Source: a bacterium (GTDB lineage Bacteria; UBA8248). Taken from it: a DNA stretch of 64,000 nt. How positions within the stretch are numbered: the stretch's first letter is position 1; every line of letters begins with the position of its first letter. This document shows, in pieces, positions 1 to 64,000 of the stretch. The notes under the pieces were generated by a model, which was not told where the DNA came from, did not search any database, and was given only the letters and a program-made list of their open reading frames with translations. Where the stretch lies: positions 96,001-160,000 of the forward strand of contig CBDBEV010000001.1 in NCBI GenBank assembly GCA_965204535.1, written 5' to 3'. A program made the translations under genes and the position numbers.

Positions 1-1229
1 GTGAGGATGGAAGGCAAATAGTGGTTCGGGAACATATGGGGACCGCTCATGTCGAGCAGAATCATGTCCGCCCGCTTGCCCACTTCGATGGAGCCTATCT
101 CCGCTTCCAGGCCGAGCGCGCGCGCCCCGTTTCGAGTGGCCATGTCGAGCACCTCCTGCGCCGTGATGGCGGCGGGGTCCTGGTGCACCCCCTTGTGGAG
201 CAGACAGGCGAGACGCATCTCCCAGAACATGTTGGCGAGATCATTGCAATTCGCATTGTCCGTACCCAAGGCCACGGGAATGCCGTAACCCAGCATCCGC
301 GGCACGGGCGATATCCCGGAGCCGAGATACATGTTGCTCGAGGGCAGGTGCACGGCCTGCGTGCCGGATTCCTTGAGGAGCCTTATGTCTTCCTCGCTCA
401 GGTGGATACAGTGGCCCGCCACCAGGCGCTCCGAGAGCAGGCCCCAGGCGGCGAGATGCTGCACCACGGGAAGGCCGCCCACTTCCGATTCCATGGGGTC
501 TTCCGAGACGTGCGTGGAGACGCGAAGGCCGCGCGCTCCGGCCCATTCGTCCACCTCGCGGAAGGTCTCGGGCTTCACGTAGACGGGGATGTTCGGCCCC
601 GGCCAGACGAGAACCCGGCCATTTGAGCGGCCGTGGTACTTATCCACCAGATGGGAAGTCTCCTCGAACACTTCATCCCTCGTCTTGAGGCTCGGCGGAA
701 AGGTCTTTCCCCAGGCGGCGATGTGGGAGTGCGCCCGCTCGGCGAGCTTTCCCGAAGGGGACATCTCGTTGAAGCTCAAGGCGAAGACGCTCCGCATGCC
801 GGAATCGTCCATGGCCTCTATCATCGCCTCGGCCAGCGGGACGGGGATGCGCTCGTTCGTCACCACCGCCGTGGTGCCCGAGCGAATCGCCTCGCACGCG
901 AAGAGTTTTACGGAGAGCGCCGCATCCTCGGGCGTATAGGCCACCTGGCCGGGCGCCATGACGTTCAGGCGCCAGTCCATCAGCCGCCTGTCCGCACCCA
1001 GACCGCCCCGCAAAAGAATGCACATGATGTGGCTGTGGGCGTTCACCAGCCCCGGCATGAGCGCCATCCCCTCGCCGTCGATCACCTCTGCCGCGCCTGC
1101 GTTTATCCCGGATTCCGATATCGCGGCGACACGGCCATCCTCGACGAGCACCGACCCACGAGGGATGACCTCGCGCGCCTCGTTCTGCGTGAGGACGCAG
1201 GCGTTTTCGATCACGAAACGACCCGCCAT
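1..1229 (-). CDS. Metal-dependent amidohydrolase (MtaD/Atz-type deaminase family), 3' end outside the window
   Basis: Absent from the ORF track because it has no stop in the window. Manual translation from ATG 1229 gives MAGRFVIENACVLTQNEAREVIPRGSVLVEDGRVAAI...MPGLVNAHSHIM, the typical PGLVNxHxH motif. Confidence 0.85.
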   Translation of the reverse strand, partial: MAGRFVIENACVLTQNEAREVIPRGSVLVEDGRVAAISESGINAGAAEVIDGEGMALMPGLVNAHSHIMCILLRGGLGADRRLMDWRLNVMAPGQVAYTPEDAALSVKLFACEAIRSGTTAVVTNERIPVPLAEAMIEAMDDSGMRSVFALSFNEMSPSGKLAERAHSHIAAWGKTFPPSLKTRDEVFEETSHLVDKYHGRSNGRVLVWPGPNIPVYVKPETFREVDEWAGARGLRVSTHVSEDPMESEVGGLPVVQHLAAWGLLSERLVAGHCIHLSEEDIRLLKESGTQAVHLPSSNMYLGSGISPVPRMLGYGIPVALGTDNANCNDLANMFWEMRLACLLHKGVHQDPAAITAQEVLDMATRNGARALGLEAEIGSIEVGKRADMILLDMSGPHMFPNHYLPSIL

Positions 1230-1373
1230 GGGGGAAACCTCCGCTTTGGTGTTTTCCTGAGAATACGACAATCGGGCGGATTTGAATATCCCCGCCGGAG
1301 CCGCACCTTGCCAGAGAGGGAAAAGAGCATTATTAGTGTGAGAAAGCACCCGACAATCCGAGGAGAGACACCG

Positions 1374-1769
1374 ATGTCCAAGATCAAGTTCCTGCAGCAC
1401 TTCAGCATTTATTGCCGGGATTTGCCGGCCATGCACAAGTTTTATAACGAAATCCTGGGACTGCCCGAAATGCCCCGGCCTCACTTCCCCTTCCCGGGCT
1501 ATTGGTACGAGGCGGGTGAGGACCACCAGATCCACCTCGCCAAAGTGAGCGACACGCACGTCAAGCATTCCATCAGCGACAACGAAGACAGCTATATGGA
1601 CCACCACTTCGGGATGGTGACCGAGGATCTGGCAGGTATGAAAGAACGGCTCAAGTCGCACGGCATCCCGTTCCACGACGAGCCTTACGGGTATCCCCAA
1701 ATCTTCTTTAGAGACCCGGAAAACAACCTGATCGAGGTCGCGTCCACGGCGATGTTCGACATGGAGTAA
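1374..1769 (+). CDS. VOC/glyoxalase family protein
   Basis: 3' part of ORF 633..1769, with AGGAG RBS before ATG 1374. Motifs HFSI, QIHL, HHFG and QIFFRDPENNLIEV. Confidence 0.85.
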   Translation: MSKIKFLQHFSIYCRDLPAMHKFYNEILGLPEMPRPHFPFPGYWYEAGEDHQIHLAKVSDTHVKHSISDNEDSYMDHHFGMVTEDLAGMKERLKSHGIPFHDEPYGYPQIFFRDPENNLIEVASTAMFDME

Positions 1770-1905
1770 CGCGCGCGAGGCGCGGGGGTGGGTGCGCACT
1801 CCGCCGTGATCCCCTCATGCACGGGCGGTGAAGCTCATAAACACGGCATAGAAGCGCCATCGCCGGCGCATCCACGTTTTTCCGCTGATTTCTGGAGATA
1901 ACGCC

Positions 1906-2298
1906 ATGCCATTTCAAAAATTCCACACCACGCAGGTGACCGCCGGGGCGGGCAGCTATTCCCAGGGCCTCCTGGCGGGCAGGACGCTCTATCTCGCGGG
2001 TCAGACCGGAGAGGGACTCGACGGCACACCGCCCGCACTCGGCGACGCCGCCGCCCAGGCGCGTCAGGCGTGCGAGAACATCCGTCAGCTTCTTGCTGAG
2101 GCGGGCGGCGACCTCTCCCACGTCGTGAAGCTCACGAACTACATCACCGACAGGGCGTACCGAAAACCCGTATACGCGGTGATCGCGGAATACTTCGGCC
2201 CCCATGCGCCCGCAAGCACGGGCGTGATCGTGGACGGGCTGGCTTCCGAGGATTTTCTCGTCGAAATCGACGCCACGGCCTATCTGCCAGAGGCCTGA
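1906..2298 (+). CDS. Rid (YjgF/YER057c/UK114) family protein
   Basis: YSQG...LYLAGQ...PAST...VEIDA. The catalytic Arg of the RidA PAR motif is replaced (PAS), as in Rid4-7 types. Confidence 0.85.
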   Translation: MPFQKFHTTQVTAGAGSYSQGLLAGRTLYLAGQTGEGLDGTPPALGDAAAQARQACENIRQLLAEAGGDLSHVVKLTNYITDRAYRKPVYAVIAEYFGPHAPASTGVIVDGLASEDFLVEIDATAYLPEA

Positions 2299-2406
2299 GG
2301 AAATAACGCGTATTGAGAAATGCGCCTCAACAAGGCAGAATAGGGACACATACAGACCGGTTCGCAAGCAGCCCGTGAGGCTGAGTCCTTTCAGAGGAGA
2401 GGGATC

Positions 2407-3993
2407 ATGACCGAATCTTACGATGGATTGTTCGTCGGCGGCGGACACAACAGCCTGGTATGCGCCGCCTATCTGGCGAAAGCCGGAAAAAAGGTAGCCG
2501 TTCTGGAACGCGCAAGTGTCGCCGGCGGGGGCTGCTCCACGCACGAAGTCACCCTACCGGGCTTCAAGCACAACCTGCACTCGAATTACTATGTGGGTCT
2601 GGAGAGAAGTCCCATCCTGCGCGATCTGGAACTCCACGAATACGGCTTCAGCCTCATCTTCCCGGAGTTTCAGCAAGGCTGCATCTTCAGCGACGGCACG
2701 GCGTTCGTCATCCACCGCGACGTGGAGAAGACCATCAAGTCGATCGAACGCATCAACCGCAACGACGCGAGAACCTACCGCGACCTCCACGTCAAGTTCA
2801 CCGAGGGGATGCTCGACATCATCACCTCCTTCATGTACTGCGCCCCCCTGCCGCCCGAGGAGTTGAAAGAGCGCTTCGCGGGGCCGCTGGGCCGTGAGTT
2901 CTTAAGCTACACGAACTTGAGCATGTACGAGGCGGTGGACCAGCATTTCGAGGACGAAAAGCTGCGCGTGCTCTTCAAGCTCTTCCTCGGCTCCTTCACC
3001 CTCGAGAACACGCCCACGACCGGCATTTTCTTCCCGCGTATCTTCTCGCGCATCGCGAGCTTCGCCCTGCCCGTGGGTGGGTCGGTGAACTTCACGCGCG
3101 CGCTCGAGCGCGTGGTCGAGCGAGGCGGCGGCAAGGTGTTCACGAATGCGGAGGTTCGCGAGATCACGGTGGAAAGCGGGGACGCCACCGGTGTCATCCT
3201 GGACGACGGCACACGCATCGATGCCACCGAGTTCGTGGCGAGCGGTGTGAACTGGCCGCTCACGGTGCGTCTGGCCGGGGAGGATTACTTCGGCGGCAAG
3301 CTCGCCAGAGCAGCTCTCGAGTATCAGTGGGCGAGCCACGGGCTGTGCACCATCCACCTGGCGCTCAAGGAAGCGCCCGATTTCAAGGCGGCGAAATTCG
3401 AGCCCGACGTCAACAAGACGTTCAACATCTTCTGGGGCGCGGACTCGACCAAAGAGATCGACGCGTGCTTCGAGACGATCCACGACGGCGAACTTCCCAA
3501 GCTCATGGGCAACGGCGGCAGCAACAGCCACTTCGACCCGACCTACTCGCCGGACGGCACGCACGTGGGCTACTGGTGGCCGTTTGCGCCCTTTGAACTC
3601 AAAGACGGCGGCGCCGAGGCTTGGGACGCGCGGCGCGAGGAGTACACCCAGCACTTCATCGACTCATGGACGCCTTACGCGCCCAACATCAACCAAGACA
3701 ACATCATGGGCAGCTATCTCTACACGCCGCTCGACATCGTGCGCATGAACCCGAACTTCGTCCGCGCGAGTCATCACGTGGGCGCCTACATCCCCGAGCA
3801 GTTGGGGCACAACCGCCCGCATCCGGACGTGAGCGACTTCCGCACGCCGATCGGGAAACTCTATCTCTGCGGTTCAAGCTCGCACGTGGGCGGCGCGGTG
3901 ACGGGAGCGCCCGGCTACAACTGCGCGAACGCGATCGCGGAGGATCTGGAAATCGACCGCTTCTGGGCGCCCGTGGAAACCATGATGGCCTGA
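2407..3993 (+). CDS. FAD-dependent oxidoreductase, phytoene desaturase-like (COG1233 type)
   Basis: N-terminal GGGHNSLVCAAYLAKAG..VLE dinucleotide-binding motif and C-terminal RTPIGKLYLCGSSSHVGGAVTGAPGYNCA. Confidence 0.85.
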   Translation: MTESYDGLFVGGGHNSLVCAAYLAKAGKKVAVLERASVAGGGCSTHEVTLPGFKHNLHSNYYVGLERSPILRDLELHEYGFSLIFPEFQQGCIFSDGTAFVIHRDVEKTIKSIERINRNDARTYRDLHVKFTEGMLDIITSFMYCAPLPPEELKERFAGPLGREFLSYTNLSMYEAVDQHFEDEKLRVLFKLFLGSFTLENTPTTGIFFPRIFSRIASFALPVGGSVNFTRALERVVERGGGKVFTNAEVREITVESGDATGVILDDGTRIDATEFVASGVNWPLTVRLAGEDYFGGKLARAALEYQWASHGLCTIHLALKEAPDFKAAKFEPDVNKTFNIFWGADSTKEIDACFETIHDGELPKLMGNGGSNSHFDPTYSPDGTHVGYWWPFAPFELKDGGAEAWDARREEYTQHFIDSWTPYAPNINQDNIMGSYLYTPLDIVRMNPNFVRASHHVGAYIPEQLGHNRPHPDVSDFRTPIGKLYLCGSSSHVGGAVTGAPGYNCANAIAEDLEIDRFWAPVETMMA

Positions 3994-4038
3994 AGATATT
4001 GATTTGATTCGCGTTTCACGAGGAAAGGATAAAATTTC

Positions 4039-4749
4039 ATGGAATTGATCGACCTCTCACAAACTGTGGCGGCGGGCGGATTCGAGCGTCCGTTTCATCC
4101 CAAGGTGGCCATTGAGCCGATGATGACGCACGAGGAGTCTTCCAAAAAATTTCTGGGGAAATTCTCCTTTGCGGCCATGAAGCTCACGCTGTCCGACCAC
4201 ACCGGAAGCCACGTCGACGCCCTGAACCACTACGTGCCCGGAGACGCGCCTTCCATCGACCAGTTGCCGCTGGAGCGTTTTTATTCGAGCGCGATTTGCG
4301 TGGATTTCTCGGACGTCGCGCCCAAGACCTACATCGAAACCGAACATATCGAGCGCGAACTGGGAAAACACGGGCTCGCCATCGAAGAAGGCGACGCCTT
4401 TTTGTACTACACGGGCCACTTCGAGAAGTCCTTCAAGGACCCGGATCCCGATGTATGGTGGAAGGAATTCGCGGGCCTGAGCCGGCCCGCCACCGAGTAT
4501 CTCGCCGATCGCGGGGTGCGTAACATCGGCTGTGAGGCGTTCACGATAGAAAACCCCACGCAGATGTTTCCCGAATCGGAAGAACCCTACCCCTCTCACC
4601 AGGTGTGCAAGGAGCGGGGTATGCTCAACACGGAGAATCTGGTGATTCCCAAACGCCTGGTGGGCAAGCGCTTCACCTTCCTGTGCCTGCCCATCAAGCT
4701 GAAAGACGCTACCGGCTCGCCCGTGCGCGCCGTAGCGGTGCTGGACTGA
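4039..4749 (+). CDS. Cyclase family protein (kynurenine formamidase-like)
   Basis: HTGSHVDA motif, ENL, and C-terminal GSPVRAVA. Confidence 0.88.
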   Translation: MELIDLSQTVAAGGFERPFHPKVAIEPMMTHEESSKKFLGKFSFAAMKLTLSDHTGSHVDALNHYVPGDAPSIDQLPLERFYSSAICVDFSDVAPKTYIETEHIERELGKHGLAIEEGDAFLYYTGHFEKSFKDPDPDVWWKEFAGLSRPATEYLADRGVRNIGCEAFTIENPTQMFPESEEPYPSHQVCKERGMLNTENLVIPKRLVGKRFTFLCLPIKLKDATGSPVRAVAVLD

Positions 4750-4750
4750 A

Positions 4751-5641
4751 TTATAGGCCGAAGCCGAAGAGCGCGTTCGCGTTTCCGAAGGCGGCCTTTT
4801 CGATCTCCGCCTCGGCGATGCCGCCCCGACGCATGGCGCGAATCGCCCGGGGAATGCAGTAAAGATCGTTCGAGGTGTAGGGGATGAGGTCCGAGTTGAG
4901 CATCATGCGCTCTGCCCCGTGACGCCGAACCCACTCCACGACGGCGGCGGGAGGAATCGGACGAAGCCTGCTCCCGAGACTCGTCGCGCACCAGGCACCC
5001 GTCTGTTCGTGAACGAAATCCACTATCGTCGCATCCACGTGGTCGATGACGAGCAAGGAGTGGTCGAGACCTGCGGCGTCGATGACTTCCAGGTCCATCT
5101 TCAGGTAATGGAGCCTGAATTCCTCGGGCGAAATATCTCCCTGCGTATCCACGCCGCCCAGGAATTCTTGCGGGTTTTTATAGGTAGGCGTATGAAGAAT
5201 CAGGGGCTTTTTCAGTTCCGCCGCGAGGCACGCCTGCGCTTCGAGACACTTGGCCTGTTCTTCCAAATCCCAGGAAAAACCGAAATACTGGCCCGGATCG
5301 AGACCCACTTCGCCAAGGGCGGCAACCCTTTGGCTTTCCAGATAGCCGGGTAGCGCGTCGATGAGCCGCTCCCAATCGTCCACCCGCGTCATCGAACTGA
5401 CGCCCACGGCGCACATGGCGCGAATGTGGTGTTTGGCTTCGGCGGCCTCGGCCATCCGGAGAGGACTCTCCCAAAGCCTCCTCACGTCTTCCGGCCCGGG
5501 CGGGCGCTTCCATATCTCGCGGTGCACGTGGGGGTTCCCGCAGGAGAGGACGGAACCCACCATCCCGCACATGCCCTGGAGTTCCCAGTCGTCGAAACTG
5601 AATCCATGCAGGTGGTTGTGGCAGTCGATGAACCTGTCCAT
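4751..5641 (-). CDS. TatD-family metal-dependent hydrolase
   Basis: DCHNH, ALGEVGLD, PLILHTP, VIDHV and LNSD motifs. Confidence 0.8.
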   Translation of the reverse strand: MDRFIDCHNHLHGFSFDDWELQGMCGMVGSVLSCGNPHVHREIWKRPPGPEDVRRLWESPLRMAEAAEAKHHIRAMCAVGVSSMTRVDDWERLIDALPGYLESQRVAALGEVGLDPGQYFGFSWDLEEQAKCLEAQACLAAELKKPLILHTPTYKNPQEFLGGVDTQGDISPEEFRLHYLKMDLEVIDAAGLDHSLLVIDHVDATIVDFVHEQTGAWCATSLGSRLRPIPPAAVVEWVRRHGAERMMLNSDLIPYTSNDLYCIPRAIRAMRRGGIAEAEIEKAAFGNANALFGFGL

Positions 5642-5642
5642 T

Positions 5643-6434
5643 TTATGCCTCAGGTTTTCTCACCAGAAAGGCGTAGCGATTGAGACTGAAAAAATACTCG
5701 CCGCGCTCGCCGAGCGCCGTCAAATCCTCCGCCCAGGCTTTGGCCTCTTCCTTCGCCACGCCGCCCACTCGGATGACGAAGGGCACGATGACGCTCACCA
5801 TCCCGTGGCTGTAGTTCTCCGCAGGATACTCCGTATTGAGAAGCGGCAAAACCCTCAAGTCTAAAATCTCGAAGCCGGCATTTTGCAGCAGGGACGATAG
5901 CCTTCTCGGCAGGTGGGGGTCCGCCAGATGCGCGTCCCATGCGGTGAAAATCCGCTTCGCCCGTTCGGCGTCCTGCGCGTTCCACACGAGCGAGCCCCAA
6001 TCGGTGTCCATGATGAGGGCGCGGCCACCCGGCCGCAGGACGCGGAAAAGCTCCGCCAGGGCGGCTTCCATGTCGGTGACGTATTCATACACCTGGGAGA
6101 TGATGGCCGCATCGAAACCGCCATCCTCGAAAGGGAGGCTCAGCGCGTCGGCCTCGCGGAACGACACCTGCGGCTGCGATGCGCATCGCTTCTCGGCGAG
6201 GGCGAGCATGGGCGCGCTCTTGTCCACGCCCAAAACGGCGCCCCCCTCCCCCACCATGCGCCCGGCTTCCAGCGTCATGAAGCCGGGGCCGGAACCCAAA
6301 TCGAGCACGCGCTCACCCGGCCGGGGAGCGATCATCTCCAGAAGGACGCCTCGCTGCGCGGCCACGTCCGCCGTCGTGTAAACGGCCTCGACGCGCCGTG
6401 CCGCTTTCTCATCAAAACCGGGGGGCTGGCTCAT
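5643..6434 (-). CDS. Class I SAM-dependent methyltransferase (UbiE/ArsM-like)
   Basis: VLDLGSGPG motif I, DALSLPF, FD and RVLRPGG. Confidence 0.88.
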   Translation of the reverse strand: MSQPPGFDEKAARRVEAVYTTADVAAQRGVLLEMIAPRPGERVLDLGSGPGFMTLEAGRMVGEGGAVLGVDKSAPMLALAEKRCASQPQVSFREADALSLPFEDGGFDAAIISQVYEYVTDMEAALAELFRVLRPGGRALIMDTDWGSLVWNAQDAERAKRIFTAWDAHLADPHLPRRLSSLLQNAGFEILDLRVLPLLNTEYPAENYSHGMVSVIVPFVIRVGGVAKEEAKAWAEDLTALGERGEYFFSLNRYAFLVRKPEA

Positions 6435-6819
6435 GCGGCGCTTTCTCTCATCGTTTCATTGCCTTTTCAGTCGAAACCGATTCAATTCAATTTGTTCTTA
6501 ACACAAAAACGGACGGGATGTCCGGTGTCGGGGAGGCATGCGGGGTTGTTGAAGAAGCCCTTGCGGGTCCTGCTCGACCAAGGAGAAGAAAAAAACTCCC
6601 CACCTGGAGGGGCCTGTTGAAAAAGTCCCGTGGAGCGATTTTGGTTGAGCGCACGCTTTTGAAGTTCACTCCCCCCTTGAGGGGGAGTCGATGAAGCCGA
6701 GCGGTTTGTGCGAAGGCGGAATCGGTGGGGGGTGAATCGCGTTTTATCGCCATTCCGAATTATACCCCCCACCGAATCGCTTGCGGACTTACGCCCTTAG
6801 CTCTTCGACTCCCCCTCAA

Positions 6820-6988
6820 GGGCTTGTTGATAAACCCCGAGAGGAAAATTTGTTTGTGTGTAGGGGTCGCATATATGCGACCCTGATTTTTTTGCCCACT
6901 ACAAGGGCCGCATGTATGCGGCCCCTACAAAACCGCCCCTCCTCGGTCGCACAAAACCCTCGTTCATCAGGACTTTTTCAACAGGCCC
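6820..6988. mobile_element. 169-bp non-autonomous MITE with IS-like terminal IRs and 5-bp target duplication
   Basis: Ends GGGCTTGTTGATAAACC and GGACTTTTTCAACAGGCCC are flanked by CTCAA at 6815-6819 and 6989-6993. Removing it restores a perfect 24-nt inverted copy of 6668-6691. Confidence 0.7.
6859..6929. repeat. Inverted doublet of GTAG-type REP palindromes (REPIN-like)
   Basis: TGTAGGGGTCGCATATATGCGACCCT (6859-6884) and the inverted copy TGTAGGGGCCGCATACATGCGGCCCT (6929-6904), with a compensatory T-A/C-G stem change. Confidence 0.8.
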
Positions 6989-7247
6989 CTCAAGGGGGGA
7001 GTTTTCCCCTCTCCTTGGGCAATAGTAACCCTCAAGGGGGAGTGATTCATTTTTCTTAGGGCTTTTCCAACAGCCCCGTATACGTCCCCTGCAAACAGCA
7101 TCCCCATAGCCTTTCCCGCGAGAAACACATAGATGCGGCCCGCCGGTTTCCTCCCGAATGACCCCTCCGCCATTGACGCGCGTTTTCCCCAGAACCTATA
7201 AGCCTAATGAAAGCATTTTTCGCGCTCCCGTCATCAATGGACTCTCC

Positions 7248-8444
7248 ATGGCCCCATCGAAAATATTCAACCTTTTCGCGATCGCGGGCAGCCACGCCGT
7301 CAACGCCTTCTACACGCAGCTTCTCATACCCGTACTCCCGCTCATCGTCGCTGAATTCGAACTCAACTACGTGCAGGCGGGCCTCATCGTGACAACCTAT
7401 TCGGTGGCGAACAGCGTCTTTCAGTTCCCCCTTTCCTTCATATCGGACTACACCCGGCGCTGGCGGACGGTCCTGGCGCTTTCCCTGCTCACGCAGGCGC
7501 TGCCCGTTCTGCTCTACGGCTACGCGGCGAACTACTCCCTGCTGCTGCTGTTCGTCTTCATCGGCGGCATCGGGAGCGCGGCCTATCACCCGCCGGCCGT
7601 GGCGCTCATCACGCGCGAGTTGCCCGAGAGGCGCGGTTTCTGCACGGGCCTGTTCAACGGCGGTGGCGAAATGGGGAACATCATCTCGCCCGCCATCGTC
7701 GGCTGGCTCGCCGTCTACCTGGCGAGTTGGCGCATGGCGGCGCAGTTCTACGTCATACCCGGCATCATCTGGGCGGCGCTCATCTGGTTCCGATTTCAGG
7801 ATCAACTCGGAGAGCGCCTCCCCTTCCGCCAGGCGGCGAGGTCCACTTTCGGCGCCCTGTTCCGAAACAAGTCTCTCATGCTCCTCATCGCCCTCTCCTC
7901 GTTCCGGATCATGGGCTTTCGCGGCTTCATGGCTTTTTTGCCGCTTCTTCTGGCGGAGCAATTCGGCTTCGACACCAAAGGGGTGGGTTGGCTGCTAAGC
8001 GCCTATTTTCTCATCGGTTCGACAATGTCCATCATCATCGGCAGGTGGTCGGACAAAACAGGCAGGACGAAGCTCATCGTCGTGCTCACCTTCATGTGCG
8101 CCACCGCTATGGCCTCTCTCACCTGGGTCGCAAGCCTCACGACGCTGTTGCTCGCGCTTTTCGCCGTCGCCTGCATCCTCACGCCGGTGCCCACCCTGGT
8201 GCTGGCCGTCGGCACGGAACTCGTGGACGAGCGGGTGCGCTCGAGTTCGGTGGGAATGATCTATGGCTTCAACGAGGCGGCCAGTGCGCTATCGCCGCTC
8301 GTCGGCGGCCTCGTGGCCGAAGCGATGGGGCTTCAAATGGCGTTCACCTTCTACGCCTCGATGTTCGTTATCGGCGGGTTCATCGCCATCTTCCTGCATA
8401 AAGAAAGCGTCCTGCAGCCCCAGACGCAAGGGGGCGAGACATGA
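7248..8444 (+). CDS. MFS transporter
   Basis: About 12 hydrophobic segments, GRWSDKTGR motif A and YHPP. Start at ATG 7248 is inferred (ORF is open from 7158). Confidence 0.85.
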   Translation: MAPSKIFNLFAIAGSHAVNAFYTQLLIPVLPLIVAEFELNYVQAGLIVTTYSVANSVFQFPLSFISDYTRRWRTVLALSLLTQALPVLLYGYAANYSLLLLFVFIGGIGSAAYHPPAVALITRELPERRGFCTGLFNGGGEMGNIISPAIVGWLAVYLASWRMAAQFYVIPGIIWAALIWFRFQDQLGERLPFRQAARSTFGALFRNKSLMLLIALSSFRIMGFRGFMAFLPLLLAEQFGFDTKGVGWLLSAYFLIGSTMSIIIGRWSDKTGRTKLIVVLTFMCATAMASLTWVASLTTLLLALFAVACILTPVPTLVLAVGTELVDERVRSSSVGMIYGFNEAASALSPLVGGLVAEAMGLQMAFTFYASMFVIGGFIAIFLHKESVLQPQTQGGET

Positions 8445-9646
8445 GCCGGGCACAGGAACTCGACGCGAGTTTAGGTGAAGGCGGCCCGGCGCAGGATATC
8501 CCCTGGGGCGCACTCGCCATCCTGTTCACCGCCCACTTCGTGGTGGACGGCACGGTGAATTTCATCGCGCCGCTCCTGCCCCTGATTCGCGAGCAATTCC
8601 AGGTCTCACTCTCAACGGGCGGCTTGTTGCTCACCTTCGTCTCGATGAGCGCGGCGCTCTCACAACCCGTAACGGCGATTCTGGTGGACCGCTGGCCGAC
8701 GCTCCCCTGGCTCGCCGTGGGGATGGTGGGCAGCGCGCTTTTCATCACCTCCATCGGCTGGGCGCCCAACTTCACGGCCCTCACCGTCATGGCCGCGGTC
8801 GGCGGTTCGATGGTCGGCCTCTGCCACCCGGACATGGCGTCGCGCGCGGGCGCGCTCTCCGAATACCGGAAGGGACTCGTGGTGAGCGTCTTCATCGCCG
8901 GAGGGCGCGTGGGTCACGGGCTGGGGCCCGTCATCGCCATCGGCATCGTCTCGCTCGGGGGGGACATGAAATGGCTCTGGTCGTTCACCCTGGTCGCCGT
9001 CGCCATGGCCCTGGCGGTGAAATACGGGCTGCCGAAACCCGAATCGCCCCCGGGACGCGGCGACAAGAAAGCCTCTATCTGGGATTTCGTAACAGCGCTT
9101 CGTACAGCGGGCACACCGCTACTTCTGCTCTCCGGCGTCACGATTTGCCGCGCCGTCGTGAACATCAATTTCATCAGCCTGATTCCCTCGCTCTACGCCG
9201 AACACGGCATGAGCATCTGGAGCGGCGGGGCGGCCAGCGCCATTATGCTCACTTCGGGCGCAGTGGGTGTCCTGGCGGGCGGTGTCCTGGGAGACCGTTT
9301 CGGGAAGAAAGAACTCATCGTCGGCGGTATCGGCCTGGGCGCCCTGTGCGTCTGTGCGTTTTTGATTGCGCCGCCCGAGTGGGGCTTCGTGCTGCTGGCT
9401 TTCCTGGGCGTCGCCACCTACCTCCCGATGGGGGTGACGATGGCCTTCGCCCAGCAACTCATGCCCCACAACCGGGGTCTGGCCAGTTCCATCACGCTCG
9501 GACTCTCGTGGTTCATCGCGAGCCTTTCGGTCTACCCGATGTCCGTTCTCGGCGAGTGGTTCGGCCTGGCCAACGCCTTCTGGGCGCTGCCCGGCTTTTT
9601 CATCGCCGCCTGCGCGTTCGCGCTATTCCTGCCGAGAGTCCGATGA
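8441..9646 (+). CDS. MFS transporter (Fsr-like)
   Basis: HFVVDG..NFIAPLLP start, GVLGDRFGKK motif, and ATGA overlap with the upstream MFS. Confidence 0.85.
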   Translation: MSRAQELDASLGEGGPAQDIPWGALAILFTAHFVVDGTVNFIAPLLPLIREQFQVSLSTGGLLLTFVSMSAALSQPVTAILVDRWPTLPWLAVGMVGSALFITSIGWAPNFTALTVMAAVGGSMVGLCHPDMASRAGALSEYRKGLVVSVFIAGGRVGHGLGPVIAIGIVSLGGDMKWLWSFTLVAVAMALAVKYGLPKPESPPGRGDKKASIWDFVTALRTAGTPLLLLSGVTICRAVVNINFISLIPSLYAEHGMSIWSGGAASAIMLTSGAVGVLAGGVLGDRFGKKELIVGGIGLGALCVCAFLIAPPEWGFVLLAFLGVATYLPMGVTMAFAQQLMPHNRGLASSITLGLSWFIASLSVYPMSVLGEWFGLANAFWALPGFFIAACAFALFLPRVR

Positions 9647-9668
9647 TTCACGCGCATAAAACGCGCAT

Positions 9669-9702
9669 AAAAAAAGACGGCCCTCGAGGAGCCGCCTTTT
9701 CT
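9669..9702. terminator. Probable bidirectional intrinsic terminator
   Basis: A-run, imperfect GC stem (GACGGCCCTCGAGGAGCCGCC) and T-run between convergent genes. Confidence 0.5.
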
Positions 9703-9713
9703 GTTCGCTTCGC

Positions 9714-10352
9714 TTAAGCCGTTACGGCCTGCTCGGCCAGGAGTTCATCGAGCACCCGGTCGACGCGGGGCTGCTCCGTCCAGCTCGCCTTGTAGGCGAT
9801 GTTTCCCTCCTTGTCGATGACGAAGACCATGTTCGGCATGCGCCCGTAGGCGTTCACCACCGCCTCGTCGATGTCGTCCACCAGCACGGGGATTTTCATG
9901 CCGAATTCGGCCACCAACTCCTTCGCGTAGCCCATCTTGTGCTCGAAGGTGGTGTGCTGGGTGTATTTCTTGAAGTACTTGCGCTCCTGCGCGTGGGGCT
10001 CCTTGGAATATACGACGAAGAACTCGACGTCCTCCTCCTTGTAGCGCTCATGCAACTCGTCCATGCCCGGCACCTGCCGGCGGAATGGCGGTCACGTGAT
10101 GGCGCCGAACTCCAAGACGATGTTCTTCTTCCCGCGGAAATCGGCCAGGTCCACGAGTTCTCCAGACGTGCTCTGGAGTTTTACCGGAGGCGCGGGTTGG
10201 CCGGGTTTCAGTTGATCCTCGAACGCCTTGTGGCGAACTTTTCTGAATCCGCTCAACTCGCGCTTGATCATCAGAAACGGGTCCAGGTACCACATGCTCC
10301 ACAAGCCCCCGAGAGGGCCGGGCGGCCTGTCGATATAGTCTTCTTTCTGCAT
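9714..10352 (-). CDS. Iodothyronine deiodinase-like thioredoxin-fold selenoprotein (Sec at TGA 10094-10092), 212 aa
   Basis: ORFs 10092..10352 and 9714..10073 share a frame and join through TGA to give VLEFGAIT-U-PPFRRQV. VYSKEPH and VLVDD...AYG follow, matching deiodinase motifs FGSxTUPPF and VYxxEAH. Confidence 0.85.
10061..10091 (-). promoter_or_regulatory. Putative bacterial SECIS element
   Basis: mRNA after UGA reads CCG-CCAU-U-CC-GG-CGGC[AGGU]GCCG-GG-C-AUGG. The G-containing apical loop starts 16 nt after the UGA. Confidence 0.65.
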
Positions 10353-10468
10353 CTATCAACCTCCTATGAAAAGATGAATGGCGAACAAGAAAAACTAGTG
10401 TATTTCCATAATTTTGTCGATTCTGTGAAGGAGAACCGCCTCGCGCGCGTGAGTATCGGGAGTCAGGC

Positions 10469-11236
10469 TCAGGCCTCATGCCTTTCAAACGCGCTCCAGT
10501 AGACGTCCATCACCCTCTTGAAACCCACGCTTTCGAACACGCGCTCGGAGGCCTCGTTTCCCGCCACGATGTAGCAATACGCCTCGCGCCCCCTGGCGAA
10601 TTGTGCCTCGATCAGGGCGGACACCACCACGCGCGCGAGCCCCTGGCCGCGGAATTGATCCATCGTGTGCAGCATGCCGATTGAGCCGTTCGCATGAACG
10701 ACCATGTAGGAGGCGAGTTCGCCCCCGATGCGTATCGCGGCGGTGGGCGCGTTTCGGATTCTCGCCAGAGCGTATTCCTCCCCCTGGTCGTAGGGTGAAT
10801 TCTCGGCCAGCGTCTTCGCATCCTCGCTTTCAAGGCTTCCGATGCGGTGCGAGCTGAAAACGGGCCTGAAATCTTTTTTCTCGAGAATGAACATGCCCAC
10901 GGGCGAGCCCCGGATGAGTTTTCTTCGCCTCTCAACCGCCTTTTGAACCTCGAGAGTGACAGAGGAGAACTTGAGATACCCGTCGCTCTCTTCCATCTGC
11001 GCGGAGAGGCGCTCCAAGTCTCCCAGTTTTGCGAGTATCGCCTCGGGCCGCCCGAGCGGCGCGAGCCAGCCGCGTCCGGTGTGCACCGCCAGTCGTGGCG
11101 CGGTGAGGTCGTCCACCCAAAGAGAAACGTCCTCTCCACCCTCGGCGATGGCTTCCGTGAAGCGCAACCGGAGCGGCCCCTGCGCGCGCAGGAATTTCTG
11201 AAAAGATTCGCTATGGGGGTTCTCCAAACGAAACAA
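10469..11236 (-). CDS. GNAT family N-acetyltransferase (FR47-like C-terminal domain)
   Basis: GSIGMLHT..QFRGQGLA acetyl-CoA motif and NEASERVFESVGF. TTG start is uncertain. Confidence 0.8.
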   Translation of the reverse strand: MFRLENPHSESFQKFLRAQGPLRLRFTEAIAEGGEDVSLWVDDLTAPRLAVHTGRGWLAPLGRPEAILAKLGDLERLSAQMEESDGYLKFSSVTLEVQKAVERRRKLIRGSPVGMFILEKKDFRPVFSSHRIGSLESEDAKTLAENSPYDQGEEYALARIRNAPTAAIRIGGELASYMVVHANGSIGMLHTMDQFRGQGLARVVVSALIEAQFARGREAYCYIVAGNEASERVFESVGFKRVMDVYWSAFERHEA

Positions 11237-11353
11237 TTTTCGCTACACTCCCATGCTGATGAGAACGCCGCTCCCTTGGAGGGGTGATTATACCCGTTCA
11301 TCCTCTCGAATGAAGAGACGGGGCGCCTAAAATAGACCACCACAGGAGAGAAA

Positions 11354-12427
11354 ATGAAGGAATATCGCATCATCACCATCCCGGGGGACGGAATCGGCCC
11401 CGAACTCATGGAGGCCACCATCGCGGTTCTCGAAGCCGTACAGGAGGTGAACGGGGCCTTGAAACTCAACCTCGAAGAACACGAAGCAGGCGCGGGCCGC
11501 TACGCCAAGTACGGCAAGCGCATCAGCGATGAAACCCTGCAGGCCTGCCACGAGGCGGACGGCATCCTCAAATCGCCCGTGGGCGACCCGGCCGTCCGCA
11601 CGCCGGAGGGCACCGAGGGCGGGCTTCTCGGCGGCGTACTCAGAACCAGTCTCGACGTCTTCGCCAACATGCGGCCCGTCAAGCTCTACCCGGGCATCCG
11701 GAGTCCCCTGGCGGGCTATGAACCCGGCAACATCGATTACGTCGTGATTCGCGAGAACACGGAAGGCCTCTACGCCTCGCGCGACAAGGGGGTCGGCGGC
11801 CCCGAAGCCGTGGCCGACACCCTCATCATCACCCGAAAAGGGGCGGAGCGCGTGGCGAGATTCGCCTTCGAGCTCGCGCGCAAAAGAAACGGCGCCCCCG
11901 AAGACGGCGTGCGGCGCGTCACCTGCGTGGACAAGGGCAACGTCCTGCGCTCCCTGGCGTTTTTCCGAGAAATTTTCTTTGAAGTCGCCGCCGATTACCC
12001 CGATATCCAGGCGGAAACACTGTATTCGGACGCCTGCGCCTACAATCTGGTGATTCGCCCCGAACACTACGACGTGCTCGTGATGGAGAACATGCTGGGC
12101 GATTTGCTGAGCGATTTGGGCGGCGCCACGGCGGGCGGCCTCGGCATGTGTCCTTCGGGGAACATCGGGGAGAAATTCGCCTTCTTCGAGGCGGTACACG
12201 GCTCGGCCCCCGACATCGCCGGTCAAGGAATCGCCAACCCTTTGAGCCTCATTCTCTCCGCCGCTCTCATGCTCGCCCACATCGGGGAGAGCGAGGCCGC
12301 GAAGCAGATTGAAACCAGCGTGTGGGGAGCACTCCAAGCCGGGGAAATCCGCCTCGACGGCAAGGGGCGCTCCGTCGACGGCTCCAAGGCCATCACCGAG
12401 GCGGTGTGCGCCCGCGTGAGGGGATGA
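11354..12427 (+). CDS. Isocitrate/isopropylmalate (beta-decarboxylating) dehydrogenase family protein
   Basis: PGDGIGPE, IRENTEGLY, VDKGNV, NMLGDLLSD and FEAVHGSAPDIAG motifs. Confidence 0.9.
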   Translation: MKEYRIITIPGDGIGPELMEATIAVLEAVQEVNGALKLNLEEHEAGAGRYAKYGKRISDETLQACHEADGILKSPVGDPAVRTPEGTEGGLLGGVLRTSLDVFANMRPVKLYPGIRSPLAGYEPGNIDYVVIRENTEGLYASRDKGVGGPEAVADTLIITRKGAERVARFAFELARKRNGAPEDGVRRVTCVDKGNVLRSLAFFREIFFEVAADYPDIQAETLYSDACAYNLVIRPEHYDVLVMENMLGDLLSDLGGATAGGLGMCPSGNIGEKFAFFEAVHGSAPDIAGQGIANPLSLILSAALMLAHIGESEAAKQIETSVWGALQAGEIRLDGKGRSVDGSKAITEAVCARVRG

Positions 12428-12428
12428 T

Positions 12429-13133
12429 TCAGGAAAACCGCTCGCGCAGGAGGGTCCACACGGCGATGAAACCGTCTCGCCACGTTATCTTCTTGCCCTC
12501 CGCGTAGGTACGTCCGTAGTAGGAAATCGGCACCTCGTAGATGCGCCATTTCGCGGGTTTCAGGATTTTCGCGGTGAATTCCGGCTCGAAGTCGAACCCC
12601 CTGGCGCGGATTTTCATGTCCTTCACCACCTCGCGGCGGAACATCTTGTAGCAGGTCTCCATGTCGGTGAGCGTGCAGTTGAAAAGCAGATTCGCCAGCG
12701 TGGTCAGCATCCAATTTCCCACCTTGTGCCAGAACATGTGCACGCGCTGGGGTTTTCCCCCGAAACGCGTACCGTAGACCACGTCGGCCGCCCCCCGGCG
12801 TATCGGGTCATAGAGATCGGTGTATTCGGCGGGGTCGTACTCCAGATCCGCATCCTGCACGACGATCACGTCCCCGTTCGCCGACGCGAAGCCATCGCAC
12901 AGGGCGGCTCCTTTCCCCTCGTTTTTCTCGCGGTAGATGACGCGCGCGCCGTTTTGTTCAATCTCGGCCAGGATATCCCTGGTGCCGTCCGTGCTGCCAT
13001 CGTCCACGATGATGAGTTCGATGTTCATCGGCACAGACTGGACGCGGGCTACGATTTCGCGGATCGTGTCGTGTTCGTTGTAGCACGGCATCACCACGCT
13101 CAGTAAATCCGTCATCTGGCCATCATCGCTCAC
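12429..13133 (-). CDS. Glycosyltransferase family 2 (DPM1-like)
   Basis: SVVMPCYNE, VDDGSTDGT, QDADLEYDP and TDMETCYK. Start is GTG 13133 (GGAG RBS) or ATG 13115. Confidence 0.9.
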   Translation of the reverse strand: MSDDGQMTDLLSVVMPCYNEHDTIREIVARVQSVPMNIELIIVDDGSTDGTRDILAEIEQNGARVIYREKNEGKGAALCDGFASANGDVIVVQDADLEYDPAEYTDLYDPIRRGAADVVYGTRFGGKPQRVHMFWHKVGNWMLTTLANLLFNCTLTDMETCYKMFRREVVKDMKIRARGFDFEPEFTAKILKPAKWRIYEVPISYYGRTYAEGKKITWRDGFIAVWTLLRERFS

Positions 13134-13327
13134 CGCAGGTCTCCATCCGAGGGTCGGGCGCATCATTCGTTTACGAGGGTATCGCGCCAAAGCCTACATG
13201 CTCCCCCCTGCATGGTCAATTTATTTTTAAGCCCTAAAAGCTCTCAGGCTTGGCAAGCGTTGCCCTCCGTGAGAGTATCTCCGCGCCGATAATTTAATGA
13301 AAATCACTTAAATTCCAGGATATTTAT

Positions 13328-14455
13328 ATGTCATCTGCCTTGCTTGAAAGAATGAAGACGCTGTGCGCCCTGCCCGGCCCGCCGGGTCATGAGGGCGCCG
13401 TGCGCGACGCCATCGCGGAGATGGTGAAAGACAGCGCGAGCGAGTTGCGGCGCGACGATATCGGGAACCTCATTGCCCGGCACGAGGCGAACGAGTCAGC
13501 GCCTCACATCGTGCTGGAATGCCATATGGACGAAGTCGGCCTCATCGTCACGAAAGTCGAGGCGGGCGGCGCGATTCGCTTTGAAAAAGTGGGGCTCGTG
13601 GCGGATGCGATTTTCCCCGGACGCGAGGTCGCCCTCCTGACGCTGGACGGGAATCTCCACCGGGGCGTCGTCAACGTGCGCAGCGGACATCTCCAGTCCC
13701 TACAGGGCCAGGAACACCCCGGCGTCGACGAGATGTGGATAGACTTGGGCGCTTCGGACGATGCGCCGATTCGCGCCCTCGGGATAGAAGCAGGCACGCC
13801 GGGCGTATTCCACAGCCCCTTCATCCAGCTTCCAGGGGGAGCGTGGAAATCGAAGGCGGTGGACAACCGCTCGGGCTGCGCCCTGTGCGTGGAGGCGTTC
13901 ATCAACACGGCGAACTCTCTATCGGACAGGCTCCGCCTGAGCGCCGCCTTCTGCGCGCAGGAGGAAATCGGCGGGCGCGGCGCTTCGGTTCTTTCGGTGG
14001 ATGAAGGGGGGAGCGATCCCCCCTCTCTCGCCATCGTGCTCGATAACGTGCCCTCGGACGGTCCGGGACGCTCCGACGCCCGTGGGTCCAAGATCGGAGC
14101 CGGGCCGGTGTTGCGCAGGTACGATCACCAGCCCATGAGCCTTTACGGCTATATCACCCCGCCGGAGCTTATCCGGTGGGTGAAGGACGTGGCGAGCGAC
14201 GCCCATGTGCCCCTGCAGGAAGACGTGTTCGTGGGCACGTTTCTCGATTCCGCGACTTTAAGCAAATCCCGGCCGGGCGGCTTGCCCGTCGTGCCGATCA
14301 ACATGCCCAGACGCTATTCCCACAGTCCGGTGGAGACTTTCATGGAATCGGACCTGGAAGCCATGGCGGCGCTCATCGGCGCTCTTTTGCGCTCCGCCGC
14401 CGAGGGAGGAGCGCCGGATTTGAGGCGGGATTATTTGTCGCCCTCTGATGCTTGA
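13328..14455 (+). CDS. M42 family metallopeptidase
   Basis: GPPGHE, HMDEVG, KAVDNR, QEEIG and RYSHSP motifs. Confidence 0.88.
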   Translation: MSSALLERMKTLCALPGPPGHEGAVRDAIAEMVKDSASELRRDDIGNLIARHEANESAPHIVLECHMDEVGLIVTKVEAGGAIRFEKVGLVADAIFPGREVALLTLDGNLHRGVVNVRSGHLQSLQGQEHPGVDEMWIDLGASDDAPIRALGIEAGTPGVFHSPFIQLPGGAWKSKAVDNRSGCALCVEAFINTANSLSDRLRLSAAFCAQEEIGGRGASVLSVDEGGSDPPSLAIVLDNVPSDGPGRSDARGSKIGAGPVLRRYDHQPMSLYGYITPPELIRWVKDVASDAHVPLQEDVFVGTFLDSATLSKSRPGGLPVVPINMPRRYSHSPVETFMESDLEAMAALIGALLRSAAEGGAPDLRRDYLSPSDA

Positions 14456-14493
14456 AATCCTACAAAAACCGCACTTTAGGAGAAACGAAGCCT

Positions 14494-15345
14494 GTGTCGA
14501 AAGTAATTCGCGTCGCCCACAGCCCCGATTCGGACGATGCCTTCATGTTCCACGCCCTGGCGAACGAGAAGATCGCGCAGGGCGAATATGAATTCATCCA
14601 TGAACTCCACGACATCGAGACGCTGAACCAAGCCGCTTTCGAGGGAAAGTACGAGGTGAGCGCCATCAGCTTTCATGCGTATTGCCACCTGGCGGACCGC
14701 TACGCCATTTTGCCGCACGGGGCGAGCTTCGGGGAGAATTACGGCCCCGTCATCATCTCGCGTGAGCCCATGACGCCAGAGGCGCTCCGGGACGCGGAAA
14801 TCGCCATCCCCGGCTTGCTGACGACGGCCTATCTCACGCTACGCCTCTATCTGGGGGGCGAGGAGCCGAAACACCGCGTAGTGCATTTCGACCACATCAT
14901 GGACGAGGTGAAGAAGGGCGCCTCGCCGGCGGGGCTTCTCATTCACGAGGGCCAGCTCACCTATGAGGAGGAGGGCTTTCATCTCGTCGAAGACCTCGGC
15001 AAGTGGTGGATGCGCGAAACCGGAGGCCCCCTGCCCCTGGGCTGCAACGTCATCAGAAAAGATTTAGGCCCCGAAGTGGTGGGCGAGGTGAGCCGCCTGC
15101 TTCACCAGAGCATCGTCTACGCGCTGGAGAACCGGGACGAGGCGCTCGACCACGCCATGGCCTACGCCAGGGATCTGCCGCGTGACAAGGCGGACGTATT
15201 CGTCGGCATGTACGTGAACGAATGGACGCGCTCATACGGTGATGCCGGGCGAAAAGCCGTCTCCACGCTGTTGAACCGCGCAGCGGAGGCAGGCATCATT
15301 CCCGAACAAATTGAGCCGGAATTCGTAGCCTCATCCACAAGCTGA
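14494..15345 (+). CDS. mqnD: 1,4-dihydroxy-6-naphthoate synthase (futalosine menaquinone pathway)
   Basis: AHSPDSDDAFMF, DIETLN, LLIHEGQLTY, DLGKWW..PLPLG and YVNE motifs. GTG start follows AGGAG. Confidence 0.88.
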   Translation: MSKVIRVAHSPDSDDAFMFHALANEKIAQGEYEFIHELHDIETLNQAAFEGKYEVSAISFHAYCHLADRYAILPHGASFGENYGPVIISREPMTPEALRDAEIAIPGLLTTAYLTLRLYLGGEEPKHRVVHFDHIMDEVKKGASPAGLLIHEGQLTYEEEGFHLVEDLGKWWMRETGGPLPLGCNVIRKDLGPEVVGEVSRLLHQSIVYALENRDEALDHAMAYARDLPRDKADVFVGMYVNEWTRSYGDAGRKAVSTLLNRAAEAGIIPEQIEPEFVASSTS

Positions 15346-15361
15346 CAAGCGGAGGCGGAGC

Positions 15362-15745
15362 ATGCTGGAGGGAATGCACCACATATCCATCAGCGTTGAT
15401 GACCTGGAAGAAGCGCGTGATTTCTACGCCGGTTTGCTGGAACTCGCGGAAATCGATCGTCCGGACCTACCGAATCCGGGCTACTGGTTCCAGGCGGGCG
15501 CATGTCAGCTTCATCTGACGGGACGCCGAGACCGGGCGAGCGAAAAGAGCATTCCGGGCACAGGGGCGGGTGAAACGCATTTCGCCTTCGCGGCGTCTGA
15601 CTTGGAGCCCGTGAAGCGAAGGCTCGAAATCGCGGGCGTGGACGTGAAAGACGGCATCAACGCCGGGCTGGGTTTGCGGCAGCTTTTCTTCAGAGACCCC
15701 TCGGACAACCTCGTGGAAGTGTTCTGCACGCTGGACGAATTTTGA
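15362..15745 (+). CDS. VOC/glyoxalase family protein
   Basis: HHISISVDD, QLHL, HFAF and QLFFRDPSDNLVE motifs. Confidence 0.88.
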   Translation: MLEGMHHISISVDDLEEARDFYAGLLELAEIDRPDLPNPGYWFQAGACQLHLTGRRDRASEKSIPGTGAGETHFAFAASDLEPVKRRLEIAGVDVKDGINAGLGLRQLFFRDPSDNLVEVFCTLDEF

Positions 15746-15821
15746 AGACAACCACGGGAAACTAACTGAGCGAGTTGCATCGCGGCCGGCGCGGCCTGTG
15801 AACAGGAAAGAGGGGCACACC

Positions 15822-16985
15822 ATGGAAAGCTTGGATCTCGATGAATCATCGCGGCGTCTGCCGGTTTCGGTGCTGACCGGCTTCCTTGGCAGCGGCAAGA
15901 CCACCGTGCTCAACCATCTGATCCAGCAACCCGCACTGAGCCGGACACTCGTGCTCATCAACGAGTTCGGCGAGATCGGCCTCGACCACGACCTCGTGAC
16001 GTACAGCAAAGATGACGTCGTCATCGAGATGTCGAGCGGCTGCCTCTGCTGCACCATCCGGGGCGACCTTGCCAAGACCTTGCGCGAGGCCCCCGGACGC
16101 TTTGCGCGCAGGGGCGAGCTATGGTTCGACCGGGTGGTTATCGAGACCACCGGGCTCGCGGATCCGCCCCCGATCCTTCATACCTTGATGAACGAACCGG
16201 ACGTCGCGTGGCGCTATCGCCTGGACGGGGTGATCTCCACAGTCGATGCGGTCAATGGCGGCGACACGCTCGATCGCCAGATCGAGTCGGTCAAGCAGGC
16301 GGCAATGGCCGATCGCCTGCTGATCACAAAAGCTGATCTCGTCGACCCCGATACACTGCGCAGATTGCAGGACCGTCTGCGGGCCTTGAACCCCGCCGCC
16401 CCTCAAATAATCGCAGAGAAAGGTTCCGCCGATCCGGCGTTGCTGTTCGACGCCGGTCTTTACGACCCGAAGACCAAAAGCCTCAACGTGCAGAACTGGC
16501 TCAAGGCGGAGGCTTATGCCGAGTCGCACGAACATGAACACGGAACGGCCGGCCACGGCCACACACACCAACATGACCACACACACCAACATAACGACGT
16601 CAATCGCCATGACGCTCACATCAAGGCGTTCTGCCTCACGATCGATGAGCCGATCCATGGCGATGCGCTCGATCTCTGGCTCGAAGCGCTACTCCTGCTC
16701 CGGGGCGCGGACTTTCTGCGAACCAAGGGAATCATCAATGTCGTCGATCTCGATGGACCGGTTGTTATTCACGGCGTCCAGCACATCGTCCACCCGGCGG
16801 TCATGCTGAAGGAATGGCCGAGTGAAGACCGCCGCTCCCGGATCGTCTTCATCACGCGCGATATAGACGAATCCGCGCTCCGAGACACGCTGAAGATTTT
16901 CGAGACCAGCAAAGCCCGGCAGCCGAAAATCCTACCCGTCGAGTCGGACGACAGCGACGCCGCCATCTCCGAGGTGCGGAGATGA
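15822..16985 (+). CDS. COG0523/CobW family metallochaperone GTPase
   Basis: [27 protein letters not shown], a His-rich linker and a CobW_C domain (RTKGI...HGVQH). Confidence 0.92.
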
Positions 16986-17110
16986 CGCTGCGCCTGACCA
17001 ACACCATGAAGCGAACGAAAGAGCCGTTTGTGCCGGCGAAACCCGATCACGTCGCGATGTATGTCTGCGGGCCAACCGTCTACAACTTTGCGCACATCGG
17101 CAATGCCCGC
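16982..17110 (+). pseudogene. cysS: Cysteinyl-tRNA synthetase 5' fragment (43 codons)
   Basis: [16 protein letters not shown]...[18 protein letters not shown] is an unmistakable CysRS N-terminus. Similarity ends immediately after the HIGH-type motif. Confidence 0.85.
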
Positions 17111-17111
17111 C

Positions 17112-17239
17112 GCCTACCGCAACGACCGGCCATTTATCCACCACCGGAAGTCATCAAGGCGTCGGATTTTCCGAAATAGCAGGGCGAGGAATACGAGCGC
17201 CTGATCGAGAAAACCCGGGCGCGGGTTAAAGCCGCCTGA
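17112..17239 (+). pseudogene. Degenerate 3' end of a PotD/PotF-like ABC substrate-binding protein gene
   Basis: With a 1-nt frameshift and an internal TAG it reads AYRND(P)[35 protein letters not shown], resembling the PotD/PotF C-terminus. Confidence 0.5.
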
Positions 17240-17258
17240 TGGATACAGGGATGCCTCC

Positions 17259-17687
17259 ATGAAGAACAACAGATTTCACCTGGCCGGGGCCGTGCCCTGG
17301 CGAATAACGGAAGATAAGTTGGAGATCCTCCTCATCACGGCGCGCGACAAGCCCCTGGACGAGGACAATTTCTGGTGGATAGTGCCCCAGGGCGGTGTGG
17401 AGCCGGGGCAGACCACCCAGGAGGCCGCCATCGCTGAAACATGGGAGGAGGCGGGCGTTCGCGGAGTCGCGTCGACAGAGCCCATTGCACGCTATGAATA
17501 CGACATCGGCGCGGGCAGGTGCAAAGTCGACATCTTCGAAATCGAGGTCGAGGTCGTCGAGGACGACTGGCCCGAGAGTCACGAGCGAAGGCGCGTCTGG
17601 CTCTCCCCCGAGGACGCCCTGGAGACCATTTCCGGGCATACGCTCAGGAGCGTCCTGGAAGAATTCCTGCGGAGAAAAGGGGATTAG
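17259..17687 (+). CDS. NUDIX hydrolase (DIPP/Ap6A-like)
   Basis: Nudix box variant QGGVEPGQTTQEAAIAETWEEAG and DWPESHERRRVW. Confidence 0.85.
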   Translation: MKNNRFHLAGAVPWRITEDKLEILLITARDKPLDEDNFWWIVPQGGVEPGQTTQEAAIAETWEEAGVRGVASTEPIARYEYDIGAGRCKVDIFEIEVEVVEDDWPESHERRRVWLSPEDALETISGHTLRSVLEEFLRRKGD

Positions 17688-18379
17688 GCCTTACGTGCCG
17701 CAATGAGCACGCGGTTGTAGTGCAGATAAAGGGGCGCGGCGACAAAGCCTGTGGCCACCAGCCACCCGAGTTGCTCATCCAGACCTGCGGGGTAATCTCC
17801 CTTCGCGTCGTAGCGTTCTCGGTACTCGTGAAATGTCATCGGCTCATCCATTCGCCGGCTCAGACGATTCCACACGCATTCATATTCATCGGGCAGGTCG
17901 TCGAAGCGCGGCTCGATCCGATCCAGGATATAGAAAGCGCCTCCCGGACGCAGGAGTTCGAACACTTTTTCAAAGATCGCTTGTTTGCTCTCGTGGGGAA
18001 TTTCATGCAGCGCCTGGCTGCTGAAAACAGCCGCATATGGCGCATGGGGAAATTCGACCGCTTCCAGATCGTTCATGTCACCTAGAAGCGAAAGATATCT
18101 GCCCTCATGATCGCTCAGGCGCTCTGAGGCGAGCTTCCGCATTTCCTCAGAGCTATCGAGGCATACGACCCTGGCATGGGGGATGCGTTCGAAAATGAGG
18201 GTTTCCACCCGTCCCGAGCCTGCGCCCAAATCCAGCATCCAGCCATCGTCCGGCCTCACACCCTCGAGGAGGGAGATGAGCATATCGAGTTGATTCGCCC
18301 GGTCGGGATTGTCCCGCGCGGCGTTCACCGCGTCCCAGCTTTTGGCGAATTCCTCCTCCCCCCAGGCGTCTTTCGTCAT
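17684..18379 (-). CDS. Class I SAM-dependent methyltransferase
   Basis: LDLGAGSG, LDSSEEM, ALHE and LLRPGG motifs. Confidence 0.85.
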   Translation of the reverse strand: MTKDAWGEEEFAKSWDAVNAARDNPDRANQLDMLISLLEGVRPDDGWMLDLGAGSGRVETLIFERIPHARVVCLDSSEEMRKLASERLSDHEGRYLSLLGDMNDLEAVEFPHAPYAAVFSSQALHEIPHESKQAIFEKVFELLRPGGAFYILDRIEPRFDDLPDEYECVWNRLSRRMDEPMTFHEYRERYDAKGDYPAGLDEQLGWLVATGFVAAPLYLHYNRVLIAARKA

Positions 18380-19755
18380 CAGGCGGCCTTACAAGCGTTC
18401 ATCAACGCGCTCGCATCCGGCGCCGCTTCGAACCCCATGACGGCCCCCACGGCGGAATCGACCTTGCTCTCGGGCAGGACGCGACTCGCGTTCCCCCGGA
18501 ACTTCGCCTCGACGTCCGCCCACTCCATCGGGTTCTCGGGATTGCCCCAGTTGACGGGCTCATCGCGCTCCAGGACACGGCCGTCCTTGAGCGCCATCCT
18601 CACGCCGCCGTGCAGGTATTTGGGGAACCTGTCCGATTCCACGCCTGTACACCTCACTTTCCCGGCCAGTTCGAGCACCTGCGCGTCGCCCAGATGTTCT
18701 TCCTCGAAATCATCGAGCGTGGCCCGGCCCTTCACCACGTTGACGGCCAGACAAAAAGGCAGGCTGAAAAGCGCCGCATACTGCGTGTTGGGCCTTCGCT
18801 TGTGCTCGATGGGCTCGCACACGATATGGAGGATCGGCTCGGGCGTGATGGTCTCGATCTCATCGATCTCATCAATGGATATCCCTGCCTCGCGCACCAG
18901 ATTCTTCGCCGCATCCATCGTCGCATGATTGAAATGGCAGCATGGATAGGGCTTGAACGAAATGCGCAGCGTCTCCCATCGTTCGCCAAGTCCGCCCGCC
19001 AGGATTTCCGCGTCATAGGCCGGGTCGCTCAAGTGCGTCGCATAGAGGCCGAATCTGCCCTCCAGAACTTTCCGGGGGCCCATGAACCCGTGGCCCGCCA
19101 TCTGCGCGGCGGTGACGCCCGCATGGGAAGCCCAACCCGGATGAAAGCGCTTGACCCAGCTTCCATCGTCGAGAAATTCCTGAATCCCCGCCGCCTGGCT
19201 CCCGCACACGCCGAACGCGTTGGCGATGACTTCGGGTGAGTGGTTCATCAGACGCCCCATGACGGCTGCTGCCCCGAAGGCGCCGCATATCGGCGTGGCG
19301 TGATAGCCCTCGGCGTGAAACGCCCCCGGCACTGCGCCCCCGATTCTGGCGATGACCTCATAGCCCGCCACCATGGCCGCCAGAATATCCCGCCCGCTTG
19401 CGCCGGCGGCCTCGCCCGCGGCCAGCGCCGTTGGCACCACGCAGGCGCTCATGTGGGTGATGGAATCCGTATGCGTATCGTCGAAATCAAGCCCGTGCAC
19501 GTAACTGCCGTTCACCATGGCGGCGTGCGCGACGGGCAGCCTGTCTCCGTAACGCCATACGGTGGCCTGGGGCGCGCCGCCCCAATCGCGCGCCGTTTTC
19601 GTCACCGCATCCGCGTAGGCCTCCCGTGTTGCAGCCAAGCCTATACCCAAAGCGTCCAACAGATGGAGCTTCGCCTTTTCGGTTACCTGCCCGGGAATGT
19701 CCTCAAAAGATAAGCCGGCGGCGAAGCGCGCCAGTTTGTCGCTCATCGTTTCCAT
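18379..19755 (-). CDS. MmgE/PrpD family protein
   Basis: HGLDFDDTH, GYH, KRFHPG, FKPYPCCH and FSLPF motifs. Confidence 0.9.
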   Translation of the reverse strand: METMSDKLARFAAGLSFEDIPGQVTEKAKLHLLDALGIGLAATREAYADAVTKTARDWGGAPQATVWRYGDRLPVAHAAMVNGSYVHGLDFDDTHTDSITHMSACVVPTALAAGEAAGASGRDILAAMVAGYEVIARIGGAVPGAFHAEGYHATPICGAFGAAAVMGRLMNHSPEVIANAFGVCGSQAAGIQEFLDDGSWVKRFHPGWASHAGVTAAQMAGHGFMGPRKVLEGRFGLYATHLSDPAYDAEILAGGLGERWETLRISFKPYPCCHFNHATMDAAKNLVREAGISIDEIDEIETITPEPILHIVCEPIEHKRRPNTQYAALFSLPFCLAVNVVKGRATLDDFEEEHLGDAQVLELAGKVRCTGVESDRFPKYLHGGVRMALKDGRVLERDEPVNWGNPENPMEWADVEAKFRGNASRVLPESKVDSAVGAVMGFEAAPDASALMNACKAA

Positions 19756-19787
19756 GTTCGTCTCCTGATCCTGAATCAGACTCGGCC

Positions 19788-21152
19788 TTAGGCGAGATGC
19801 GCCACCAGGACGCCCATCGCCTCGATATCATCCAGACTCGAGGCGGCCTCCAACAAAGCGTCTTGTGCGTCGGGCGGAATCACGCCGCCCGTAATCTGTC
19901 TGAATTTCCCCGCCACCATGTCGAAATCCATCGGGTTCTGGGGCGAGCCCTTGGGACCGGCGACGCGGCTCTTGAGTTCGCGGCCGTCACGAGTGCGAAT
20001 AGCCACTTTCGCGGGAAAGGTTTTGGGGTAGAGTTTCTCGATCTCAGGGTCCACCGTGAAGCGCGCCCGACGCGCCAGCGCTACGAGCTCCGGGTCGGCG
20101 ATTCGATCTGGCGTGAACTGTCCCGGTCCCGCTTCCCCGTCGGTGAGCGCGACCGCGGCGCAATACTCGATGTTCATCTGCGCGCGCAGCGAACTCACCG
20201 GCTCATAACGCCAGGAGCACTGTTGCTTCACCACGCTGTGGTTCATGATCTCCATTTCCTGTACGTCATCGGGCGCGACACCATGCTCCCTGCGCAGGGC
20301 GAGAACCGCGTCGATGGTCGAATGCGTGCTGCCGCAGCAGCAATAGGGCTTGAAGGAGACACCCTCCGCCTCCCAATGATCACCCAAGCCTCTCGTCAGC
20401 GGCTCAGGGTCTCCGCAGCCGCTGAACGCCCGGATGAACCCGCCGTCTTCGTACTCGAAAATTTCCTTGGGGCCCGTATAGCCCCCCTCGGCCAAAGCGG
20501 CGGCCAGGAGACCGCTTTGGGCCGCGCGGCCCGCATGAAAACGCTTCGTCTCGGAGCCATCGCACTGAAAGGCCCATGTCCCCGCCCCCTGGGTTCCCGC
20601 GAGACCCAATGCGTTGGCCGTCTGCTCGGGGGTCAATTTCATCAGGTGCGCCGCTGCGGCGGCGGCTCCAAAGGGACCGCACAGGCCCGTGAGGTGAAAC
20701 CCCCGCCTGCGCACCTCCAGGCAGTTGGCGGCGATGCTCGCGCGGATCATCGTTTCATAGCCCACGGCGCAAGCGGTCATGAACATCCTGCCGTCCGCGC
20801 CCATCTTCTCGGCAAGTGGATACGCGGCGGCGAAGACCACAGCGCCCGGATGGAGCTTCGCGCCGCTGTGGTAATCATCGAGTTCGAACGCGTGCATCCA
20901 GGTGCCCAGGCAAAGCGCCACGGGCCCCACCGGCCCGCGCCAGACGCTCTTCCACATGGTGGCCTCCGCGCTTCCGCCTTGTTCCTGAATGAAGCGAGAC
21001 AGTATGCGCCCCGATTCGGTGGTCGTGCCGTAGAGGCCGCAACCGACCGCGTCCAGAAAATACTTGCGCATGCAGGCGCGCAGGTTATCGGATAAATCAC
21101 CATAGGAAGTTTCGCTGATGAATCGCGCGAGTTCACGCGTGTGGCCGTTCAT
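19788..21152 (-). CDS. MmgE/PrpD family protein (second paralog)
   Basis: HAFELDDYH..LHPG, GFH, KRFHAG, FKPYCCC and PKGSPQNPM motifs. Confidence 0.9.
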   Translation of the reverse strand: MNGHTRELARFISETSYGDLSDNLRACMRKYFLDAVGCGLYGTTTESGRILSRFIQEQGGSAEATMWKSVWRGPVGPVALCLGTWMHAFELDDYHSGAKLHPGAVVFAAAYPLAEKMGADGRMFMTACAVGYETMIRASIAANCLEVRRRGFHLTGLCGPFGAAAAAAHLMKLTPEQTANALGLAGTQGAGTWAFQCDGSETKRFHAGRAAQSGLLAAALAEGGYTGPKEIFEYEDGGFIRAFSGCGDPEPLTRGLGDHWEAEGVSFKPYCCCGSTHSTIDAVLALRREHGVAPDDVQEMEIMNHSVVKQQCSWRYEPVSSLRAQMNIEYCAAVALTDGEAGPGQFTPDRIADPELVALARRARFTVDPEIEKLYPKTFPAKVAIRTRDGRELKSRVAGPKGSPQNPMDFDMVAGKFRQITGGVIPPDAQDALLEAASSLDDIEAMGVLVAHLA

Positions 21153-21159
21153 TTTGACC

Positions 21160-22035
21160 TCAATCCCTGGGTAGATATTCTGCTTCTATCGCATGATAGG
21201 CGTCATAATCCAGGAGTTCGTAAAGTTCTTTGCGCGTCATCATGTTGCCTAGATAATCCGACATCGTGCCCTTGGCTTTTAATTCGTCGAGCAGCAATTC
21301 GCCCGCCTTGAGCATCGCGCGCATGATGCTCACCGGAAACAGGACGAGCTTGTAACCCATCTCCCCGAAATCCGCTTTGGAGATATGAGGCGTCTTGCCG
21401 AACTCCGTCATGTTGGCGAGCAGCGGCCCCGGACAACGCTCGGCATACTCGACGAACTCATCGCGCGTTTCGAGCGCCTCGATGAATATGACGTCCGCCC
21501 CGGCTTCGAGCGCTGCATTGCCCCTTTCGACGGCTTCATCCATCCCGTGGACATATTTGGCGTCGATTCGCGCCATGACGGCGAAATCCGGGTCCGTTCG
21601 ATGATTCACGGCGGCGCGGATTTTTCCAATAAACTCTTCGCGGCTCACCACCTGTTTGCCGTCCAGATGGCCGCAGCGTTTGGGCAGCGCCTGATCTTCT
21701 ATCTGAATGCACGCAACGCCCGCCCTCTCGAAATCACGCACCGTACGCACGACGTTCACCGCGTTGCCGTAGCCTGTATCCACGTCCACCACCAGCGGGA
21801 CCTCCACGGCGTCGGCCATATACCTCGCATTCATGAGCACTTCGCTGAATGACGCCAACCCGTTGTCGGGCAACCCCGCCAGTGCGTTCACCACGCCCGC
21901 CCCGGACATATAGACGGCCTCGAATCCCTTGGAGGCGATGAGTCTGGCCGTCAGCGCGTCGTGCGCTCCGGGGATGATCGTCGCCCCCGGTCGTTCAAGA
22001 ATTTTTCTGAATTTTTTTCGTACCGAATCGGCCAT
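21160..22035 (-). CDS. prpB: Methylisocitrate lyase (ICL/PEP mutase superfamily)
   Basis: DVDTGYG, IEDQ..PKRCGH and LLANMTEFGKTP. Other superfamily substrates are possible. Confidence 0.78.
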   Translation of the reverse strand: MADSVRKKFRKILERPGATIIPGAHDALTARLIASKGFEAVYMSGAGVVNALAGLPDNGLASFSEVLMNARYMADAVEVPLVVDVDTGYGNAVNVVRTVRDFERAGVACIQIEDQALPKRCGHLDGKQVVSREEFIGKIRAAVNHRTDPDFAVMARIDAKYVHGMDEAVERGNAALEAGADVIFIEALETRDEFVEYAERCPGPLLANMTEFGKTPHISKADFGEMGYKLVLFPVSIMRAMLKAGELLLDELKAKGTMSDYLGNMMTRKELYELLDYDAYHAIEAEYLPRD

Positions 22036-22208
22036 ACGTCCTTTCTTCCCGGAAATAACGATAATTCAAACGATGATTTCGATTCTCGCCGAACCGCATC
22101 TTCTTCTTGATCTAAAACAACTTATCCGCCGTCCTGACCTCAAAGCAAGCACCCTTTATTCTTTCACATCAACCGGCGGCATCGCCATAGCACAAAGCCG
22201 ATTTTCCC

Positions 22209-22239
22209 TTGACAAACTGCCGACGAGAAGTGGCATAAT
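22209..22239 (+). promoter_or_regulatory. Putative sigma70 promoter for the TPR gene
   Basis: TTGACA (22209), 19-nt spacer including TG, then CATAAT (22234). Confidence 0.4.
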
Positions 22240-22277
22240 TTCAGCTGGCGTGGGGTTCGATCTTGGAGAGTAATGCG

Positions 22278-22814
22278 ATGACGGATGAAAACGAAGACGT
22301 GAGTTTCGACGAAAAGTATGAAGAAGAATCCAAGGTCAACTCCGACCTCAAGCGCGCTCTGGATCTTTTGAACCAGGGTGGCGTCGCCCACGCGAAAGGA
22401 GACCTCGACAAGGCCATCGAGTTGTACCGGGACTCCATCGCCTACTACCCCACAGCGGACGCGCACACCTATCTGGGCTGGATGTACAGCAAGCAGGGCC
22501 GACTCGAGGAGGCCATTGAGGAGTGCCACATGGCCATCGAGGTCGACGATGAGTTCGGAAACCCCTACAACGATATCGGCTGTTATCTCATGCAGTTGGG
22601 TGAACTCGACGAAGCGGCCGAGTGGCTCGAAAAAGCGAAGTCCGCGCCCAGGTACGAACCCCGCCATTTCCCCTACATGAACCTGGGGCGCATCCACCTT
22701 CAGAAAAAAGAATACGGCAAGGCGCAAGGGGAGATTTACGAGGCCATCATGCGCGCGCCCGAAGCGGAGGGTCTCAAAAAGAATTTTCTGGAACTGGTGT
22801 CGATGCTCAACTAG
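22278..22814 (+). CDS. Tetratricopeptide repeat protein
   Basis: PTADAHTYLGW, GNPYNDIG and PYMNLGRI TPR repeats. Confidence 0.85.
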   Translation: MTDENEDVSFDEKYEEESKVNSDLKRALDLLNQGGVAHAKGDLDKAIELYRDSIAYYPTADAHTYLGWMYSKQGRLEEAIEECHMAIEVDDEFGNPYNDIGCYLMQLGELDEAAEWLEKAKSAPRYEPRHFPYMNLGRIHLQKKEYGKAQGEIYEAIMRAPEAEGLKKNFLELVSMLN

Positions 22815-22827
22815 AAATCAACCCACG

Positions 22828-22864
22828 AAAAAAGCCGGCCTCATGGGCCGGCTTTTTCTTTTTC
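22828..22864. terminator. Bidirectional intrinsic terminator
   Basis: AAAAAAGCCGGCC-TCATG-GGCCGGCTTTTTCTTTTT between convergent genes. Confidence 0.85.
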
Positions 22865-22875
22865 GTGCTTAGGAC

Positions 22876-23328
22876 CTAGCCGGGAATCTTGTCCCTGCTG
22901 TCCTCTTCCATCCACTCGTTTTCCACATAGATGGTTTTGGCTGCGTCCCGGTTGGGGCAATTGCCGTACGTGAAGACGAGTTCGGCGTCCTCGGTTTCAC
23001 TCGGGTTGTAGAGACCGTGAATCTCGCCCGCCGCGCAATAGACGAACGTGCCCGAGGGCACCGTGTGCTCTTCCCTGTCCTCCCCCATCCAGACGATGAT
23101 CGGGCCCTTGACGATGTAGAACGTCGCATCGCAGACGTGGTAGTGCCTCTGGTTGCGGCCCTTGGGGGGAATGATGGTACGCCCCATCGTGATGGTCTGG
23201 GTGCCGGTGGCATTGCTGTCCACGCCCCACGCGATGATGAGGGGCGGCTCGTATTTCTTGTCTACGCCGATGGCCGTCGAATCGATGAGACACCAGCGCT
23301 GTTTCGTGGGTGCGGATATGGCTGACAT
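22876..23328 (-). CDS. Cupin domain protein
   Basis: HYH...FYIVKG and GEIHGLYN cupin motifs. Confidence 0.85.
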   Translation of the reverse strand: MSAISAPTKQRWCLIDSTAIGVDKKYEPPLIIAWGVDSNATGTQTITMGRTIIPPKGRNQRHYHVCDATFYIVKGPIIVWMGEDREEHTVPSGTFVYCAAGEIHGLYNPSETEDAELVFTYGNCPNRDAAKTIYVENEWMEEDSRDKIPG

Positions 23329-23441
23329 GGGTGCTCCTTTGTATTGGAAACGATGAGAAAATCCCCGTTCTCTCGGAGGTGTGGCCTAATCTAGTCGTTC
23401 ACTTCCCAGAGCGCAAGAGCGGAGCCGATGTGGGCGAGGAT

Positions 23442-24455
23442 TCACCCTTCCAGGAACAGCTGAACCTCGCTCAGGAGTTCCATCCTGCGCTTTTCCAGTT
23501 CCATGAAATGCGTGCCGTCGTTGATGATGACGTAGCGCTTGCCCCGGCTGTTGCAGAGCGCCTTGTATAGCCCCCAGGCTTCCGGATCAGCCGAGGCGCC
23601 GTCCTGATCACCCCGGATGAGCAAAACGGGACACGTAATCTTGCCCGCGTCATAAAGCGGTATGTTCCTCGCCCTATCGTACAGATCAGCCAGCGAGCCG
23701 TTCGCCAGCCGAAACGCGGGTGCCTTGCGCCTGGTACCTTCCGGATCGTAGCGAAGCAGTTCGCGAAAATAAGCCTTGAGTACTCTGGGATCGCGCCATT
23801 TGTGATGGGCATCTCCCCGTATGTGACCCCACCAGCGCTGGTGCACATCTTTTTCCGTGCACCACGACCAAGCACCTCGCCTCACGTCGAATTCGCCGGG
23901 CTTTCGGGGGTCTTCCATCTGCTTCGCGCGCTGGGGGTTGTCATAGGCGTAATATGGCGCATAAAGAACGAGTTTATGCACCTGCTTCATATTATCGGCC
24001 GCATACGCCGGGTTCGTCGTCGTTCCCCAGGAACGGCCCAGGATGCCGAGTTTGTTCACCCCACGCCGTTCGTAAATGAAGTCGACCGCCGCCTTGATAT
24101 CCCTAACGGCCACCTTCCCCGGAATTGCTGGGGGCTTCCCCTTAGGGCTTTCGCGCATCTCCCTCGGCCAGGTCGATTCCCCAAAACCCCGAATCGAAAG
24201 CGCGAAGACGTCGAACCCGCGGGAAGCGATATAATCCATCCATGAATAGCCGGGAACCGGCAAGTCGTAGGCCACGGGGCCGGGCGCCATCCGCCCGTGC
24301 ACCATGAGGAGCGTGGCCTGATCCTCGAATTTCTTCTTGCCCCTGGGACGTTTTTCTCTCAGGTGCAAAGTGATGCCGGGGTCAAGCGAATCGATGTAGT
24401 GATCGATTCGCTCCACTCCTTTCTGAGCCAAATTCTTTCGTGGGGCAGCGCTCAA
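23442..24455 (-). CDS. Alpha/beta-fold hydrolase
   Basis: VHG, RGFGES, GRSWG nucleophile elbow, GDQD and GTHF motifs. Confidence 0.85.
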   Translation of the reverse strand: MSAAPRKNLAQKGVERIDHYIDSLDPGITLHLREKRPRGKKKFEDQATLLMVHGRMAPGPVAYDLPVPGYSWMDYIASRGFDVFALSIRGFGESTWPREMRESPKGKPPAIPGKVAVRDIKAAVDFIYERRGVNKLGILGRSWGTTTNPAYAADNMKQVHKLVLYAPYYAYDNPQRAKQMEDPRKPGEFDVRRGAWSWCTEKDVHQRWWGHIRGDAHHKWRDPRVLKAYFRELLRYDPEGTRRKAPAFRLANGSLADLYDRARNIPLYDAGKITCPVLLIRGDQDGASADPEAWGLYKALCNSRGKRYVIINDGTHFMELEKRRMELLSEVQLFLEG

Positions 24456-24466
24456 ATCCAGATACC

Positions 24467-25414
24467 CTAATTTTTCAGGTGCGAATAATCCTGGTCATAC
24501 GCGGGCGGCAGTGCGCCTCCCTGGCCCTGAATGACGTGTAGCTTGCCCCATCCCCGGCCTGAATTGCGAAATCCGCGCTGTACGCCCGCGGGTGTCCAGC
24601 ACATGTCCCATGGACCGAGAACCTCTTGATACGAATCTCCTCTCTCATCGGTCCAGAACACCGTCCAGTCGCTCTCAAGAGGAATGAAGGCCTCTTCCAG
24701 GTCGGGGTGATCGTGCAGCGGAGCGCCGGAACCCACCCGGTTCTCGTTGATGACGAAGGAGAACTCTCCCTCCGACAGAGACGGGGGCGGACCCACGCCC
24801 TCGAGTTCACCGCCCACGTGTCCTATATAGCGGCGAATCCCCCGCACGCCCTCGGGCAGCGAGGTTTCATGATAGACCTGATAATTCTTGGGGCAATCAT
24901 CATAGCGCACCACCTGGGTGTGGGGATCGACGAAAGAAGCACTCTCGCTCGCCGCGTCCTCCCCATTTCCCTGAAACACGGGCGGCTCATACGCGCCGCG
25001 GCCATGTAGGTAGTAAAGAAATCCATCGTCATCCCCAATATTCCTGTAGCCGCGCATGACGCCGGCCGGCATCCGGATGGCGTCGTAAAGCCCGAGCTCG
25101 ACGTTTTTTATCTCTCTATCGCGCGGGTCGACCCAGAAGACTTCGAACGCTCCCTCCCACACCATGAAAACTTCCTCGAACCCATGGCTGTGGAGCGGCG
25201 CGCCGTTTCCGGGAGGCGCCATCACAATCCCGTTGGCGAATTCCCAGCCGGGGAGCGCCGCTTTGGGCTCTTTGTCGCGAGGTCCCCCGATATAGCGGTA
25301 AACGGCCCGGTGGTGCCCCTCCCCACGGGCATCGGGCGATGAATCCCAATCGGGCATGATCTCGGCGAAACGGATAATCGTTGTGGGTACGGCTCTGGAA
25401 ATATGTTTGGTCAT
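24467..25414 (-). CDS. Bicupin (two tandem cupin domains)
   Basis: GAPLHSH..EEVF...PAGVMRGYRN recurs as GAPLHDH..EEAF...PAGVQRGFRN. ATG 25414 follows GAGG. Confidence 0.82.
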   Translation of the reverse strand: MTKHISRAVPTTIIRFAEIMPDWDSSPDARGEGHHRAVYRYIGGPRDKEPKAALPGWEFANGIVMAPPGNGAPLHSHGFEEVFMVWEGAFEVFWVDPRDREIKNVELGLYDAIRMPAGVMRGYRNIGDDDGFLYYLHGRGAYEPPVFQGNGEDAASESASFVDPHTQVVRYDDCPKNYQVYHETSLPEGVRGIRRYIGHVGGELEGVGPPPSLSEGEFSFVINENRVGSGAPLHDHPDLEEAFIPLESDWTVFWTDERGDSYQEVLGPWDMCWTPAGVQRGFRNSGRGWGKLHVIQGQGGALPPAYDQDYSHLKN

Positions 25415-25439
25415 CTTCAAGCACCTCGCCGGTATCAGG

Positions 25440-26795
25440 TTATGGAAGCGCCGCGCCTTGATACACGCCTTCCGCCTCATACGCCTCATCCAGCAGGACG
25501 ACGGGATGCACCACCCGAAGGTCCATGCCCCGCTCGCGGGCACCGAACGCGATTTGAATCTGACAACCTGGGTTGCCCGTACAGACCACGGGCGCTTCGG
25601 AGTCTTTCACGTGCCCCATTTTCCTGTCGAGAAGCTGCATGGAAATCTCGGTCTGCGTGAGATTGTAGCTGCCGGCGGAGCCGCAGCACCAATCGCTCTC
25701 CTTGAGAGGCACCGACTCGACATTGCGGATCGCGGAAAGAACCTCGAGCGGCTCCTTGCGCACCCTGAGCGCGTGGAAAAGATGGCAGGGGTGGTGATAC
25801 GCGATTTTCCGGGGCGAAGGGTGATGCGCCTCTCTAACGCCGATTCTCGCGAGGAACACGGTTACGTCCATCGCCTTCTCGCTGAACGCCTCGGCCCGGC
25901 TCGCGTATACGGGATCCTTCGCGAGTAAATCCCTGTATTCATGGAGCATCGCCCCGCAACCGGAAACAGCCAGGACGACCGCGTCGAACCCGCCTGTGTC
26001 GATGGCGTCCAGGTTCTCTCGCGCGAGGATTCTCGCTGCCTCCCTGTCTCCGGCATGGGCCTGCAGCGCGCCGCAGCAGGTCTGCGAGGCGGGAAACACG
26101 ACGCGCACCCCGTTCGCCGCCAAAGCGCGTATGGCGGCCCGGTTCACGTCTCCGAACAAGGTGGATTGAATGCAACCGCCGAAGAAGGCGACGCGGTATT
26201 TTTCCTCGCCGATGGGCGCAACTTCAGGAGGAAGGGCCCTCATCGAGGATACGGGCGGGGCTTCGGGCATCATGGGTTCGAGCTCGGCCAGCTTTTTGGG
26301 CAAAAGACCCAGACCCCTCACTACGTTTTTCAAGAACGTGGTCTGATACAGCCGGGTGGCCACGCCCGCCAGATTAAGCAGCGTCCTGTTCGGCAACAGC
26401 CAGCGGAAGAGGATTCTCCTCAAAATCCGAACCGAGAGTGAGCGTTTTCGCACCTTTTCGAGTCCTTCGCGCGCCGCCTCGATCAAAGAACCATAGGGCA
26501 CACCCGATGGACACGCCGTTTCGCAGGCGCGGCAATCCAGGCAGCGATCGAGGTGTTTCATGACCGTCTCGTTCGGCGCCATCTCGCCGTCCGTCACCAT
26601 GCGCATGAGATAGATTCTCCCGCGCGGGGAGTCCATCTCGTTGCCAAGCAGCGTAAAAGTAGGACAACTCGTGCCGCAGAACCCGCAGTGGATGCAGCGC
26701 TGAATCATCTCCCTGTCGGGAGCATCCGGGCCGACGAAGGGATTCTCGTATTCGGGAAAAACCTGCGCGAAACTTGTTTTTTGCTCCGTGGCCAC
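25440..26795 (-). CDS. glcF: Glycolate oxidase iron-sulfur subunit
   Basis: CIHCGFC...CPT, CLDCRACETACPSGV, two CCG domains and CCGSAGSYN. Confidence 0.88.
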   Translation of the reverse strand: MATEQKTSFAQVFPEYENPFVGPDAPDREMIQRCIHCGFCGTSCPTFTLLGNEMDSPRGRIYLMRMVTDGEMAPNETVMKHLDRCLDCRACETACPSGVPYGSLIEAAREGLEKVRKRSLSVRILRRILFRWLLPNRTLLNLAGVATRLYQTTFLKNVVRGLGLLPKKLAELEPMMPEAPPVSSMRALPPEVAPIGEEKYRVAFFGGCIQSTLFGDVNRAAIRALAANGVRVVFPASQTCCGALQAHAGDREAARILARENLDAIDTGGFDAVVLAVSGCGAMLHEYRDLLAKDPVYASRAEAFSEKAMDVTVFLARIGVREAHHPSPRKIAYHHPCHLFHALRVRKEPLEVLSAIRNVESVPLKESDWCCGSAGSYNLTQTEISMQLLDRKMGHVKDSEAPVVCTGNPGCQIQIAFGARERGMDLRVVHPVVLLDEAYEAEGVYQGAALP

Positions 26796-26809
26796 TGAGG
26801 GCTTTCCTC

Positions 26810-28189
26810 CTAGGTCCGGCCCACGAAACGGCCGGGACTCAAAGTTCCCTTCGGGTCATAGGTTTTCTTGATGTTGCGCATCACCTGCAGCGCCCCGGGT
26901 TCGAGCGCGTCCTCACCCCACACGGATACCTGTTCCTTGAGCGAGTCCGGCCCCGAATCCAGGCGCAGGTGTACCGAGCGGGCCTCGCTTTCGTTCCTGC
27001 CTTCCCTGCAAAGTGAAGAGAAGACGCGCCACGCCTCAAGCGGAGAGGATTCCTCATCCTCAGGCGTTAGCCAAGAGCGCAGCACACCGCTTCCCGCGTG
27101 CGCCGATATGGCGGAGCGATATTTCCCCGCTTCAGCGGCTCGTCTCGTTGCTTCAGCGAAGCGGGGCAGCTGATCGAGACGGCCCGAGGCTCTGAGAGCA
27201 AGCACTTCGGGGCCGGAGAAATCTCCTCCCGGCGGGTCGGCCAGGGTGCGGCCTAGGCGCGAGGTCGCCTCATCATCAAGGTGAAAGATGTCGTCTCTGC
27301 CCTCTCTCGCGAGGATTTCCTCGAAGCGGGCCAATTGATCGTTCAGCCCTTCCTCAAAATCCCCGAAAGAAGCCACGAGACACACCGGGCCGGGCAAGGC
27401 GGCCCCGTCCTCTGGCGCCAGAGCGGCGATGCGCGCATCGTCCAGCACTTCTGCCCAAACGGGCATGAGGGGCGAGACCATCAGCGCCCTGGCCGCTTTG
27501 AACGCTGCGTCCGTGGACGGAAAAGAGGCCGCTCTCGCTCCAATGTGTTCGGGAGCCTTGTAGAGACGAATCGCCAGTTCGGTAACGACCGCGAGCGTCC
27601 CCCAGCTCCCCGACAAGAGGCGGTTCATGTCGTAGCCGGTGACGTTTTTCACCACCAGCGCGCCGTAGGTGTGGGTCGCGCCATCGGCCAGCGCCACCTT
27701 CATGCGCATCACGCGGTCGCGCGCCTTGCCCCAGCGCACCCGCATCGGGCCCGAACGATCCGCGATAATGGTTCCCCCCACGGTGGAGGCTCCCGGATAC
27801 GGGGGGTCGAGACCCGCCGTCTGGCCCTCGGCGCCCGTCAGCGCATCGAGCCCCTCGACGCTCATTCCCGCCTCCACAACGGCGGTAAGGTCGTCTTTCA
27901 AAAACTCCACCGCCTTCGACATACGCTCCAGCGAGAGCGCCACGTCGTACCTCTCGGGCGCATATCCCGTCCCCCTGCCCGTGCCTCCCCCCCAGGGGAA
28001 TACGGCCAAGCCCGCTTCATTCGCACGCGCGAGAACGCGGCATACGGCTTCATGGCCGGCGGGGCTCACCACGACCGAGGGCGCTTTGCCCCCCAGCCTG
28101 AACGATTCCGCTCTCTCATCCGAAAACAGAACGGAGTCGCCTAAATCTGTTTCTAAGGATTGGGCGAACGAATCGAGTTTGAGGGCCAT
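26810..28189 (-). CDS. glcE: Glycolate oxidase FAD-binding subunit
   Basis: VVKNVTGYDM..GSWGTLAV and C-terminal YDPKGTLSPGRF, located between glcD and glcF. Confidence 0.85.
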   Translation of the reverse strand: MALKLDSFAQSLETDLGDSVLFSDERAESFRLGGKAPSVVVSPAGHEAVCRVLARANEAGLAVFPWGGGTGRGTGYAPERYDVALSLERMSKAVEFLKDDLTAVVEAGMSVEGLDALTGAEGQTAGLDPPYPGASTVGGTIIADRSGPMRVRWGKARDRVMRMKVALADGATHTYGALVVKNVTGYDMNRLLSGSWGTLAVVTELAIRLYKAPEHIGARAASFPSTDAAFKAARALMVSPLMPVWAEVLDDARIAALAPEDGAALPGPVCLVASFGDFEEGLNDQLARFEEILAREGRDDIFHLDDEATSRLGRTLADPPGGDFSGPEVLALRASGRLDQLPRFAEATRRAAEAGKYRSAISAHAGSGVLRSWLTPEDEESSPLEAWRVFSSLCREGRNESEARSVHLRLDSGPDSLKEQVSVWGEDALEPGALQVMRNIKKTYDPKGTLSPGRFVGRT

Positions 28190-28196
28190 GGGTATC

Positions 28197-29642
28197 CTAC
28201 TTCGTCATTCCCCCGCCCATCCGGGCGATGGCGCCGCTGTGAGCAACCGGGAACACGTTTTCCTCATCGGGTATGAGTTTGCCGGGGTTCATCAGGCCGT
28301 CCCCGTCGATGGCGTCGCGCACGCGCTCCATAATCTCGAGCGTGGGTTCGTCGAACTGATCCTTCATCTCCCTGATCTTCTCGATGCCGATGCCGTGCTC
28401 GCCCGAGAGCACGCCCCCGGCCCGGATGCAAGCACGAAGCACCTCCGAGCCGCACTCAATTGCCCGCTCCGTTTCTCCGGGCACCCGATCGTCGAACAAG
28501 ACGTTGGGATGCAGGCTCCCGTCTCCGGCATGAAACACGTTGGTGATGCGTAAATTATAGCGGGCGGATATCTCATCGAACTCCTCGAGCACCTGCGCCA
28601 GCTTTGAGCGGGGAACCGTGCCGTCGAGACAGTAGTAGGTAGGCGCAATGACCCCGAAGGCGCCGAACGCCTTTTTCCGGCCCATCCACAGACTCTCGCG
28701 CTCTTCTTCTGTCTGTGCGATCCGGAACGAGGAGCAATTGTTCTTCTCGCTTATCTCGCGAATGAGAGTCTCAAGCGGTTTGATGGAAGACGGCAAGCCG
28801 TCGAGTTCGATCAGCAAGACGGCCTCGGCGCCCTTGGGATAACCCGCCTTGACCACAGTCTCGACCGCCTCGATGGTGTAGCGATCCATCAACTCCATCG
28901 CGGCGGGCACGGCGCCTGCGGCAATGACGTCGCTCACCGTCCGGCACGCATCCCCCACCTGCGAGAAACAAGCGAGCATGGTGCGCACGCTCTCGGGGTT
29001 CGGCGTGAGCCGCACGGTGAGTTCCGTGATGACGGCGAACGTGCCCTCGGAACCAACGAAGAAACCGCGCAGGTCCAGACCCGGCGCATCCTCCCCGTCG
29101 GCGCCCAGATGCACCACCTCGCCCGTCGGCAAGACGACGGTCATCTCCATAATGTGGTTCGTCGTCATTCCGTATTTCAGGCAATGCGCGCCGCCGGCAT
29201 TTTCCGCCGTGTTGCCGCCGATGGTGCAGGCCGCCTGACTGGAAGGATCGGGCGCGTAATGAAAGCCGTGCGGCAGGGTCTCCCGCGACAGATGAAGGTT
29301 CACCACACCAGGCTGCACGCGCGCGAGGCGGTTAACGTAGTCGAGTTCCAGGATCCTGTTCATCCGCGTGAAGACGATGAGCACGCCGCCCGGCAGGGGC
29401 GTCGCTCCTCCCGAGAGGCCCGTGCCCGCGCCCCTGGCGATTAAAGGTACGCGGTACTCGCGGCAGATTTCGACGATTTGACGGACTTCCTCGGTGCTCT
29501 CGGGCAAAACGACGGCTGAGGGGATGCCCTTGTAAATCGTGAGGCCGTCGCAATCATACGTCCTGAGCGCTACCGGATCGGTGTGGATGAATTCCTCCCC
29601 CACGACGTCGGTCAGCTTTTGAATGAATTTAGCGCTATCCAC
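28197..29642 (-). CDS. glcD: Glycolate oxidase FAD-linked subunit
   Basis: RGAGTGLSGG, YAPDPSSQ, ENAGGAHCLKYG, HAGDG.LHP, GEHGIG.EK and MNPGK. GTG start at 29642 is inferred. Confidence 0.9.
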   Translation of the reverse strand: MDSAKFIQKLTDVVGEEFIHTDPVALRTYDCDGLTIYKGIPSAVVLPESTEEVRQIVEICREYRVPLIARGAGTGLSGGATPLPGGVLIVFTRMNRILELDYVNRLARVQPGVVNLHLSRETLPHGFHYAPDPSSQAACTIGGNTAENAGGAHCLKYGMTTNHIMEMTVVLPTGEVVHLGADGEDAPGLDLRGFFVGSEGTFAVITELTVRLTPNPESVRTMLACFSQVGDACRTVSDVIAAGAVPAAMELMDRYTIEAVETVVKAGYPKGAEAVLLIELDGLPSSIKPLETLIREISEKNNCSSFRIAQTEEERESLWMGRKKAFGAFGVIAPTYYCLDGTVPRSKLAQVLEEFDEISARYNLRITNVFHAGDGSLHPNVLFDDRVPGETERAIECGSEVLRACIRAGGVLSGEHGIGIEKIREMKDQFDEPTLEIMERVRDAIDGDGLMNPGKLIPDEENVFPVAHSGAIARMGGGMTK

Positions 29643-29741
29643 CTGAAAACCCTCACGGCGCTTCCTGAATGACGAAAAACCCTTTAGAGTACGCCACATT
29701 ATACCCATGCTTCGGAAAAAAACGAAGAGAAAGGCGACTTC

Positions 29742-31043
29742 TTGAGCAAATCCGGCGGTTCCATCCCGGCTTCGGGCCACTCCGCTCAGCGCGGGCGAAC
29801 AGGCGGCTTGTATTACGGATGGGTGATCGTCGGCGTATCGTTCATCACCATGGGCTTCCACATGGCGGCCACCTTTTCCTTTTCCCTGTTCCAAGTTCCC
29901 CTTATTCAGGAATTCGGCTGGAGCCGGGGCGCCTTGGGCGGCGCATTCGCCTTGAGCATGAGTCTCTACGCAATCTGCAGCCCCGCGGCAGGATCTATTT
30001 TAGAGAGAAAAGGCCCGAGAGCCCTCCTCCCCTGGGGCTCCGTCTCGATTGGGACAGGGCTCATGCTGGGCTTTTTCATCTCTTCTCTCTGGCACGCGTA
30101 TATATTCATCGGCGTCATGATCGGCGTGGGGCTTGCATTGAGTGGGTTCGTAACGCTCAACGCGCTCATGCCGCGATGGTTTTTCAGAAACCGTGGGCTG
30201 GCGGCGGGCATCGCCATCTCGGGCATCGGCATCGGCTCTTTCATCCTGATGCCCACCATCGAGAGACTCATTACCGTCTTCGGCTGGCGCTACGCCTACC
30301 TGATTTTCGGCGCTTCGATACTTCTCATCGTCCTGCCACTCAAACTGCTCCTGCTCAGAAACGCTCCCTCCGACGTGGGTCAGAACATCGACGGCGTATC
30401 GGACGCGGAGGCCGCCGGGTTTCCGAAACCCACCGCATCCCCTTCGCAGAAAGTGGGAGAAGTGTTCGGGCTGATGAAGAGGGAGAGGAACTTCTGGGCG
30501 TTGATGATCATCGCTTTTGTCATCGGCCTGAACAACAATTCTATCTGGAGCCAGCTTCAGATATTCTTCGTCGATGCGAATTTCAGCACCGCATTCGGTG
30601 CTTTCGTTTTCGGGCTTACCGGCGCAATCCGAATTCTGGGCAGCATCGTTCTTGGTTGGGCAAGCGACCGGATCGCGCGCAAAATGGCTCAGGCCATCGC
30701 CCTTTTCCTGTCGGGACTCGGCGTCCTCGTCTTGCTTTCCGTCCCACATTTTAACAACGGCGTCGTTCTCGCATTCATGTTCGCCGCCATCTACGGCTTC
30801 GGCGTCGGCGGCATGTCGGCCTGCTATGCGGCCATGTGCGCGGACGCCTACGCCGGACGCTCGTTCGCCGTCATCATGGGGTTGCTGGAAATCGCGTTCG
30901 GTCTCGGGGGATTCGTCGGCCCCCCGATGGCGGGCTTCATGTTCGACTTCACGGGAAGCTATGTTCTGCCCTTCTGCCTCGTGGTTCTCTTACAGGTGCT
31001 TGCGCTCATTGTCTGTCAGTTCGTCTACAGCACTGAGAGATAA
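29742..31043 (+). CDS. MFS transporter (OFA/MCT-like)
   Basis: YYGWVIV, EFGWSRG, RWF..RGLA.GIA.SG and GWASDRI motifs. Confidence 0.88.
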   Translation: MSKSGGSIPASGHSAQRGRTGGLYYGWVIVGVSFITMGFHMAATFSFSLFQVPLIQEFGWSRGALGGAFALSMSLYAICSPAAGSILERKGPRALLPWGSVSIGTGLMLGFFISSLWHAYIFIGVMIGVGLALSGFVTLNALMPRWFFRNRGLAAGIAISGIGIGSFILMPTIERLITVFGWRYAYLIFGASILLIVLPLKLLLLRNAPSDVGQNIDGVSDAEAAGFPKPTASPSQKVGEVFGLMKRERNFWALMIIAFVIGLNNNSIWSQLQIFFVDANFSTAFGAFVFGLTGAIRILGSIVLGWASDRIARKMAQAIALFLSGLGVLVLLSVPHFNNGVVLAFMFAAIYGFGVGGMSACYAAMCADAYAGRSFAVIMGLLEIAFGLGGFVGPPMAGFMFDFTGSYVLPFCLVVLLQVLALIVCQFVYSTER

Positions 31044-31053
31044 AACCCATCTT

Positions 31054-32337
31054 ATGATACCCAGAAAAACCACCCCTCCCTGGATTTATTATGGGTGGGT
31101 AATCGTCGGCACGTCCTTCACCGCCATGGCGTTTCATCAAACGGCGCGCTTTTCATTTTCCATCTTTCAGGTTCCGCTGATCCAGGAATTCGGCTGGGGG
31201 CGCGGCGCCTTGGGCGGGGCATACGCTCTGATGCTGGGCAGCTATGCGCTATTGAGCCCCATCGCGGGAAACCTGTTCGACAAAAAAGGAGCGCGGACGG
31301 TCATGCCCTGGGGTTCGGTGTTTGTAGGCGTAGGCTTCACCCTGGCCTATTTCATCAGCGACCTATGGCACGTCTACCTGGTTCCTTGCCTGTTCGTGGG
31401 AATCGGAATGGCGCTGAGCGGCTTTGCGATGCACAGCGCCCTCATGCCTCGGTGGTTTCAGAAAAAGCGCGGCCTCGCCACGGGGTTGGCCCTCTCGGGC
31501 AGCGGGACGGGAATCCTGCTGTTCATCCCCCTTATTGAATGGCTCATCTCCTCCCAAGGCTGGCGCCTGACTTATCTGATTTTCGGTCTGGCCATCCTTT
31601 GCATCGTCGTCCCCCTGACTGCATTGCTGCTCCGAAGAGGACCCGAAGAAGTGGGGCAATACCTTGACGGAGAATCCGAGCCTCGCGCCCATCCACCGTC
31701 CAGAGCAAGCGAAAAATCGCAGAGTCCGCCTTTGCTCAAGGTGTTTCGGCAGGTCCGCCGGAAAAAGAACTTCTGGACGCTACTCATCGTCGTCTTCTTC
31801 ATGGGGCTGAACAACAACTCTATTTTGAGCCAACTCCAGCTTTTTCTGGTGGACGCCGAATACAGCACGGCTCTGGCGGCTTTTTTCTTCGGGATGCTGG
31901 GCGCGATCCGGATGCTCGCCACGTTTTCCATGGGCTGGCTGAGCGATATCATCGGTCGGCAGCGCGCCCAGGCGCTTTCGTCTTTAATGACAATTTGCGG
32001 AATCGTTATTTTGCTTTCCATCCCTCATATGTCGTCGAAAATTCTGATGGGATGGGTCTTCATATTCGTCTACGGTATGGGCCTTGGCGGGATGAGCGTA
32101 TGCTACTCATCCATGTCCGCGGATGCGTTCAAAGGTCCCTCGTTCGGGGCCACTATCGGATTGCTGGAAATTTTCTTTGGGCTGGGGGGATTCATCGGCC
32201 CGCCCTTAGCGGGTTTTATTTTCGACTATACGGGAAGCTACATGATCCCCTTCGTCGGGATAGCGGTCGGCCTGCTGTTCTGTATCTTCATGTGCCTGTT
32301 CGTCTATGAAACGCCACGAGAAACTTCCGGAGCATAG
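31054..32337 (+). CDS. MFS transporter (OFA/MCT-like), tandem paralog
   Basis: 3' part of ORF 30574..32337 from ATG 31054, collinear with and similar to the preceding MFS. Confidence 0.88.
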   Translation: MIPRKTTPPWIYYGWVIVGTSFTAMAFHQTARFSFSIFQVPLIQEFGWGRGALGGAYALMLGSYALLSPIAGNLFDKKGARTVMPWGSVFVGVGFTLAYFISDLWHVYLVPCLFVGIGMALSGFAMHSALMPRWFQKKRGLATGLALSGSGTGILLFIPLIEWLISSQGWRLTYLIFGLAILCIVVPLTALLLRRGPEEVGQYLDGESEPRAHPPSRASEKSQSPPLLKVFRQVRRKKNFWTLLIVVFFMGLNNNSILSQLQLFLVDAEYSTALAAFFFGMLGAIRMLATFSMGWLSDIIGRQRAQALSSLMTICGIVILLSIPHMSSKILMGWVFIFVYGMGLGGMSVCYSSMSADAFKGPSFGATIGLLEIFFGLGGFIGPPLAGFIFDYTGSYMIPFVGIAVGLLFCIFMCLFVYETPRETSGA

Positions 32338-32343
32338 CGGACG

Positions 32344-33165
32344 TTAAAAGGGACGACTCAACACTTCCAGAACCTGGATGGCTTTCGTCCTTTCTCCTTC
32401 GATGCGCAGGCGGCCCGCTTTTTCCTTTTTCTCTATACTCGCCCGTCCCGTGGTGAGCAGAACCAGGTCGCTTCCGGCGCATACGACGCGCGCGTCGCAA
32501 TCCCTCTGATCAGAAACCAAGATTTCAGGACGCCCATTTTCGATTCGCAACACCCATTTCCGGTCAGGCTCTTTCGTCTCGAAGCAGATGGTTCCGCTGA
32601 AATCCTTATCCCCCCGCGCACCGAAGAAGATGGGGAATCGCTCGGAGAGACAATCCACCACCACGGGCAGGGACGAGGCAGGCAAATCGCTATCGGGCTG
32701 ATTGCGAATGTCCCAATCGTGGAGGATCAGTTCATAGAGCCTCTGTCCGGGAAACGTGCGTATCGGGCACGGTGCAAGCCAGTGCCATGCCTTTTTGTCC
32801 ATATCTTCGGAGCGCACTTCTTCAAGGATTTCCTGCAACCGCCATACGGCTTCTGCAAAGGTGCCTATTCGCTCATCGTCAGGAAGCGCGACGAGTTCAT
32901 CCCCCACTTTTTTTCGATACGACCAGAACGATTCCAGATCCGAAGCGCCGAAAGGCATCTCCAGGCGCCCTGCGGTGCCGGCAGGGATGACGTGCGCATA
33001 AAAACGCGCTCCCAGCGTCATATGCGCCACTACGTCGGCCACGCACCAGCCGGGGCAAAAGGTGGACGCGCGCCACTCTTGCTCGCTCAAGCCTCTCAAG
33101 ATTTCGATGAACCTGTGGTTTTCCTTCTCTACCCAAGATGTTGCGTGAGCAAAGAACTCAGCCAT
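32344..33165 (-). CDS. Maleylpyruvate isomerase family (MDMPI/DinB-like) protein with SCP2-like C-terminus
   Basis: TFCPGWCVADVVAHM and ELILHDWDIR motifs. Confidence 0.8.
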   Translation of the reverse strand: MAEFFAHATSWVEKENHRFIEILRGLSEQEWRASTFCPGWCVADVVAHMTLGARFYAHVIPAGTAGRLEMPFGASDLESFWSYRKKVGDELVALPDDERIGTFAEAVWRLQEILEEVRSEDMDKKAWHWLAPCPIRTFPGQRLYELILHDWDIRNQPDSDLPASSLPVVVDCLSERFPIFFGARGDKDFSGTICFETKEPDRKWVLRIENGRPEILVSDQRDCDARVVCAGSDLVLLTTGRASIEKKEKAGRLRIEGERTKAIQVLEVLSRPF

Positions 33166-33223
33166 TATGAAATTGCGCCCTTACGCATGGTTAAGTGAGA
33201 CTGAAAATTCCCGCATACAAGAA

Positions 33224-34276
33224 TCAGACGGGCATCGCTACTTTGAGTTCGCCGGCAATTTCCGTCACCTGTTTCCAAACACCATCGCCCACCGGGATTC
33301 CTTCCCGCAGCCTTCTTTCTTTCTCCCTGAAGCTGCGTTCCCCGGGCACGCGAATCTCCTCTACGCCAGGAGCCCTGCGTACATTCTTGACCTCGGCGAC
33401 GTGGAAATCGACCATCTCCCTGAACACTTTCGTATCCCCGAAAGCGGAGGGGTCGATGGCGATGAACAAATCTCCCTTGTCGTAATGCCCCTCTTGCACC
33501 GACTGGCTGAGCGGTTTGCCGACCTTGGCTCCTAGCAATGGCCCCGCCAAAAGGCCGATCAACAAACAAAGACCGTAACCCTTGTGCTCCCCGAAAGGGG
33601 CAACCGCGCCCGCGGCGGCCGTTTTGGCATCCGTCGTCGGTTCGCCATCCGGCCCTACCGCCACGCCTTCGGGAATCGGCTCTCCCGTGACGCTCGCCTT
33701 CAAGATCATCCCATAAGGAATCGCGCTCGTCGCGAAATCGAGGAGTACGGGTTCGTCTCCGCTCTTTGGAACGGCGATTGAAAAGGGATTCGTGCCCATT
33801 AAGCGCTCCACTCCCCCGTATGGATGCACGAGCGGCTGCGTGACGCCGAGGACGATTCCCACGCAGCCGGCCCGGGCGATGCGCTCGGCATAATAGCCCG
33901 TCATGCAGATGTGATCGCTGTTCACGACCCCCACGGCGCAGGAACCCGCCTTTTCCGCTTTCCTGGCCGCGAGGCTCGCGCCATAAGTCGCGCCCACAGG
34001 GCCCATGGCGCGGTCGCCCTCTACCAGCGCTGTCGCTTCCCGCTCGTGCACAACGTGGGGCCTGGCCCGGGCGTTGATCATCCCGCTCTCTATTCTCCTG
34101 ATCATATTCGGCAGGCGAATCAAACCATGGGTGGAATACCCCCTGAGATCGGCCTCTATCAATACGTCGGCCGTCGTCATCGATTGCTCGTGCGAACAAC
34201 CAGCGGCCGCCAGGATACGCTCCATCAAATCGCGCAGAGCGTCCGCGTTGACGATGCGCTCTTCACTTTGACTCAT
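33224..34276 (-). CDS. Ldh_2 family oxidoreductase (malate/L-lactate/sulfolactate/ureidoglycolate dehydrogenase type)
   Basis: ADLRGYSTHG, GTNPFS, DFATS, HKGYGL and RVPGE motifs. Confidence 0.9.
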   Translation of the reverse strand: MSQSEERIVNADALRDLMERILAAAGCSHEQSMTTADVLIEADLRGYSTHGLIRLPNMIRRIESGMINARARPHVVHEREATALVEGDRAMGPVGATYGASLAARKAEKAGSCAVGVVNSDHICMTGYYAERIARAGCVGIVLGVTQPLVHPYGGVERLMGTNPFSIAVPKSGDEPVLLDFATSAIPYGMILKASVTGEPIPEGVAVGPDGEPTTDAKTAAAGAVAPFGEHKGYGLCLLIGLLAGPLLGAKVGKPLSQSVQEGHYDKGDLFIAIDPSAFGDTKVFREMVDFHVAEVKNVRRAPGVEEIRVPGERSFREKERRLREGIPVGDGVWKQVTEIAGELKVAMPV

Positions 34277-34294
34277 GTGCGGAAAAACCTTTCA

Positions 34295-34804
34295 TTACAG
34301 ATCGGGGTTGGGAGCGGAAACGCTCGCCTTGGTGACACGCATCATCCAGCAATAGATTTCTATCCGATTGCCATCAGGGTCCAGAAAGTAGAAAGCATGG
34401 CTTCCGCTTCCGCCGATGAACCCGTTCTCATCCAGCCCCTCATGCGCGTGAACATAGGGGCCCGAGACGAACTCGACGCCACAGGATTTCACATGTTCCT
34501 GGGCGAGAAGCCAATTTTCACGGTCATCCACTTCAAAAGCGATATGGTGGAGTCCCACGTCCGTTCGATGCTCGGAGTCGGTCGTCGTCAGGCCCGCTTT
34601 CACAGCGTCTTCGGGCAACTCGAAAAGGACCAGGGTGTGGTGTTTTTCCGCGCAGCGCATAAAACAAATCGGGCGGAAAAAATCGGGCGGACCCCACTTG
34701 CCCGTCAGCTTAAGCCCTACCACGTCACGATAGAACTTGATGGAGCGATCCACGTCACTCACGTGGATACCCATGTGACCAAGCCTTGCGACATTACAAC
34801 CCAT
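34295..34804 (-). CDS. VOC family protein (extradiol dioxygenase-like single domain)
   Basis: LGHMGIHV, KHHTL, GLHHIAF and FYFLDPDGNRIEIY. ATG 34804 follows GGAGG. Confidence 0.82.
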   Translation of the reverse strand: MGCNVARLGHMGIHVSDVDRSIKFYRDVVGLKLTGKWGPPDFFRPICFMRCAEKHHTLVLFELPEDAVKAGLTTTDSEHRTDVGLHHIAFEVDDRENWLLAQEHVKSCGVEFVSGPYVHAHEGLDENGFIGGSGSHAFYFLDPDGNRIEIYCWMMRVTKASVSAPNPDL

Positions 34805-34950
34805 TCCTATCCCTCCTAGAACGAATGTAGAGCAGAATAAATTCGTTTGCCTAAAATGGTGCGGCATCATAACATGCGCAAGCGTGGTTGGCGCGCAAGA
34901 GTCCCGTTTGGATATCAGCCGCTTCATACCCCAATGAAAGGGGGATTCGA

Positions 34951-35778
34951 ATGTCGAAAAAAACAGGTTTTCTGGCCGTGCTGCTTGCCGGCGCCATGCT
35001 CTTCTCCGGCGTTTTCCTGCCTCCATCCGCTAATAGTCAAAAAGATAACCCCTCCGCAATCATACTCGCCTCGAAAGAAGTCAAGCCGAAAGCAGCGCCC
35101 TCCCCCGCCCTCGTCGCGCAAAATCTGGACAAAAAGCGCATCGAGAAAATCATCAGAGAATATCTCATCAACAACCCCGAAGTGCTCGAGGAGGCCATCC
35201 AAGCCTTACAAGCAAAGAGACGGGCGCAACGCGCGCAGGCGGCTCAGGCTTCCATCCAGAAAAACAGGAAACAAATCTACGAAAACCCCGAAGACCCCGT
35301 GGGCGGAAACCTAAACGGGGACGTAACAATTGTGGAGTTTTTCGATTACCGATGCGGGTATTGCAAGCGGGTGGCCCCCGTCGTAGAGAAAGCGCTCGCT
35401 AAAGACAAAAAAATCCGCATCGTCTACAAGGAATTCCCTGTCCTGGGTCCAAATTCGGTATTGGCGGCCCGGGCGGCGCTCGCCTCGCGCGCACAGGGTA
35501 AATACCTCGCTTTTCACAAGGCTCTCATGAAGGCCAAAATCTCTTATGATGAATCGAGCATCATGAAAATCGCCACGGCGGTGGGCATCGACACGGCTCG
35601 CCTGAAAAAAGACATGCAAGCGCCTGACATCCAGGCCTATCTCGCCAAGATACGCGCCCTGGCGCGTTCTCTGGGCATACGCGGCACACCCGCCTTTGTC
35701 ATCGGCGAACAAATGTTCCCGGGCGCACTCACCTCGGCTCAGCTAGCCCGCATGATTCAACAGGCGAGAAAGAAATAA
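34951..35778 (+). CDS. DsbA family (ScsC/Com1-like) periplasmic thiol-disulfide protein
   Basis: Signal peptide, IREYL..NPEVL, EFFDYRCGYCK and GTPAF motifs. Confidence 0.9.
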   Translation: MSKKTGFLAVLLAGAMLFSGVFLPPSANSQKDNPSAIILASKEVKPKAAPSPALVAQNLDKKRIEKIIREYLINNPEVLEEAIQALQAKRRAQRAQAAQASIQKNRKQIYENPEDPVGGNLNGDVTIVEFFDYRCGYCKRVAPVVEKALAKDKKIRIVYKEFPVLGPNSVLAARAALASRAQGKYLAFHKALMKAKISYDESSIMKIATAVGIDTARLKKDMQAPDIQAYLAKIRALARSLGIRGTPAFVIGEQMFPGALTSAQLARMIQQARKK

Positions 35779-35785
35779 ACCGAAA

Positions 35786-35815
35786 AAAGCCCCGGAGATA
35801 ACTCTCCGGGGCTTT
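35786..35815. terminator. Bidirectional intrinsic terminator
   Basis: AAAGCCCCGGAG-ATAACT-CTCCGGGGCTTT perfect stem between convergent genes. Confidence 0.8.
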
Positions 35816-35831
35816 CCATAGACCAGTAAAT

Positions 35832-36284
35832 TCAGTCCACCGTCACCGAGCCCATCAACATTCTGCGGTAATCCCACCATTTCCACTTCTTGGGCACCAT
35901 GGTGATGCGTACGCGTATTTTTTGCGCGATGGGCGTATTGACGTAATTCGCCCACATTTCAGGCCCGAAGAAGTGATCCACAACGCTTTTCAGCCCCTCG
36001 TGGTCCGTTCCCATCGTCTCGGAAACCTGCGCTTCCCCTTCCACGACTACAGCGCGGAAAGGAGCATTCTCATCATCGATGCAAATCGCAAAGGCCGGGT
36101 TGCGCTTTAAGTTTCTCACCGAAACCGAATCTTCACCCGTGCTGATGAAGAAACTCGCATCCTCGGGATTGAACAGATACAAAAGCGGGACGACGTGCGG
36201 TGAGCCATCCGCATTCGTGGTGGCGATTCTCGCCATGTGGGGTTCTTGTAAAAACTCATCCATTTCGGTCGGGCGCTCGGCCAT
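35832..36284 (-). CDS. Pyridoxamine 5'-phosphate oxidase-like split-barrel protein
   Basis: ARIATTNADGSPHVVP, RNLKRNP and VVVEG motifs. Confidence 0.82.
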   Translation of the reverse strand: MAERPTEMDEFLQEPHMARIATTNADGSPHVVPLLYLFNPEDASFFISTGEDSVSVRNLKRNPAFAICIDDENAPFRAVVVEGEAQVSETMGTDHEGLKSVVDHFFGPEMWANYVNTPIAQKIRVRITMVPKKWKWWDYRRMLMGSVTVD

Positions 36285-36360
36285 TTTCCATCTCCTCTCG
36301 AAAAACCATGATTTTATAAATCATTCCCGTTTGATTGCTCCAGAATGATACTGGAATTAT

Positions 36361-38973
36361 CTACCCTTTCACAATCAGGTTCACCAGACGCCCCGGTACG
36401 ACGATGTGCTTCACGATCTCTTTATCGCCAATATAGCCGGCCGTGACGGCTTCCGCCTTTTTCTTCAATTCCTCCTCCGGCGCGTCCGGCAACGCCATGA
36501 ACGTGCGCCTCGTCTTTCCGTTTACCTGTACGGCGAATTCTTTCTCCTCGGCGGCAATGGCTGTCTCGTTCACCTCCGGCCATGTTTCACGGAAGATACT
36601 CGCCTCTCCCCCACTCGTGCCCAGGGCCTGCCAGAGCTCCTCAGCAACGTGAGGCGCCATGGGCGCCATACAGCAAAGCAGAATCTGGGCCGCTTCGCGC
36701 TGCACTGCCGTTTCAGCAGCAGCCTCCGCGCGAAGCGACGTGGCCAGTTCCATGATGCGCGCCACCGCCGTGTTGAACGAGAAGGAGTGCTCATAAACTT
36801 CCGTCACAGCCTTCAAGGTGGCGTGGGCGTCCCGCCTGAGTTTTCTCCCTGAAGCGGATAGTCCATCCCCATCCCCTGAATAGGCCTCCGTTTCCCTCCA
36901 GCCTTCGAGCCGCTCGGAGAACGTGATCCAAAGCCTTTGCAGGAAGCGGTGCACGCCGATCAGGCCGTCATCGCGCCATTCCTTCGAGCGCTCCGGGGGT
37001 CCGATGAACAGCGTATAGAGCCTGCCCGCATCCGCCCCGTATTTTCCCGTGCATTCTTCAATCGAGACTCCGTTCATCTTCGATTTGCTCATCGAGGCCA
37101 TCTCGGTGAGCACTTTTTGCCCGGCCTCGTAGCCACTGCCGGCGGGGCCGTCGGCAGTAACAACCAGAGCTTCTTCATCTACGTCTTGATAAGGCACCCA
37201 GATGCGGCCACGCGCATCCGCCACATAGTAGGCCATTCTGCACACCATTCCCTGGGTGAAGAGATTTTCGAACGGCTCTTCGAAGGAGACGAGCCCCAGG
37301 TCGTAGAGTACTTTTGTGAAAAACCGCGAGTACAGCAGGTGCATGACGGCGTGTTCCGCCCCCCCGATGTACTGCGTCACCGGCAGCCAGCGGTTCACGT
37401 TTTCCGACTGGAATACGGCGTCATCATCGCGGGGGCTCACGTATCGCAGGTAATACCAGGACGAATCCACGAAAGTGTCCATCGTGTCGGTCTCACGGCG
37501 CGCGGGCCTGCCTGTTTTCGGACTGATGACGTTCACGAAATCTTCACTCTGGTCCAGAGGATTTCCGCCCCGGCCCGTGAACTCGACGTCGCGTGGGTGC
37601 ATGACGGGCAGATGGTCGTCCGGCACCGGGGTGATGCTGCCGTCTTCCTCATAAATGACGGGAATCGGCACCCCCCAATAACGCTGACGCGAAATGAGCC
37701 AGTCTCTCAGGCGCCAGTTGATGGTCTTATCCCCAAAACCATTATCTGCGAAATAATCGATCATCCTCGGATACGCTTCGCGGTTCGGCTGCCCGTCGAA
37801 GGGACCGGAGTTCTCCATCACGCCGTCTTCGATGTAGGCCTCCTCCATCGTGTCGCCAGCGAGCCCCCCCTCGGGATGCTGGATGACCACCTTGACGGGG
37901 ATGCCGTATTTCCTGGCAAAAAGGAAATCGCGCTGATCGTGCGCGGGCACGCCCATCACGATACCCGTGCCGTATTCCATCAGCGCGTAATCGGCTACGA
38001 GCAAGGGCACACGATCTCCATTGACGGGGTTGATGATGAAATGACCCGTTTCAACGCCTGTTTTTTCGCTCTCCTCGCTCATGCGCTCCGCGGCGCTTTG
38101 GGCCTGCATGACCTCCACGGCCTCGCGGATGGAATCCGCGCGTGGATTGCCCTCCAGCAGTTGATCGATGAGAGGATGCTCGGGCGCACAGACCATAAAA
38201 GTGATGCCGTATACCGTATCCGGTCTGGTGGTGAACACGGAGAGCGTCTCGCCGGTCGTTTCGAGTTTGAAATCGATTCGCGCACCCTCGCTGCGCCCCA
38301 GCCAGTTTCTTTGTTGCTGCTTGACGTGCTCGGGCCAGCCGACGAGGCCATCCAGATCGTCGAGCAAGCGCTGCGCATAGTCGGTAATCTTCAAGAACCA
38401 CTGGCTGAGCCAGCGTTTTTCCACTTTGGCCCCGCTGCGCCAGGCGATGCCGTCGTGAATCTGCTCGTTCGCGAGAACCGTGCCATCCACCGGGTCCCAG
38501 TTGACGAGGGCCTCGCGTTTATACGCCAGGCCATTCTCCAACATTTTGAGGAATATCCACTGCGTCCACTTGTAATAGCCCGGATGCGCGGTGGAAATCT
38601 CGCGTGGCCAGTCATAGGCGAGACCCGCCATGCGAAGCTGGCGTCTCATGTTGTCGACGTTTTTTTTCGTCCACTCGGCGGGGTGCGCACCGGCATTGAT
38701 GGCGGCGTTCTCCGCGGGCAACCCCAAGGCGTCCCAACCCATGGGGTGTAGGACTTCGAAGCCGCGCATCTTCCGGTAACGACTGATGGCGTCGCCCATC
38801 GTGTAGTTACACGCATGACCCATGTGCAGGTCACCCGACGGATAGGGAAACATCATCAGTGAATAATAGGTGGGCTTCTCACCGGGATGATCGGAGGTTT
38901 CGAAAATCTTCTCCTGTGCCCAATGATTCTGCCACTTTTCCTCGTAACTTGATGGACTATATTCGCCGAGCAT
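36361..38973 (-). CDS. leuS: Leucine--tRNA ligase
   Basis: MFPYPSGDLHMGH, FTTRPDT, GTGIVMGVPAHDQRD, RLRDWLISRQRYWG, DTMDTFVDSSWY and SMSKS. ATG 38973 follows GAGG. Confidence 0.97.
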   Translation of the reverse strand: MLGEYSPSSYEEKWQNHWAQEKIFETSDHPGEKPTYYSLMMFPYPSGDLHMGHACNYTMGDAISRYRKMRGFEVLHPMGWDALGLPAENAAINAGAHPAEWTKKNVDNMRRQLRMAGLAYDWPREISTAHPGYYKWTQWIFLKMLENGLAYKREALVNWDPVDGTVLANEQIHDGIAWRSGAKVEKRWLSQWFLKITDYAQRLLDDLDGLVGWPEHVKQQQRNWLGRSEGARIDFKLETTGETLSVFTTRPDTVYGITFMVCAPEHPLIDQLLEGNPRADSIREAVEVMQAQSAAERMSEESEKTGVETGHFIINPVNGDRVPLLVADYALMEYGTGIVMGVPAHDQRDFLFARKYGIPVKVVIQHPEGGLAGDTMEEAYIEDGVMENSGPFDGQPNREAYPRMIDYFADNGFGDKTINWRLRDWLISRQRYWGVPIPVIYEEDGSITPVPDDHLPVMHPRDVEFTGRGGNPLDQSEDFVNVISPKTGRPARRETDTMDTFVDSSWYYLRYVSPRDDDAVFQSENVNRWLPVTQYIGGAEHAVMHLLYSRFFTKVLYDLGLVSFEEPFENLFTQGMVCRMAYYVADARGRIWVPYQDVDEEALVVTADGPAGSGYEAGQKVLTEMASMSKSKMNGVSIEECTGKYGADAGRLYTLFIGPPERSKEWRDDGLIGVHRFLQRLWITFSERLEGWRETEAYSGDGDGLSASGRKLRRDAHATLKAVTEVYEHSFSFNTAVARIMELATSLRAEAAAETAVQREAAQILLCCMAPMAPHVAEELWQALGTSGGEASIFRETWPEVNETAIAAEEKEFAVQVNGKTRRTFMALPDAPEEELKKKAEAVTAGYIGDKEIVKHIVVPGRLVNLIVKG

Positions 38974-39047
38974 CAATTTCCTCAATTTTTCGGTATATGT
39001 CTCTTGAATTCTTATACAGGCACTGCGGCTGTTTCAAAATACTTGCG

Positions 39048-39473
39048 CTACTTCAGATGCGCTCCCTCTGGGACGGGCGCGGCCTCCTCTCTTATCTTTT
39101 TGAGAATTTCAGGCGGAATGCGTCTTGGTTTTCCGCCCGCATCGGTTCTCGCATGAAGCGTATAGCCTTTCACCAGAATCCGCCCCTCTTGCTCCACCAG
39201 ATAATCGAGCCGGACCCGGACGCCCTCGGGCTCTCTGAACCAGCCGGTGACCCTCACCTCGCCATCATATCGGGCGCCTTCCTTGTACTCGCAACGGCTC
39301 TCCACCACGGGAAAGAAAACGCCCTGTTCTTCGAGTTGCCCGTAGGGAAACCCGATTTTACGAAAATACTCCGTTCTCAACTGCTCGAACCACACATAAT
39401 AGACCGAGTGGTGCACCACACCCATCTGGTCGGTTTCGGCATACCTTACACGGAAATCAATGGACAGAGCCAA
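39048..39473 (-). CDS. Acyl-CoA thioesterase (YbgC/4HBT family)
   Basis: VRYAETDQMGVVHHSVY..WFE motif. Confidence 0.9.
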   Translation of the reverse strand: MALSIDFRVRYAETDQMGVVHHSVYYVWFEQLRTEYFRKIGFPYGQLEEQGVFFPVVESRCEYKEGARYDGEVRVTGWFREPEGVRVRLDYLVEQEGRILVKGYTLHARTDAGGKPRRIPPEILKKIREEAAPVPEGAHLK

Positions 39474-39494
39474 GCCGGATAAACCTATGAGCGG

Positions 39495-40862
39495 TTATGA
39501 AAAAAGAAACAAACGAGCGATGTTAAAGTAAACCAAAAGTCCCAGGACATCGACCCCGGTCGTGACGAAAGGCCCCGTCGCCACGGCGGGGTCCACCCGA
39601 AAACGATGAAGCAGCAACGGCAAAAACGAGGCCAGAAGGGCAGAGAACATCATCACCACGCATATCGCAAGACCCACGACGAAACCCAACCAGGCGACGG
39701 AGTCGAACTGGTACGTTGCCAACAACCCCAACAACAAGCCATAGCAAATGCCCAGAAGCGTCCCGACGGCCACCTCTTTCGAGATGACGCGAAGCCATGA
39801 TTTGGGATCGATGCGCCCTGTCGCCAAGCCACGCACCACGATGGTCGCGCTCTGTGTGCCCACGTTGCCCGCCATGCCGATGATAACCGGCATGAACGCG
39901 GCGAGAGCCACTATTTTACTCAATTGGTCTGAGTACTGATGGATCAACTGGGCGGCGAGAATGCCCCCCAGCCAACTGAAGAACAGCCAGGGTAAACGAA
40001 TCCACGCAAGGCGCCTTGCGGAAAGCGACGTCACCTCATCCTGATAGGAGTGCGTCCCCGCCATTTTCAGGATGTCCTCGGTCGCCTCTTCTCTGATGAC
40101 GTCGAGCACGTCATCCACCGTGATGATTCCGACCAGGACGTTGTCGTCATCCACAACGGGTATGGCCAAAATGTTGTAGCGAGAGACGACGCGTGCGACG
40201 TGCTCCTGGTCGGCATGTACGTTTTCGCTCCAGACGTTGGTAATCATGATTTCGGACAAGCTTTTGGACGGATCCGCCAGCAAGAGTTGACGAAGAGTAA
40301 TCACCCCTCTCAGGCAACCATTCGAATCGATGACGTACACATAGAATATATAGTCCACCTCGCTGGCTTTCCGTACCTGGGAGATGGCCTCATTCACAGT
40401 AAGCTCCTCGGGAAGAGCCACATAGGAATCCGTCATGATGGCGCCGGCGGTTTCCGGCATATACGCCATCATGTCCTGTATCGCCTCTGTTTCCGGCGCA
40501 TCGAGGAGCGCAACTATTTCCTGGGAACGCTCATCTGGCAGGGTTTCGAGAATGTATCTCGCGTCGTCGCTGTCCAATTCCTTGATCAGTGGGACGACGT
40601 CCTGGTTCGACACCGGCTCCAGGAGTTCCCGTACGATGTGAGAATCCGATTCCGTCAGAATGGAGGCGCGGTGCTCACGATTTTGGACGAGGGAAAACGC
40701 TTCCTGGCGTTCTTCGGGCAGGAAATGCTGAAAAATCTGCGCCACTTCGGCCGCGTGCATTTTTTCCAGCGCATTGGAAAGATTGGCGTCGGCCTTATGC
40801 CTTAAAAGCCGACGCACCATGTCTTCTACGCGAAGAAGTCTCGGATCACGCTCGTTTACCAT
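39495..40862 (-). CDS. mgtE: Magnesium transporter MgtE
   Basis: N-domain, CBS pair, GMAGNVGTQS and DPAVATGPFVTT..D motifs. Confidence 0.95.
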   Translation of the reverse strand: MVNERDPRLLRVEDMVRRLLRHKADANLSNALEKMHAAEVAQIFQHFLPEERQEAFSLVQNREHRASILTESDSHIVRELLEPVSNQDVVPLIKELDSDDARYILETLPDERSQEIVALLDAPETEAIQDMMAYMPETAGAIMTDSYVALPEELTVNEAISQVRKASEVDYIFYVYVIDSNGCLRGVITLRQLLLADPSKSLSEIMITNVWSENVHADQEHVARVVSRYNILAIPVVDDDNVLVGIITVDDVLDVIREEATEDILKMAGTHSYQDEVTSLSARRLAWIRLPWLFFSWLGGILAAQLIHQYSDQLSKIVALAAFMPVIIGMAGNVGTQSATIVVRGLATGRIDPKSWLRVISKEVAVGTLLGICYGLLLGLLATYQFDSVAWLGFVVGLAICVVMMFSALLASFLPLLLHRFRVDPAVATGPFVTTGVDVLGLLVYFNIARLFLFS

Positions 40863-41058
40863 GGCTGATCCCCAAATAATCAAGCAAACATGGCGTCCAA
40901 AGGGCGTAGAGTCTATTGAACACTATGGGGAGTGTCAATCATCTTGTGTTAGGGGCAAACTTAGCATATCTTGGTGGCAGATCGTCGTTTATGCTATGGG
41001 AAAAATCGCTGGCGCAGTTCCTTCATTTTCGCCCATTTGATTTGGGGAGTACCTTACC

Positions 41059-42774
41059 ATCGCTAGACTTCATGGTCGCCTCACCGGGCTGAAGCCTAAG
41101 CAAATGAAAGTTTTGGAAAGGCTTTACCGCCGCAAAATTCCACCCGGTCAATTCATTCATTTAGAGCTTGGCCGCGAACTGGCATTTTTATCTCATGAAA
41201 TCTCGCGTCAAATCGGTTTGCTCATCGATCGGCTCGGCGTCGTCCGCTACGTGATCATCGGCGATGCGCGAGGAATCGAGATCCCGGAACTGGGCCGCGC
41301 ACGGGCCGGAACGGCCAGACTCAGAGGCCTTCGGTGCGTACACACCCACTTAAACGCCTCCCCGTTATCCCAGGAAGACCTGACGGATATGGCCCTCCTC
41401 CGCCTCGACGCCATGGGAGTCATTGAAGTCGTGGATGACGGGAATACGGGCCACTTCCAATTCGCCCACATTACACCCCGGCCTCCTGACGAGAGTGGGC
41501 AAGCCAACGGCCACTTGACCTTAGCGAAGAATCGCGCTCCATGGGAAATCCAGTCGTTCCCGAATCTCGAATCGACCCGAATCGACATCGAGGCCCTCAT
41601 CAACTCTCTTGAGAGTGAGTTCGCCCGACTACAGAAAACATCCATTGAACTCGAAGAGGGTGAGCGCGCCATATTGGTGCATCTCGATACCGGGCAGAAC
41701 TCGAACCGCTCCCCTGAGACCGAGTTCGAGGAATTGTCCCTTCTCACACGTGAGGCCGGTTTCATCCCCTGCGGGCAAATTTTGCAACGCCGAAAGAAGC
41801 CGGACCCTCGCTTCGTCATTGGCAAAGGCCGGCTGGCTGAGGTCCTCATGAACTCGATGCAGGTGGGAGCCGAAGCCCTGTTCTTCTCCAGCGAGTTGAC
41901 GCCCTCGCAAATCAAGAATTTATCCGAATTCACCGATCTGAAAATCCTTGACCGGACGCAGATCATCCTTGACATTTTCGCCCAAAGAGCAAAGAGCCGC
42001 GTGGGAAAACTTCAGGTGGAGTTGGCGTTGTTGCGATATACGCTGCCCCGAATCTCCTCCCAACACACGGCCTTGAGCAGACTCACCGGCGGCATCGGCG
42101 GCAGGGGGCCGGGCGAAACGAAGCTGGAAATTCATCGCCGTCGCGCGTTCGAGCGCATTCGCAGAGTGGAGAAAGAACTCGAAAATTTACAAAAAAAACG
42201 CTCTCAGGGGAGGAGGCTGCGCCAGCGTCGCCAAGTGCCGATTCTCTCCCTCGTGGGCTACACCAACGCGGGGAAATCCACATTGCTGAACGCTTTAACG
42301 AACAGCAAGATCATGGCTGAAGATCGACTCTTCGCCACCCTGGACACATCGAGCCGAAGACTCAGACTCCCGCGCGAGCAGGAAGTCATCATCACCGATA
42401 CCGTCGGTTTCATTCGCGACCTCCCTCAGGAGTTGATAGGAGCGTTCCACTCGACATTGGAGGAACTGAGCGAAGCGGACCTTCTCCTTCACGTGATCGA
42501 CGCCTCTTCTCAGCATTGTGAGGACAACCTTCTTGCCGTGGAGAAAATCCTGGATGAGATTGGACTGAAAGGCACGCCTCTCATTCGGGTTTTCAACAAA
42601 ATGGACCAGACGGATGACATCCGTCTGGCCAATCTGTGTCGTCGATTCAACGGTATCCCCGTAAGCGGCATAGACGCCGAAAGCCTTATCCCCCTAGTGG
42701 AGGAGGCAGCCCGCCGCCTATTGAGCATGGACAGACAAGATGAAACGCCTGAATTCGAGCAAATCGCAAACTGA
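41059..42774 (+). CDS. hflX: GTPase HflX (long N-terminal type), probable non-canonical ATC start at 41059 (first ATG 41104)
   Basis: ILDIFAQRA..GKLQVELA, GPGETKLE, VGYTNAGKSTL, LFATLD and TDTVGFI motifs. Confidence 0.93.
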   Translation: MARLHGRLTGLKPKQMKVLERLYRRKIPPGQFIHLELGRELAFLSHEISRQIGLLIDRLGVVRYVIIGDARGIEIPELGRARAGTARLRGLRCVHTHLNASPLSQEDLTDMALLRLDAMGVIEVVDDGNTGHFQFAHITPRPPDESGQANGHLTLAKNRAPWEIQSFPNLESTRIDIEALINSLESEFARLQKTSIELEEGERAILVHLDTGQNSNRSPETEFEELSLLTREAGFIPCGQILQRRKKPDPRFVIGKGRLAEVLMNSMQVGAEALFFSSELTPSQIKNLSEFTDLKILDRTQIILDIFAQRAKSRVGKLQVELALLRYTLPRISSQHTALSRLTGGIGGRGPGETKLEIHRRRAFERIRRVEKELENLQKKRSQGRRLRQRRQVPILSLVGYTNAGKSTLLNALTNSKIMAEDRLFATLDTSSRRLRLPREQEVIITDTVGFIRDLPQELIGAFHSTLEELSEADLLLHVIDASSQHCEDNLLAVEKILDEIGLKGTPLIRVFNKMDQTDDIRLANLCRRFNGIPVSGIDAESLIPLVEEAARRLLSMDRQDETPEFEQIAN

Positions 42775-43432
42775 TTTCTATTCTGCAAGAAAACTTATTC
42801 TTTTATCCGCTGTGTTGCTGAGCTTTCTGGCCGGGGGTTGTACCGGAAGCGGCTTTTCTTCACAAGAAATTTGGGAGAAGACGAAATCCACTGCTTGGTC
42901 CGCATACTTCAAGACCCAGCGAGCCGTTACGAATACGCTGATCACGATCGGAAATTATCAGCGGAACCACGCATACGGACGAAATGACACCGAAGAAAAA
43001 CAACCTGCAAACGATAAAAGTACTGAAGATAAAAAAAGCCCCGCAGTCCGTCTTCCTGAAACGCCACGCTCGCAGGATCGGTTCCCATCCAGAACTCCTG
43101 CTGCAGTGGAGGAAAACCTGAGGCCTGGCCAAGCCCGGCAAACGTCCAGGGAAATTACGCGAAATACAACCTCAAAAGAAATGCCTTTGCCGCCACGTAC
43201 GACGATGACTCTCGAAGAATTGCGAGAACGCATTCGAGATATCGAACGACAGCAAATCCGCTCAAGAAATCCTTCGGAAAGACGCAGGCTGGCTGCCGAA
43301 GCGAGAGAATTGGAGCGAACGCTACTCACTTACCAAAAAGAAGAAAACATCATCGAGGAAATGACTCAATTACGCCGCCGGTTGATAAAACTACAAGAAG
43401 ATTTGCTCGATATTGAACAAACCAATCGCTAG
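42740..43432 (+). CDS. Hypothetical lipoprotein with C-terminal coiled coil
   Basis: Hydrophobic stretch ending LAGGC (lipobox-like), polar linker and heptad-rich tail. No family recognised. Confidence 0.55.
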   Translation: MKRLNSSKSQTDFYSARKLILLSAVLLSFLAGGCTGSGFSSQEIWEKTKSTAWSAYFKTQRAVTNTLITIGNYQRNHAYGRNDTEEKQPANDKSTEDKKSPAVRLPETPRSQDRFPSRTPAAVEENLRPGQARQTSREITRNTTSKEMPLPPRTTMTLEELRERIRDIERQQIRSRNPSERRRLAAEARELERTLLTYQKEENIIEEMTQLRRRLIKLQEDLLDIEQTNR

Positions 43433-45430
43433 AGGGTCGGGCTAGTTCAAAGAATTGCCCGATACTATCACCAGGCATTCTTTGCTGGGCTTCATAAAAT
43501 GACACGCGGCTTCTCTTACGGAATCCATATCCACTTGTTCAATCTGCCGCTTTGTTTCTTCAAGCGTTTCCCATCCTAGTCCATGAACGAATCTACCCGC
43601 CAAGTCGGCTGCCCTCACGTAGGCCCTCTGATAAGTGCGATGCAATCCGCCGACGATATAAGCCTTCGCTCGTTCGAATTCCTCTTCGCCAAGCCCCTCC
43701 GCGCTAATGCGGGCAATTTCTTGCCGCATGAGATCAACCACGAGCTTTTCCTTGCCCGCAGGCGTGGCCGCATACATCGAAATCGGGCCCGGGTCTAGAG
43801 ACTCGTGCGAGGAAACGCTCACATCGTAGGCAAGCCCGCGCTTTTCCCTCAACTCAAGGAAGAATCCTCCGCCCTGACTCCCCAATGCAGCTGTTATAAT
43901 GGCAAGCGCATGTCTGGCCGGATCATGAAAAGTCGTTCCCAGAAACGACATATGAATATGGCTTTGCGAAGCTCCTTCGAGCGTGTATGAACGAAACCGT
44001 TTTCTGGAGGGAGTTCCAGGCGGTGCAGGCCGAGAAATGAGTGTTTCCCGGTAAGCGCTTGCGGCCCAAGGCTTGAGCATTTTGGGGAGACGTTCTTCCA
44101 GATACGAAACATCAAAATTGCCGGCCATCGCGACGACAAGATCCGCAGGCGATGTCCTTTTGCGCCATTCTCGCCTCAACGCCCTCTGATTAAAGGCGGC
44201 CATCGTCTTGGAAGTCCCAAGTGGATGACGGCCCAATGGATGTTTGCCATACAAGAGTTGATATCCCTTGAGCCGACACCATTGCCCCAAGTCATCGAGT
44301 TCGCTGTCGCGCTCCGCATTAAGTTCCGTGCGAGTGAATTCAACATCTTCCTCATCAAAAGCGGGCGCAGATAAGAGTTCCACGAATCTTTCCATTACTT
44401 CGGGTAAAACCGCGCTGAGGCCGGAAGCCGTCAGCCCAAAAGTATTTCGCCCCGAAAATCCATCCATACTGGCGCCCAAACCTTCCACTTCTTTGGTATG
44501 AATGAACGATGGACATCTCTCCGTCGCCATGGGGGCGACGGACATCATCAGGGCGTGAAGTCCAGCTAGACGGGCGGGTTCATTTCTTTGCCCTCCAGGG
44601 AATACGGCGCGTAAAGAGAAAACGCGCGGGCCGCCATCCGGGAGCATAACCAACCGCCCGCCACCCGGAAGCTGTCTCTCCATCGGTGTGTTCTTGACTC
44701 CGGAGCGCCTCGTATTTTTGAGGCAGCTTCTTTTTTGTGAAACGGAGCGGGTGCGACTAGACACGGCTGATTTCTCCGCTGTGCCCTGGTTTCGATTCGC
44801 GTCATTTCGTTTTCGCTCAAGATGATTTTCGAATCCGCTCCATATCGCATTTCGAATCCTTCGCACGCCGACTCGCGGCGCTTCTCCCTTGGGGAAGAAT
44901 ACGCCCGCTGTCAATCTTGATGGTGACAGATAGCGCCTCGCTACGTCCGATACGTCATTCGCGTCTACCTCCATCACCTTCTTCATGTACTTGAAATGAT
45001 AATTCGGGTCTCCGGTAATCAGTTCGGAATAGCCCGCCACGCGAGCGCGGCCCGTCATGCCCTCTCGCCTGAATTCCAGACCCGTCAGATAATTCATGCG
45101 CACTCTATCCAATTCATCTGGGCTTACGGTCTTCTCCTCGAAAATTTGTTTCGCTACCTGGAGGATTTGCTCGATGGCCTTCTCGATGTTTCCCGGTGCC
45201 GCGTATCCGCCCAGGAAAAACAGACCCGGCCCTCCGGAAAGATAGACATCGGTTGAAACGTCGAACATCAGCGACGTGTTCATACAAAGATGTTCATACA
45301 GGCGGGAGCTTTCGCCTGCTCCCAGGACGATGCCGAGCACCTCAAGCACGGGAGCGTCCCGGTGCGTCAGGGGAGGAATTTCAAAAGCGAGTTCCACGTG
45401 CGCCGTTCCCGAACGGCCGCGCCGCACGAC

Positions 45431-47212
45431 GAGACTGTGAAAGTATTCCCACGATTCTGGTGGGTGACGCTGGCGAGCGATGCCCGGGTTGTCTGTACAT
45501 GCTATCTTTACCGGTGAGTGAGATAACCACATAAAGGGTCACCACCATGTCCGAGAGACGTTATCAGGAGGTGCAGTCCCGAAGCCAGATGATGCTGCTT
45601 CCGCCGTGTCTGGACGACTACGTGTCCGAGCACAATGCGGTGCGCGCGATCGATGCGTTCGTCGGCACGCTGGACCTGGAGGCGCTGGGGTTCGCGCATG
45701 CCGAAGCGAACTGCGGCGCCGGTCAGCCGGCTTTCGACCCGGCGCTGCTGCTGAAGCTGTATCTGTACGGCTACCAGCACCGGGTACGGAGTTCGCGCCG
45801 TCTCGAAGCGGAGACGCGGCGCAATCTGGAAGTGATCTGGCTGTGCCAGGGTGCGACGCCGAGCTACAAGACGATTGCGGATTTTCGCAAGAACAATGTG
45901 GCTGCGCTGCAGGAGGCCAACCGGGAGTTCGTGCTGCTGTGCCGCGAACTCTCGCTGCTGGGCGGCAGCCGGGTGGCGGTCGACGGGACTTTTTTGAAGG
46001 CCGATGCGAACCTGGACAGCTTCCAAACCAAGCGGTCCCTGGCAAGGGACCTGAGGCGTTTGGAGAAGAGGATTGCGGCGTATCACCGGCAGTTGGACGA
46101 GGCGGATGCGCGCGGGGAGGAGTGTGGGGACGGTTCGGAGGATCCGGACCTGCCGGTGAAGCTCAAGGCCTTGATCGAGAGGCAACAAAAGAAGAAGGCA
46201 CTGCAAGAGCATTTGCAGGAAAGCGGAGAGCGTCAGGTATCGGGGGTCGATGCAGATGCTCGACTTCTGAGGAACGGCGATATAATGGTGGGCGGATACA
46301 ACTGCCAGATCGCGGTGGACGACAAGCACAAGCTGATTGTCGCGGAGGATGTGGTGCAGGACGGCAATGACTCCGCTCAGTTGGAGCCGATGATGACGAA
46401 AGCCGGCGAAGCCATGGGCAGCGAACGCCTGGTCGGCCTGGCGGATTCGGGCTACTTCAACGGCGCACAGTTGAAGAGTTGCGAAGACAAGGGAATGGAG
46501 GTGTATGTTCCGATACCGAACCAGACGGCCCGCAAGGGCAAGGACGGACGATTCGGCAGCGATGAATTCCGTTACGATGCGCAGGATGACACGTATGTCT
46601 GTCCGGCCGGAGAGCGTCTGGTTCGAGGCGGCACGACCACCGTCAGGGGCAGGCTGTATTACTTTTATCGCGGGACGGCGGCGGTTTGCCGGGACTGTTC
46701 GTTGTCGGGCCGATGCCTGACAAAGTCGAGATCGACGCGCAGGATACAACGCTGGGAGCATGAGGACGTGGTGGACCGGCATCGCAAGAAGATGAACGCC
46801 CGTGTGCCATTGATGCGCGGGCGAAGCACACTCGTCGAACATCCATTCGGTACGATCAAGCGCTGGGCGGGGATGGATCATTTTGTGATGCGCGGACTCG
46901 GCAAATGCCGCGGCGAATTCAGCCTGATGACGCTGGGTTACAACTTCAAGCGGGTCATGCGTGTGCTGGGCGGAGCTGCATTTGTGGAGCATTGTCTGCA
47001 AAAACAGCGGTTGGGGACGAATGGCGTGTGAACTTGAAGCCGATTCTTCGAGGACTTGACCGCGACCCCGAGCTGACCGGCCGCCGAGACGTTTCTCTCC
47101 CGGCTCTGCGGTGTTGTTGCTCCCGAAGTTGAAGACAGTGTCCGGCCATCGGGCTGCAAGCGTAAGCGAGCCCTGTTCCGGAGACTGTGAAATCCAATAC
47201 TCTCACAGTCTC
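45431..47212 (+). mobile_element. IS1182-family insertion sequence, 1782 bp
   Basis: Terminal IRs GAGACTGTGAAAGTATT and GAGACTGTGAGAGTATT (16/17), with 5-bp TSD ACGAC at 45426-45430 and 47213-47217. Confidence 0.93.
45547..47031 (+). CDS. IS1182 family DDE transposase
   Basis: LLKLYLYGY..RSSRRLE, TIADFRK, VDGT, GYNCQ, ADSGY and VEHPFGTIK motifs. Confidence 0.93.
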   Translation: MSERRYQEVQSRSQMMLLPPCLDDYVSEHNAVRAIDAFVGTLDLEALGFAHAEANCGAGQPAFDPALLLKLYLYGYQHRVRSSRRLEAETRRNLEVIWLCQGATPSYKTIADFRKNNVAALQEANREFVLLCRELSLLGGSRVAVDGTFLKADANLDSFQTKRSLARDLRRLEKRIAAYHRQLDEADARGEECGDGSEDPDLPVKLKALIERQQKKKALQEHLQESGERQVSGVDADARLLRNGDIMVGGYNCQIAVDDKHKLIVAEDVVQDGNDSAQLEPMMTKAGEAMGSERLVGLADSGYFNGAQLKSCEDKGMEVYVPIPNQTARKGKDGRFGSDEFRYDAQDDTYVCPAGERLVRGGTTTVRGRLYYFYRGTAAVCRDCSLSGRCLTKSRSTRRIQRWEHEDVVDRHRKKMNARVPLMRGRSTLVEHPFGTIKRWAGMDHFVMRGLGKCRGEFSLMTLGYNFKRVMRVLGGAAFVEHCLQKQRLGTNGV

Positions 47213-48047
47213 ACGACGATGCGCGGCCCCGGTTTCAGGGGGGTCGGCCGGGGAACTTTCGGCATTTTCCTTCCCTGAAGTTTCGGCCATTTGGCGAAAA
47301 AATTTTTTCGCCTCTTTATCAAAATGGATTTTACCCGGGGAACGTCGAAAGCTCCGGCAAACACCAAGACGGCGGATGAAGGCGGATAGAATTGCTTGTG
47401 ATATTTCTTCAACTCTGCCGCGCCAATGTTCTTGAGCGTCTGCCGCGTACCCAGAATGGCGCGGCCGTAAGGATGCCGGGGGCCGTAAGCTTCACGATAA
47501 AGGTGATATTGAAGCACCTGGTCAGGCTGTTCATAGGTGCGGTTCCATTCGGAAAGAATGACCTGTCTTTCCTGGCGAACTTCGCTATCCTCAAACCGAG
47601 GCCACCAAAGCGCATCGAGTAGCGCTTCCAGGCATTCTTCAAATTTATCCGGCATCGATATCAAATCGTAATGAGTGGATTCATTCGTCGTATAGGCGTT
47701 GATGTCCCCTCCGGAAGACTCGGCCAAAGAGGCGAGTTCCCCTACTTCCAGATTTTCCGAACCCTTGAATATCATGTGCTCCAGAAAATGGGAGATACCC
47801 TCAAGCTGGTCCGTTTCTGTGAGACTGCCGACGCGAAACCATGCCTGCACGCTCACGGCGGGAGCGGTGGAGTCCGGCAGAAAAAGACAGGCAGGGCCAC
47901 CCTTCATCCGGTAGACGAGAGGTTTTTTGTCTTCAGAAAACGCTTCACTCGCGTCGTTTGGAAATTTCTTGAACATTATCGAAACAGGCTCACTCCTGGC
48001 CAAGACGACCAATCCGACGTGCAGTCAATCTGAAAGCGCCGAATCCC

Positions 48048-48075
48048 TTGACTTCTAGTGAGCGGAGCGTATCAT
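48048..48075 (+). promoter_or_regulatory. Putative sigma70 promoter for the ferredoxin-UxaA operon
   Basis: TTGACT, 16-nt spacer, TATCAT. Confidence 0.45.
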
Positions 48076-48175
48076 CCTCCTCTGGCAAAGTCATTCAGGG
48101 ATGATGTTGGAAGATTCTGAAACCTCGCTCTGAGAAATTCCAAAAGAAACCACCATATTCGAAAAGAGGATAATT

Positions 48176-48517
48176 GTGGAACATATTAAAAGACATGTTT
48201 TCGTCTGCATCAATCAACGCCCGCCCACTCATCCGATGGGCTGTTGTCAGAGCAAGGGCAGTATCGAAGTCGCGCAAGCGATAACAGAGGCAATAGGCTC
48301 GAATGATGAACTCGCTGCGGATACAGCCATGGCCGGCGCCACTTGCCTGGGTCCGTGCACGATGGGTCCCACCCTGGTCGTTTACCCGGAGGGGGTCTGG
48401 TACACGGGCGTAACGGTGGAAGACGTTCCTGAACTTATCGAGGAGCATCTGAAAAACGGACGCCCCGTCGAGCGGCTGCGGTTGAGGCTCCCCGGAAATG
48501 TCGGCGACGACGACTAG
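48176..48517 (+). CDS. Thioredoxin-like [2Fe-2S] ferredoxin
   Basis: HVFVC..C...CLGPC..GP..VVYPEGVWY motif. Confidence 0.92.
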   Translation: MEHIKRHVFVCINQRPPTHPMGCCQSKGSIEVAQAITEAIGSNDELAADTAMAGATCLGPCTMGPTLVVYPEGVWYTGVTVEDVPELIEEHLKNGRPVERLRLRLPGNVGDDD

Positions 48518-48538
48518 ACTCGCCATGGAGAGCCCCTG

Positions 48539-48811
48539 ATGAGCCGAGCGCTGGTGATGCACCCGAAAGACAACGTGGCCACGGTGCTCGAGGACATCTC
48601 CCCCGAGCAGAGTGTAGAAATCGAAGGCGATGATAAGACACTTACGCTTTCCGCAACGCAAGCGATTCCTTTCGGACACAAAATCGCGCTGCGCAAGATC
48701 CGCTCAAACGCAAAAGTGCTCAAATACGGCGAGGTCATCGGCACTGCCACACAAGAGATATCCGCCGGCAGTCACGTTCACGTCCATAACATCAAGAGCA
48801 CCAGGGGTTAG
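48539..48811 (+). CDS. UxaA/SuyA-like small subunit (SAF domain)
   Basis: DNVAT, IPFGHKIAL, KYGEVIG and HVHVHN motifs. Confidence 0.88.
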   Translation: MSRALVMHPKDNVATVLEDISPEQSVEIEGDDKTLTLSATQAIPFGHKIALRKIRSNAKVLKYGEVIGTATQEISAGSHVHVHNIKSTRG

Positions 48812-48813
48812 GT

Positions 48814-49992
48814 TTGGCCCGTAAAAGAGGCACTCCTACCTTCCGGGGCTACAGGAGACCTGAAGGCCCTCCGGGCGGCCGGAATCATCTTGCCATCGTC
48901 AGCGGAATGGACAATTCCAACCCCATCGTCCGCAGAATCGGCGGGCTTGTGCGAGACGCCACGCCCGTCAACACCTCGTTCGGACGCGCCCTGATGGGTG
49001 AGGACGAGGCGCAGCATTGGCGGGTCATGGGGCACACCGCCGCCCACCCGAACGTAGGGGCCGCCATTATCGTAAGCCTCGAGCCAAAAAGCGCCAACGC
49101 CATCGCGGAAGTAGCCGCGAGAACATCTCCGTGGATGCCCATAGAAGCCGTGAACATTCAGGAGATCGGGGGCACGCTCAGCACCACTTCGCACGTCGTG
49201 GAACTCGCCACGAAACTCTCCGCCCATCTTGCATCCGCCAAGCGCGCCCGCTGTGAACTGGACGAACTCACCATCGGGGCCGAATGCGGCGGTTCGGATA
49301 CGACCAGCGGCGTCATCTCGAACCCTGTGACGGGCATGGTCGCCGACAGGGTCGTGGAAGCGGGAGGTTCGGTCATTTTTTCCGAAACCCTGGAAATCGT
49401 AGGTGCCGAGCATCTTCTCGCCCGCCGGGCCGCGGACAGAAAAACAGCGCGGAGAATCATCGATTCCGCAAGGCGCGCCGTCGATTATGCCGAAAGCATC
49501 GGTGTCGATTTCATCGGTTCGAATCCAGCACCGGACAACATTCGGGGTGGTCTATCGTCCATTGAGGAAAAAAGCCTGGGAGCCGTCAAGAAAGCGGGGA
49601 GCCATCCCATCGTCGAGGTCATCGGCGTGGGTGAACGCCCGAAGAAAAAAGGCACCATCTTCGCTGACGCTCCCTGCGCGGGCGTGGAGAACATATCCTC
49701 CCTGGCGGCCAGCGGGGCGCAGGCGATTATCTTCTCGACCGGAATCGGCAATCCCATCGGGCATCCTGTCTCTCCTACCATCAAGGTGACGGGCAATCCC
49801 CGAACCGCGCGGACGATGTCCGAGAACATCGACGTGGATATCAGCGGCGTCATGGAGGGGACGATGCGCATAGATGAGGCGAGGGATATGCTCGAAAAAG
49901 AACTCATCGACGTGATGAGTGGAAAACTCACGGCATCGGAACTTCTGGGAGAAACCGAACTTACGGTCAGCCGGGCTGCGCTGAGCCTCTAA
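48814..49992 (+). CDS. UxaA/GarD/SuyB family dehydratase or lyase large subunit
   Basis: FRGYRR..RNH, HPNVG, ECGGSD, GGLSSIEEKSLG and FSTG.GNP motifs. Confidence 0.88.
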   Translation: MARKRGTPTFRGYRRPEGPPGGRNHLAIVSGMDNSNPIVRRIGGLVRDATPVNTSFGRALMGEDEAQHWRVMGHTAAHPNVGAAIIVSLEPKSANAIAEVAARTSPWMPIEAVNIQEIGGTLSTTSHVVELATKLSAHLASAKRARCELDELTIGAECGGSDTTSGVISNPVTGMVADRVVEAGGSVIFSETLEIVGAEHLLARRAADRKTARRIIDSARRAVDYAESIGVDFIGSNPAPDNIRGGLSSIEEKSLGAVKKAGSHPIVEVIGVGERPKKKGTIFADAPCAGVENISSLAASGAQAIIFSTGIGNPIGHPVSPTIKVTGNPRTARTMSENIDVDISGVMEGTMRIDEARDMLEKELIDVMSGKLTASELLGETELTVSRAALSL

Positions 49993-50033
49993 ACCTCTCT
50001 TCCCGACAACCCAAGCGCAGGGGAAAACCGCGC

Positions 50034-50546
50034 CTAGAAGCCCATTCCGACGATTAGCCGATTCCAGGTGTTGATGAGCGCGATGGCGCCCAGAAGCTCC
50101 ACTATCTGCGCTTCCGAATAGTGCGTCTTCAGCGCTTCGAAAGTTTCATCCGAGACGCTCACCCCCTGCGTGCTTTCCTCACAAAGGCGAAGCGCCGCCT
50201 TTTCTTTCTCATCGAAGACATCGCTTGCAGAACCCTCTTGCGCGGCTTTCGTCTTCTCATCCCCCACCTTGTGCATCTTCGCCATGTTGGAGTGCATGTT
50301 GGCGCAAAAATGGCATCCGTTTAGAACCGACGCGCGAATGTTCAAGATTTCCTTGAATCCGACGTCAATCTCCCCAGGGCCATCCGCCACCGTGGTCAGG
50401 CTCAGCAAAGAGCGCAAAAAATCCGGTTTGTGGGCCAGTGCCTTCACCGGCGGAATCACGACGCCGAACTGTTTTTGTAAGTTCTCCATGATGCGTTTCG
50501 CGGATGCTTCCGCCTGCTCGGGTTCTAACAAGGAAATTCGTGGCAT
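50034..50546 (-). CDS. Carboxymuconolactone decarboxylase/AhpD-like peroxidase-related protein
   Basis: KEIL..RASVLNGCHFC..MH motif and NTWNR. ATG 50546 follows GGAG. Confidence 0.88.
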   Translation of the reverse strand: MPRISLLEPEQAEASAKRIMENLQKQFGVVIPPVKALAHKPDFLRSLLSLTTVADGPGEIDVGFKEILNIRASVLNGCHFCANMHSNMAKMHKVGDEKTKAAQEGSASDVFDEKEKAALRLCEESTQGVSVSDETFEALKTHYSEAQIVELLGAIALINTWNRLIVGMGF

Positions 50547-50780
50547 TCCATGCTCCTTTGATAGATTCGTCTGGATGTATGCCGACACGTTATAGAAAGT
50601 GTCATTTCACCGATATTTACGCCACACCGAGGCCGCGGGTCAATGAATGCGTCGAAATCACCTCTCTGCCTGCAAAAAGGCGTATGAACGCAAGCACAAA
50701 ACATCTACTTTTGCTAAACTATGCTCCATAATTTCTGTCTCCCGCTGCATACGCTCTAAACAAAGGGATGAAAACTGCCC

Positions 50781-51608
50781 ATGAGCAAACAAGTTTCCTT
50801 AAAAGATGCCGCATCACTCATCGAAAATGGAGACGCGATCAGTCCCGGCGGAACCTTATTGCACAGAACACCCGCCGCCCTCATCCGCGAAATTGCGCGC
50901 GCGGGTCTTCGGGACCTCACGCTCATCAAGCCGTCTCCCGGTTACGACGCCGATCTCCTTTGCGCCGCAGGCGCCGTGAAGAAAATCATCAGCGGCATTG
51001 TTACATTCGAGGCGGAATTCGGATTGGCGCCTCACTATCGAAAGGCGATAGAGAAAGGAATGGCCGGCCTCACCGAGCATGCCTGAGCCAGCGTGCTTGC
51101 TGGGCTGCGGGCCGCAGCCTACGGCGTTCCCTTCCAGCCCATTCGCGGATTCGATGGGAGTGATATCCCCGAACAAAGCGGCATCTTCACGATTGAAGAC
51201 CCCTACACGAATGAGGAACTCTATGCGATTCCCGCCCTCAAGCCGGACTGGGCGTTGATCCACGTCCAAAAATCAGACCCTCAGGGAAACGCGCAAATCC
51301 TGGGCAATCAGCAATTCGACGTTGAAATGACGCGCGCGGCGCAAAAAGGGGTCATTCTCACGACCGAGAAAATCGTAGACTCCGAAGAAATCGCAGCGGA
51401 ACCGGAGAGAACCACCATCCCGAGTTTTCTCGTCAAAGCAGTCGTGGAAACGCCGGGCGGCGCGTCTCCTTGTAGCTGCCATCCATTTTACGGGGTCGAC
51501 AAAACAGAAATGAGGCGCTACATGACCTTGACCCAAAGCCAGGACGGGCTTCGGGAATATCTGGCGAGTACCGACGAAACACACACACAAGACGCGGTGA
51601 CGAAATAA
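50781..51608 (+). CDS. Class I CoA-transferase alpha subunit (GctA/IpdA-like), probable selenoprotein (Sec102 at TGA 51084-51086), 275 aa
   Basis: ORFs 50781..51086 and 51093..51608 share a frame and are the two halves of one CoA_trans domain: ...LTEHA-U-ASVLAGLRAAAYGVPF...PALKPDWALIHVQKSD..GN. Confidence 0.82.
51101..51121 (+). promoter_or_regulatory. Putative bacterial SECIS element
   Basis: UGGGCUGCG[GGC]CGCAGCCUA forms a 9-bp stem with a G-initiated loop 22-23 nt after the UGA. Confidence 0.65.
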
Positions 51609-51610
51609 CG

Positions 51611-52363
51611 ATGGGCAACCGCCTGGCCTCGTTGCCCGAGTATGTGATCCGCGCTGGAAACCAGATGGCCGTAACGCTCTCGCGCCTCATCGAAGACGGC
51701 GAGAATGTGTTTCACGGGGTCAACTCCCCGCTTCCCATGGTCGCGATCTTCTTGGCCAAGAAACGACATGCCCCCAACTGCTCGCTCATAGAAGTCGCGG
51801 GCTCGGTGGACCCCAAACCACGCTTCATGCCGAACAGCACGGCCGACCCTGAACTCTGCCATGGTGCGGCTTCTATGTTCTACAACCCGGATATGTATGA
51901 TCTCTTTGCACGCGGCGGGGTGGACTTCGCTTTTCTGGGTGCTGCCCAACTCGACAAGCAGGGCCGAGCCAACTTGAGCTATATAGGCGACCCGTTCCAC
52001 CCGAAAGTAAGGCTCCCAGGCGGCGGGGGAGGCGCCGTTATCATGCCGCAGGTGAAACGAACCGTCATATGGCGAACAGTTCACGACAAACGATTTCTCG
52101 TACCTAGGGTCGATTTCTCGACGCAGTCGGGCAATCTGAGCCACGTCGTGACACCCATCGCCTTGTTCGAGAAAAAACCCGCCGGGCTCGAGATCGCCAG
52201 CGTTCACCCTGGCCACTCGATGGATGAAGTGGTCGAGAAAACAGGCTTCGACCTGGAGCGCCCGAGCATTGTGGCGCAAACTCCTGCGCCAAGCGCCGAA
52301 GAACTGAGCGCCCTGGAGGAGCTCGATCCGGATGGTGTGCGATTTTCGGAATTCCGTGTATAA
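51611..52363 (+). CDS. Class I CoA-transferase beta subunit (GctB-like)
   Basis: HAPN, FLGAAQLDKQGRANLS, RLPGGGGG and VDF...SVHPG. Starts 2 nt after the alpha subunit stop. Confidence 0.88.
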   Translation: MGNRLASLPEYVIRAGNQMAVTLSRLIEDGENVFHGVNSPLPMVAIFLAKKRHAPNCSLIEVAGSVDPKPRFMPNSTADPELCHGAASMFYNPDMYDLFARGGVDFAFLGAAQLDKQGRANLSYIGDPFHPKVRLPGGGGGAVIMPQVKRTVIWRTVHDKRFLVPRVDFSTQSGNLSHVVTPIALFEKKPAGLEIASVHPGHSMDEVVEKTGFDLERPSIVAQTPAPSAEELSALEELDPDGVRFSEFRV

Positions 52364-52448
52364 ATCGCAGGCCTTCAAAGAGAATATGAGCACTCCATTC
52401 GCCACTTGACGCCGACGTATTTGGAGACAACGGATTGCGGAGAATTTC

Positions 52449-53090
52449 ATGAGCAACGAATTGTTAAATCGCTTGGGAAGCTATTCGACCTGTCAGGCGG
52501 CGGACGCTTTTGACAAACTGAAAATCAGGGGCCACATGCCCGACATCATCCTGTTATCGCCCGACCCGGAATACCGGATGGTGGGCGAAGCCCACACCGT
52601 TCGAATGGTACCCGCCGGTGGCGGCCCCCTGCCCAAGCGCGAGGTGCACCACATCGACGCGGCGCCCGAGGGGAGCATCGTTGTCATCAGCATCCCGCCC
52701 GGTGTCACGACAGCCAACTGGGGCGGGATGATGAGTACGCGGGCGAAGGTGATGAACCTCGGAGGAGTCGTTCTTGACGGCAGGGCCAGAGATATCGAGG
52801 AACACCGCCAGATGGGGTTTCCCGTGTTTGCCAGAGGAGTGTCTGTTCACGGCAGCGGCGGATATACGGTCCCCATAAGCGTTGGAGAGCCGATCAATTG
52901 CGGGGGCGTCGCGGTGAGGCAGGGAGACGTCATTCTGGGAGACGTCAACGGCGTGGTCGTCATCCCCAGTGAAAGACTCGAGGAAGTCATCGACAAGATG
53001 GATGAACTGGCGGAAATCGAAGAAAAAATTACCGCGGAACTGGAAAAAGGCGTGAGCATCGGCGAAACATTCGCCAAGTATCGAGGCTAG
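52449..53090 (+). CDS. RraA-like / HMG-CHA aldolase family protein
   Basis: STCQAADA, ANWGGMM, DGRARD and GDVILGDVNGVVVIP motifs. Confidence 0.88.
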   Translation: MSNELLNRLGSYSTCQAADAFDKLKIRGHMPDIILLSPDPEYRMVGEAHTVRMVPAGGGPLPKREVHHIDAAPEGSIVVISIPPGVTTANWGGMMSTRAKVMNLGGVVLDGRARDIEEHRQMGFPVFARGVSVHGSGGYTVPISVGEPINCGGVAVRQGDVILGDVNGVVVIPSERLEEVIDKMDELAEIEEKITAELEKGVSIGETFAKYRG

Positions 53091-53194
53091 GTAAAACCAC
53101 GCTAGCCACTTAAATTTCATATCCATCTGGCGGCACCGGATGAAACTGATATAATGACCTCGTCTATTTACGAAATCCGCCCCGATGTATCCCG

Positions 53195-53857
53195 ATGAAC
53201 GCGAAAAACAATCCTTTATATGTAGTCCCCTTGCGTGGTCTTATCATTAGTGTCGCTTTTTCCATTTTTTTGAGTAGCTGTGGCTTTCTACCTACTCAGA
53301 AGAGTTACGACATCCAGGGGGACAATTTGCAAGGTATCGCCTCCTGGTACGGAAATCCCTACCATGGGCGCAAAACGGCGAATGGCGAAACTTACGACAT
53401 GCATGCGCTCACCGCCGCGCACCGCACCCTTCCATTTGGTTCCATCGTACGGGTGCGCAGAAGCGACGATGGACAAGAAGTCCGAGTGCGCATCAACGAT
53501 CGCGGCCCTTTTTTCATAAACCGGGTTATCGACCTCTCCCGAGAAGCGGCCCGAAGAATCGGTATGCTGCGCAAGGGCACCACCGAGGTTTCCGTCGAAC
53601 CCCTCTACATTCCCCAGGAGCCGAACCCGAAATGGATGATCCTGGTAGGCGGATTTATGGGAAAACCAGAGGCCCAGGAATTCGCCGATTACGTTAATAG
53701 AAACGGCACGATTTCGGAGATCCGGCCCGGCTGGCACGGAAACTACGAACACTACCACGTGCAGATCAAAGGCTTGGCCGGCGAGGGTAACGCAAAACGA
53801 TTGGTGGAAAAGCTGCAGCGCAACGGCTACGGGGCATTCATCGTGCGGGCGAAATAA
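53195..53857 (+). CDS. rlpA: Septal ring lytic transglycosylase RlpA (DPBB + SPOR)
   Basis: Lipobox LSSC, ASWYG..TANGE..TAAHRTLP and RINDRGP..RVIDLS motifs. Confidence 0.9.
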   Translation: MNAKNNPLYVVPLRGLIISVAFSIFLSSCGFLPTQKSYDIQGDNLQGIASWYGNPYHGRKTANGETYDMHALTAAHRTLPFGSIVRVRRSDDGQEVRVRINDRGPFFINRVIDLSREAARRIGMLRKGTTEVSVEPLYIPQEPNPKWMILVGGFMGKPEAQEFADYVNRNGTISEIRPGWHGNYEHYHVQIKGLAGEGNAKRLVEKLQRNGYGAFIVRAK

Positions 53858-53862
53858 GAGAC

Positions 53863-55935
53863 TCAATCCCTCTCGAGCGCTTTTTCTATCTTCTCCAAGT
53901 CCGTGAGCGGCTCCTTGCATGTGAAATTTTCGCAAAGATATACCGTGGCTTGTCCATCCACCATGGATTTCCCATCAAGCAAGGGCACTGCGGCGTCTGT
54001 TTCTTCGTCAGACGATTCGGTTCTGAGAGCCAAAACCTTGTTGGGAATGAAGCGCGAATCAACGACTTTAAGGGCCGCGCGCGTATCTTCTGCGTTTCTC
54101 TCTCCGACAATAGCCACTTCCACCGGGGAGTCGAGATAAAAGTCCAGCGCCACCAGCATCATGTGGAAAGCGGCCGGCACGCGGCTCAGGTAATCTCCGA
54201 ACGAGCGCAAAACGCCCTCGCCATGCTCTGCGAATTCCGCCTCGCCCGAGAGTTTCGCCAGTTTCAATAAACCCAGCGCCGCCATGGAATTTCCGCTCGG
54301 AACGGCGCCGTCTTGCGTCATCTTCTTCCGCACGATGAGCTGTTCATGGTCGTGGGCCGTAAAGAAGAATGCGCCCGCCTCGTCATCCCAATATCGAGAT
54401 ATCATCTCTCTCGCCAAATCCGAGGCCGCTCGAATCCACTTTGGCTCAAAGCTCGCCTCGTATAAATCCACCAACCCCAAGATCAGAAAAGCATAATCAT
54501 CCAGATACGCGTTGAACTTGCTTACGCCTTCCCGGTGGCTTCTCAGCAAGCCGCGCTCATCGCGCATGTTGTTCAAAATAAAATCCGCCGCCTTGCCCGC
54601 TTCTTCTACATAGGGACGGTGCTCCAGAATCCTGCCCGCCAAAGCCATCGAGCCGATCATGAGTCCGTTCCAACTCGTGAGAATTTTGTCATCCAGTCCC
54701 GGCTTCACGCGCCGTTCGCGCTCGGCGAAGAGTTTTGCGCGCCCTCTTTGCAAGACATCAAAGAGCTTTTCTTCCGTGATTCCCAGTTCTTCGGCGAAAA
54801 CGCGGGGTGGTTTCTGAATGAACAAGGCGGAGGTGTTGCCCTCGAAGTTCCCCTCTTCCGTCACGCTGTAGAACCGGCAGAATATGTCGGCTTCTTCTTT
54901 GCCGAGAACCTCTTCTATCTCCTCAGGACGCCAAACGAAGAACTTGCCCTCCTCCCCCTCGCTGTCAGCATCCTGCGCGGAATAAAATCCTCCGCCCGGG
55001 CTGGTCATCTCCCTCAAAACGTAATCGAGCGTATCCGCCACCACGGAGCGGTAAAACGCGCTTCCCGTCGCCTGATATGCTTCGAGATAAACCCTGGCAA
55101 GCAGAGCGTTGTCGTAAAGCATTTTCTCGAAGTGCGGGATAAGCCAATAATTATCTACGCTGTAGCGGTGAAAACCTCCACCGAGTTGATCATACATCCC
55201 GCCCAGCGCCATTCTTTGAAGCGTTACCTCGACCATCTTCAGTAGTTCCTGATCCGGGGACTGCTTCCATTTTCTTAAAAGCAGCATCAGCGCCATGGAG
55301 GGTGGAAATTTGGGAGCGCTCCCAAAGCCGCCCCATGTCGAGTCGAATCGCTCTTTCAGTTCCTTAGCGGCCTGGTCGATCCACTCTGCTTTCAAATCAC
55401 CCGTTGCGGGCGTAACGACTCCCATTTGCTGTAGATTCGCCGTGATGCTCTCCGCGTTATCGTGCAAATCGTCCTGTCTTGTCTGGTAGACTTCGGCCAG
55501 CCTCAAGAGCACGTTCTTGAAACCGGGCCTGCCCCATTTGTCATGTGGCGGAAAATATGTACCACCGAAGAAAGGCCTCAAATCCGGGAGCAAAAAGACA
55601 CTCATGGGCCAGCCCCCCTGGCCCGTCATCATCTGCACCGCTTCCATGTAGATACCGTCGATATCGGGGCGTTCTTCTCGATCCACCTTGATGGAGACGA
55701 AATGCTCGTTCAGGATTTCGGCGATTCCCTCATCCTCGAAACTCTCGTGCTCCATCACATGACACCAGTGGCAGGCAGAATAGCCGACGGACAAGAAAAT
55801 GGGCTTGTTCTCTTCTCTTGATTTGCGGAGCGCATCCTCGCCCCATGGGTACCACTGCACCGGATTGTATTGATGCTGTAAGAGATAGGGGCTCGTCTCC
55901 TGTGCGAGGCGATTCTGCTGACGGGGGTGAATCAT
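53863..55935 (-). CDS. Thioredoxin-domain protein of the YyaL/SSP411 family
   Basis: [39 protein letters not shown] and [11 protein letters not shown] motifs. Confidence 0.93.
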
Positions 55936-56008
55936 GAATTCCTCAGATGAGTGGGTGAAAGTCCGCTGGCCACGAAAATATGCCTATCGACAGGGTATGG
56001 GAGAATGA

Positions 56009-56512
56009 TCAACAAAACAATTCGGGCTGGGGGAAGATTTGCGCGTGTGTCTCCACACGCCCGTCCCCACGAATATGCGATATATTTTCATCGCAACTCT
56101 CCGCCCATGCCGCGGATACCAGATGCAGGCGGTGACAGTTTCTCGGGTTCTCCTCCGCACAAAGAACCGCCGTCGGTTCCTTTCCCACTCGCGTTCTTAG
56201 TCGTTCCAGAGCGTGGATAAAACTCTCATCGCGCTTCACTTTCTTCCAGTCGATGCGTCCTTGGGGGTCAAAAAATTCTGGACGTTGTCTGAAATCGCGC
56301 TTTCCGCCCAAAGCCTCCCCTTCCCAGACGTATATAATGTCTCGCGACAAGAGGCTTTTGCTTATACTTTCTCTGTTGAATTGAGGGTTTCTCCTGCTGT
56401 AGGGGATGCTGCGCACATCCACCACGCATGCGATGCCGTGGCGGCTCAGCAGACCCAGGAATTTCTCCGCGCTGTGGTTGCTGTGGCCTATTGTCCAGAG
56501 CGGGTGCTTCAA
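56009..56512 (-). CDS. DUF488 family protein
   Basis: TIGHS, VDVR..PYSR, LGG and LCAE...CHR motifs. TTG start overlaps the upstream TGA and follows GGAGG. Confidence 0.85.
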   Translation of the reverse strand: MKHPLWTIGHSNHSAEKFLGLLSRHGIACVVDVRSIPYSRRNPQFNRESISKSLLSRDIIYVWEGEALGGKRDFRQRPEFFDPQGRIDWKKVKRDESFIHALERLRTRVGKEPTAVLCAEENPRNCHRLHLVSAAWAESCDENISHIRGDGRVETHAQIFPQPELFC

Positions 56513-57849
56513 GCGAGACCTCCCATGAGCGTGGCTGCAATCTCGCAACCACGATGAAATATCTCCACGTCGATATTCTCATCGGGAGCATGAGCGTTTG
56601 AATCCGCATTGGCGAGCGGGAACCAGACGGAAGGGAGCCCCAAGTCTCTCGTGAACATGCTGTCGGGAACGCTGCCGCCGAAGTTCGGGTAGATGACGGG
56701 CTCGACCCCGAAACCACTGACAGCCTTGATGACTTTCTGCACATAGGGGTCGTCCGCCGGCGTTTTGCTGGCGTCGAACGTGGCCATCTTGCGCACTTCG
56801 ATGTCATCGAAACCCTCTGCATTCAAAAACGAACACACATCATCAAACAGCTTGTCCGGGTCCTGCGCCACAACAAGGCGGAAATCCAGCTTGGCGCTCG
56901 CGGAACCCGGCAAAACTGTTTTCATTCCATCGTTGGAATATCCCCCCTGGAATCCACAAATGTTCAGGTTCGGCTGGGTGAGCGTCTTTGTATAAAAGGA
57001 AGAAAGATTAGGAATCCGGGAGGCGCCTTCTCCGATGACAGCCCGAAGTTCCGCCTCCGGGTCGGGAATTCCTCGCAGAGCAGCTTGATCCGCACCGCCG
57101 ACCGGGAGCACGGACTCATAAAATCCCGGCACGCGCACCCTTCCCTCACCGTCGCGCAGACGTTGCACGGCCTCCATGAGCCGCCAGAACGGATTCGGGG
57201 CCGCTCCGCCATAAGACCCGGAATGGAGGTCTTTCCCGACGCCGTGTGAGATAAGTTCGATATAGAGTAGCCCTCTGCATCCCATAGAGAGCGTCGGCCT
57301 GCCCGAGGGGTGTATGGAGCCATCGGATGAGCAGGCGATATCTGCTTTTAACAACTCCTTGTTCGCCTGAATGAATTTTCTCAAATTTGGCGAACCCATC
57401 TCCTCCTCTCCCTCTATCAAAAACTTGAGATTGATGGGCATTTTCGTGTTTGTCTGTTGGTAGGCCTCGACCGCCTTGATTTGCGCGAAATGCTGGCCCT
57501 TGTTGTCTCCCGAGCCTCTTGCATAGAGGCGGCCATCTCGCACCTGTGGCTCGAACGGCTCTGAGCTCCAACCCTCAGAAATATCGGCCGGCTGAACGTC
57601 GTAGTGGCCATAGCTCAGCATCGTCGGAGCATCCGGAGGTCCCTTCACTTCGCCGTATACGAGCGAAATGCCCTCGGTCGGAAGAATCTGCGCCTGAATG
57701 CCTGCGCTACTCATCAATCCCGCCAGATGCGCCGCCGCCTCCTCGACACCGACCCCCAATGTGCTGATGGAGGGTATTTTGAGATATTCGATGAGTTCTT
57801 CCAGACTCTGCTCCCTTCTCGCCCGCAAAAAATCAATCACCGCCGACAT
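56509..57849 (-). CDS. M20 family dipeptidase
   Basis: YGHYDVQP, ARGSGDNKGQ, EGEEEMGS, DLHSG and HAPDE motifs. Confidence 0.92.
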   Translation of the reverse strand: MSAVIDFLRARREQSLEELIEYLKIPSISTLGVGVEEAAAHLAGLMSSAGIQAQILPTEGISLVYGEVKGPPDAPTMLSYGHYDVQPADISEGWSSEPFEPQVRDGRLYARGSGDNKGQHFAQIKAVEAYQQTNTKMPINLKFLIEGEEEMGSPNLRKFIQANKELLKADIACSSDGSIHPSGRPTLSMGCRGLLYIELISHGVGKDLHSGSYGGAAPNPFWRLMEAVQRLRDGEGRVRVPGFYESVLPVGGADQAALRGIPDPEAELRAVIGEGASRIPNLSSFYTKTLTQPNLNICGFQGGYSNDGMKTVLPGSASAKLDFRLVVAQDPDKLFDDVCSFLNAEGFDDIEVRKMATFDASKTPADDPYVQKVIKAVSGFGVEPVIYPNFGGSVPDSMFTRDLGLPSVWFPLANADSNAHAPDENIDVEIFHRGCEIAATLMGGLA

Positions 57850-57971
57850 TCAATTCTCCTTCACATGAGCTATATTCGCCAAGATGTTGCCGAAATCGTT
57901 TCCCCGGATTATTCTCAGAGATGGTATGAACCTGCCAATTCTTTTGCCGCCGAGCAAAAATTGGATTTCGC

Positions 57972-58982
57972 ATGATTCGATCCATTTTTAGCATAATTCA
58001 TCGCTTCTTCAAGATCATCCGCATAAGAGCCCTCTTGCTTTTCATCTTCGCCATGCTGATGGTGACAAGCTGCACCCGGCCCCGAACCTTGAACCTGGCT
58101 CCTGCTCCCACTGGAAGCTACGATCACCAGGAGAACTACGTCGAACTGCCATCGAGCATCGAAAACGCCTCGATGACGGGATACCTGGTGCGTCCCTCGA
58201 AAGATGGAAGATACCCTTGCGTCATATTGCTTCACGGGAAAGGCGGTTGGTGGCGGGCATACATCCGCTACGCCCGAAAACTCGCGAGCCATGGATTCTC
58301 ATCCTTGGTCATCAATTATTACTCGGTGCACCAGGTGGACCTCGAGGGTCTCAGAACACCTTTCATTCAACGAAAATCGAATTTCGAGCGCCAGAACGAA
58401 GACATCAACCGAGCCGTTTCCGCCTTTGCGAAAAGCGCGCATTGCATACAAAACAAGGTCGGTCTCATCGGATTCTCACTCGGCGCGGACAAGGCGTTTC
58501 GCGCGGCCGCGTCGCTTCCGGTCGTGAAGGCCGTGGTAGCCTATTATGGTCCCTATGATTATGCGGCTCTCATCAAAAAGCGCATCAACTCCGTGGTCCT
58601 CTCCCTGGCGACCGAGAATCTGCTGCGCTGGAAAGAATATCTGGAACTACACAGCCCCACCAACAAGATACAGAACACGAAAGCTTCCACCTTGATGTTT
58701 CATGGCGTAGTGGACGGGATAATCCCCGTCCAGCAATCATTCACGATGATGAGAAAGCTGCGAGCGAGAAAATCGGGCTACGCTCAATTGAAACTTTACG
58801 AGGGTACTGGCCACAATTTCGTTCTCAGGAGGAGAACTCCCCGGGAAAGAGAAGACTCGATTCGGCTCGCCTTGATTTTCCTCAAAAACCATTTGGCCCA
58901 GACCGGAGAACCGCCCAAGGCGCAAGATGAGAGCGAAAAACGAGCCGGTCTTCATCCTGGGAACAACCAGCAAGGTAGTTGA
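57972..58982 (+). CDS. Dienelactone hydrolase-like alpha/beta hydrolase, probably a lipoprotein
   Basis: LVTSC-type lipobox-like stretch, ILLHG, GFSLG, HGVVD and GTGH motifs. Confidence 0.78.
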   Translation: MIRSIFSIIHRFFKIIRIRALLLFIFAMLMVTSCTRPRTLNLAPAPTGSYDHQENYVELPSSIENASMTGYLVRPSKDGRYPCVILLHGKGGWWRAYIRYARKLASHGFSSLVINYYSVHQVDLEGLRTPFIQRKSNFERQNEDINRAVSAFAKSAHCIQNKVGLIGFSLGADKAFRAAASLPVVKAVVAYYGPYDYAALIKKRINSVVLSLATENLLRWKEYLELHSPTNKIQNTKASTLMFHGVVDGIIPVQQSFTMMRKLRARKSGYAQLKLYEGTGHNFVLRRRTPREREDSIRLALIFLKNHLAQTGEPPKAQDESEKRAGLHPGNNQQGS

Positions 58983-58988
58983 CGCATC

Positions 58989-61214
58989 ATGGATACGACG
59001 CCAGACGGCAGACACGGCAAGAGCGAATCCTGGGTTCGCGAATGGGTGGGATGGAGTGAACTCACTCCCGCCGGGAACGTGGAAGCGGGCGCATGGGGCA
59101 CTTGGACGATCATCTACCATGTCGGCAGATATGGGGTGGACGATGGGGGAACGATTGTGCTCTCTCGCCGCTTTGCCAGCGATTGGGCCAAACCGCAAAC
59201 CGACGCACCCGGTGAGGCTCACTATGCGAGCGTAACCACGAGTGGAAGCGCATCCCTCAGGGTAAGGTGGGACCCGAAATCGAACATCAGACCCTGGCAG
59301 CAAGGCTTGGCCATCGACGTATTCGACAGCTATTTGGCGCAAGGAGATACGGTAACCATCGTTCTGGGAGATAGAAGCGGCGGCGGTGCGGGAACCCGCG
59401 CACAAACCTTTTGCGAAAAAAATTTCCGCTTCCGGCTCTTCGTCGATTGCTTCGGCTCGAATCGCTTCATCGAAGCAGCCGATACACCCGCCTTCTCCAT
59501 TGTCCCTGGAAAACCCGCCCGCCTCGTCATCCATGGCGCGACGGAACAAGCACCCGATGAGACATCCTGGATGCAGGTGAAACTCGAGGATATATGGGGG
59601 AATCCGTGCCATGGCGTAGACGCGGAAGTCTCACTCGCCCCAGAGGGCGCGAGTTGTGAAGGATTGCCAAAAACAATTCGTTTCGAGCGCGGTAAACCCG
59701 CTGTAGTTCGCCTGGAAAACTTATGTTGGGAACCCGGCAGATGGGGGCGTATACGAGGCGACGCCGGAGGAAACATTCTCCCGGCTTACAGTAATTACGT
59801 GCACGCCATGAAGAAAATCCACCAATGGCGGCCATTCTGGGGCGACCTCCACGGCCAGAGCGAAGAGACGGTGGGCACAAACACAGCGGATGATTATTTT
59901 GCTTTCGCCCGCGATATGGCCGGAGCACAATTCTCCTGCCACCAGGGGAATGATTTTCAAGTCACGAAAGATACCTGGGACGCCGTTCGAGCGGCCACGA
60001 AGAAATACAACGAACCGGGTCGCTTCGTCACGTTCCTGGGGGTCGAATGGTCCGCCGTGACGGGAATGGGCGGGGACAGAAACGTCATGTACCTCGGTGA
60101 TGACGGCCCCTTGCACCGAACCAGCCACTGGCAAATAGATGATTGGTATGATCAGGAGACGGACAGATACCCCCTCGATGAGCTTTACAGCGCAATGGAA
60201 GGGCGTAGCGACGTCACCCTAATCCCCCACATCGGAGGCCGGCGGGCGAGCCTGGACTATCACCACGCAGGGCTTGAGCGCGTTATGGAAATCTATTCTT
60301 CCTGGGGCCGTTTTGAATGGTTCGTGGAAGAAGCCCTGGCAAAAGGCTGGCGCGTGGGCATAACGGCCGGAAGCGATGGACACAAGGGACGACCGGGAGC
60401 CAGCTACCCTGGCGCCGCTATTTTCGGAGTCTATGGCGGTTACGCCTGCATCTATTCGGAAGAACTCACACGCGAAAGCCTTTGGGAGGCGATTCAAGCA
60501 AGGCGCGTCTATGCAACAACCGGGAAGAAGATTCATCTCTCCTTCTCGGCTGGAAACCATTTCATGGGCGAGGAATTTGAATCTACCGACCCCCCTGTGT
60601 TCAAGGTCCGGGCCATGGGCGAATGCGGCATCGAGTCGATAGAACTCAAGCGCGCTTCGCAGACCATTTTGTCTTATCGCCCCAAAGATGCAATTGCCCG
60701 GAACTCAGATTGGTTTCGTGTATCTTGGAGCGGCGCCCGAATACACCAGCGCAACCGCCAGACTCACTGGCACGGCGGTTTGCGGGTCGATAAAGGGAGA
60801 ATCGAAGAGCCAAGAAACTGGCAAGTGGACAACCTGGAAGAAGGCATACAGGCGGTCGATGAACGAAGTATCCAGTGGCTGAGCCGAACGACCGGGGATG
60901 CGGACGGCGTCGAATTCCGCCATACAGGCGGAGACGATGCAACGCTCTTCTTCGAAACCGAAGTCGTTTCCTTTGAGGTGAAACTCGATGATATCAGTGC
61001 CGTTCCGTATGTGATTGAAGCGGGCGGCGTTCGTCAACAGGTGGAAGTGCAGCGCATCAGTCCAACGTCAGGGAACCCTTACGCGAACGTCACGTTCGAC
61101 ATCGATAAAAGCGATTTTCACGATGGCTGGAACCCCTATTTCATCAGATTGATGCAAGAAGACGGTGCATTGGCCTGGAGCAGTCCTATTTTTACAAAAA
61201 GGGTGAAAAAATGA
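58989..61214 (+). CDS. DUF3604-like PHP-fold metalloprotein
   Basis: WGDLHGQS, HQGND, GVEWS, PHIGGR, GSDGHKGRPG, RRVYATTG and AWSSPI motifs. Confidence 0.75.
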   Translation: MDTTPDGRHGKSESWVREWVGWSELTPAGNVEAGAWGTWTIIYHVGRYGVDDGGTIVLSRRFASDWAKPQTDAPGEAHYASVTTSGSASLRVRWDPKSNIRPWQQGLAIDVFDSYLAQGDTVTIVLGDRSGGGAGTRAQTFCEKNFRFRLFVDCFGSNRFIEAADTPAFSIVPGKPARLVIHGATEQAPDETSWMQVKLEDIWGNPCHGVDAEVSLAPEGASCEGLPKTIRFERGKPAVVRLENLCWEPGRWGRIRGDAGGNILPAYSNYVHAMKKIHQWRPFWGDLHGQSEETVGTNTADDYFAFARDMAGAQFSCHQGNDFQVTKDTWDAVRAATKKYNEPGRFVTFLGVEWSAVTGMGGDRNVMYLGDDGPLHRTSHWQIDDWYDQETDRYPLDELYSAMEGRSDVTLIPHIGGRRASLDYHHAGLERVMEIYSSWGRFEWFVEEALAKGWRVGITAGSDGHKGRPGASYPGAAIFGVYGGYACIYSEELTRESLWEAIQARRVYATTGKKIHLSFSAGNHFMGEEFESTDPPVFKVRAMGECGIESIELKRASQTILSYRPKDAIARNSDWFRVSWSGARIHQRNRQTHWHGGLRVDKGRIEEPRNWQVDNLEEGIQAVDERSIQWLSRTTGDADGVEFRHTGGDDATLFFETEVVSFEVKLDDISAVPYVIEAGGVRQQVEVQRISPTSGNPYANVTFDIDKSDFHDGWNPYFIRLMQEDGALAWSSPIFTKRVKK

Positions 61215-61936
61215 CGGCGGACAAATTACCCACTCTCGATGAAAATTGGCAGCGTGCGCTTGCCATTGTGGCACATCCAGATGATATGGAATTCGGTGCG
61301 TCAAGCGCGGTCGCCAGGTGGACGGCTCAAGGCAAGGAAGTCTCATACATTCTCATGACGAGTGGCGAGGCGGGAATCGACGGCATGCCCCCGGAAGAGA
61401 CTGGCCCTGTAAGAGAAGAGGAAGAAATAAAAAGCGCCGCCATCGTCGGCGTTGAGAAGGTGGAATTCCTGGGCTATACGGATGGGGTGATTGAGTACAA
61501 TCTGGCTTTAAGGCGCGACCTCACCAGGAAAATCAGGGCATATCGGCCTGAAATCGTTATAACGCTTTCCCACCACCTCACCTGGCCGGGTGGCCCCTTG
61601 AACATGGCGGACCACCGCTGGCTCGCTTATGGCGTGATGGATGCGAGCCGTGATGCAGGGAATCGCTGGATTTTCCCGGAATTGTTGGGTGAAGGGCTGA
61701 ATCCCTGGACAGGCGTGCGCATGGTGTTGCTCAGCGGCTCTCCTCAACCTTCATATGCCGTTGACGTCAGCGGGTACCTCGAGAAAGGAATTGAATCTTT
61801 GCAAACGCACCAACTCTATATCGACAATCTCGCGCAAGGGTTCGACCCCGTCGGTTTCCTCACCCAAGCGGCCGTCGAAACGGGGAAACAAGCCGGATTT
61901 GAATATGCGGTATCATTCGAGGCGATTTCGATATAA
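61211..61936 (+). CDS. PIG-L/LmbE family deacetylase
   Basis: VAHPDDME, TSGEAG and NMADH motifs, with ATGA overlap to the upstream gene. Confidence 0.88.
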   Translation: MTADKLPTLDENWQRALAIVAHPDDMEFGASSAVARWTAQGKEVSYILMTSGEAGIDGMPPEETGPVREEEEIKSAAIVGVEKVEFLGYTDGVIEYNLALRRDLTRKIRAYRPEIVITLSHHLTWPGGPLNMADHRWLAYGVMDASRDAGNRWIFPELLGEGLNPWTGVRMVLLSGSPQPSYAVDVSGYLEKGIESLQTHQLYIDNLAQGFDPVGFLTQAAVETGKQAGFEYAVSFEAISI

Positions 61937-62055
61937 AAATCTGAAAAAATCCCCGCTCAAGGCTATATCTTCCCAAGCGGATTGGGTAGTATTCGCCTGC
62001 GGTTTGGACGTAACGCGTTTTGTTATATTGATTCAAATATCCGATGAGGGACTGA

Positions 62056-63000
62056 ATGCTTGATGATGCAACAAAACGAGAGTTAAGAGAAAAACATTAC
62101 AACGCCACTCTTACAGATATCGTCTGGCAGCATGAATCGCTCGCATGTTTTCGGGTAAAACCCGATTTCGATTTTCCCGAATACAAATCGGGGCAATACA
62201 CGACGCTGGGGCTGGGTAACTGGGAGCCCCGTCACGTAGACGCCGTCAAGGAGAAAGAGCTCGACGAGAAAAGAATCAGGCGATTGGGCAGGCGGGCCTA
62301 TTCTGTGTCTCACCCGGTTGTCAACGGAGCGGGAGAACTATTTCCACCGGACGACCTGGATTTCCTGGAATTCTACATCGTCCTGGTCATCGGCGAGGAA
62401 GGCGAACCTGCGCCCCTGCTCACCCCGAGACTCTTCCTCTTGAAATCCGGCGACCGTATCCACATGGGTCAAAAATTTACTGGTGAATACACGCTCGACT
62501 GCATGAATGATATTCGGGGTGACGAAAACTCTCTCGTCGTTTTCGCAGGCACAGGGACAGGAGAAGGCCCGCACAATCATATGATATGGGAACTCCTTCG
62601 TACGGGTTACAAAGGCCAAATCGCCAGCATCAACGTCGTGCGCTACAATAACGACCTCGCATACGAAGCCATCTATAGAGAACTTGAGAAGAAATATCCC
62701 CAACTCACATATCACGCGCTCACCACGCGCGAGGCGGATACCATCAACAACAAGGTATATGTTCAGGATTATCTCGCAACGGGCATGTTCGAGGAAAACC
62801 TCGGTCGTAAGATGGACCCTGCGAACACGCATCTGTTCTTGTGCGGAAACCCCGACATGATCGGCATCCCGAAAGTGCGTGAAGGCGAGAAGATATGGCC
62901 AGAAGGCGCGCCCGGCGTTATCCAGATCATGGAAGATCGCGGCTTCACAATGGACTACGGCCGGACGAAGGGAAACATCCACTACGAGAAATATTGGTAA
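62056..63000 (+). CDS. Ferredoxin--NADP(+) reductase family protein
   Basis: GQYTTLG, RAYS, GTGTG.GP, CGNPDMI and C-terminal EKYW motifs. Confidence 0.88.
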   Translation: MLDDATKRELREKHYNATLTDIVWQHESLACFRVKPDFDFPEYKSGQYTTLGLGNWEPRHVDAVKEKELDEKRIRRLGRRAYSVSHPVVNGAGELFPPDDLDFLEFYIVLVIGEEGEPAPLLTPRLFLLKSGDRIHMGQKFTGEYTLDCMNDIRGDENSLVVFAGTGTGEGPHNHMIWELLRTGYKGQIASINVVRYNNDLAYEAIYRELEKKYPQLTYHALTTREADTINNKVYVQDYLATGMFEENLGRKMDPANTHLFLCGNPDMIGIPKVREGEKIWPEGAPGVIQIMEDRGFTMDYGRTKGNIHYEKYW

Positions 63001-63057
63001 CACCTGCATTTCAGACCTCACCTCGGCTCTAGTAGACAAAAATCTGCAGGAGGCCCC

Positions 63058-63837
63058 ATGCCCGATTTCATTCATGAAGCCGAGGGCGTATTCTCCATCC
63101 TCAAGTTCAACAGAAAAGACGTTCGCAACGCCGTCAACGAAGAGATCATGCAGGGGCTCACCGAGGCACTCGACTCGCTTGAAACTTCGAACGAACTAAG
63201 AGCCGTCATCCTCACGGGTGAAGGTGAGGAGGCGTTCTGCTCGGGCGGCGACTTGAAATGGTTACAGTCTTTTGAATCTCGCGAGGCCGGGTTGGGCATG
63301 AGCAGACGGATGCAGGAAATCATGGGGCGTCTGTCCGCATTACCCATACCCGTCATAGCCGTTTTGAACGGATACGCCCTGGGTGGTGGAACCGAAATCG
63401 CCATGGCCTGTGACATGCGGATCATCGAGGAGCACGCTTACATGAGTTTCAAGCAAGCCCGCGTGGGCCTCATGACGGGCTGGGGAGGCGGGGGGCGTCT
63501 CCTCCGCACAATCGGATACGGGCGAGCGCTGGAACTTTTGACTACATGCAAAGAACTGAGCCCGGAAGATGCGCTCAAGATGGGACTTGCAAACGCCGTA
63601 GTGCCCCAAGGGGAGGGTCTTCGCGTCGCCAGGGCGATGGTGGAAGAAATTTCTAAAAGCGCTCCGGGAGCCATCCGCTCATTGAAGGCGTTGCTCTTGT
63701 TCGGATTAGAAAATACACTGGAGAAAACGACGAGTTGGGAATCGTCCCGATTTGCAGATCTTTGGGTATCAGAAGACCATGATGAGGCGGTAAAAGCGTT
63801 TTTTGAAAAGAGAAGACCCGTATTCAAGGGGAGATAA
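63058..63837 (+). CDS. Enoyl-CoA hydratase/isomerase (crotonase) family protein
   Basis: AFCSGGDL, NGYALGGGTEIAMACD and GWGGG motifs. Confidence 0.9.
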   Translation: MPDFIHEAEGVFSILKFNRKDVRNAVNEEIMQGLTEALDSLETSNELRAVILTGEGEEAFCSGGDLKWLQSFESREAGLGMSRRMQEIMGRLSALPIPVIAVLNGYALGGGTEIAMACDMRIIEEHAYMSFKQARVGLMTGWGGGGRLLRTIGYGRALELLTTCKELSPEDALKMGLANAVVPQGEGLRVARAMVEEISKSAPGAIRSLKALLLFGLENTLEKTTSWESSRFADLWVSEDHDEAVKAFFEKRRPVFKGR

Positions 63838-63844
63838 CCCCAAA

Positions 63845-64000
63845 ATGACTAACGATGACCTACAGATAAAAACCCGCTCAGGCCTCGCCTTGGAAAACAC
63901 TTACGACCCTGGAGATATGCCTCAGAGCTATGAACCGGGTAAACCCGGAGAATACCCTCTCACACGTGGCATTCATCCTGAGATGTACAGAAAACGCTTG
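63845..64000 (+). CDS. Methylmalonyl-CoA mutase family protein, N-terminal part (runs off the window)
   Basis: Absent from the ORF track. Translates as MTNDDLQIKTRSGL...PGKPGEYPLTRGIHPEMYRKRL, the PGxxPxTRG motif of acyl-CoA mutases. Confidence 0.8.
   Translation, partial: MTNDDLQIKTRSGLALENTYDPGDMPQSYEPGKPGEYPLTRGIHPEMYRKRL

Follow-up and report, generated by a model that had tools for sequence, protein, structure and literature searches.

The gene at positions 50781 to 51608 (+) of the window, that is, of the whole 64,000-nucleotide stretch of bacterial DNA analysed here, encodes the alpha subunit of a heterodimer with a CoA-transferase fold and contains an in-frame TGA at 51084-51086 (codon 102). 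This TGA is very likely decoded as selenocysteine (Sec), because it is conserved in close relatives, because paralogues have a Cys codon in its place and because a conserved hairpin follows it. Insertion of Sec directed by this hairpin would yield a 275-residue alpha chain, with Sec102 as the predicted catalytic residue of an enzyme that resembles IpdAB and AibAB and acts on an acyl-CoA.

The alpha gene and its in-frame TGA

The alpha frame runs from the ATG at 50781 to the TAA at 51606-51608 and comprises 275 codons, codon 102 being its only internal stop (...LTEHA-U-ASVLAGLRAAAYGVPF). With genetic code table 11, it appears as two open reading frames, 50781-51086 (101 aa) and 51093-51608 (171 aa, GTG start). 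The initial annotation had joined these two same-frame pieces into a single CoA-transferase-fold chain followed by an intact beta gene, and profile comparisons uphold both points. The read-through product matches PF01144 (CoA_trans) from end to end, with residues 6-223 on positions 3-216 of the 217-position profile and a score of 78.7 bits for a cut-off of 23. The beta-subunit gene (51611-52363, +) begins 2 nt after the alpha stop codon and scores 68.4 bits with the same profile. NCBIfam has no dedicated model for alpha; only TIGR02429 and NF007394 are matched, far under their cut-offs. Further downstream, a gene of the RraA-like aldolase/decarboxylase family (52449-53090, +; PF03737, 114 bits) is a conserved neighbour in the clade, and the order alpha-beta-RraA-RlpA is also found in L051, L103 and L128.

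TGA and Cys codons alternate at position 102

Codon 102 is TGA throughout the 35 orthologous copies, which come from 34 genomes of five genera and are 63-100% identical. The paralogues (at most 53% identity) are stop-free at this codon in 41 of 41 rows. Of 25 paralogue loci inspected, 23 were read directly as TGC or TGT, and the two that the search pattern missed were later read as Cys. Close full-length database homologues of alpha all carry Cys, within the motif E-[HN]-[AS]-C. Public data display the same two forms. A metagenome scan gave 57 TGA forms, 22 Cys forms and one truncated form at 80 loci, and a scan of 72 species genomes from several phyla gave 50 TGA and 22 Cys forms; these TGA:Cys ratios are biased because the query was built from TGA-type fragments. 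The titles of records carrying the family name Nitrospinota, Tectomicrobia, Methylomirabilia, Chloroflexota, Acidobacteriota and Deferrimicrobiaceae.

When the Sec/Cys label is placed on a quick tree, about five changes are counted, at least three of which are forced by well-supported branches. Both sides of the TGA are under purifying selection, with dN/dS values of 0.04-0.17 in seven comparisons within the genus and the family. Three more distant pairs were left out of this calculation, two (L050 and L057) being ungapped with an unreliable C-terminal half and one (L051) being saturated. The tabulation of position 102 that the initial annotation had proposed thus reveals the alternation of TGA with Cys that it had named as diagnostic.

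A SECIS-like hairpin specific to the TGA forms

A SECIS-like hairpin is located at 51101-51121 (+). Its stem pairs 51101-51109 with 51113-51121 and closes a GGC loop (51110-51112). The nine pairs are one U-A, one G-U and seven Watson-Crick pairs. The hairpin itself lies 15 nt 3' of the UGA and its loop starts 23 nt after it. The 9-bp hairpin with a G-initiated loop described in the initial annotation is real. The published bacterial SECIS (bSECIS) model has a loop of 3-9 nt, a stem of 4-16 bp, a G among the first two loop nucleotides, a spacing of 16-37 nt and a minimum free energy of -7.5 kcal/mol or lower (PMC13188914). With its 3-nt GGC loop, a stem of 8-9 bp, a spacing of 23 nt and -14.6 kcal/mol, the hairpin falls within all of these bounds.

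Folded alone (51099-51123), the hairpin has a z-score of -2.17, and 4 of 200 shuffled sequences fold equally well. The 62-nt stretch that starts at the UGA, a GC-rich coding sequence, folds no better than its own shuffles (z = -0.04). Thermodynamics alone being weak, support for the hairpin comes from the comparison with relatives. Over 65 distinct TGA forms, 97.5% of the pairing is kept, as compared with 37-49% in slid controls. Three pairs show compensatory changes: one alternates between C-G and A-U (17 sequences), another between G-C and C-G (5 sequences) and the third between G-C and A-U (6 sequences). Two of these changes also alter amino acids (Leu/Met with Ala/Ser), so that co-variation at the protein level and at the RNA level is not fully separable there. 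The TGA forms have on average 7.8 of 8 positions paired and -13.4 kcal/mol. The corresponding means of the Cys forms are 4.96 of 8 positions and -6.05 kcal/mol, and identity of the peptide does not remove the difference; the Cys means come from 49 54-mers, of which two (L106 and L140) are false matches of the search pattern in a different frame. A few Cys forms have 7 of 8 pairs. Codons 108-114 show the lowest synonymous variation among the well-aligned parts of the alpha gene. Some of the pairing is to be expected from the GC-rich codons for G-L-R-A-A-A.

A weak 5' helper helix may precede the hairpin at 51087-51100 (+), with 51087-51091 pairing with 51096-51100. Over the alignment, 70.8% of its cells are paired and pair 6-15 switches between C-G and G-C in some lineages; in the window itself, this pair is a C-U mismatch, which keeps the helix uncertain. 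An Rfam scan of 50700-51700 with E-values up to 10 returned nothing relevant.

Selenocysteine machinery

The genome contains selA, selB, selD and a tRNA-Sec gene, all four above curated cut-offs. The tRNA-Sec scores 75.9 bits and selD has an in-frame TGA of its own. A search for the sel genes had been recommended in the initial annotation, and its outcome, together with the TGA/Cys alternation and the TGA-specific hairpin, supports the reading of codon 102 as Sec. Because 48 of the 51 genomes of the phylum have selB, finding it together with the TGA form carries no information. No selB was detected in two genomes with the TGA form, which are 67% and 91% complete.

The initial annotation also mentioned a second Sec candidate in the window. 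No such gene could be identified; the 12 other frames that can be read through a single TGA do not match any selenoprotein family. One of them, an M20 dipeptidase frame, was rejected as a Sec gene: its family match begins only after the TGA, which probably lies upstream of the true start codon.

Residue 102 in the CoA-transferase fold

The best solved relatives of alpha are IpdA (6CON, 6CO6, 6COJ), GctA (1POI) and AibA (5MZW). In an AF2 model of alpha (pLDDT 95.2), residue 102 is the first of helix 102-114 and comes after strand 96-99. Sec102 falls in the column of IpdA Glu105, the second E of the IpdA sequence REMDEGM. This column is the sole difference in 6COJ, an entry titled 'IpdAB E105A COCHEA-CoA complex'. 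Judging from this title, Glu105 would be a functional residue that was mutated to trap the substrate.

Pairing of an alpha with a beta subunit is textbook for this fold. Val62 of beta aligns with Cys56 of AibB, a residue found in place of the catalytic Glu that glutaconate CoA-transferases have (PMC7756340). The catalytic beta Glu (Glu54 of GctB) is therefore absent and Val62 stands at its place, this equivalence being transitive through AibB. All clades have V or I at this position, next to E, N, T or S. The adjacent residue is Glu61 in the clade of the window, one residue before Val62, and it is not conserved in the other Sec clades.

Because beta has Val at the place of the catalytic Glu and alpha has Sec at the position of IpdA Glu105, the enzyme is probably not a CoA-transferase. 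It is more probably an acyl-CoA-processing enzyme of the IpdAB/AibAB type with Sec or Cys as catalytic residue. The name 'CoA-transferase alpha' initially given to the gene thus fits its fold and its PF01144 membership, but probably not its function.

Alternative readings

A first alternative accepts that Sec is inserted and gives it a role outside catalysis, as a redox switch, as a ligand of a metal or cofactor, or as a site reduced by an AhpD-like CxxC protein encoded next to it. Redox proteins do make up most catalogued selenoproteins (PMC13188914). Moreover, a divergent gene for a CMD/AhpD-like protein with a CHFC motif (50034-50588, -; PF02627) is a conserved neighbour in the clade and occupies the equivalent position in L051, L103 and L128. 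This neighbour has Cys (CHFC) and no TGA, and it scores 83.6 bits with the '(seleno)protein' model NF053654, the cut-off of which is 310. It is missing, however, from the other Sec clades examined. Residue 102 is Gln in GctA and Gly in AibA, which shows that some members of the fold do without a catalytic residue there. Against a role outside catalysis, alpha has neither a UxxC/CxxU motif nor a conserved second Cys, Sec occupies the position mutated in IpdA to trap the substrate, and beta offers no alternative canonical catalytic residue. We consider this explanation unlikely and favour a catalytic Sec102.

Alternatively, the UGA might terminate translation; a conserved split gene would then yield the alpha subunit in two pieces, of 101 and about 170 residues, which would both assemble with beta. 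Public annotation indeed presents the C-terminal piece as a separate protein (166-167 aa in P0007 and P0040, 154-170 aa in five more), and in the window a GTG is found 6 nt after the TGA. But this GTG, at codon 105, occurs in just 2 of the 35 orthologous copies, the others having GTT, GTA, ATC or ATT, and no other restart codon is conserved 3' of the TGA among these copies. The break would also fall exactly on the Cys codon of the paralogues and, in the model, between a strand and the helix that it caps, and the hairpin, which obeys the SECIS rules, is specific to the TGA forms. A split gene is accordingly very improbable, and the separate C-terminal proteins of 154-170 residues in the databases reflect gene callers that cut the alpha gene in two, which leaves the family mis-annotated in genomes of several phyla.

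Low-level read-through of UGA occurs in many bacteria, and a near-cognate tRNA or an altered code could in principle read this one as Trp, Cys or Gly. Yet a gene close by, at 53863-55935 (-), ends in TGA as its normal stop codon; the genome has a complete Sec system with a TGA-containing selD; and the combination of Cys/TGA alternation with a SECIS-like hairpin is the signature of Sec. Decoding as another amino acid therefore appears highly improbable. Finally, although a recent nonsense mutation or a miscalled base would also leave a single in-frame stop, a pseudogene or a sequencing or assembly error is already refuted by the comparative data, since the TGA is identical in all 35 orthologous copies (34 assemblies) and recurs at 107 further public loci, with purifying selection on both halves of the gene.

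Proposed mechanism and significance

In the mechanism that we favour, SelB would bind the hairpin and deliver Sec-tRNA(Sec) to the UGA, and the complete alpha chain would associate with beta into the usual heterodimer. With Val instead of the catalytic Glu in beta, CoA transfer would not take place. The selenolate at the N-terminus of helix 102-114 would instead act as a nucleophile or as a base on the acyl part of the CoA thioester, and C-C cleavage, hydration or isomerisation of this acyl part are candidate reactions. Some Cys forms have a family III CoA-transferase gene on one side and an acyl-CoA synthetase gene on the other, and such neighbours would supply the thioester.

More tentatively, the gene may be the first known member of a selenoprotein family that spans several phyla and is missing from the catalogues, in which a selenolate, or a thiolate in the Cys forms, replaces the carboxylate of the CoA-transferase fold and performs covalent, non-redox catalysis on acyl-CoA through a selenoester or a Michael adduct. 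Such chemistry is not known from any characterised selenoenzyme. The presence of Sec at an active-site position of a fold that processes CoA thioesters would widen the range of chemistry that selects for selenium. As to novelty, an inventory of 2026 lists 119 families and subfamilies of prokaryotic selenoproteins, and the PF01144 fold is absent from its Table 1 (PMC13188914). The comparison covers this table; the BSepDB family list (Table S2) could also bear on the question.

Comparison with known systems

Like the genes of the known selenoproteins FdhA, SelD and GrdA/B, the alpha gene has an in-frame UGA, a bSECIS-type hairpin 3' of it, homologues with Cys and a dependence on selA, selB, selC and selD. 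It differs from them by a fold that is not among the 119 catalogued families and by the lack of a redox motif around Sec.

GctAB of Acidaminococcus fermentans (1POI), like other class I CoA-transferases, shares with the present enzyme the Pfam family of both subunits, the alpha-beta gene order and the fold (TM 0.89). In class I enzymes, the acyl and CoA intermediates are borne by a canonical beta Glu; the present family has not conserved it, and GctA has Gln at the position of Sec.

AibA/AibB, the 3-methylglutaconyl-CoA decarboxylase of Myxococcus xanthus (PDB 5MZW-5N03), provides the closest solved beta subunit (AibB, E = 4e-34), AibA matching alpha with E = 4.9e-32. AibAB is a member of the fold that is not a transferase and has its catalytic Glu replaced by Cys (PMC7756340). 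The special Cys of AibAB (Cys56) is in beta, whereas the present enzyme has Val62 there and carries its Cys or Sec in alpha, where AibA has Gly.

IpdAB of Mycobacterium tuberculosis and Rhodococcus jostii (6CON, 6CO6, 6CO9, 6COJ) is a hydrolase that cleaves the ring of COCHEA-CoA in steroid catabolism. It has the CoA-transferase fold and lacks both transferase activity and the catalytic beta Glu (PMC5380842). IpdA is the closest relative of alpha by profile (E = 2.5e-72) and by fold (TM 0.89, rmsd 1.9-2.0 A, 32% identity), and the beta subunit of IpdAB is only weakly similar to the present one (E = 1.4e-5). The substrate certainly differs from that of IpdAB. The genes found in the roughly 8 kb examined are SAF/UxaA-like, CMD, RraA-like and RlpA genes, and not the steroid ring-degradation neighbourhood that presumably surrounds IpdAB (echA20, ipdC, fadA6). 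In a single column of the alpha chain, IpdA has Glu105, the paralogues have Cys and the present family has Sec102. This natural Sec/Cys/Glu series at one predicted catalytic position would offer a test of why selenium is used.

An In-Frame TGA Conserved in the Alpha-Subunit Gene

The alpha-subunit frame extends from the ATG at 50781 to the TAA at 51606-51608 (+ strand, 275 codons), and its sole internal stop is TGA 51084-51086, at codon 102. With translation table 11 it yields two ORFs, 50781-51086 (+; 101 aa) and 51093-51608 (+; 171 aa, GTG start), and public annotation also breaks the alpha gene in two (P0007, P0040, and others). The read-through product matches the Pfam CoA_trans profile (PF01144) over its entire length (residues 6-223 on profile positions 3-216 of 217; 78.7 bits, cut-off 23). 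The beta subunit, encoded at 51611-52363 (+) and starting 2 nt past the alpha stop, matches the same profile with 68.4 bits. Thus, the in-frame TGA reported for a CoA_trans alpha gene in the initial annotation is confirmed, and re-translation returns the same peptide around it.

A six-frame search across 51 genomes of the same phylum recovered 35 copies at 63-100% identity, from 34 genomes of five genera. Every copy contains exactly one TGA, always at the identical codon, within the context TEHA-U-[AP][ST][VI]LAGLRAAAYG. Extra TAA stops occur close to the match end in three copies, these orthologues being a few residues shorter than the query. No stop occurs in the other 41 rows of this search, at 53% identity or less. 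It is unlikely that alpha is produced as two polypeptides from a split gene, the second ORF being started from its GTG. This codon is found in only 2 of the 35 orthologous copies (GTT, GTA, ATC, or ATT elsewhere), and no other conserved start codon is present 3' of the TGA in these copies. Moreover, the break would separate strand 96-99 from helix 102-114 in the AlphaFold model of the alpha chain (pLDDT 95.2, pTM 0.92). Comparison of the window gene with seven genus or family relatives gave dN/dS values of 0.04-0.17 in the N-terminal and C-terminal halves alike (three more distant pairs in this ungapped comparison were saturated or unreliable). A sequencing error or a decayed gene is ruled out by these low values in both halves and by the conservation of the TGA in all copies. 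TGA also serves as a normal stop in the window, where it terminates the gene at 53863-55935 (-).

Alternation of TGA and Cysteine Codons

The initial annotation had regarded an alternation of TGA with Cys at codon 102 as diagnostic, and such an alternation is found in homologues. In an alignment of 25 full-length homologues from databases, Cys occupies the column of codon 102 in the 20 closest (42-55% identity), in the motif E-[HN]-[AST]-C; the farther, IpdA-like ones have Glu, or Ser in one case. Paralogues from the same genomes carry TGC or TGT in 23 of 25 loci according to a first pattern, and Cys in the remaining two according to a looser one. Public data were scanned with an alignment (A2) of eight short C-terminal fragments, suspected to be annotation pieces located after the TGA. 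TGA was found at 57 of 80 metagenome loci (22 TGC/TGT, one truncated) and at 50 of 72 loci of species-representative genomes (22 Cys), ratios that are biased because the query was assembled from TGA-type fragments. Despite this bias, the sequence diversity around the TGA is real, with at least eight types (e.g., TENS-U-PVIYAGMRAAS, REHS-U-ATILAGMQAAS, HEHS-U-PGILAGLQAGAS). Record titles of TGA forms name Nitrospinota/Nitrospinaceae, Tectomicrobia, Methylomirabilia/Rokuibacteriota, Sulfotelmatobacter, Chloroflexota (Thermomicrobiaceae, Limnocylindria), Deferrimicrobiaceae/Deltaproteobacteria, and ANGP1. Cys forms come from Achromobacter (11), Methylobacterium, Halomonas, Cupriavidus, Pseudoxanthomonas, Bacillus, and others. 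On a quick maximum-likelihood tree of 130 rows (80 Sec, 45 Cys, and 5 Glu/Ser as outgroup), the Sec/Cys label changes about five times, at least three changes being forced by well-supported branches.

Both versions can be neighbors. In genomes G023 (locus L050), G054, G055, and G056, a Cys-type alpha paralogue and a CoA_binding_2 gene come immediately after a Sec-type alpha-beta pair, so that Sec and Cys versions stand in tandem in one sister genus. At the metagenome locus L138 (2174-5046), a Sec-type pair and a second CoA_trans pair are arranged back to back; the alpha of the second pair has Cys and clusters near the Glu-type (IpdA-like) outgroup of the quick tree.

A SECIS-Like Hairpin 3' of the UGA

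A hairpin of nine pairs is located at 51101-51121 (+), with its loop at 51110-51112. As given in a 2026 inventory (PMC13188914), the consensus bSECIS has an apical loop of 3-9 nt on a stem of 4-16 bp, G within the first two loop positions (mostly G then G or U), a UGA-to-loop distance of 16-37 nt, and an MFE no higher than -7.5 kcal/mol. The window hairpin (8-9 pairs, GGC loop, spacing 23 nt, -14.6 kcal/mol) agrees with this consensus on all four points. Taken in isolation, it gives z = -2.17 against shuffles, 4 of 200 of which fold equally well; the whole 62-nt region folds no better than its own shuffles, and Rfam gave no match to the hairpin region.

Among the 35 orthologous copies, the seven hairpin codons G108-Y114 show the lowest synonymous-codon entropy of the well-aligned gene parts, comparably low values being found elsewhere only in the gappy C-terminal tail. 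The seven codons vary only by C-to-U in the loop and by U-A to U-G. In a gap-free alignment (A3) of 65 distinct 54-nt TGA-form sequences beginning at the TGA, helix columns 19-26 and 30-37 are 97.5% paired. Compensatory changes occur at pairs 22-34 (C-G/A-U, 17 sequences), 24-32 (G-C/C-G, 5 sequences), and 26-30 (G-C/A-U, 6 sequences), two of the three being coupled to amino-acid changes (Leu/Met with Ala/Ser). The hairpin noted initially in a single gene is thus retained by TGA-form homologues. Sliding the 3' arm by 1-3 columns reduces pairing to 37-49%. As a further control, the same register was examined in 49 distinct Cys-form sequences (two being spurious pattern hits), where on average 4.96 of 8 positions are paired and the MFE is -6.05 kcal/mol, versus 7.8 of 8 and -13.4 kcal/mol for Sec forms. 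Those Cys forms whose peptide is identical, AGLRAAA[YF]G, show varied codon use, and a few Cys forms attain 7 of 8 pairs. Judged from these comparisons, the hairpin behaves like a SECIS.

Selenocysteine Machinery of the Genome

The initial annotation had supposed that this genome uses Sec, and selA (572.8 bits), selB (389 bits), selD (331.5 bits), and tRNA-Sec (75.9 bits) were indeed found by genome search, all above curated cut-offs. The selD gene, outside the window (G000:C2:846402-847364, +), has one in-frame TGA and is therefore of the Sec type of selenophosphate synthetase. This predicted gene set suggests that Sec can be synthesized and inserted. The presence of selB is non-discriminating, since the gene was found in 48 of 51 genomes from the phylum; two TGA carriers without a selB match are genomes 67% and 91% complete. 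Overall, the comparative data strongly support reading TGA 51084-51086 as Sec.

Gene Neighborhood

The conserved neighbors in the window's clade are a divergent CMD/AhpD-like gene with a CHFC motif (50034-50588, -) and, downstream, an RraA-like aldolase/decarboxylase-family gene followed by rlpA. The CMD/AhpD-like gene, a Cys form, weakly matches the NCBIfam 'YciW-related (seleno)protein' model (83.6 bits, cut-off 310), and its placement is kept in other-genus relatives (L051, L103, L128). Upstream of the selenoprotein genes, a small SAF-domain ORF directly precedes a UxaA/GD_AH-type large subunit (48539-49992, +), a pair predicted to belong, as a two-subunit dehydratase or lyase, to the altronate/galactarate dehydratase family. 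The pair is also upstream in L103, of the same genus; in the more distant relatives L051 and L128, an HflX-type GTPase gene stands upstream of the CMD gene instead. Neighbors differ in other Sec clades (aminotransferase/MFS/MarR, a second alpha-beta pair, others).

Farther upstream, a DDE transposase gene (DUF772, DDE_Tnp_1_6 domains) and an adjoining M16 peptidase ORF occupy 45547-47031 (+) and 47203-48012 (-). The latter comprises only the N-terminal domain and the beginning of the C-terminal domain, and transposase insertion may have interrupted the peptidase gene. An M20 dipeptidase-family gene (56512-57957, -) has a TGA 35 codons into its longest read-through frame. The family match begins past it, so this TGA most likely lies upstream of the true start and is not a Sec codon.

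Novelty of the Family

Full-text literature searches on selenoproteins or selenocysteine and CoA-transferases returned no link of Sec to a CoA-transferase-fold family. In the 2026 inventory (PMC13188914), no such family appears in Table 1 (119 families and subfamilies) or, under PF01144, IpdA, or TIGR02429, in the text. The term 'CoA' is absent from the main texts of deep-Sep (PMC12013277) and BSepDB (PMC13326102), and NCBIfam release 20 has no model for a Sec/Cys CoA-transferase-fold family. Bacterial selenoproteins and enzymes of the class I CoA-transferase fold that do not transfer CoA are both known kinds, and the present protein would be a new form of each.

Predicted Active-Site Position and Relation to Known Enzymes

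Among solved structures, the best matches to the alpha chain are IpdA (6CON, 6CO6/6CO9, 6COJ; profile E 2.5e-72 to 6e-71), GctA (1POI), and AibA (5MZW), with which the AlphaFold model gives TM values of 0.85-0.89. The Sec102 column corresponds to the second Glu of IpdA 'REMDEGM'. At this column, an Ala is the sole difference between the 6COJ chain, titled 'IpdAB E105A COCHEA-CoA complex', and that of 6CO6. By this alignment, Sec would be placed exactly at IpdA Glu105, the residue mutated for the substrate complex. The IpdAB authors reportedly give Glu105 the role of catalytic base. GctA and AibA, in contrast, have Gln and Gly, respectively, at the Sec102 column.

For the window beta subunit, AibB gave the closest match (E 4e-34). 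Its Val62 is aligned to a column at which the five AibB PDB sequences differ (C, A, S, N, V) and which corresponds to AibB Cys56. Throughout the Sec and Cys clades, V or I occupies the equivalent position, preceded by E in the window's clade and by N, T, or S in others. This argues that beta lacks the catalytic Glu canonical for class I CoA-transferases, the equivalence being transitive via AibB and Glu61 lying one residue earlier in the window's clade. Hence, of the initial label 'CoA-transferase', the fold stands, with PF01144 in both subunits, and the transferase name probably does not, the catalytic Glu apparently being missing in beta. On these alignments, the protein should rather be called a 'CoA-transferase-fold, IpdAB/AibAB-like enzyme' with Sec/Cys at the IpdA Glu105 position.

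In the mechanism that we propose, the alpha-beta heterodimer would bind an acyl-CoA, and Sec102, at a helix N-terminus whose dipole would favor the anion, could act as a nucleophile or base toward the acyl moiety. The apparent repeated swapping of Sec and Cys, and not of Glu, within the subfamily argues for a role requiring a soft nucleophile. At two proteobacterial Cys-form loci, the alpha-beta pair lies between genes for a family III CoA-transferase and for an AMP-forming acyl-CoA synthetase, which would fit an enzyme whose substrate arrives already as a thioester. According to PMC5380842 and PMC6678751, IpdAB acts as a ring-opening hydrolase rather than as a transferase, and its beta subunit has no catalytic Glu; AibAB is a decarboxylase in which beta-chain Cys56 takes the place of this Glu (PMC7756340). 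By analogy with IpdAB ring opening and with AibAB chemistry on an unsaturated dicarboxyl-CoA, the reaction of the Sec enzyme may be a C-C cleavage, a hydration, or an isomerization.

Follow-up and report, generated by a model that had tools for sequence, protein, structure and literature searches.

A predicted selenoprotein with the class I CoA-transferase fold: selenocysteine at the IpdA Glu105 site and valine at the catalytic glutamate position of the beta subunit

Two adjacent genes encoding the alpha and beta subunits of a protein with the class I CoA-transferase fold were analysed in the window, i.e., the whole 64,000-nucleotide stretch of bacterial DNA under study. The features of the locus are collected in Table 1. 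The read-through translation of the alpha gene, with TGA taken as U, had 275 residues, and its sole U was residue 102 in the context ...LTEHAUASVLAGLRAAAYG.... The alpha chain matched Pfam PF01144 above the gathering score (E 5e-22), and its best PDB matches by phmmer were GctA, AibA and IpdA (E 1e-31 to 1e-33). The predicted alpha fold had a pLDDT of 89 and Foldseek TM scores of 0.85–0.89 to 5MZW, 6CON and 1POI, the structures of AibA, IpdA and GctA, respectively. Residue 102 opened the helix 102–114 of this model, right behind the strand 96–99. For the beta chain, the best PDB match was AibB (E 4e-34), followed by GctB (E 4e-23). Both chains scored above the Pfam gathering score and belonged to the class I CoA-transferase superfamily (PF01144 fold), and the fold, the subunit order, the Pfam family and the glycine-rich beta loop were shared with the true class I CoA-transferases, GctAB (1POI) among them. 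No NCBIfam model scored above the cut-off for alpha, beta or the Comamonas homologues.

Table 1. Features of the alpha/beta locus and its neighbours (positions in the window)
Feature	Position	Strand	Basis
Thioredoxin-like [2Fe-2S] ferredoxin-like gene, upstream	48176-48517	+	Pfam
Split UxaA-type dehydratase, upstream	SAF 48539-48811; GD_AH 48814-49992	+	Pfam
AhpD/CMD-family protein with CxxC motif, divergent from alpha	50034-50588	-	Pfam CMD, NCBIfam ahpD_dom (both above cut-off)
Alpha subunit gene, class I CoA-transferase fold	50781-51608	+	275 codons, single in-frame TGA
TGA as predicted selenocysteine codon, residue 102	51084-51086	+	Column conservation, Sec machinery, alignment to IpdA Glu105
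SECIS-like hairpin: GGGCUGCG, loop GGC, CGCAGCCU	51102-51120	+	Read from sequence
Beta subunit gene	51611-52363	+	250 codons; Pfam PF01144 E 7e-19
Beta Glu61 (51791-51793) and Val62 (51794-51796)	51791-51796	+	Val on the canonical catalytic Glu column
Beta GGGGGA loop, residues 137-142	52019-52036	+	PGGGGGA at residues 136-142
RraA-like aldolase/decarboxylase family gene, directly 3' of beta	52449-53090	+	Pfam RraA-like E 9e-33

The TGA of the alpha gene is almost certainly a selenocysteine codon, judging from the homologous genes. The codon at the residue-102 column was counted in 84 alpha genes from 80 loci. Among them, 51 distinct genes had a stop at this column, always TGA and never TAA or TAG, and the other 33 genes had Cys (TGC or TGT). 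Hence, the pattern was not a product of chance. The TGA was kept in 30 matches across 29 of 61 related genomes at 64–100% identity, and residue 102 was an invariant Cys among 15 diverse homologues. Cys/Sec exchange of this kind is typical of catalytic Cys sites. The Sec forms fell into at least two separate clades on the tree, one in the Nitrospinota and one in the Betaproteobacteria. Moreover, selA, selB, selD and tRNA-Sec were all found above the cut-off in the genome, and selA was present in 3/3 non-Nitrospinota genomes with the Sec form. The selD gene of the genome carried a TGA too. The TGA might instead be a real stop, in a pseudogene or in a gene split into products of 101 and 171 aa, and public gene calls do cut alpha into two, with a 101-aa N-terminal piece ending in ...TEHA and C-terminal pieces of 154–171 aa. 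Such a stop is extremely improbable given the lack of TAA and TAG at the column in the 51 genes, the Cys of the homologues, the complete Sec machinery and the synonymous constraint on the downstream hairpin; furthermore, both halves were kept in frame down to 64% identity.

Bacterial selenoprotein genes such as fdhF and grdA/B contain an intragenic SECIS. The bacterial element is a stem-loop shortly 3' of the UGA, with a G in the apical loop, and follows a spacing rule. The hairpin found here was a stem-loop of this kind near the UGA with a G in its apical loop, and its 5' arm began 16 nt past the UGA. The count of synonymous sites was used as the test for a SECIS in place of folding energy. 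The numbers of synonymous alternatives at codons G108–Y114 were 0, 0, 0, 3, 2, 0 and 1 in 34 distinct Nitrospinota Sec genes, whereas most flanking conserved codons of the same genes had 4–21. The same codons in two Cys clades had 5–10 synonymous alternatives among 22 genes and 3–11 among 17. The synonymous sites of the hairpin are thus frozen in the Sec genes only, and the hairpin variants retained pairing (G-C to G-U, and U-A to U-G). The folding energy did not separate the Sec hairpin (-14.45 kcal/mol) from GC-rich Cys genes encoding the same peptide (-13.5 to -14.4 kcal/mol), and the folding z-score over 86 nt was -0.57. An Rfam scan of 50700–51700 with E up to 10 gave one chance match only and no SECIS family. 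An extended lower stem (nt 16–18 paired with nt 40–42) was dropped because its pairing was lost across relatives.

The gene resembles bacterial selenoprotein genes in its in-frame UGA opposite a Cys of the homologues, its hairpin just 3' in the coding frame and the selABCD set in the genome. It differs from the bacterial selenoproteins of a 2026 catalogue review (more than 110 prokaryotic families) in that the PF01144 family is not named in the text of that review; nor was a PF01144-type selenoprotein family found in the selenoprotein papers searched.

The position of residue 102 was compared with the known alpha chains. In the gap-free phmmer alignment against the PDB, residue 102 fell on the column occupied by E in R. 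jostii IpdA (6CO6) and by A in 6COJ, in agreement with the sequence-only reading, which had placed U on IpdA Glu105. The same column had G in AibA (5MZW) and Q in GctA (1POI). The title given by Foldseek for 6COJ was 'IpdAB E105A COCHEA-COA complex', and Glu105, as the residue mutated in that entry, is probably functional; Crowe et al. are said to have described its catalytic role in 2018. We infer by homology that residue 102 would lie close to the bound thioester. In a set of 150 cluster representatives (50% level), Glu was the commonest residue at this column (63) and Cys the second (28). The family is widespread. His100 was not universal and was replaced by N, Q, G or D in some Cys homologues; therefore, a fixed His-Cys dyad was without support.

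The column shared with IpdA Glu105 and the excess of Glu over Cys among the representatives would suit a Sec/Cys102 that works as a general acid/base, without forming a covalent intermediate, in an acyl-CoA hydratase, decarboxylase or isomerase. Its role would then be as proposed for IpdA Glu105 (base) or for AibB Cys56 (acid), the latter having been computed as a general acid (PMC7756340). This assignment is considered unlikely. At neutral pH, a selenol with its low pKa donates protons poorly, and the recruitment of Sec at least twice better fits a nucleophilic or redox role. Furthermore, we know of no selenoprotein in which Sec serves purely as an acid/base.

The beta chain read ...HAPNCSLIEVAGSVDP... 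around Glu61 and Val62. Val62 fell on the single column that varied among the AibB entries 5MZW, 5N00, 5N01, 5N02 and 5N03 (C/A/N/S/V), and a Gct-like beta chain from the genome of a relative (L062) had ...IV[E]SG at the Val62 column. Glu54 of beta is the defining catalytic Glu of glutaconate CoA-transferase (PMC5380842), and in AibB, Cys56B stands in for the catalytic Glu of these transferases (PMC7756340). According to the alignments to the AibB Cys56 column and to L062, the claims made from the sequence alone held, namely that Val62 occupies the canonical Glu site and that a Glu (Glu61) lies one residue ahead of it. The canonical beta Glu of a competent class I CoA-transferase was thus replaced by Val62, and a separate paralogue in the window's own genome (L058) retained the beta Glu. 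The alpha/beta pair differs from GctAB in having Val for Glu54 of beta and Sec where GctA has Gln at column 102.

The residue at the alpha position changed together with that at the beta position. In the relatives set, alpha U/C was paired with beta V/I in 35/35 pairs and never with beta Glu (0/35), and alpha H/Q paralogues were paired with beta E in 4/4. In the genome-contigs set, alpha U/C was paired with beta V/I in 77/77 pairs, again with no beta Glu (0/77). The combined figure was 0/112 alpha-Cys/Sec pairs with beta Glu, from sets of 35 and 77 that overlap. Among 13 natural alpha-beta fusions, beta Glu occurred only with alpha Asn (2/2), and fusions with alpha Cys (2) or alpha Glu (5) had beta A/L/G/S. 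The co-variation of alpha Cys/Sec with loss of the beta Glu, proposed earlier as a check, was hence borne out by both sets of pairs and by the 2/2 fusions. In a soil clade with alpha Glu, the ESG motif seems to be kept in beta, two residues downstream, which is a caveat to a general rule of a swap.

Glu61 was invariant in the Nitrospinota Sec clade (27/27 and 29/29 pairs), and the GGGGGA loop was retained. This loop, whose putative role is that of the oxyanion loop for the thioester in class I CoA-transferases (motif GXGG(A/F)), was present in the beta chain, and K132, V133, L135, G137, G138 and G140 were invariant among 9 diverse beta chains. An ordinary CoA-transferase with the one-residue-shifted Glu61 as acyl/CoA acceptor and an incidental Sec102 would account for these features. 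However, position 61 was Asn in 19/19 betaproteobacterial Sec pairs and 36/37 Cys pairs, while C/U102 was invariant, and a shift of one residue along a strand would be expected to flip the direction of the side chain. Moreover, the loci of relatives already contained class III CoA-transferases as well as ligases that would serve activation. An ordinary transferase of this type is highly improbable, and the alignments indicate that Glu61 is not a family-wide shifted catalyst.

The gene neighbourhood of the Sec and Cys forms was then considered. The AhpD-like gene lay 160–320 nt upstream of alpha in 32/40 Nitrospinota Sec rows, with CxxC in 32/32 hits, and the RraA-like gene was kept about 1.67 kb past the alpha start in 30/40 rows. 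The ferredoxin-like gene was also nearby in further genera. The UxaA-like dehydratase was rejected as part of the unit; its adjacency to the locus was confined to the genus of the window and close relatives. Among the Cys-type loci of proteobacterial and acidobacterial origin, 13/22 had a class III CoA-transferase and an enoyl-CoA hydratase upstream, and 16/22 had an acyl-CoA ligase downstream. Comamonas thiooxydans and Delftia acidovorans are culturable hosts of the Cys type, with a cluster of TctC, class III CoA-transferase, hydratase, alpha/beta and ligase genes. The betaproteobacterial Sec-type loci had a CitE/HpcH-like lyase in 9/19 and an acyl-CoA dehydrogenase in 7/19. Such a context speaks for an enzyme that processes acyl-CoA and not for a CoA-transferase. 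Since the conserved Nitrospinota neighbours were the CxxC AhpD-like and ferredoxin-like genes and not acyl-CoA enzymes, the acyl-CoA context came from relatives that are only 45–50% identical. The pattern of ligase, hydratase and alpha/beta genes in these relatives resembles the pathway of FadD3, EchA20 and IpdAB (PMC6678751).

The Nitrospinota neighbours would also fit a redox-active Sec102 that forms a selenenyl-sulfide with the CoA thiol, a substrate sulfur or a partner Cys and is re-reduced by the AhpD-like CxxC and ferredoxin-like proteins, with a CoA-bound molecule undergoing reduction or thiol exchange. The CxxC AhpD/CMD gene, the ferredoxin-like gene of several genera and the rating of selenoproteins as critical for antioxidant defence in a 2026 review (PMC13188914) are in line with such chemistry. 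However, the proteobacterial Cys/Sec loci were without these redox neighbours and had acyl-CoA enzymes instead. Furthermore, no clade-specific invariant Cys was found beside residue 102, and C233 of alpha was common to GctA and AibA. A redox-active Sec102 is accordingly regarded as quite unlikely.

Comparison with the non-transferase members of the fold helped to place the protein. IpdAB, the COCHEA-CoA ring-opening hydrolase of steroid catabolism (6CO6, 6CO9, 6COJ and 6CON), has the same two-subunit class I fold (alpha TM 0.87, E 1e-31), and its functional alpha residue lies exactly on the U102 column. Its beta chain likewise is without the catalytic Glu, and IpdB has Gly57 beta (PMC5380842). 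Unlike IpdAB, the present family has Sec or Cys in place of Glu105, and the beta chain of the window matched IpdB over the C-terminal half only (E 1e-5). No steroid-catabolism genes were found nearby; the neighbours were the AhpD-like, RraA-like, ferredoxin-like and UxaA-like genes. AibA/AibB, the 3-methylglutaconyl-CoA decarboxylase of Myxococcus xanthus (5MZW–5N03), is a non-transferase on this fold with its beta Glu replaced, and it gave the best match of beta and a top match of alpha. In contrast to the present pair, with beta Val and alpha Sec, AibB has Cys56 at the beta Glu site and AibA has Gly at column 102. Moreover, the C56V form of AibB was still active (PMC7756340), whereas C/U102 was invariant here.

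With alpha Sec on the IpdA Glu105 site and Val at the catalytic Glu of beta, the enzyme is predicted not to transfer CoA. The reading we prefer, at a probability of roughly 0.45, is that Sec at the IpdA Glu105 site combined with beta Val marks a predicted non-transferase, likely an acyl-CoA enzyme with a selenol nucleophile (a thiol in most relatives). In this proposed mechanism, an acyl-CoA would be bound in the alpha/beta cleft, and Sec102, at the N-terminus of the helix in the model, would attack the carbonyl of the substrate, as in a thiolase-like retro-Claisen reaction, or an activated double bond. A selenoester or seleno-adduct would arise from this attack and would be resolved by water or CoA. 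The substrate class, the covalent catalysis, the reaction type and the part that Sec plays in the chemistry, be it as nucleophile, acid/base or redox group, are what we infer. Most known selenoproteins are redox enzymes, which counts against a nucleophile. A more specific proposal is offered only tentatively and is rather doubtful: the protein may be a non-redox selenoenzyme in which a Sec nucleophile acts in thioester or C-C bond chemistry by way of a selenoester or a seleno-hemiketal, the catalytic centre having moved from beta Glu to alpha Cys/Sec. Selenium would then have been recruited at least twice, by Nitrospinota of marine origin and by Betaproteobacteria from groundwater and soil.

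The locus would add a selenoprotein family that is now cut in two by gene callers. It would also represent a second route, besides IpdAB, by which a predicted catalytic residue shifts from beta to alpha on the CoA-transferase fold. If the selenol is the nucleophile in acyl or C-C chemistry, selenium would have one of its rare roles outside redox chemistry, and the naturally occurring Cys and Sec forms would provide a ready comparison of thiol and selenol catalysis.

The alpha and beta genes encode the two subunits of a CoA-transferase-fold enzyme, and both chains matched PF01144 (Pfam CoA_trans) over the gathering score. The NCBIfam scan of the two chains gave no model at its cut-off. The positions of these genes and of the neighbouring features are listed in the table. 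The TGA of alpha was interpreted as a selenocysteine (Sec) codon with a probability of about 95%, and translation on this basis placed U102 in the context ...LTEHAUASVLAGLRAAAYG. The window's genome contained selA (573 bits), selB (389 bits), selD (331 bits) and tRNA-Sec (75.9 bits), all of which were over the cut-off. The selD match (L011, G000:C2:846402-847364) contained one in-frame TGA, which makes SelD another probable selenoprotein of this genome. Among 61 related genomes, 30 matches from 29 genomes (64-100% identity to the window protein) carried exactly one TGA and were in frame on both sides. Column 102 was surveyed in 80 loci taken from named genome records: 51 alpha genes had TGA, 33 had TGC or TGT, and none of these 84 genes had TAA or TAG. 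Public gene calls cut alpha at this site, giving one 101-residue piece ending in ...TEHA and several pieces of 154-171 residues that started just past the column.

Features of the alpha/beta locus in window coordinates
Feature	Position	Strand	Remarks
Split UxaA-type dehydratase	48539-49992		90-aa SAF subunit and 392-aa GD_AH subunit
AhpD/CMD-family gene	50034-50588	-	Divergent from alpha; CxxC is CHFC, not CxxU
Alpha gene	50781-51608	+	Open except for a single TGA; 275 residues with TGA as U (U102)
In-frame TGA of alpha	51084-51086	+	Sole interruption of the frame
Hairpin GGGCUGCG-GGC-CGCAGCCU	51102-51120	+	16 nt past the UGA; rare variants still pair
Beta gene	51611-52363	+	250 residues, ...HAPNCSLIEVAGSVDP; begins three bases past the alpha stop

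The SECIS-like hairpin was evaluated through the codons of G108-Y114. Synonymous alternatives at these seven positions were counted in 0, 0, 0, 3, 2, 0 and 1 of the 34 distinct Nitrospinota Sec genes and in 0, 0, 0, 0, 0, 2 and 1 of the 19 betaproteobacterial Sec genes. The corresponding values were 5, 7, 10, 8, 6, 5 and 6 of 22 genes in the first Cys clade and 9, 10, 11, 6, 6, 3 and 3 of 17 in the second. The conserved codons on either side of this stretch mostly varied freely in those Sec genes (4-21 of 34). The betaproteobacterial Sec clade used other synonymous codons, and these formed a hairpin of their own (GGCUG-CGUG-CAGCC) in that position. The folding energy was -14.45 kcal/mol for the Sec hairpin and -13.5 to -14.4 kcal/mol in Cys genes of GC-rich genomes, in which the stretch encoding AGLRAAAYG folds about equally well. 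On these comparisons, synonymous change is a good test for the putative Sec hairpin, and folding energy is not. No Rfam family matched the hairpin.

The nearest solved relatives of alpha in HMMER were GctA of glutaconate CoA-transferase (1POI), AibA of 3-methylglutaconyl-CoA decarboxylase (5MZW) and IpdA of the COCHEA-CoA ring-opening hydrolase (6CON, 6CO6, 6COJ), with E values of 1e-31 to 1e-33; those of beta were AibB (4e-34) and GctB (4e-23). The AlphaFold alpha model (pLDDT 89) gave TM values of 0.85-0.89 to GctA, AibA and IpdA structures in Foldseek, and residue 102 opened helix 102-114, which followed strand 96-99. The sequence-only reading had placed U102 on the catalytic Glu column of IpdA. 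This placement was upheld by HMMER, which paired U102 with the Glu of IpdA and the Ala of 6COJ and was gap-free nearby. Glu105 is probably the functional residue of IpdA, as the title of 6COJ in Foldseek, 'IpdAB E105A COCHEA-COA complex', suggests. Unlike the U found here, AibA has Gly and GctA has Gln at this column.

Val62 of beta, with Glu61 directly before it, likewise occupied the canonical beta Glu position as had been read from the sequence, aligning to the AibB Cys56B column. This was the only column that varied across the five AibB entries in HMMER (C/A/N/S/V). Cys56B stands where glutaconate CoA-transferases have a conserved catalytic glutamate (PMC7756340). This glutamate is Glu54 beta of GCT, and its counterpart in IpdB is Gly57; IpdAB shows no CoA-transferase activity (PMC5380842). 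In a rival reading, judged fairly unlikely, residue 102 would be an acid/base catalyst of the kind put forward for the IpdA and AibB residues.

Genomes of the window's family carried three paralogous alpha/beta pairs (motif brackets mark alpha column 102 or beta column 62). The Sec type had alpha TEHA[U], 64-100% identical to the window alpha, and beta IE[V]AGS. The Cys type had alpha EHA[C] (45-52%) and beta LN[I]PGG, and the third type had alpha WS[H] (about 36%) and beta LF[E]GG with the canonical Glu. In the window's genome, the pair L058 (G000:C2:1211351-1212133), with alpha His and beta Glu, was a canonical-looking transferase, and the Cys-type pair L057 (G000:C2:682880-683671) adjoined a PfkB kinase gene. 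The window's relatives were assigned to Nitrospinota (Nitrospinaceae), with a few MAGs labelled Tectomicrobia. Sec also occurred in a second lineage (LEEHA[U]MTLVAGLR) of 19 loci in MAGs of Betaproteobacteria and Burkholderiales, and one more Sec gene lay in L100; selA was found in all three such genomes tested. The wider Cys-type clade included Comamonas, Delftia, Achromobacter, Bordetella, Halomonas, Vicinamibacterales, Actinomycetota and Bacillota MAGs. In a quick maximum-likelihood analysis with 98 alpha chains, Sec fell at three places: a Nitrospinota clade of 34 rows (support 99), a betaproteobacterial clade of 19 rows (support 96) and, on its own, L100. Well-supported branches required at least two changes. 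The alpha genes of four records labelled 'uncultured Streptomycetaceae' (L112, L115, L117, L129) fell within the Burkholderiales Sec clade, which suggests mislabelled bins or gene transfer.

The Cys/Sec exchange at column 102 was repeated and occurred together with beta Glu loss. Pairs were formed from an alpha and the next beta of the same locus. The relatives set (40 loci) gave the alpha-beta pairs U-V 26, U-I 1, C-I 8, H-E 3 and Q-E 1, with 4 alphas lacking a beta in the locus; the genome_contigs set (80 loci), which overlaps the former and is not independent of it, gave U-V 46, U-I 2, C-V 23 and C-I 6, with 7 lacking a beta. The expectation that alpha Cys/Sec tracks beta Glu loss was borne out, as zero pairs in either set combined beta Glu with a Cys/Sec alpha. 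At beta position 61, Glu was confined to the Nitrospinota Sec clade, and Asn was present in the Sec genes of Betaproteobacteria and in all but one of the Cys-type pairs (36 of 37); hence, position 61 is not the catalyst of the family.

In the best 150 representatives (50% cluster level), the residue at column 102 was E in 63, C in 28, G in 16, N in 13, H in 6 and another in 24. Thirteen of these representatives were natural alpha-beta fusions, single chains of 542-598 aa (P0137, P0142, P0147, P0171, P0176, P0193, P0203, P0224, P0236, P0255, P0259, P0264, P0269), which would be convenient for active-site structure prediction. Beta Glu accompanied alpha Asn only (2), alpha Glu (5) accompanied beta G/S/A, and alpha Cys (2; P0224, P0264) accompanied beta A/L. 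A soil-metagenome clade (L145-L185) had alpha EEWT[E] and beta ...LS[T]PESG. The ESG glutamate may be retained here two residues later in beta, which would put Glu on both chains; thus, alpha Glu would not always be accompanied by beta Glu loss.

The set conserved in Nitrospinota consisted of a divergent AhpD/CMD-family gene followed by alpha, beta and a member of the RraA-like aldolase/decarboxylase family. Of 40 rows, in which some contigs were counted twice, 32 had the AhpD-like gene and 30 the RraA-like gene. All 32 AhpD/CMD neighbours had CxxC and none CxxU; the window's copy matched NCBIfam 'YciW-related (seleno)protein' under the cut-off. A thioredoxin-like [2Fe-2S] ferredoxin-like gene was frequently close by. 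A redox cycle at residue 102, served by these AhpD-like and ferredoxin-like neighbours, is the other rival reading and was rated slightly less likely than acid/base catalysis. Adjacency of the split UxaA-type dehydratase to alpha/beta was limited to the window's genus and its near kin; the two-subunit layout of this dehydratase resembles that of sulfolactate sulfo-lyase SuyAB. One Nitrospinota subclade (L088:3922-12710; also L048, L051, L052, L090, L091) was arranged differently, with a RidA-like gene followed by alpha(U), beta, alpha(C) and a CoA_binding_2 protein. The second alpha lacked a beta partner in the locus, and genes for hydantoinase/oxoprolinase A and B adjoined on the opposite strand.

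An acyl-CoA gene context was present in relatives. Proteobacterial and acidobacterial Cys-type loci had a class III CoA-transferase and an enoyl-CoA hydratase upstream (13/22) and an acyl-CoA ligase directly downstream (16/22). Betaproteobacterial Sec-type loci carried YjgF-like (14/19), CitE/HpcH-like lyase (9/19) and acyl-CoA dehydrogenase (7/19) genes, together with class III CoA-transferase, adenylosuccinate-lyase-family and Asp/Glu-racemase-family genes. No gene among these neighbours reached an NCBIfam equivalog cut-off.

A full-text literature search returned no selenoprotein described with the CoA-transferase or glutaconate CoA-transferase family, the matches being irrelevant by title or abstract. 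In the accessible text of a 2026 review of >110 prokaryotic selenoprotein families (PMC13188914), PF01144, glutaconate and 3-oxoacid were absent and CoA mentions were unrelated; 'CoA' and 'transferase' were absent from the main text of deep-Sep 2025.

The alpha/beta enzyme is very probably not a classical transferase, and residue 102 is likely to be its catalytic group. The enzyme is predicted to bind, without CoA transfer, an acyl-CoA that other enzymes encoded in the cluster would supply. More tentatively, residue 102 is predicted to be a nucleophile acting on this acyl-CoA. In this favoured reading, the selenol would act covalently, either attacking a beta-keto carbonyl as in thiolases or adding to an activated double bond, and the seleno-intermediate would be resolved by water or CoA.
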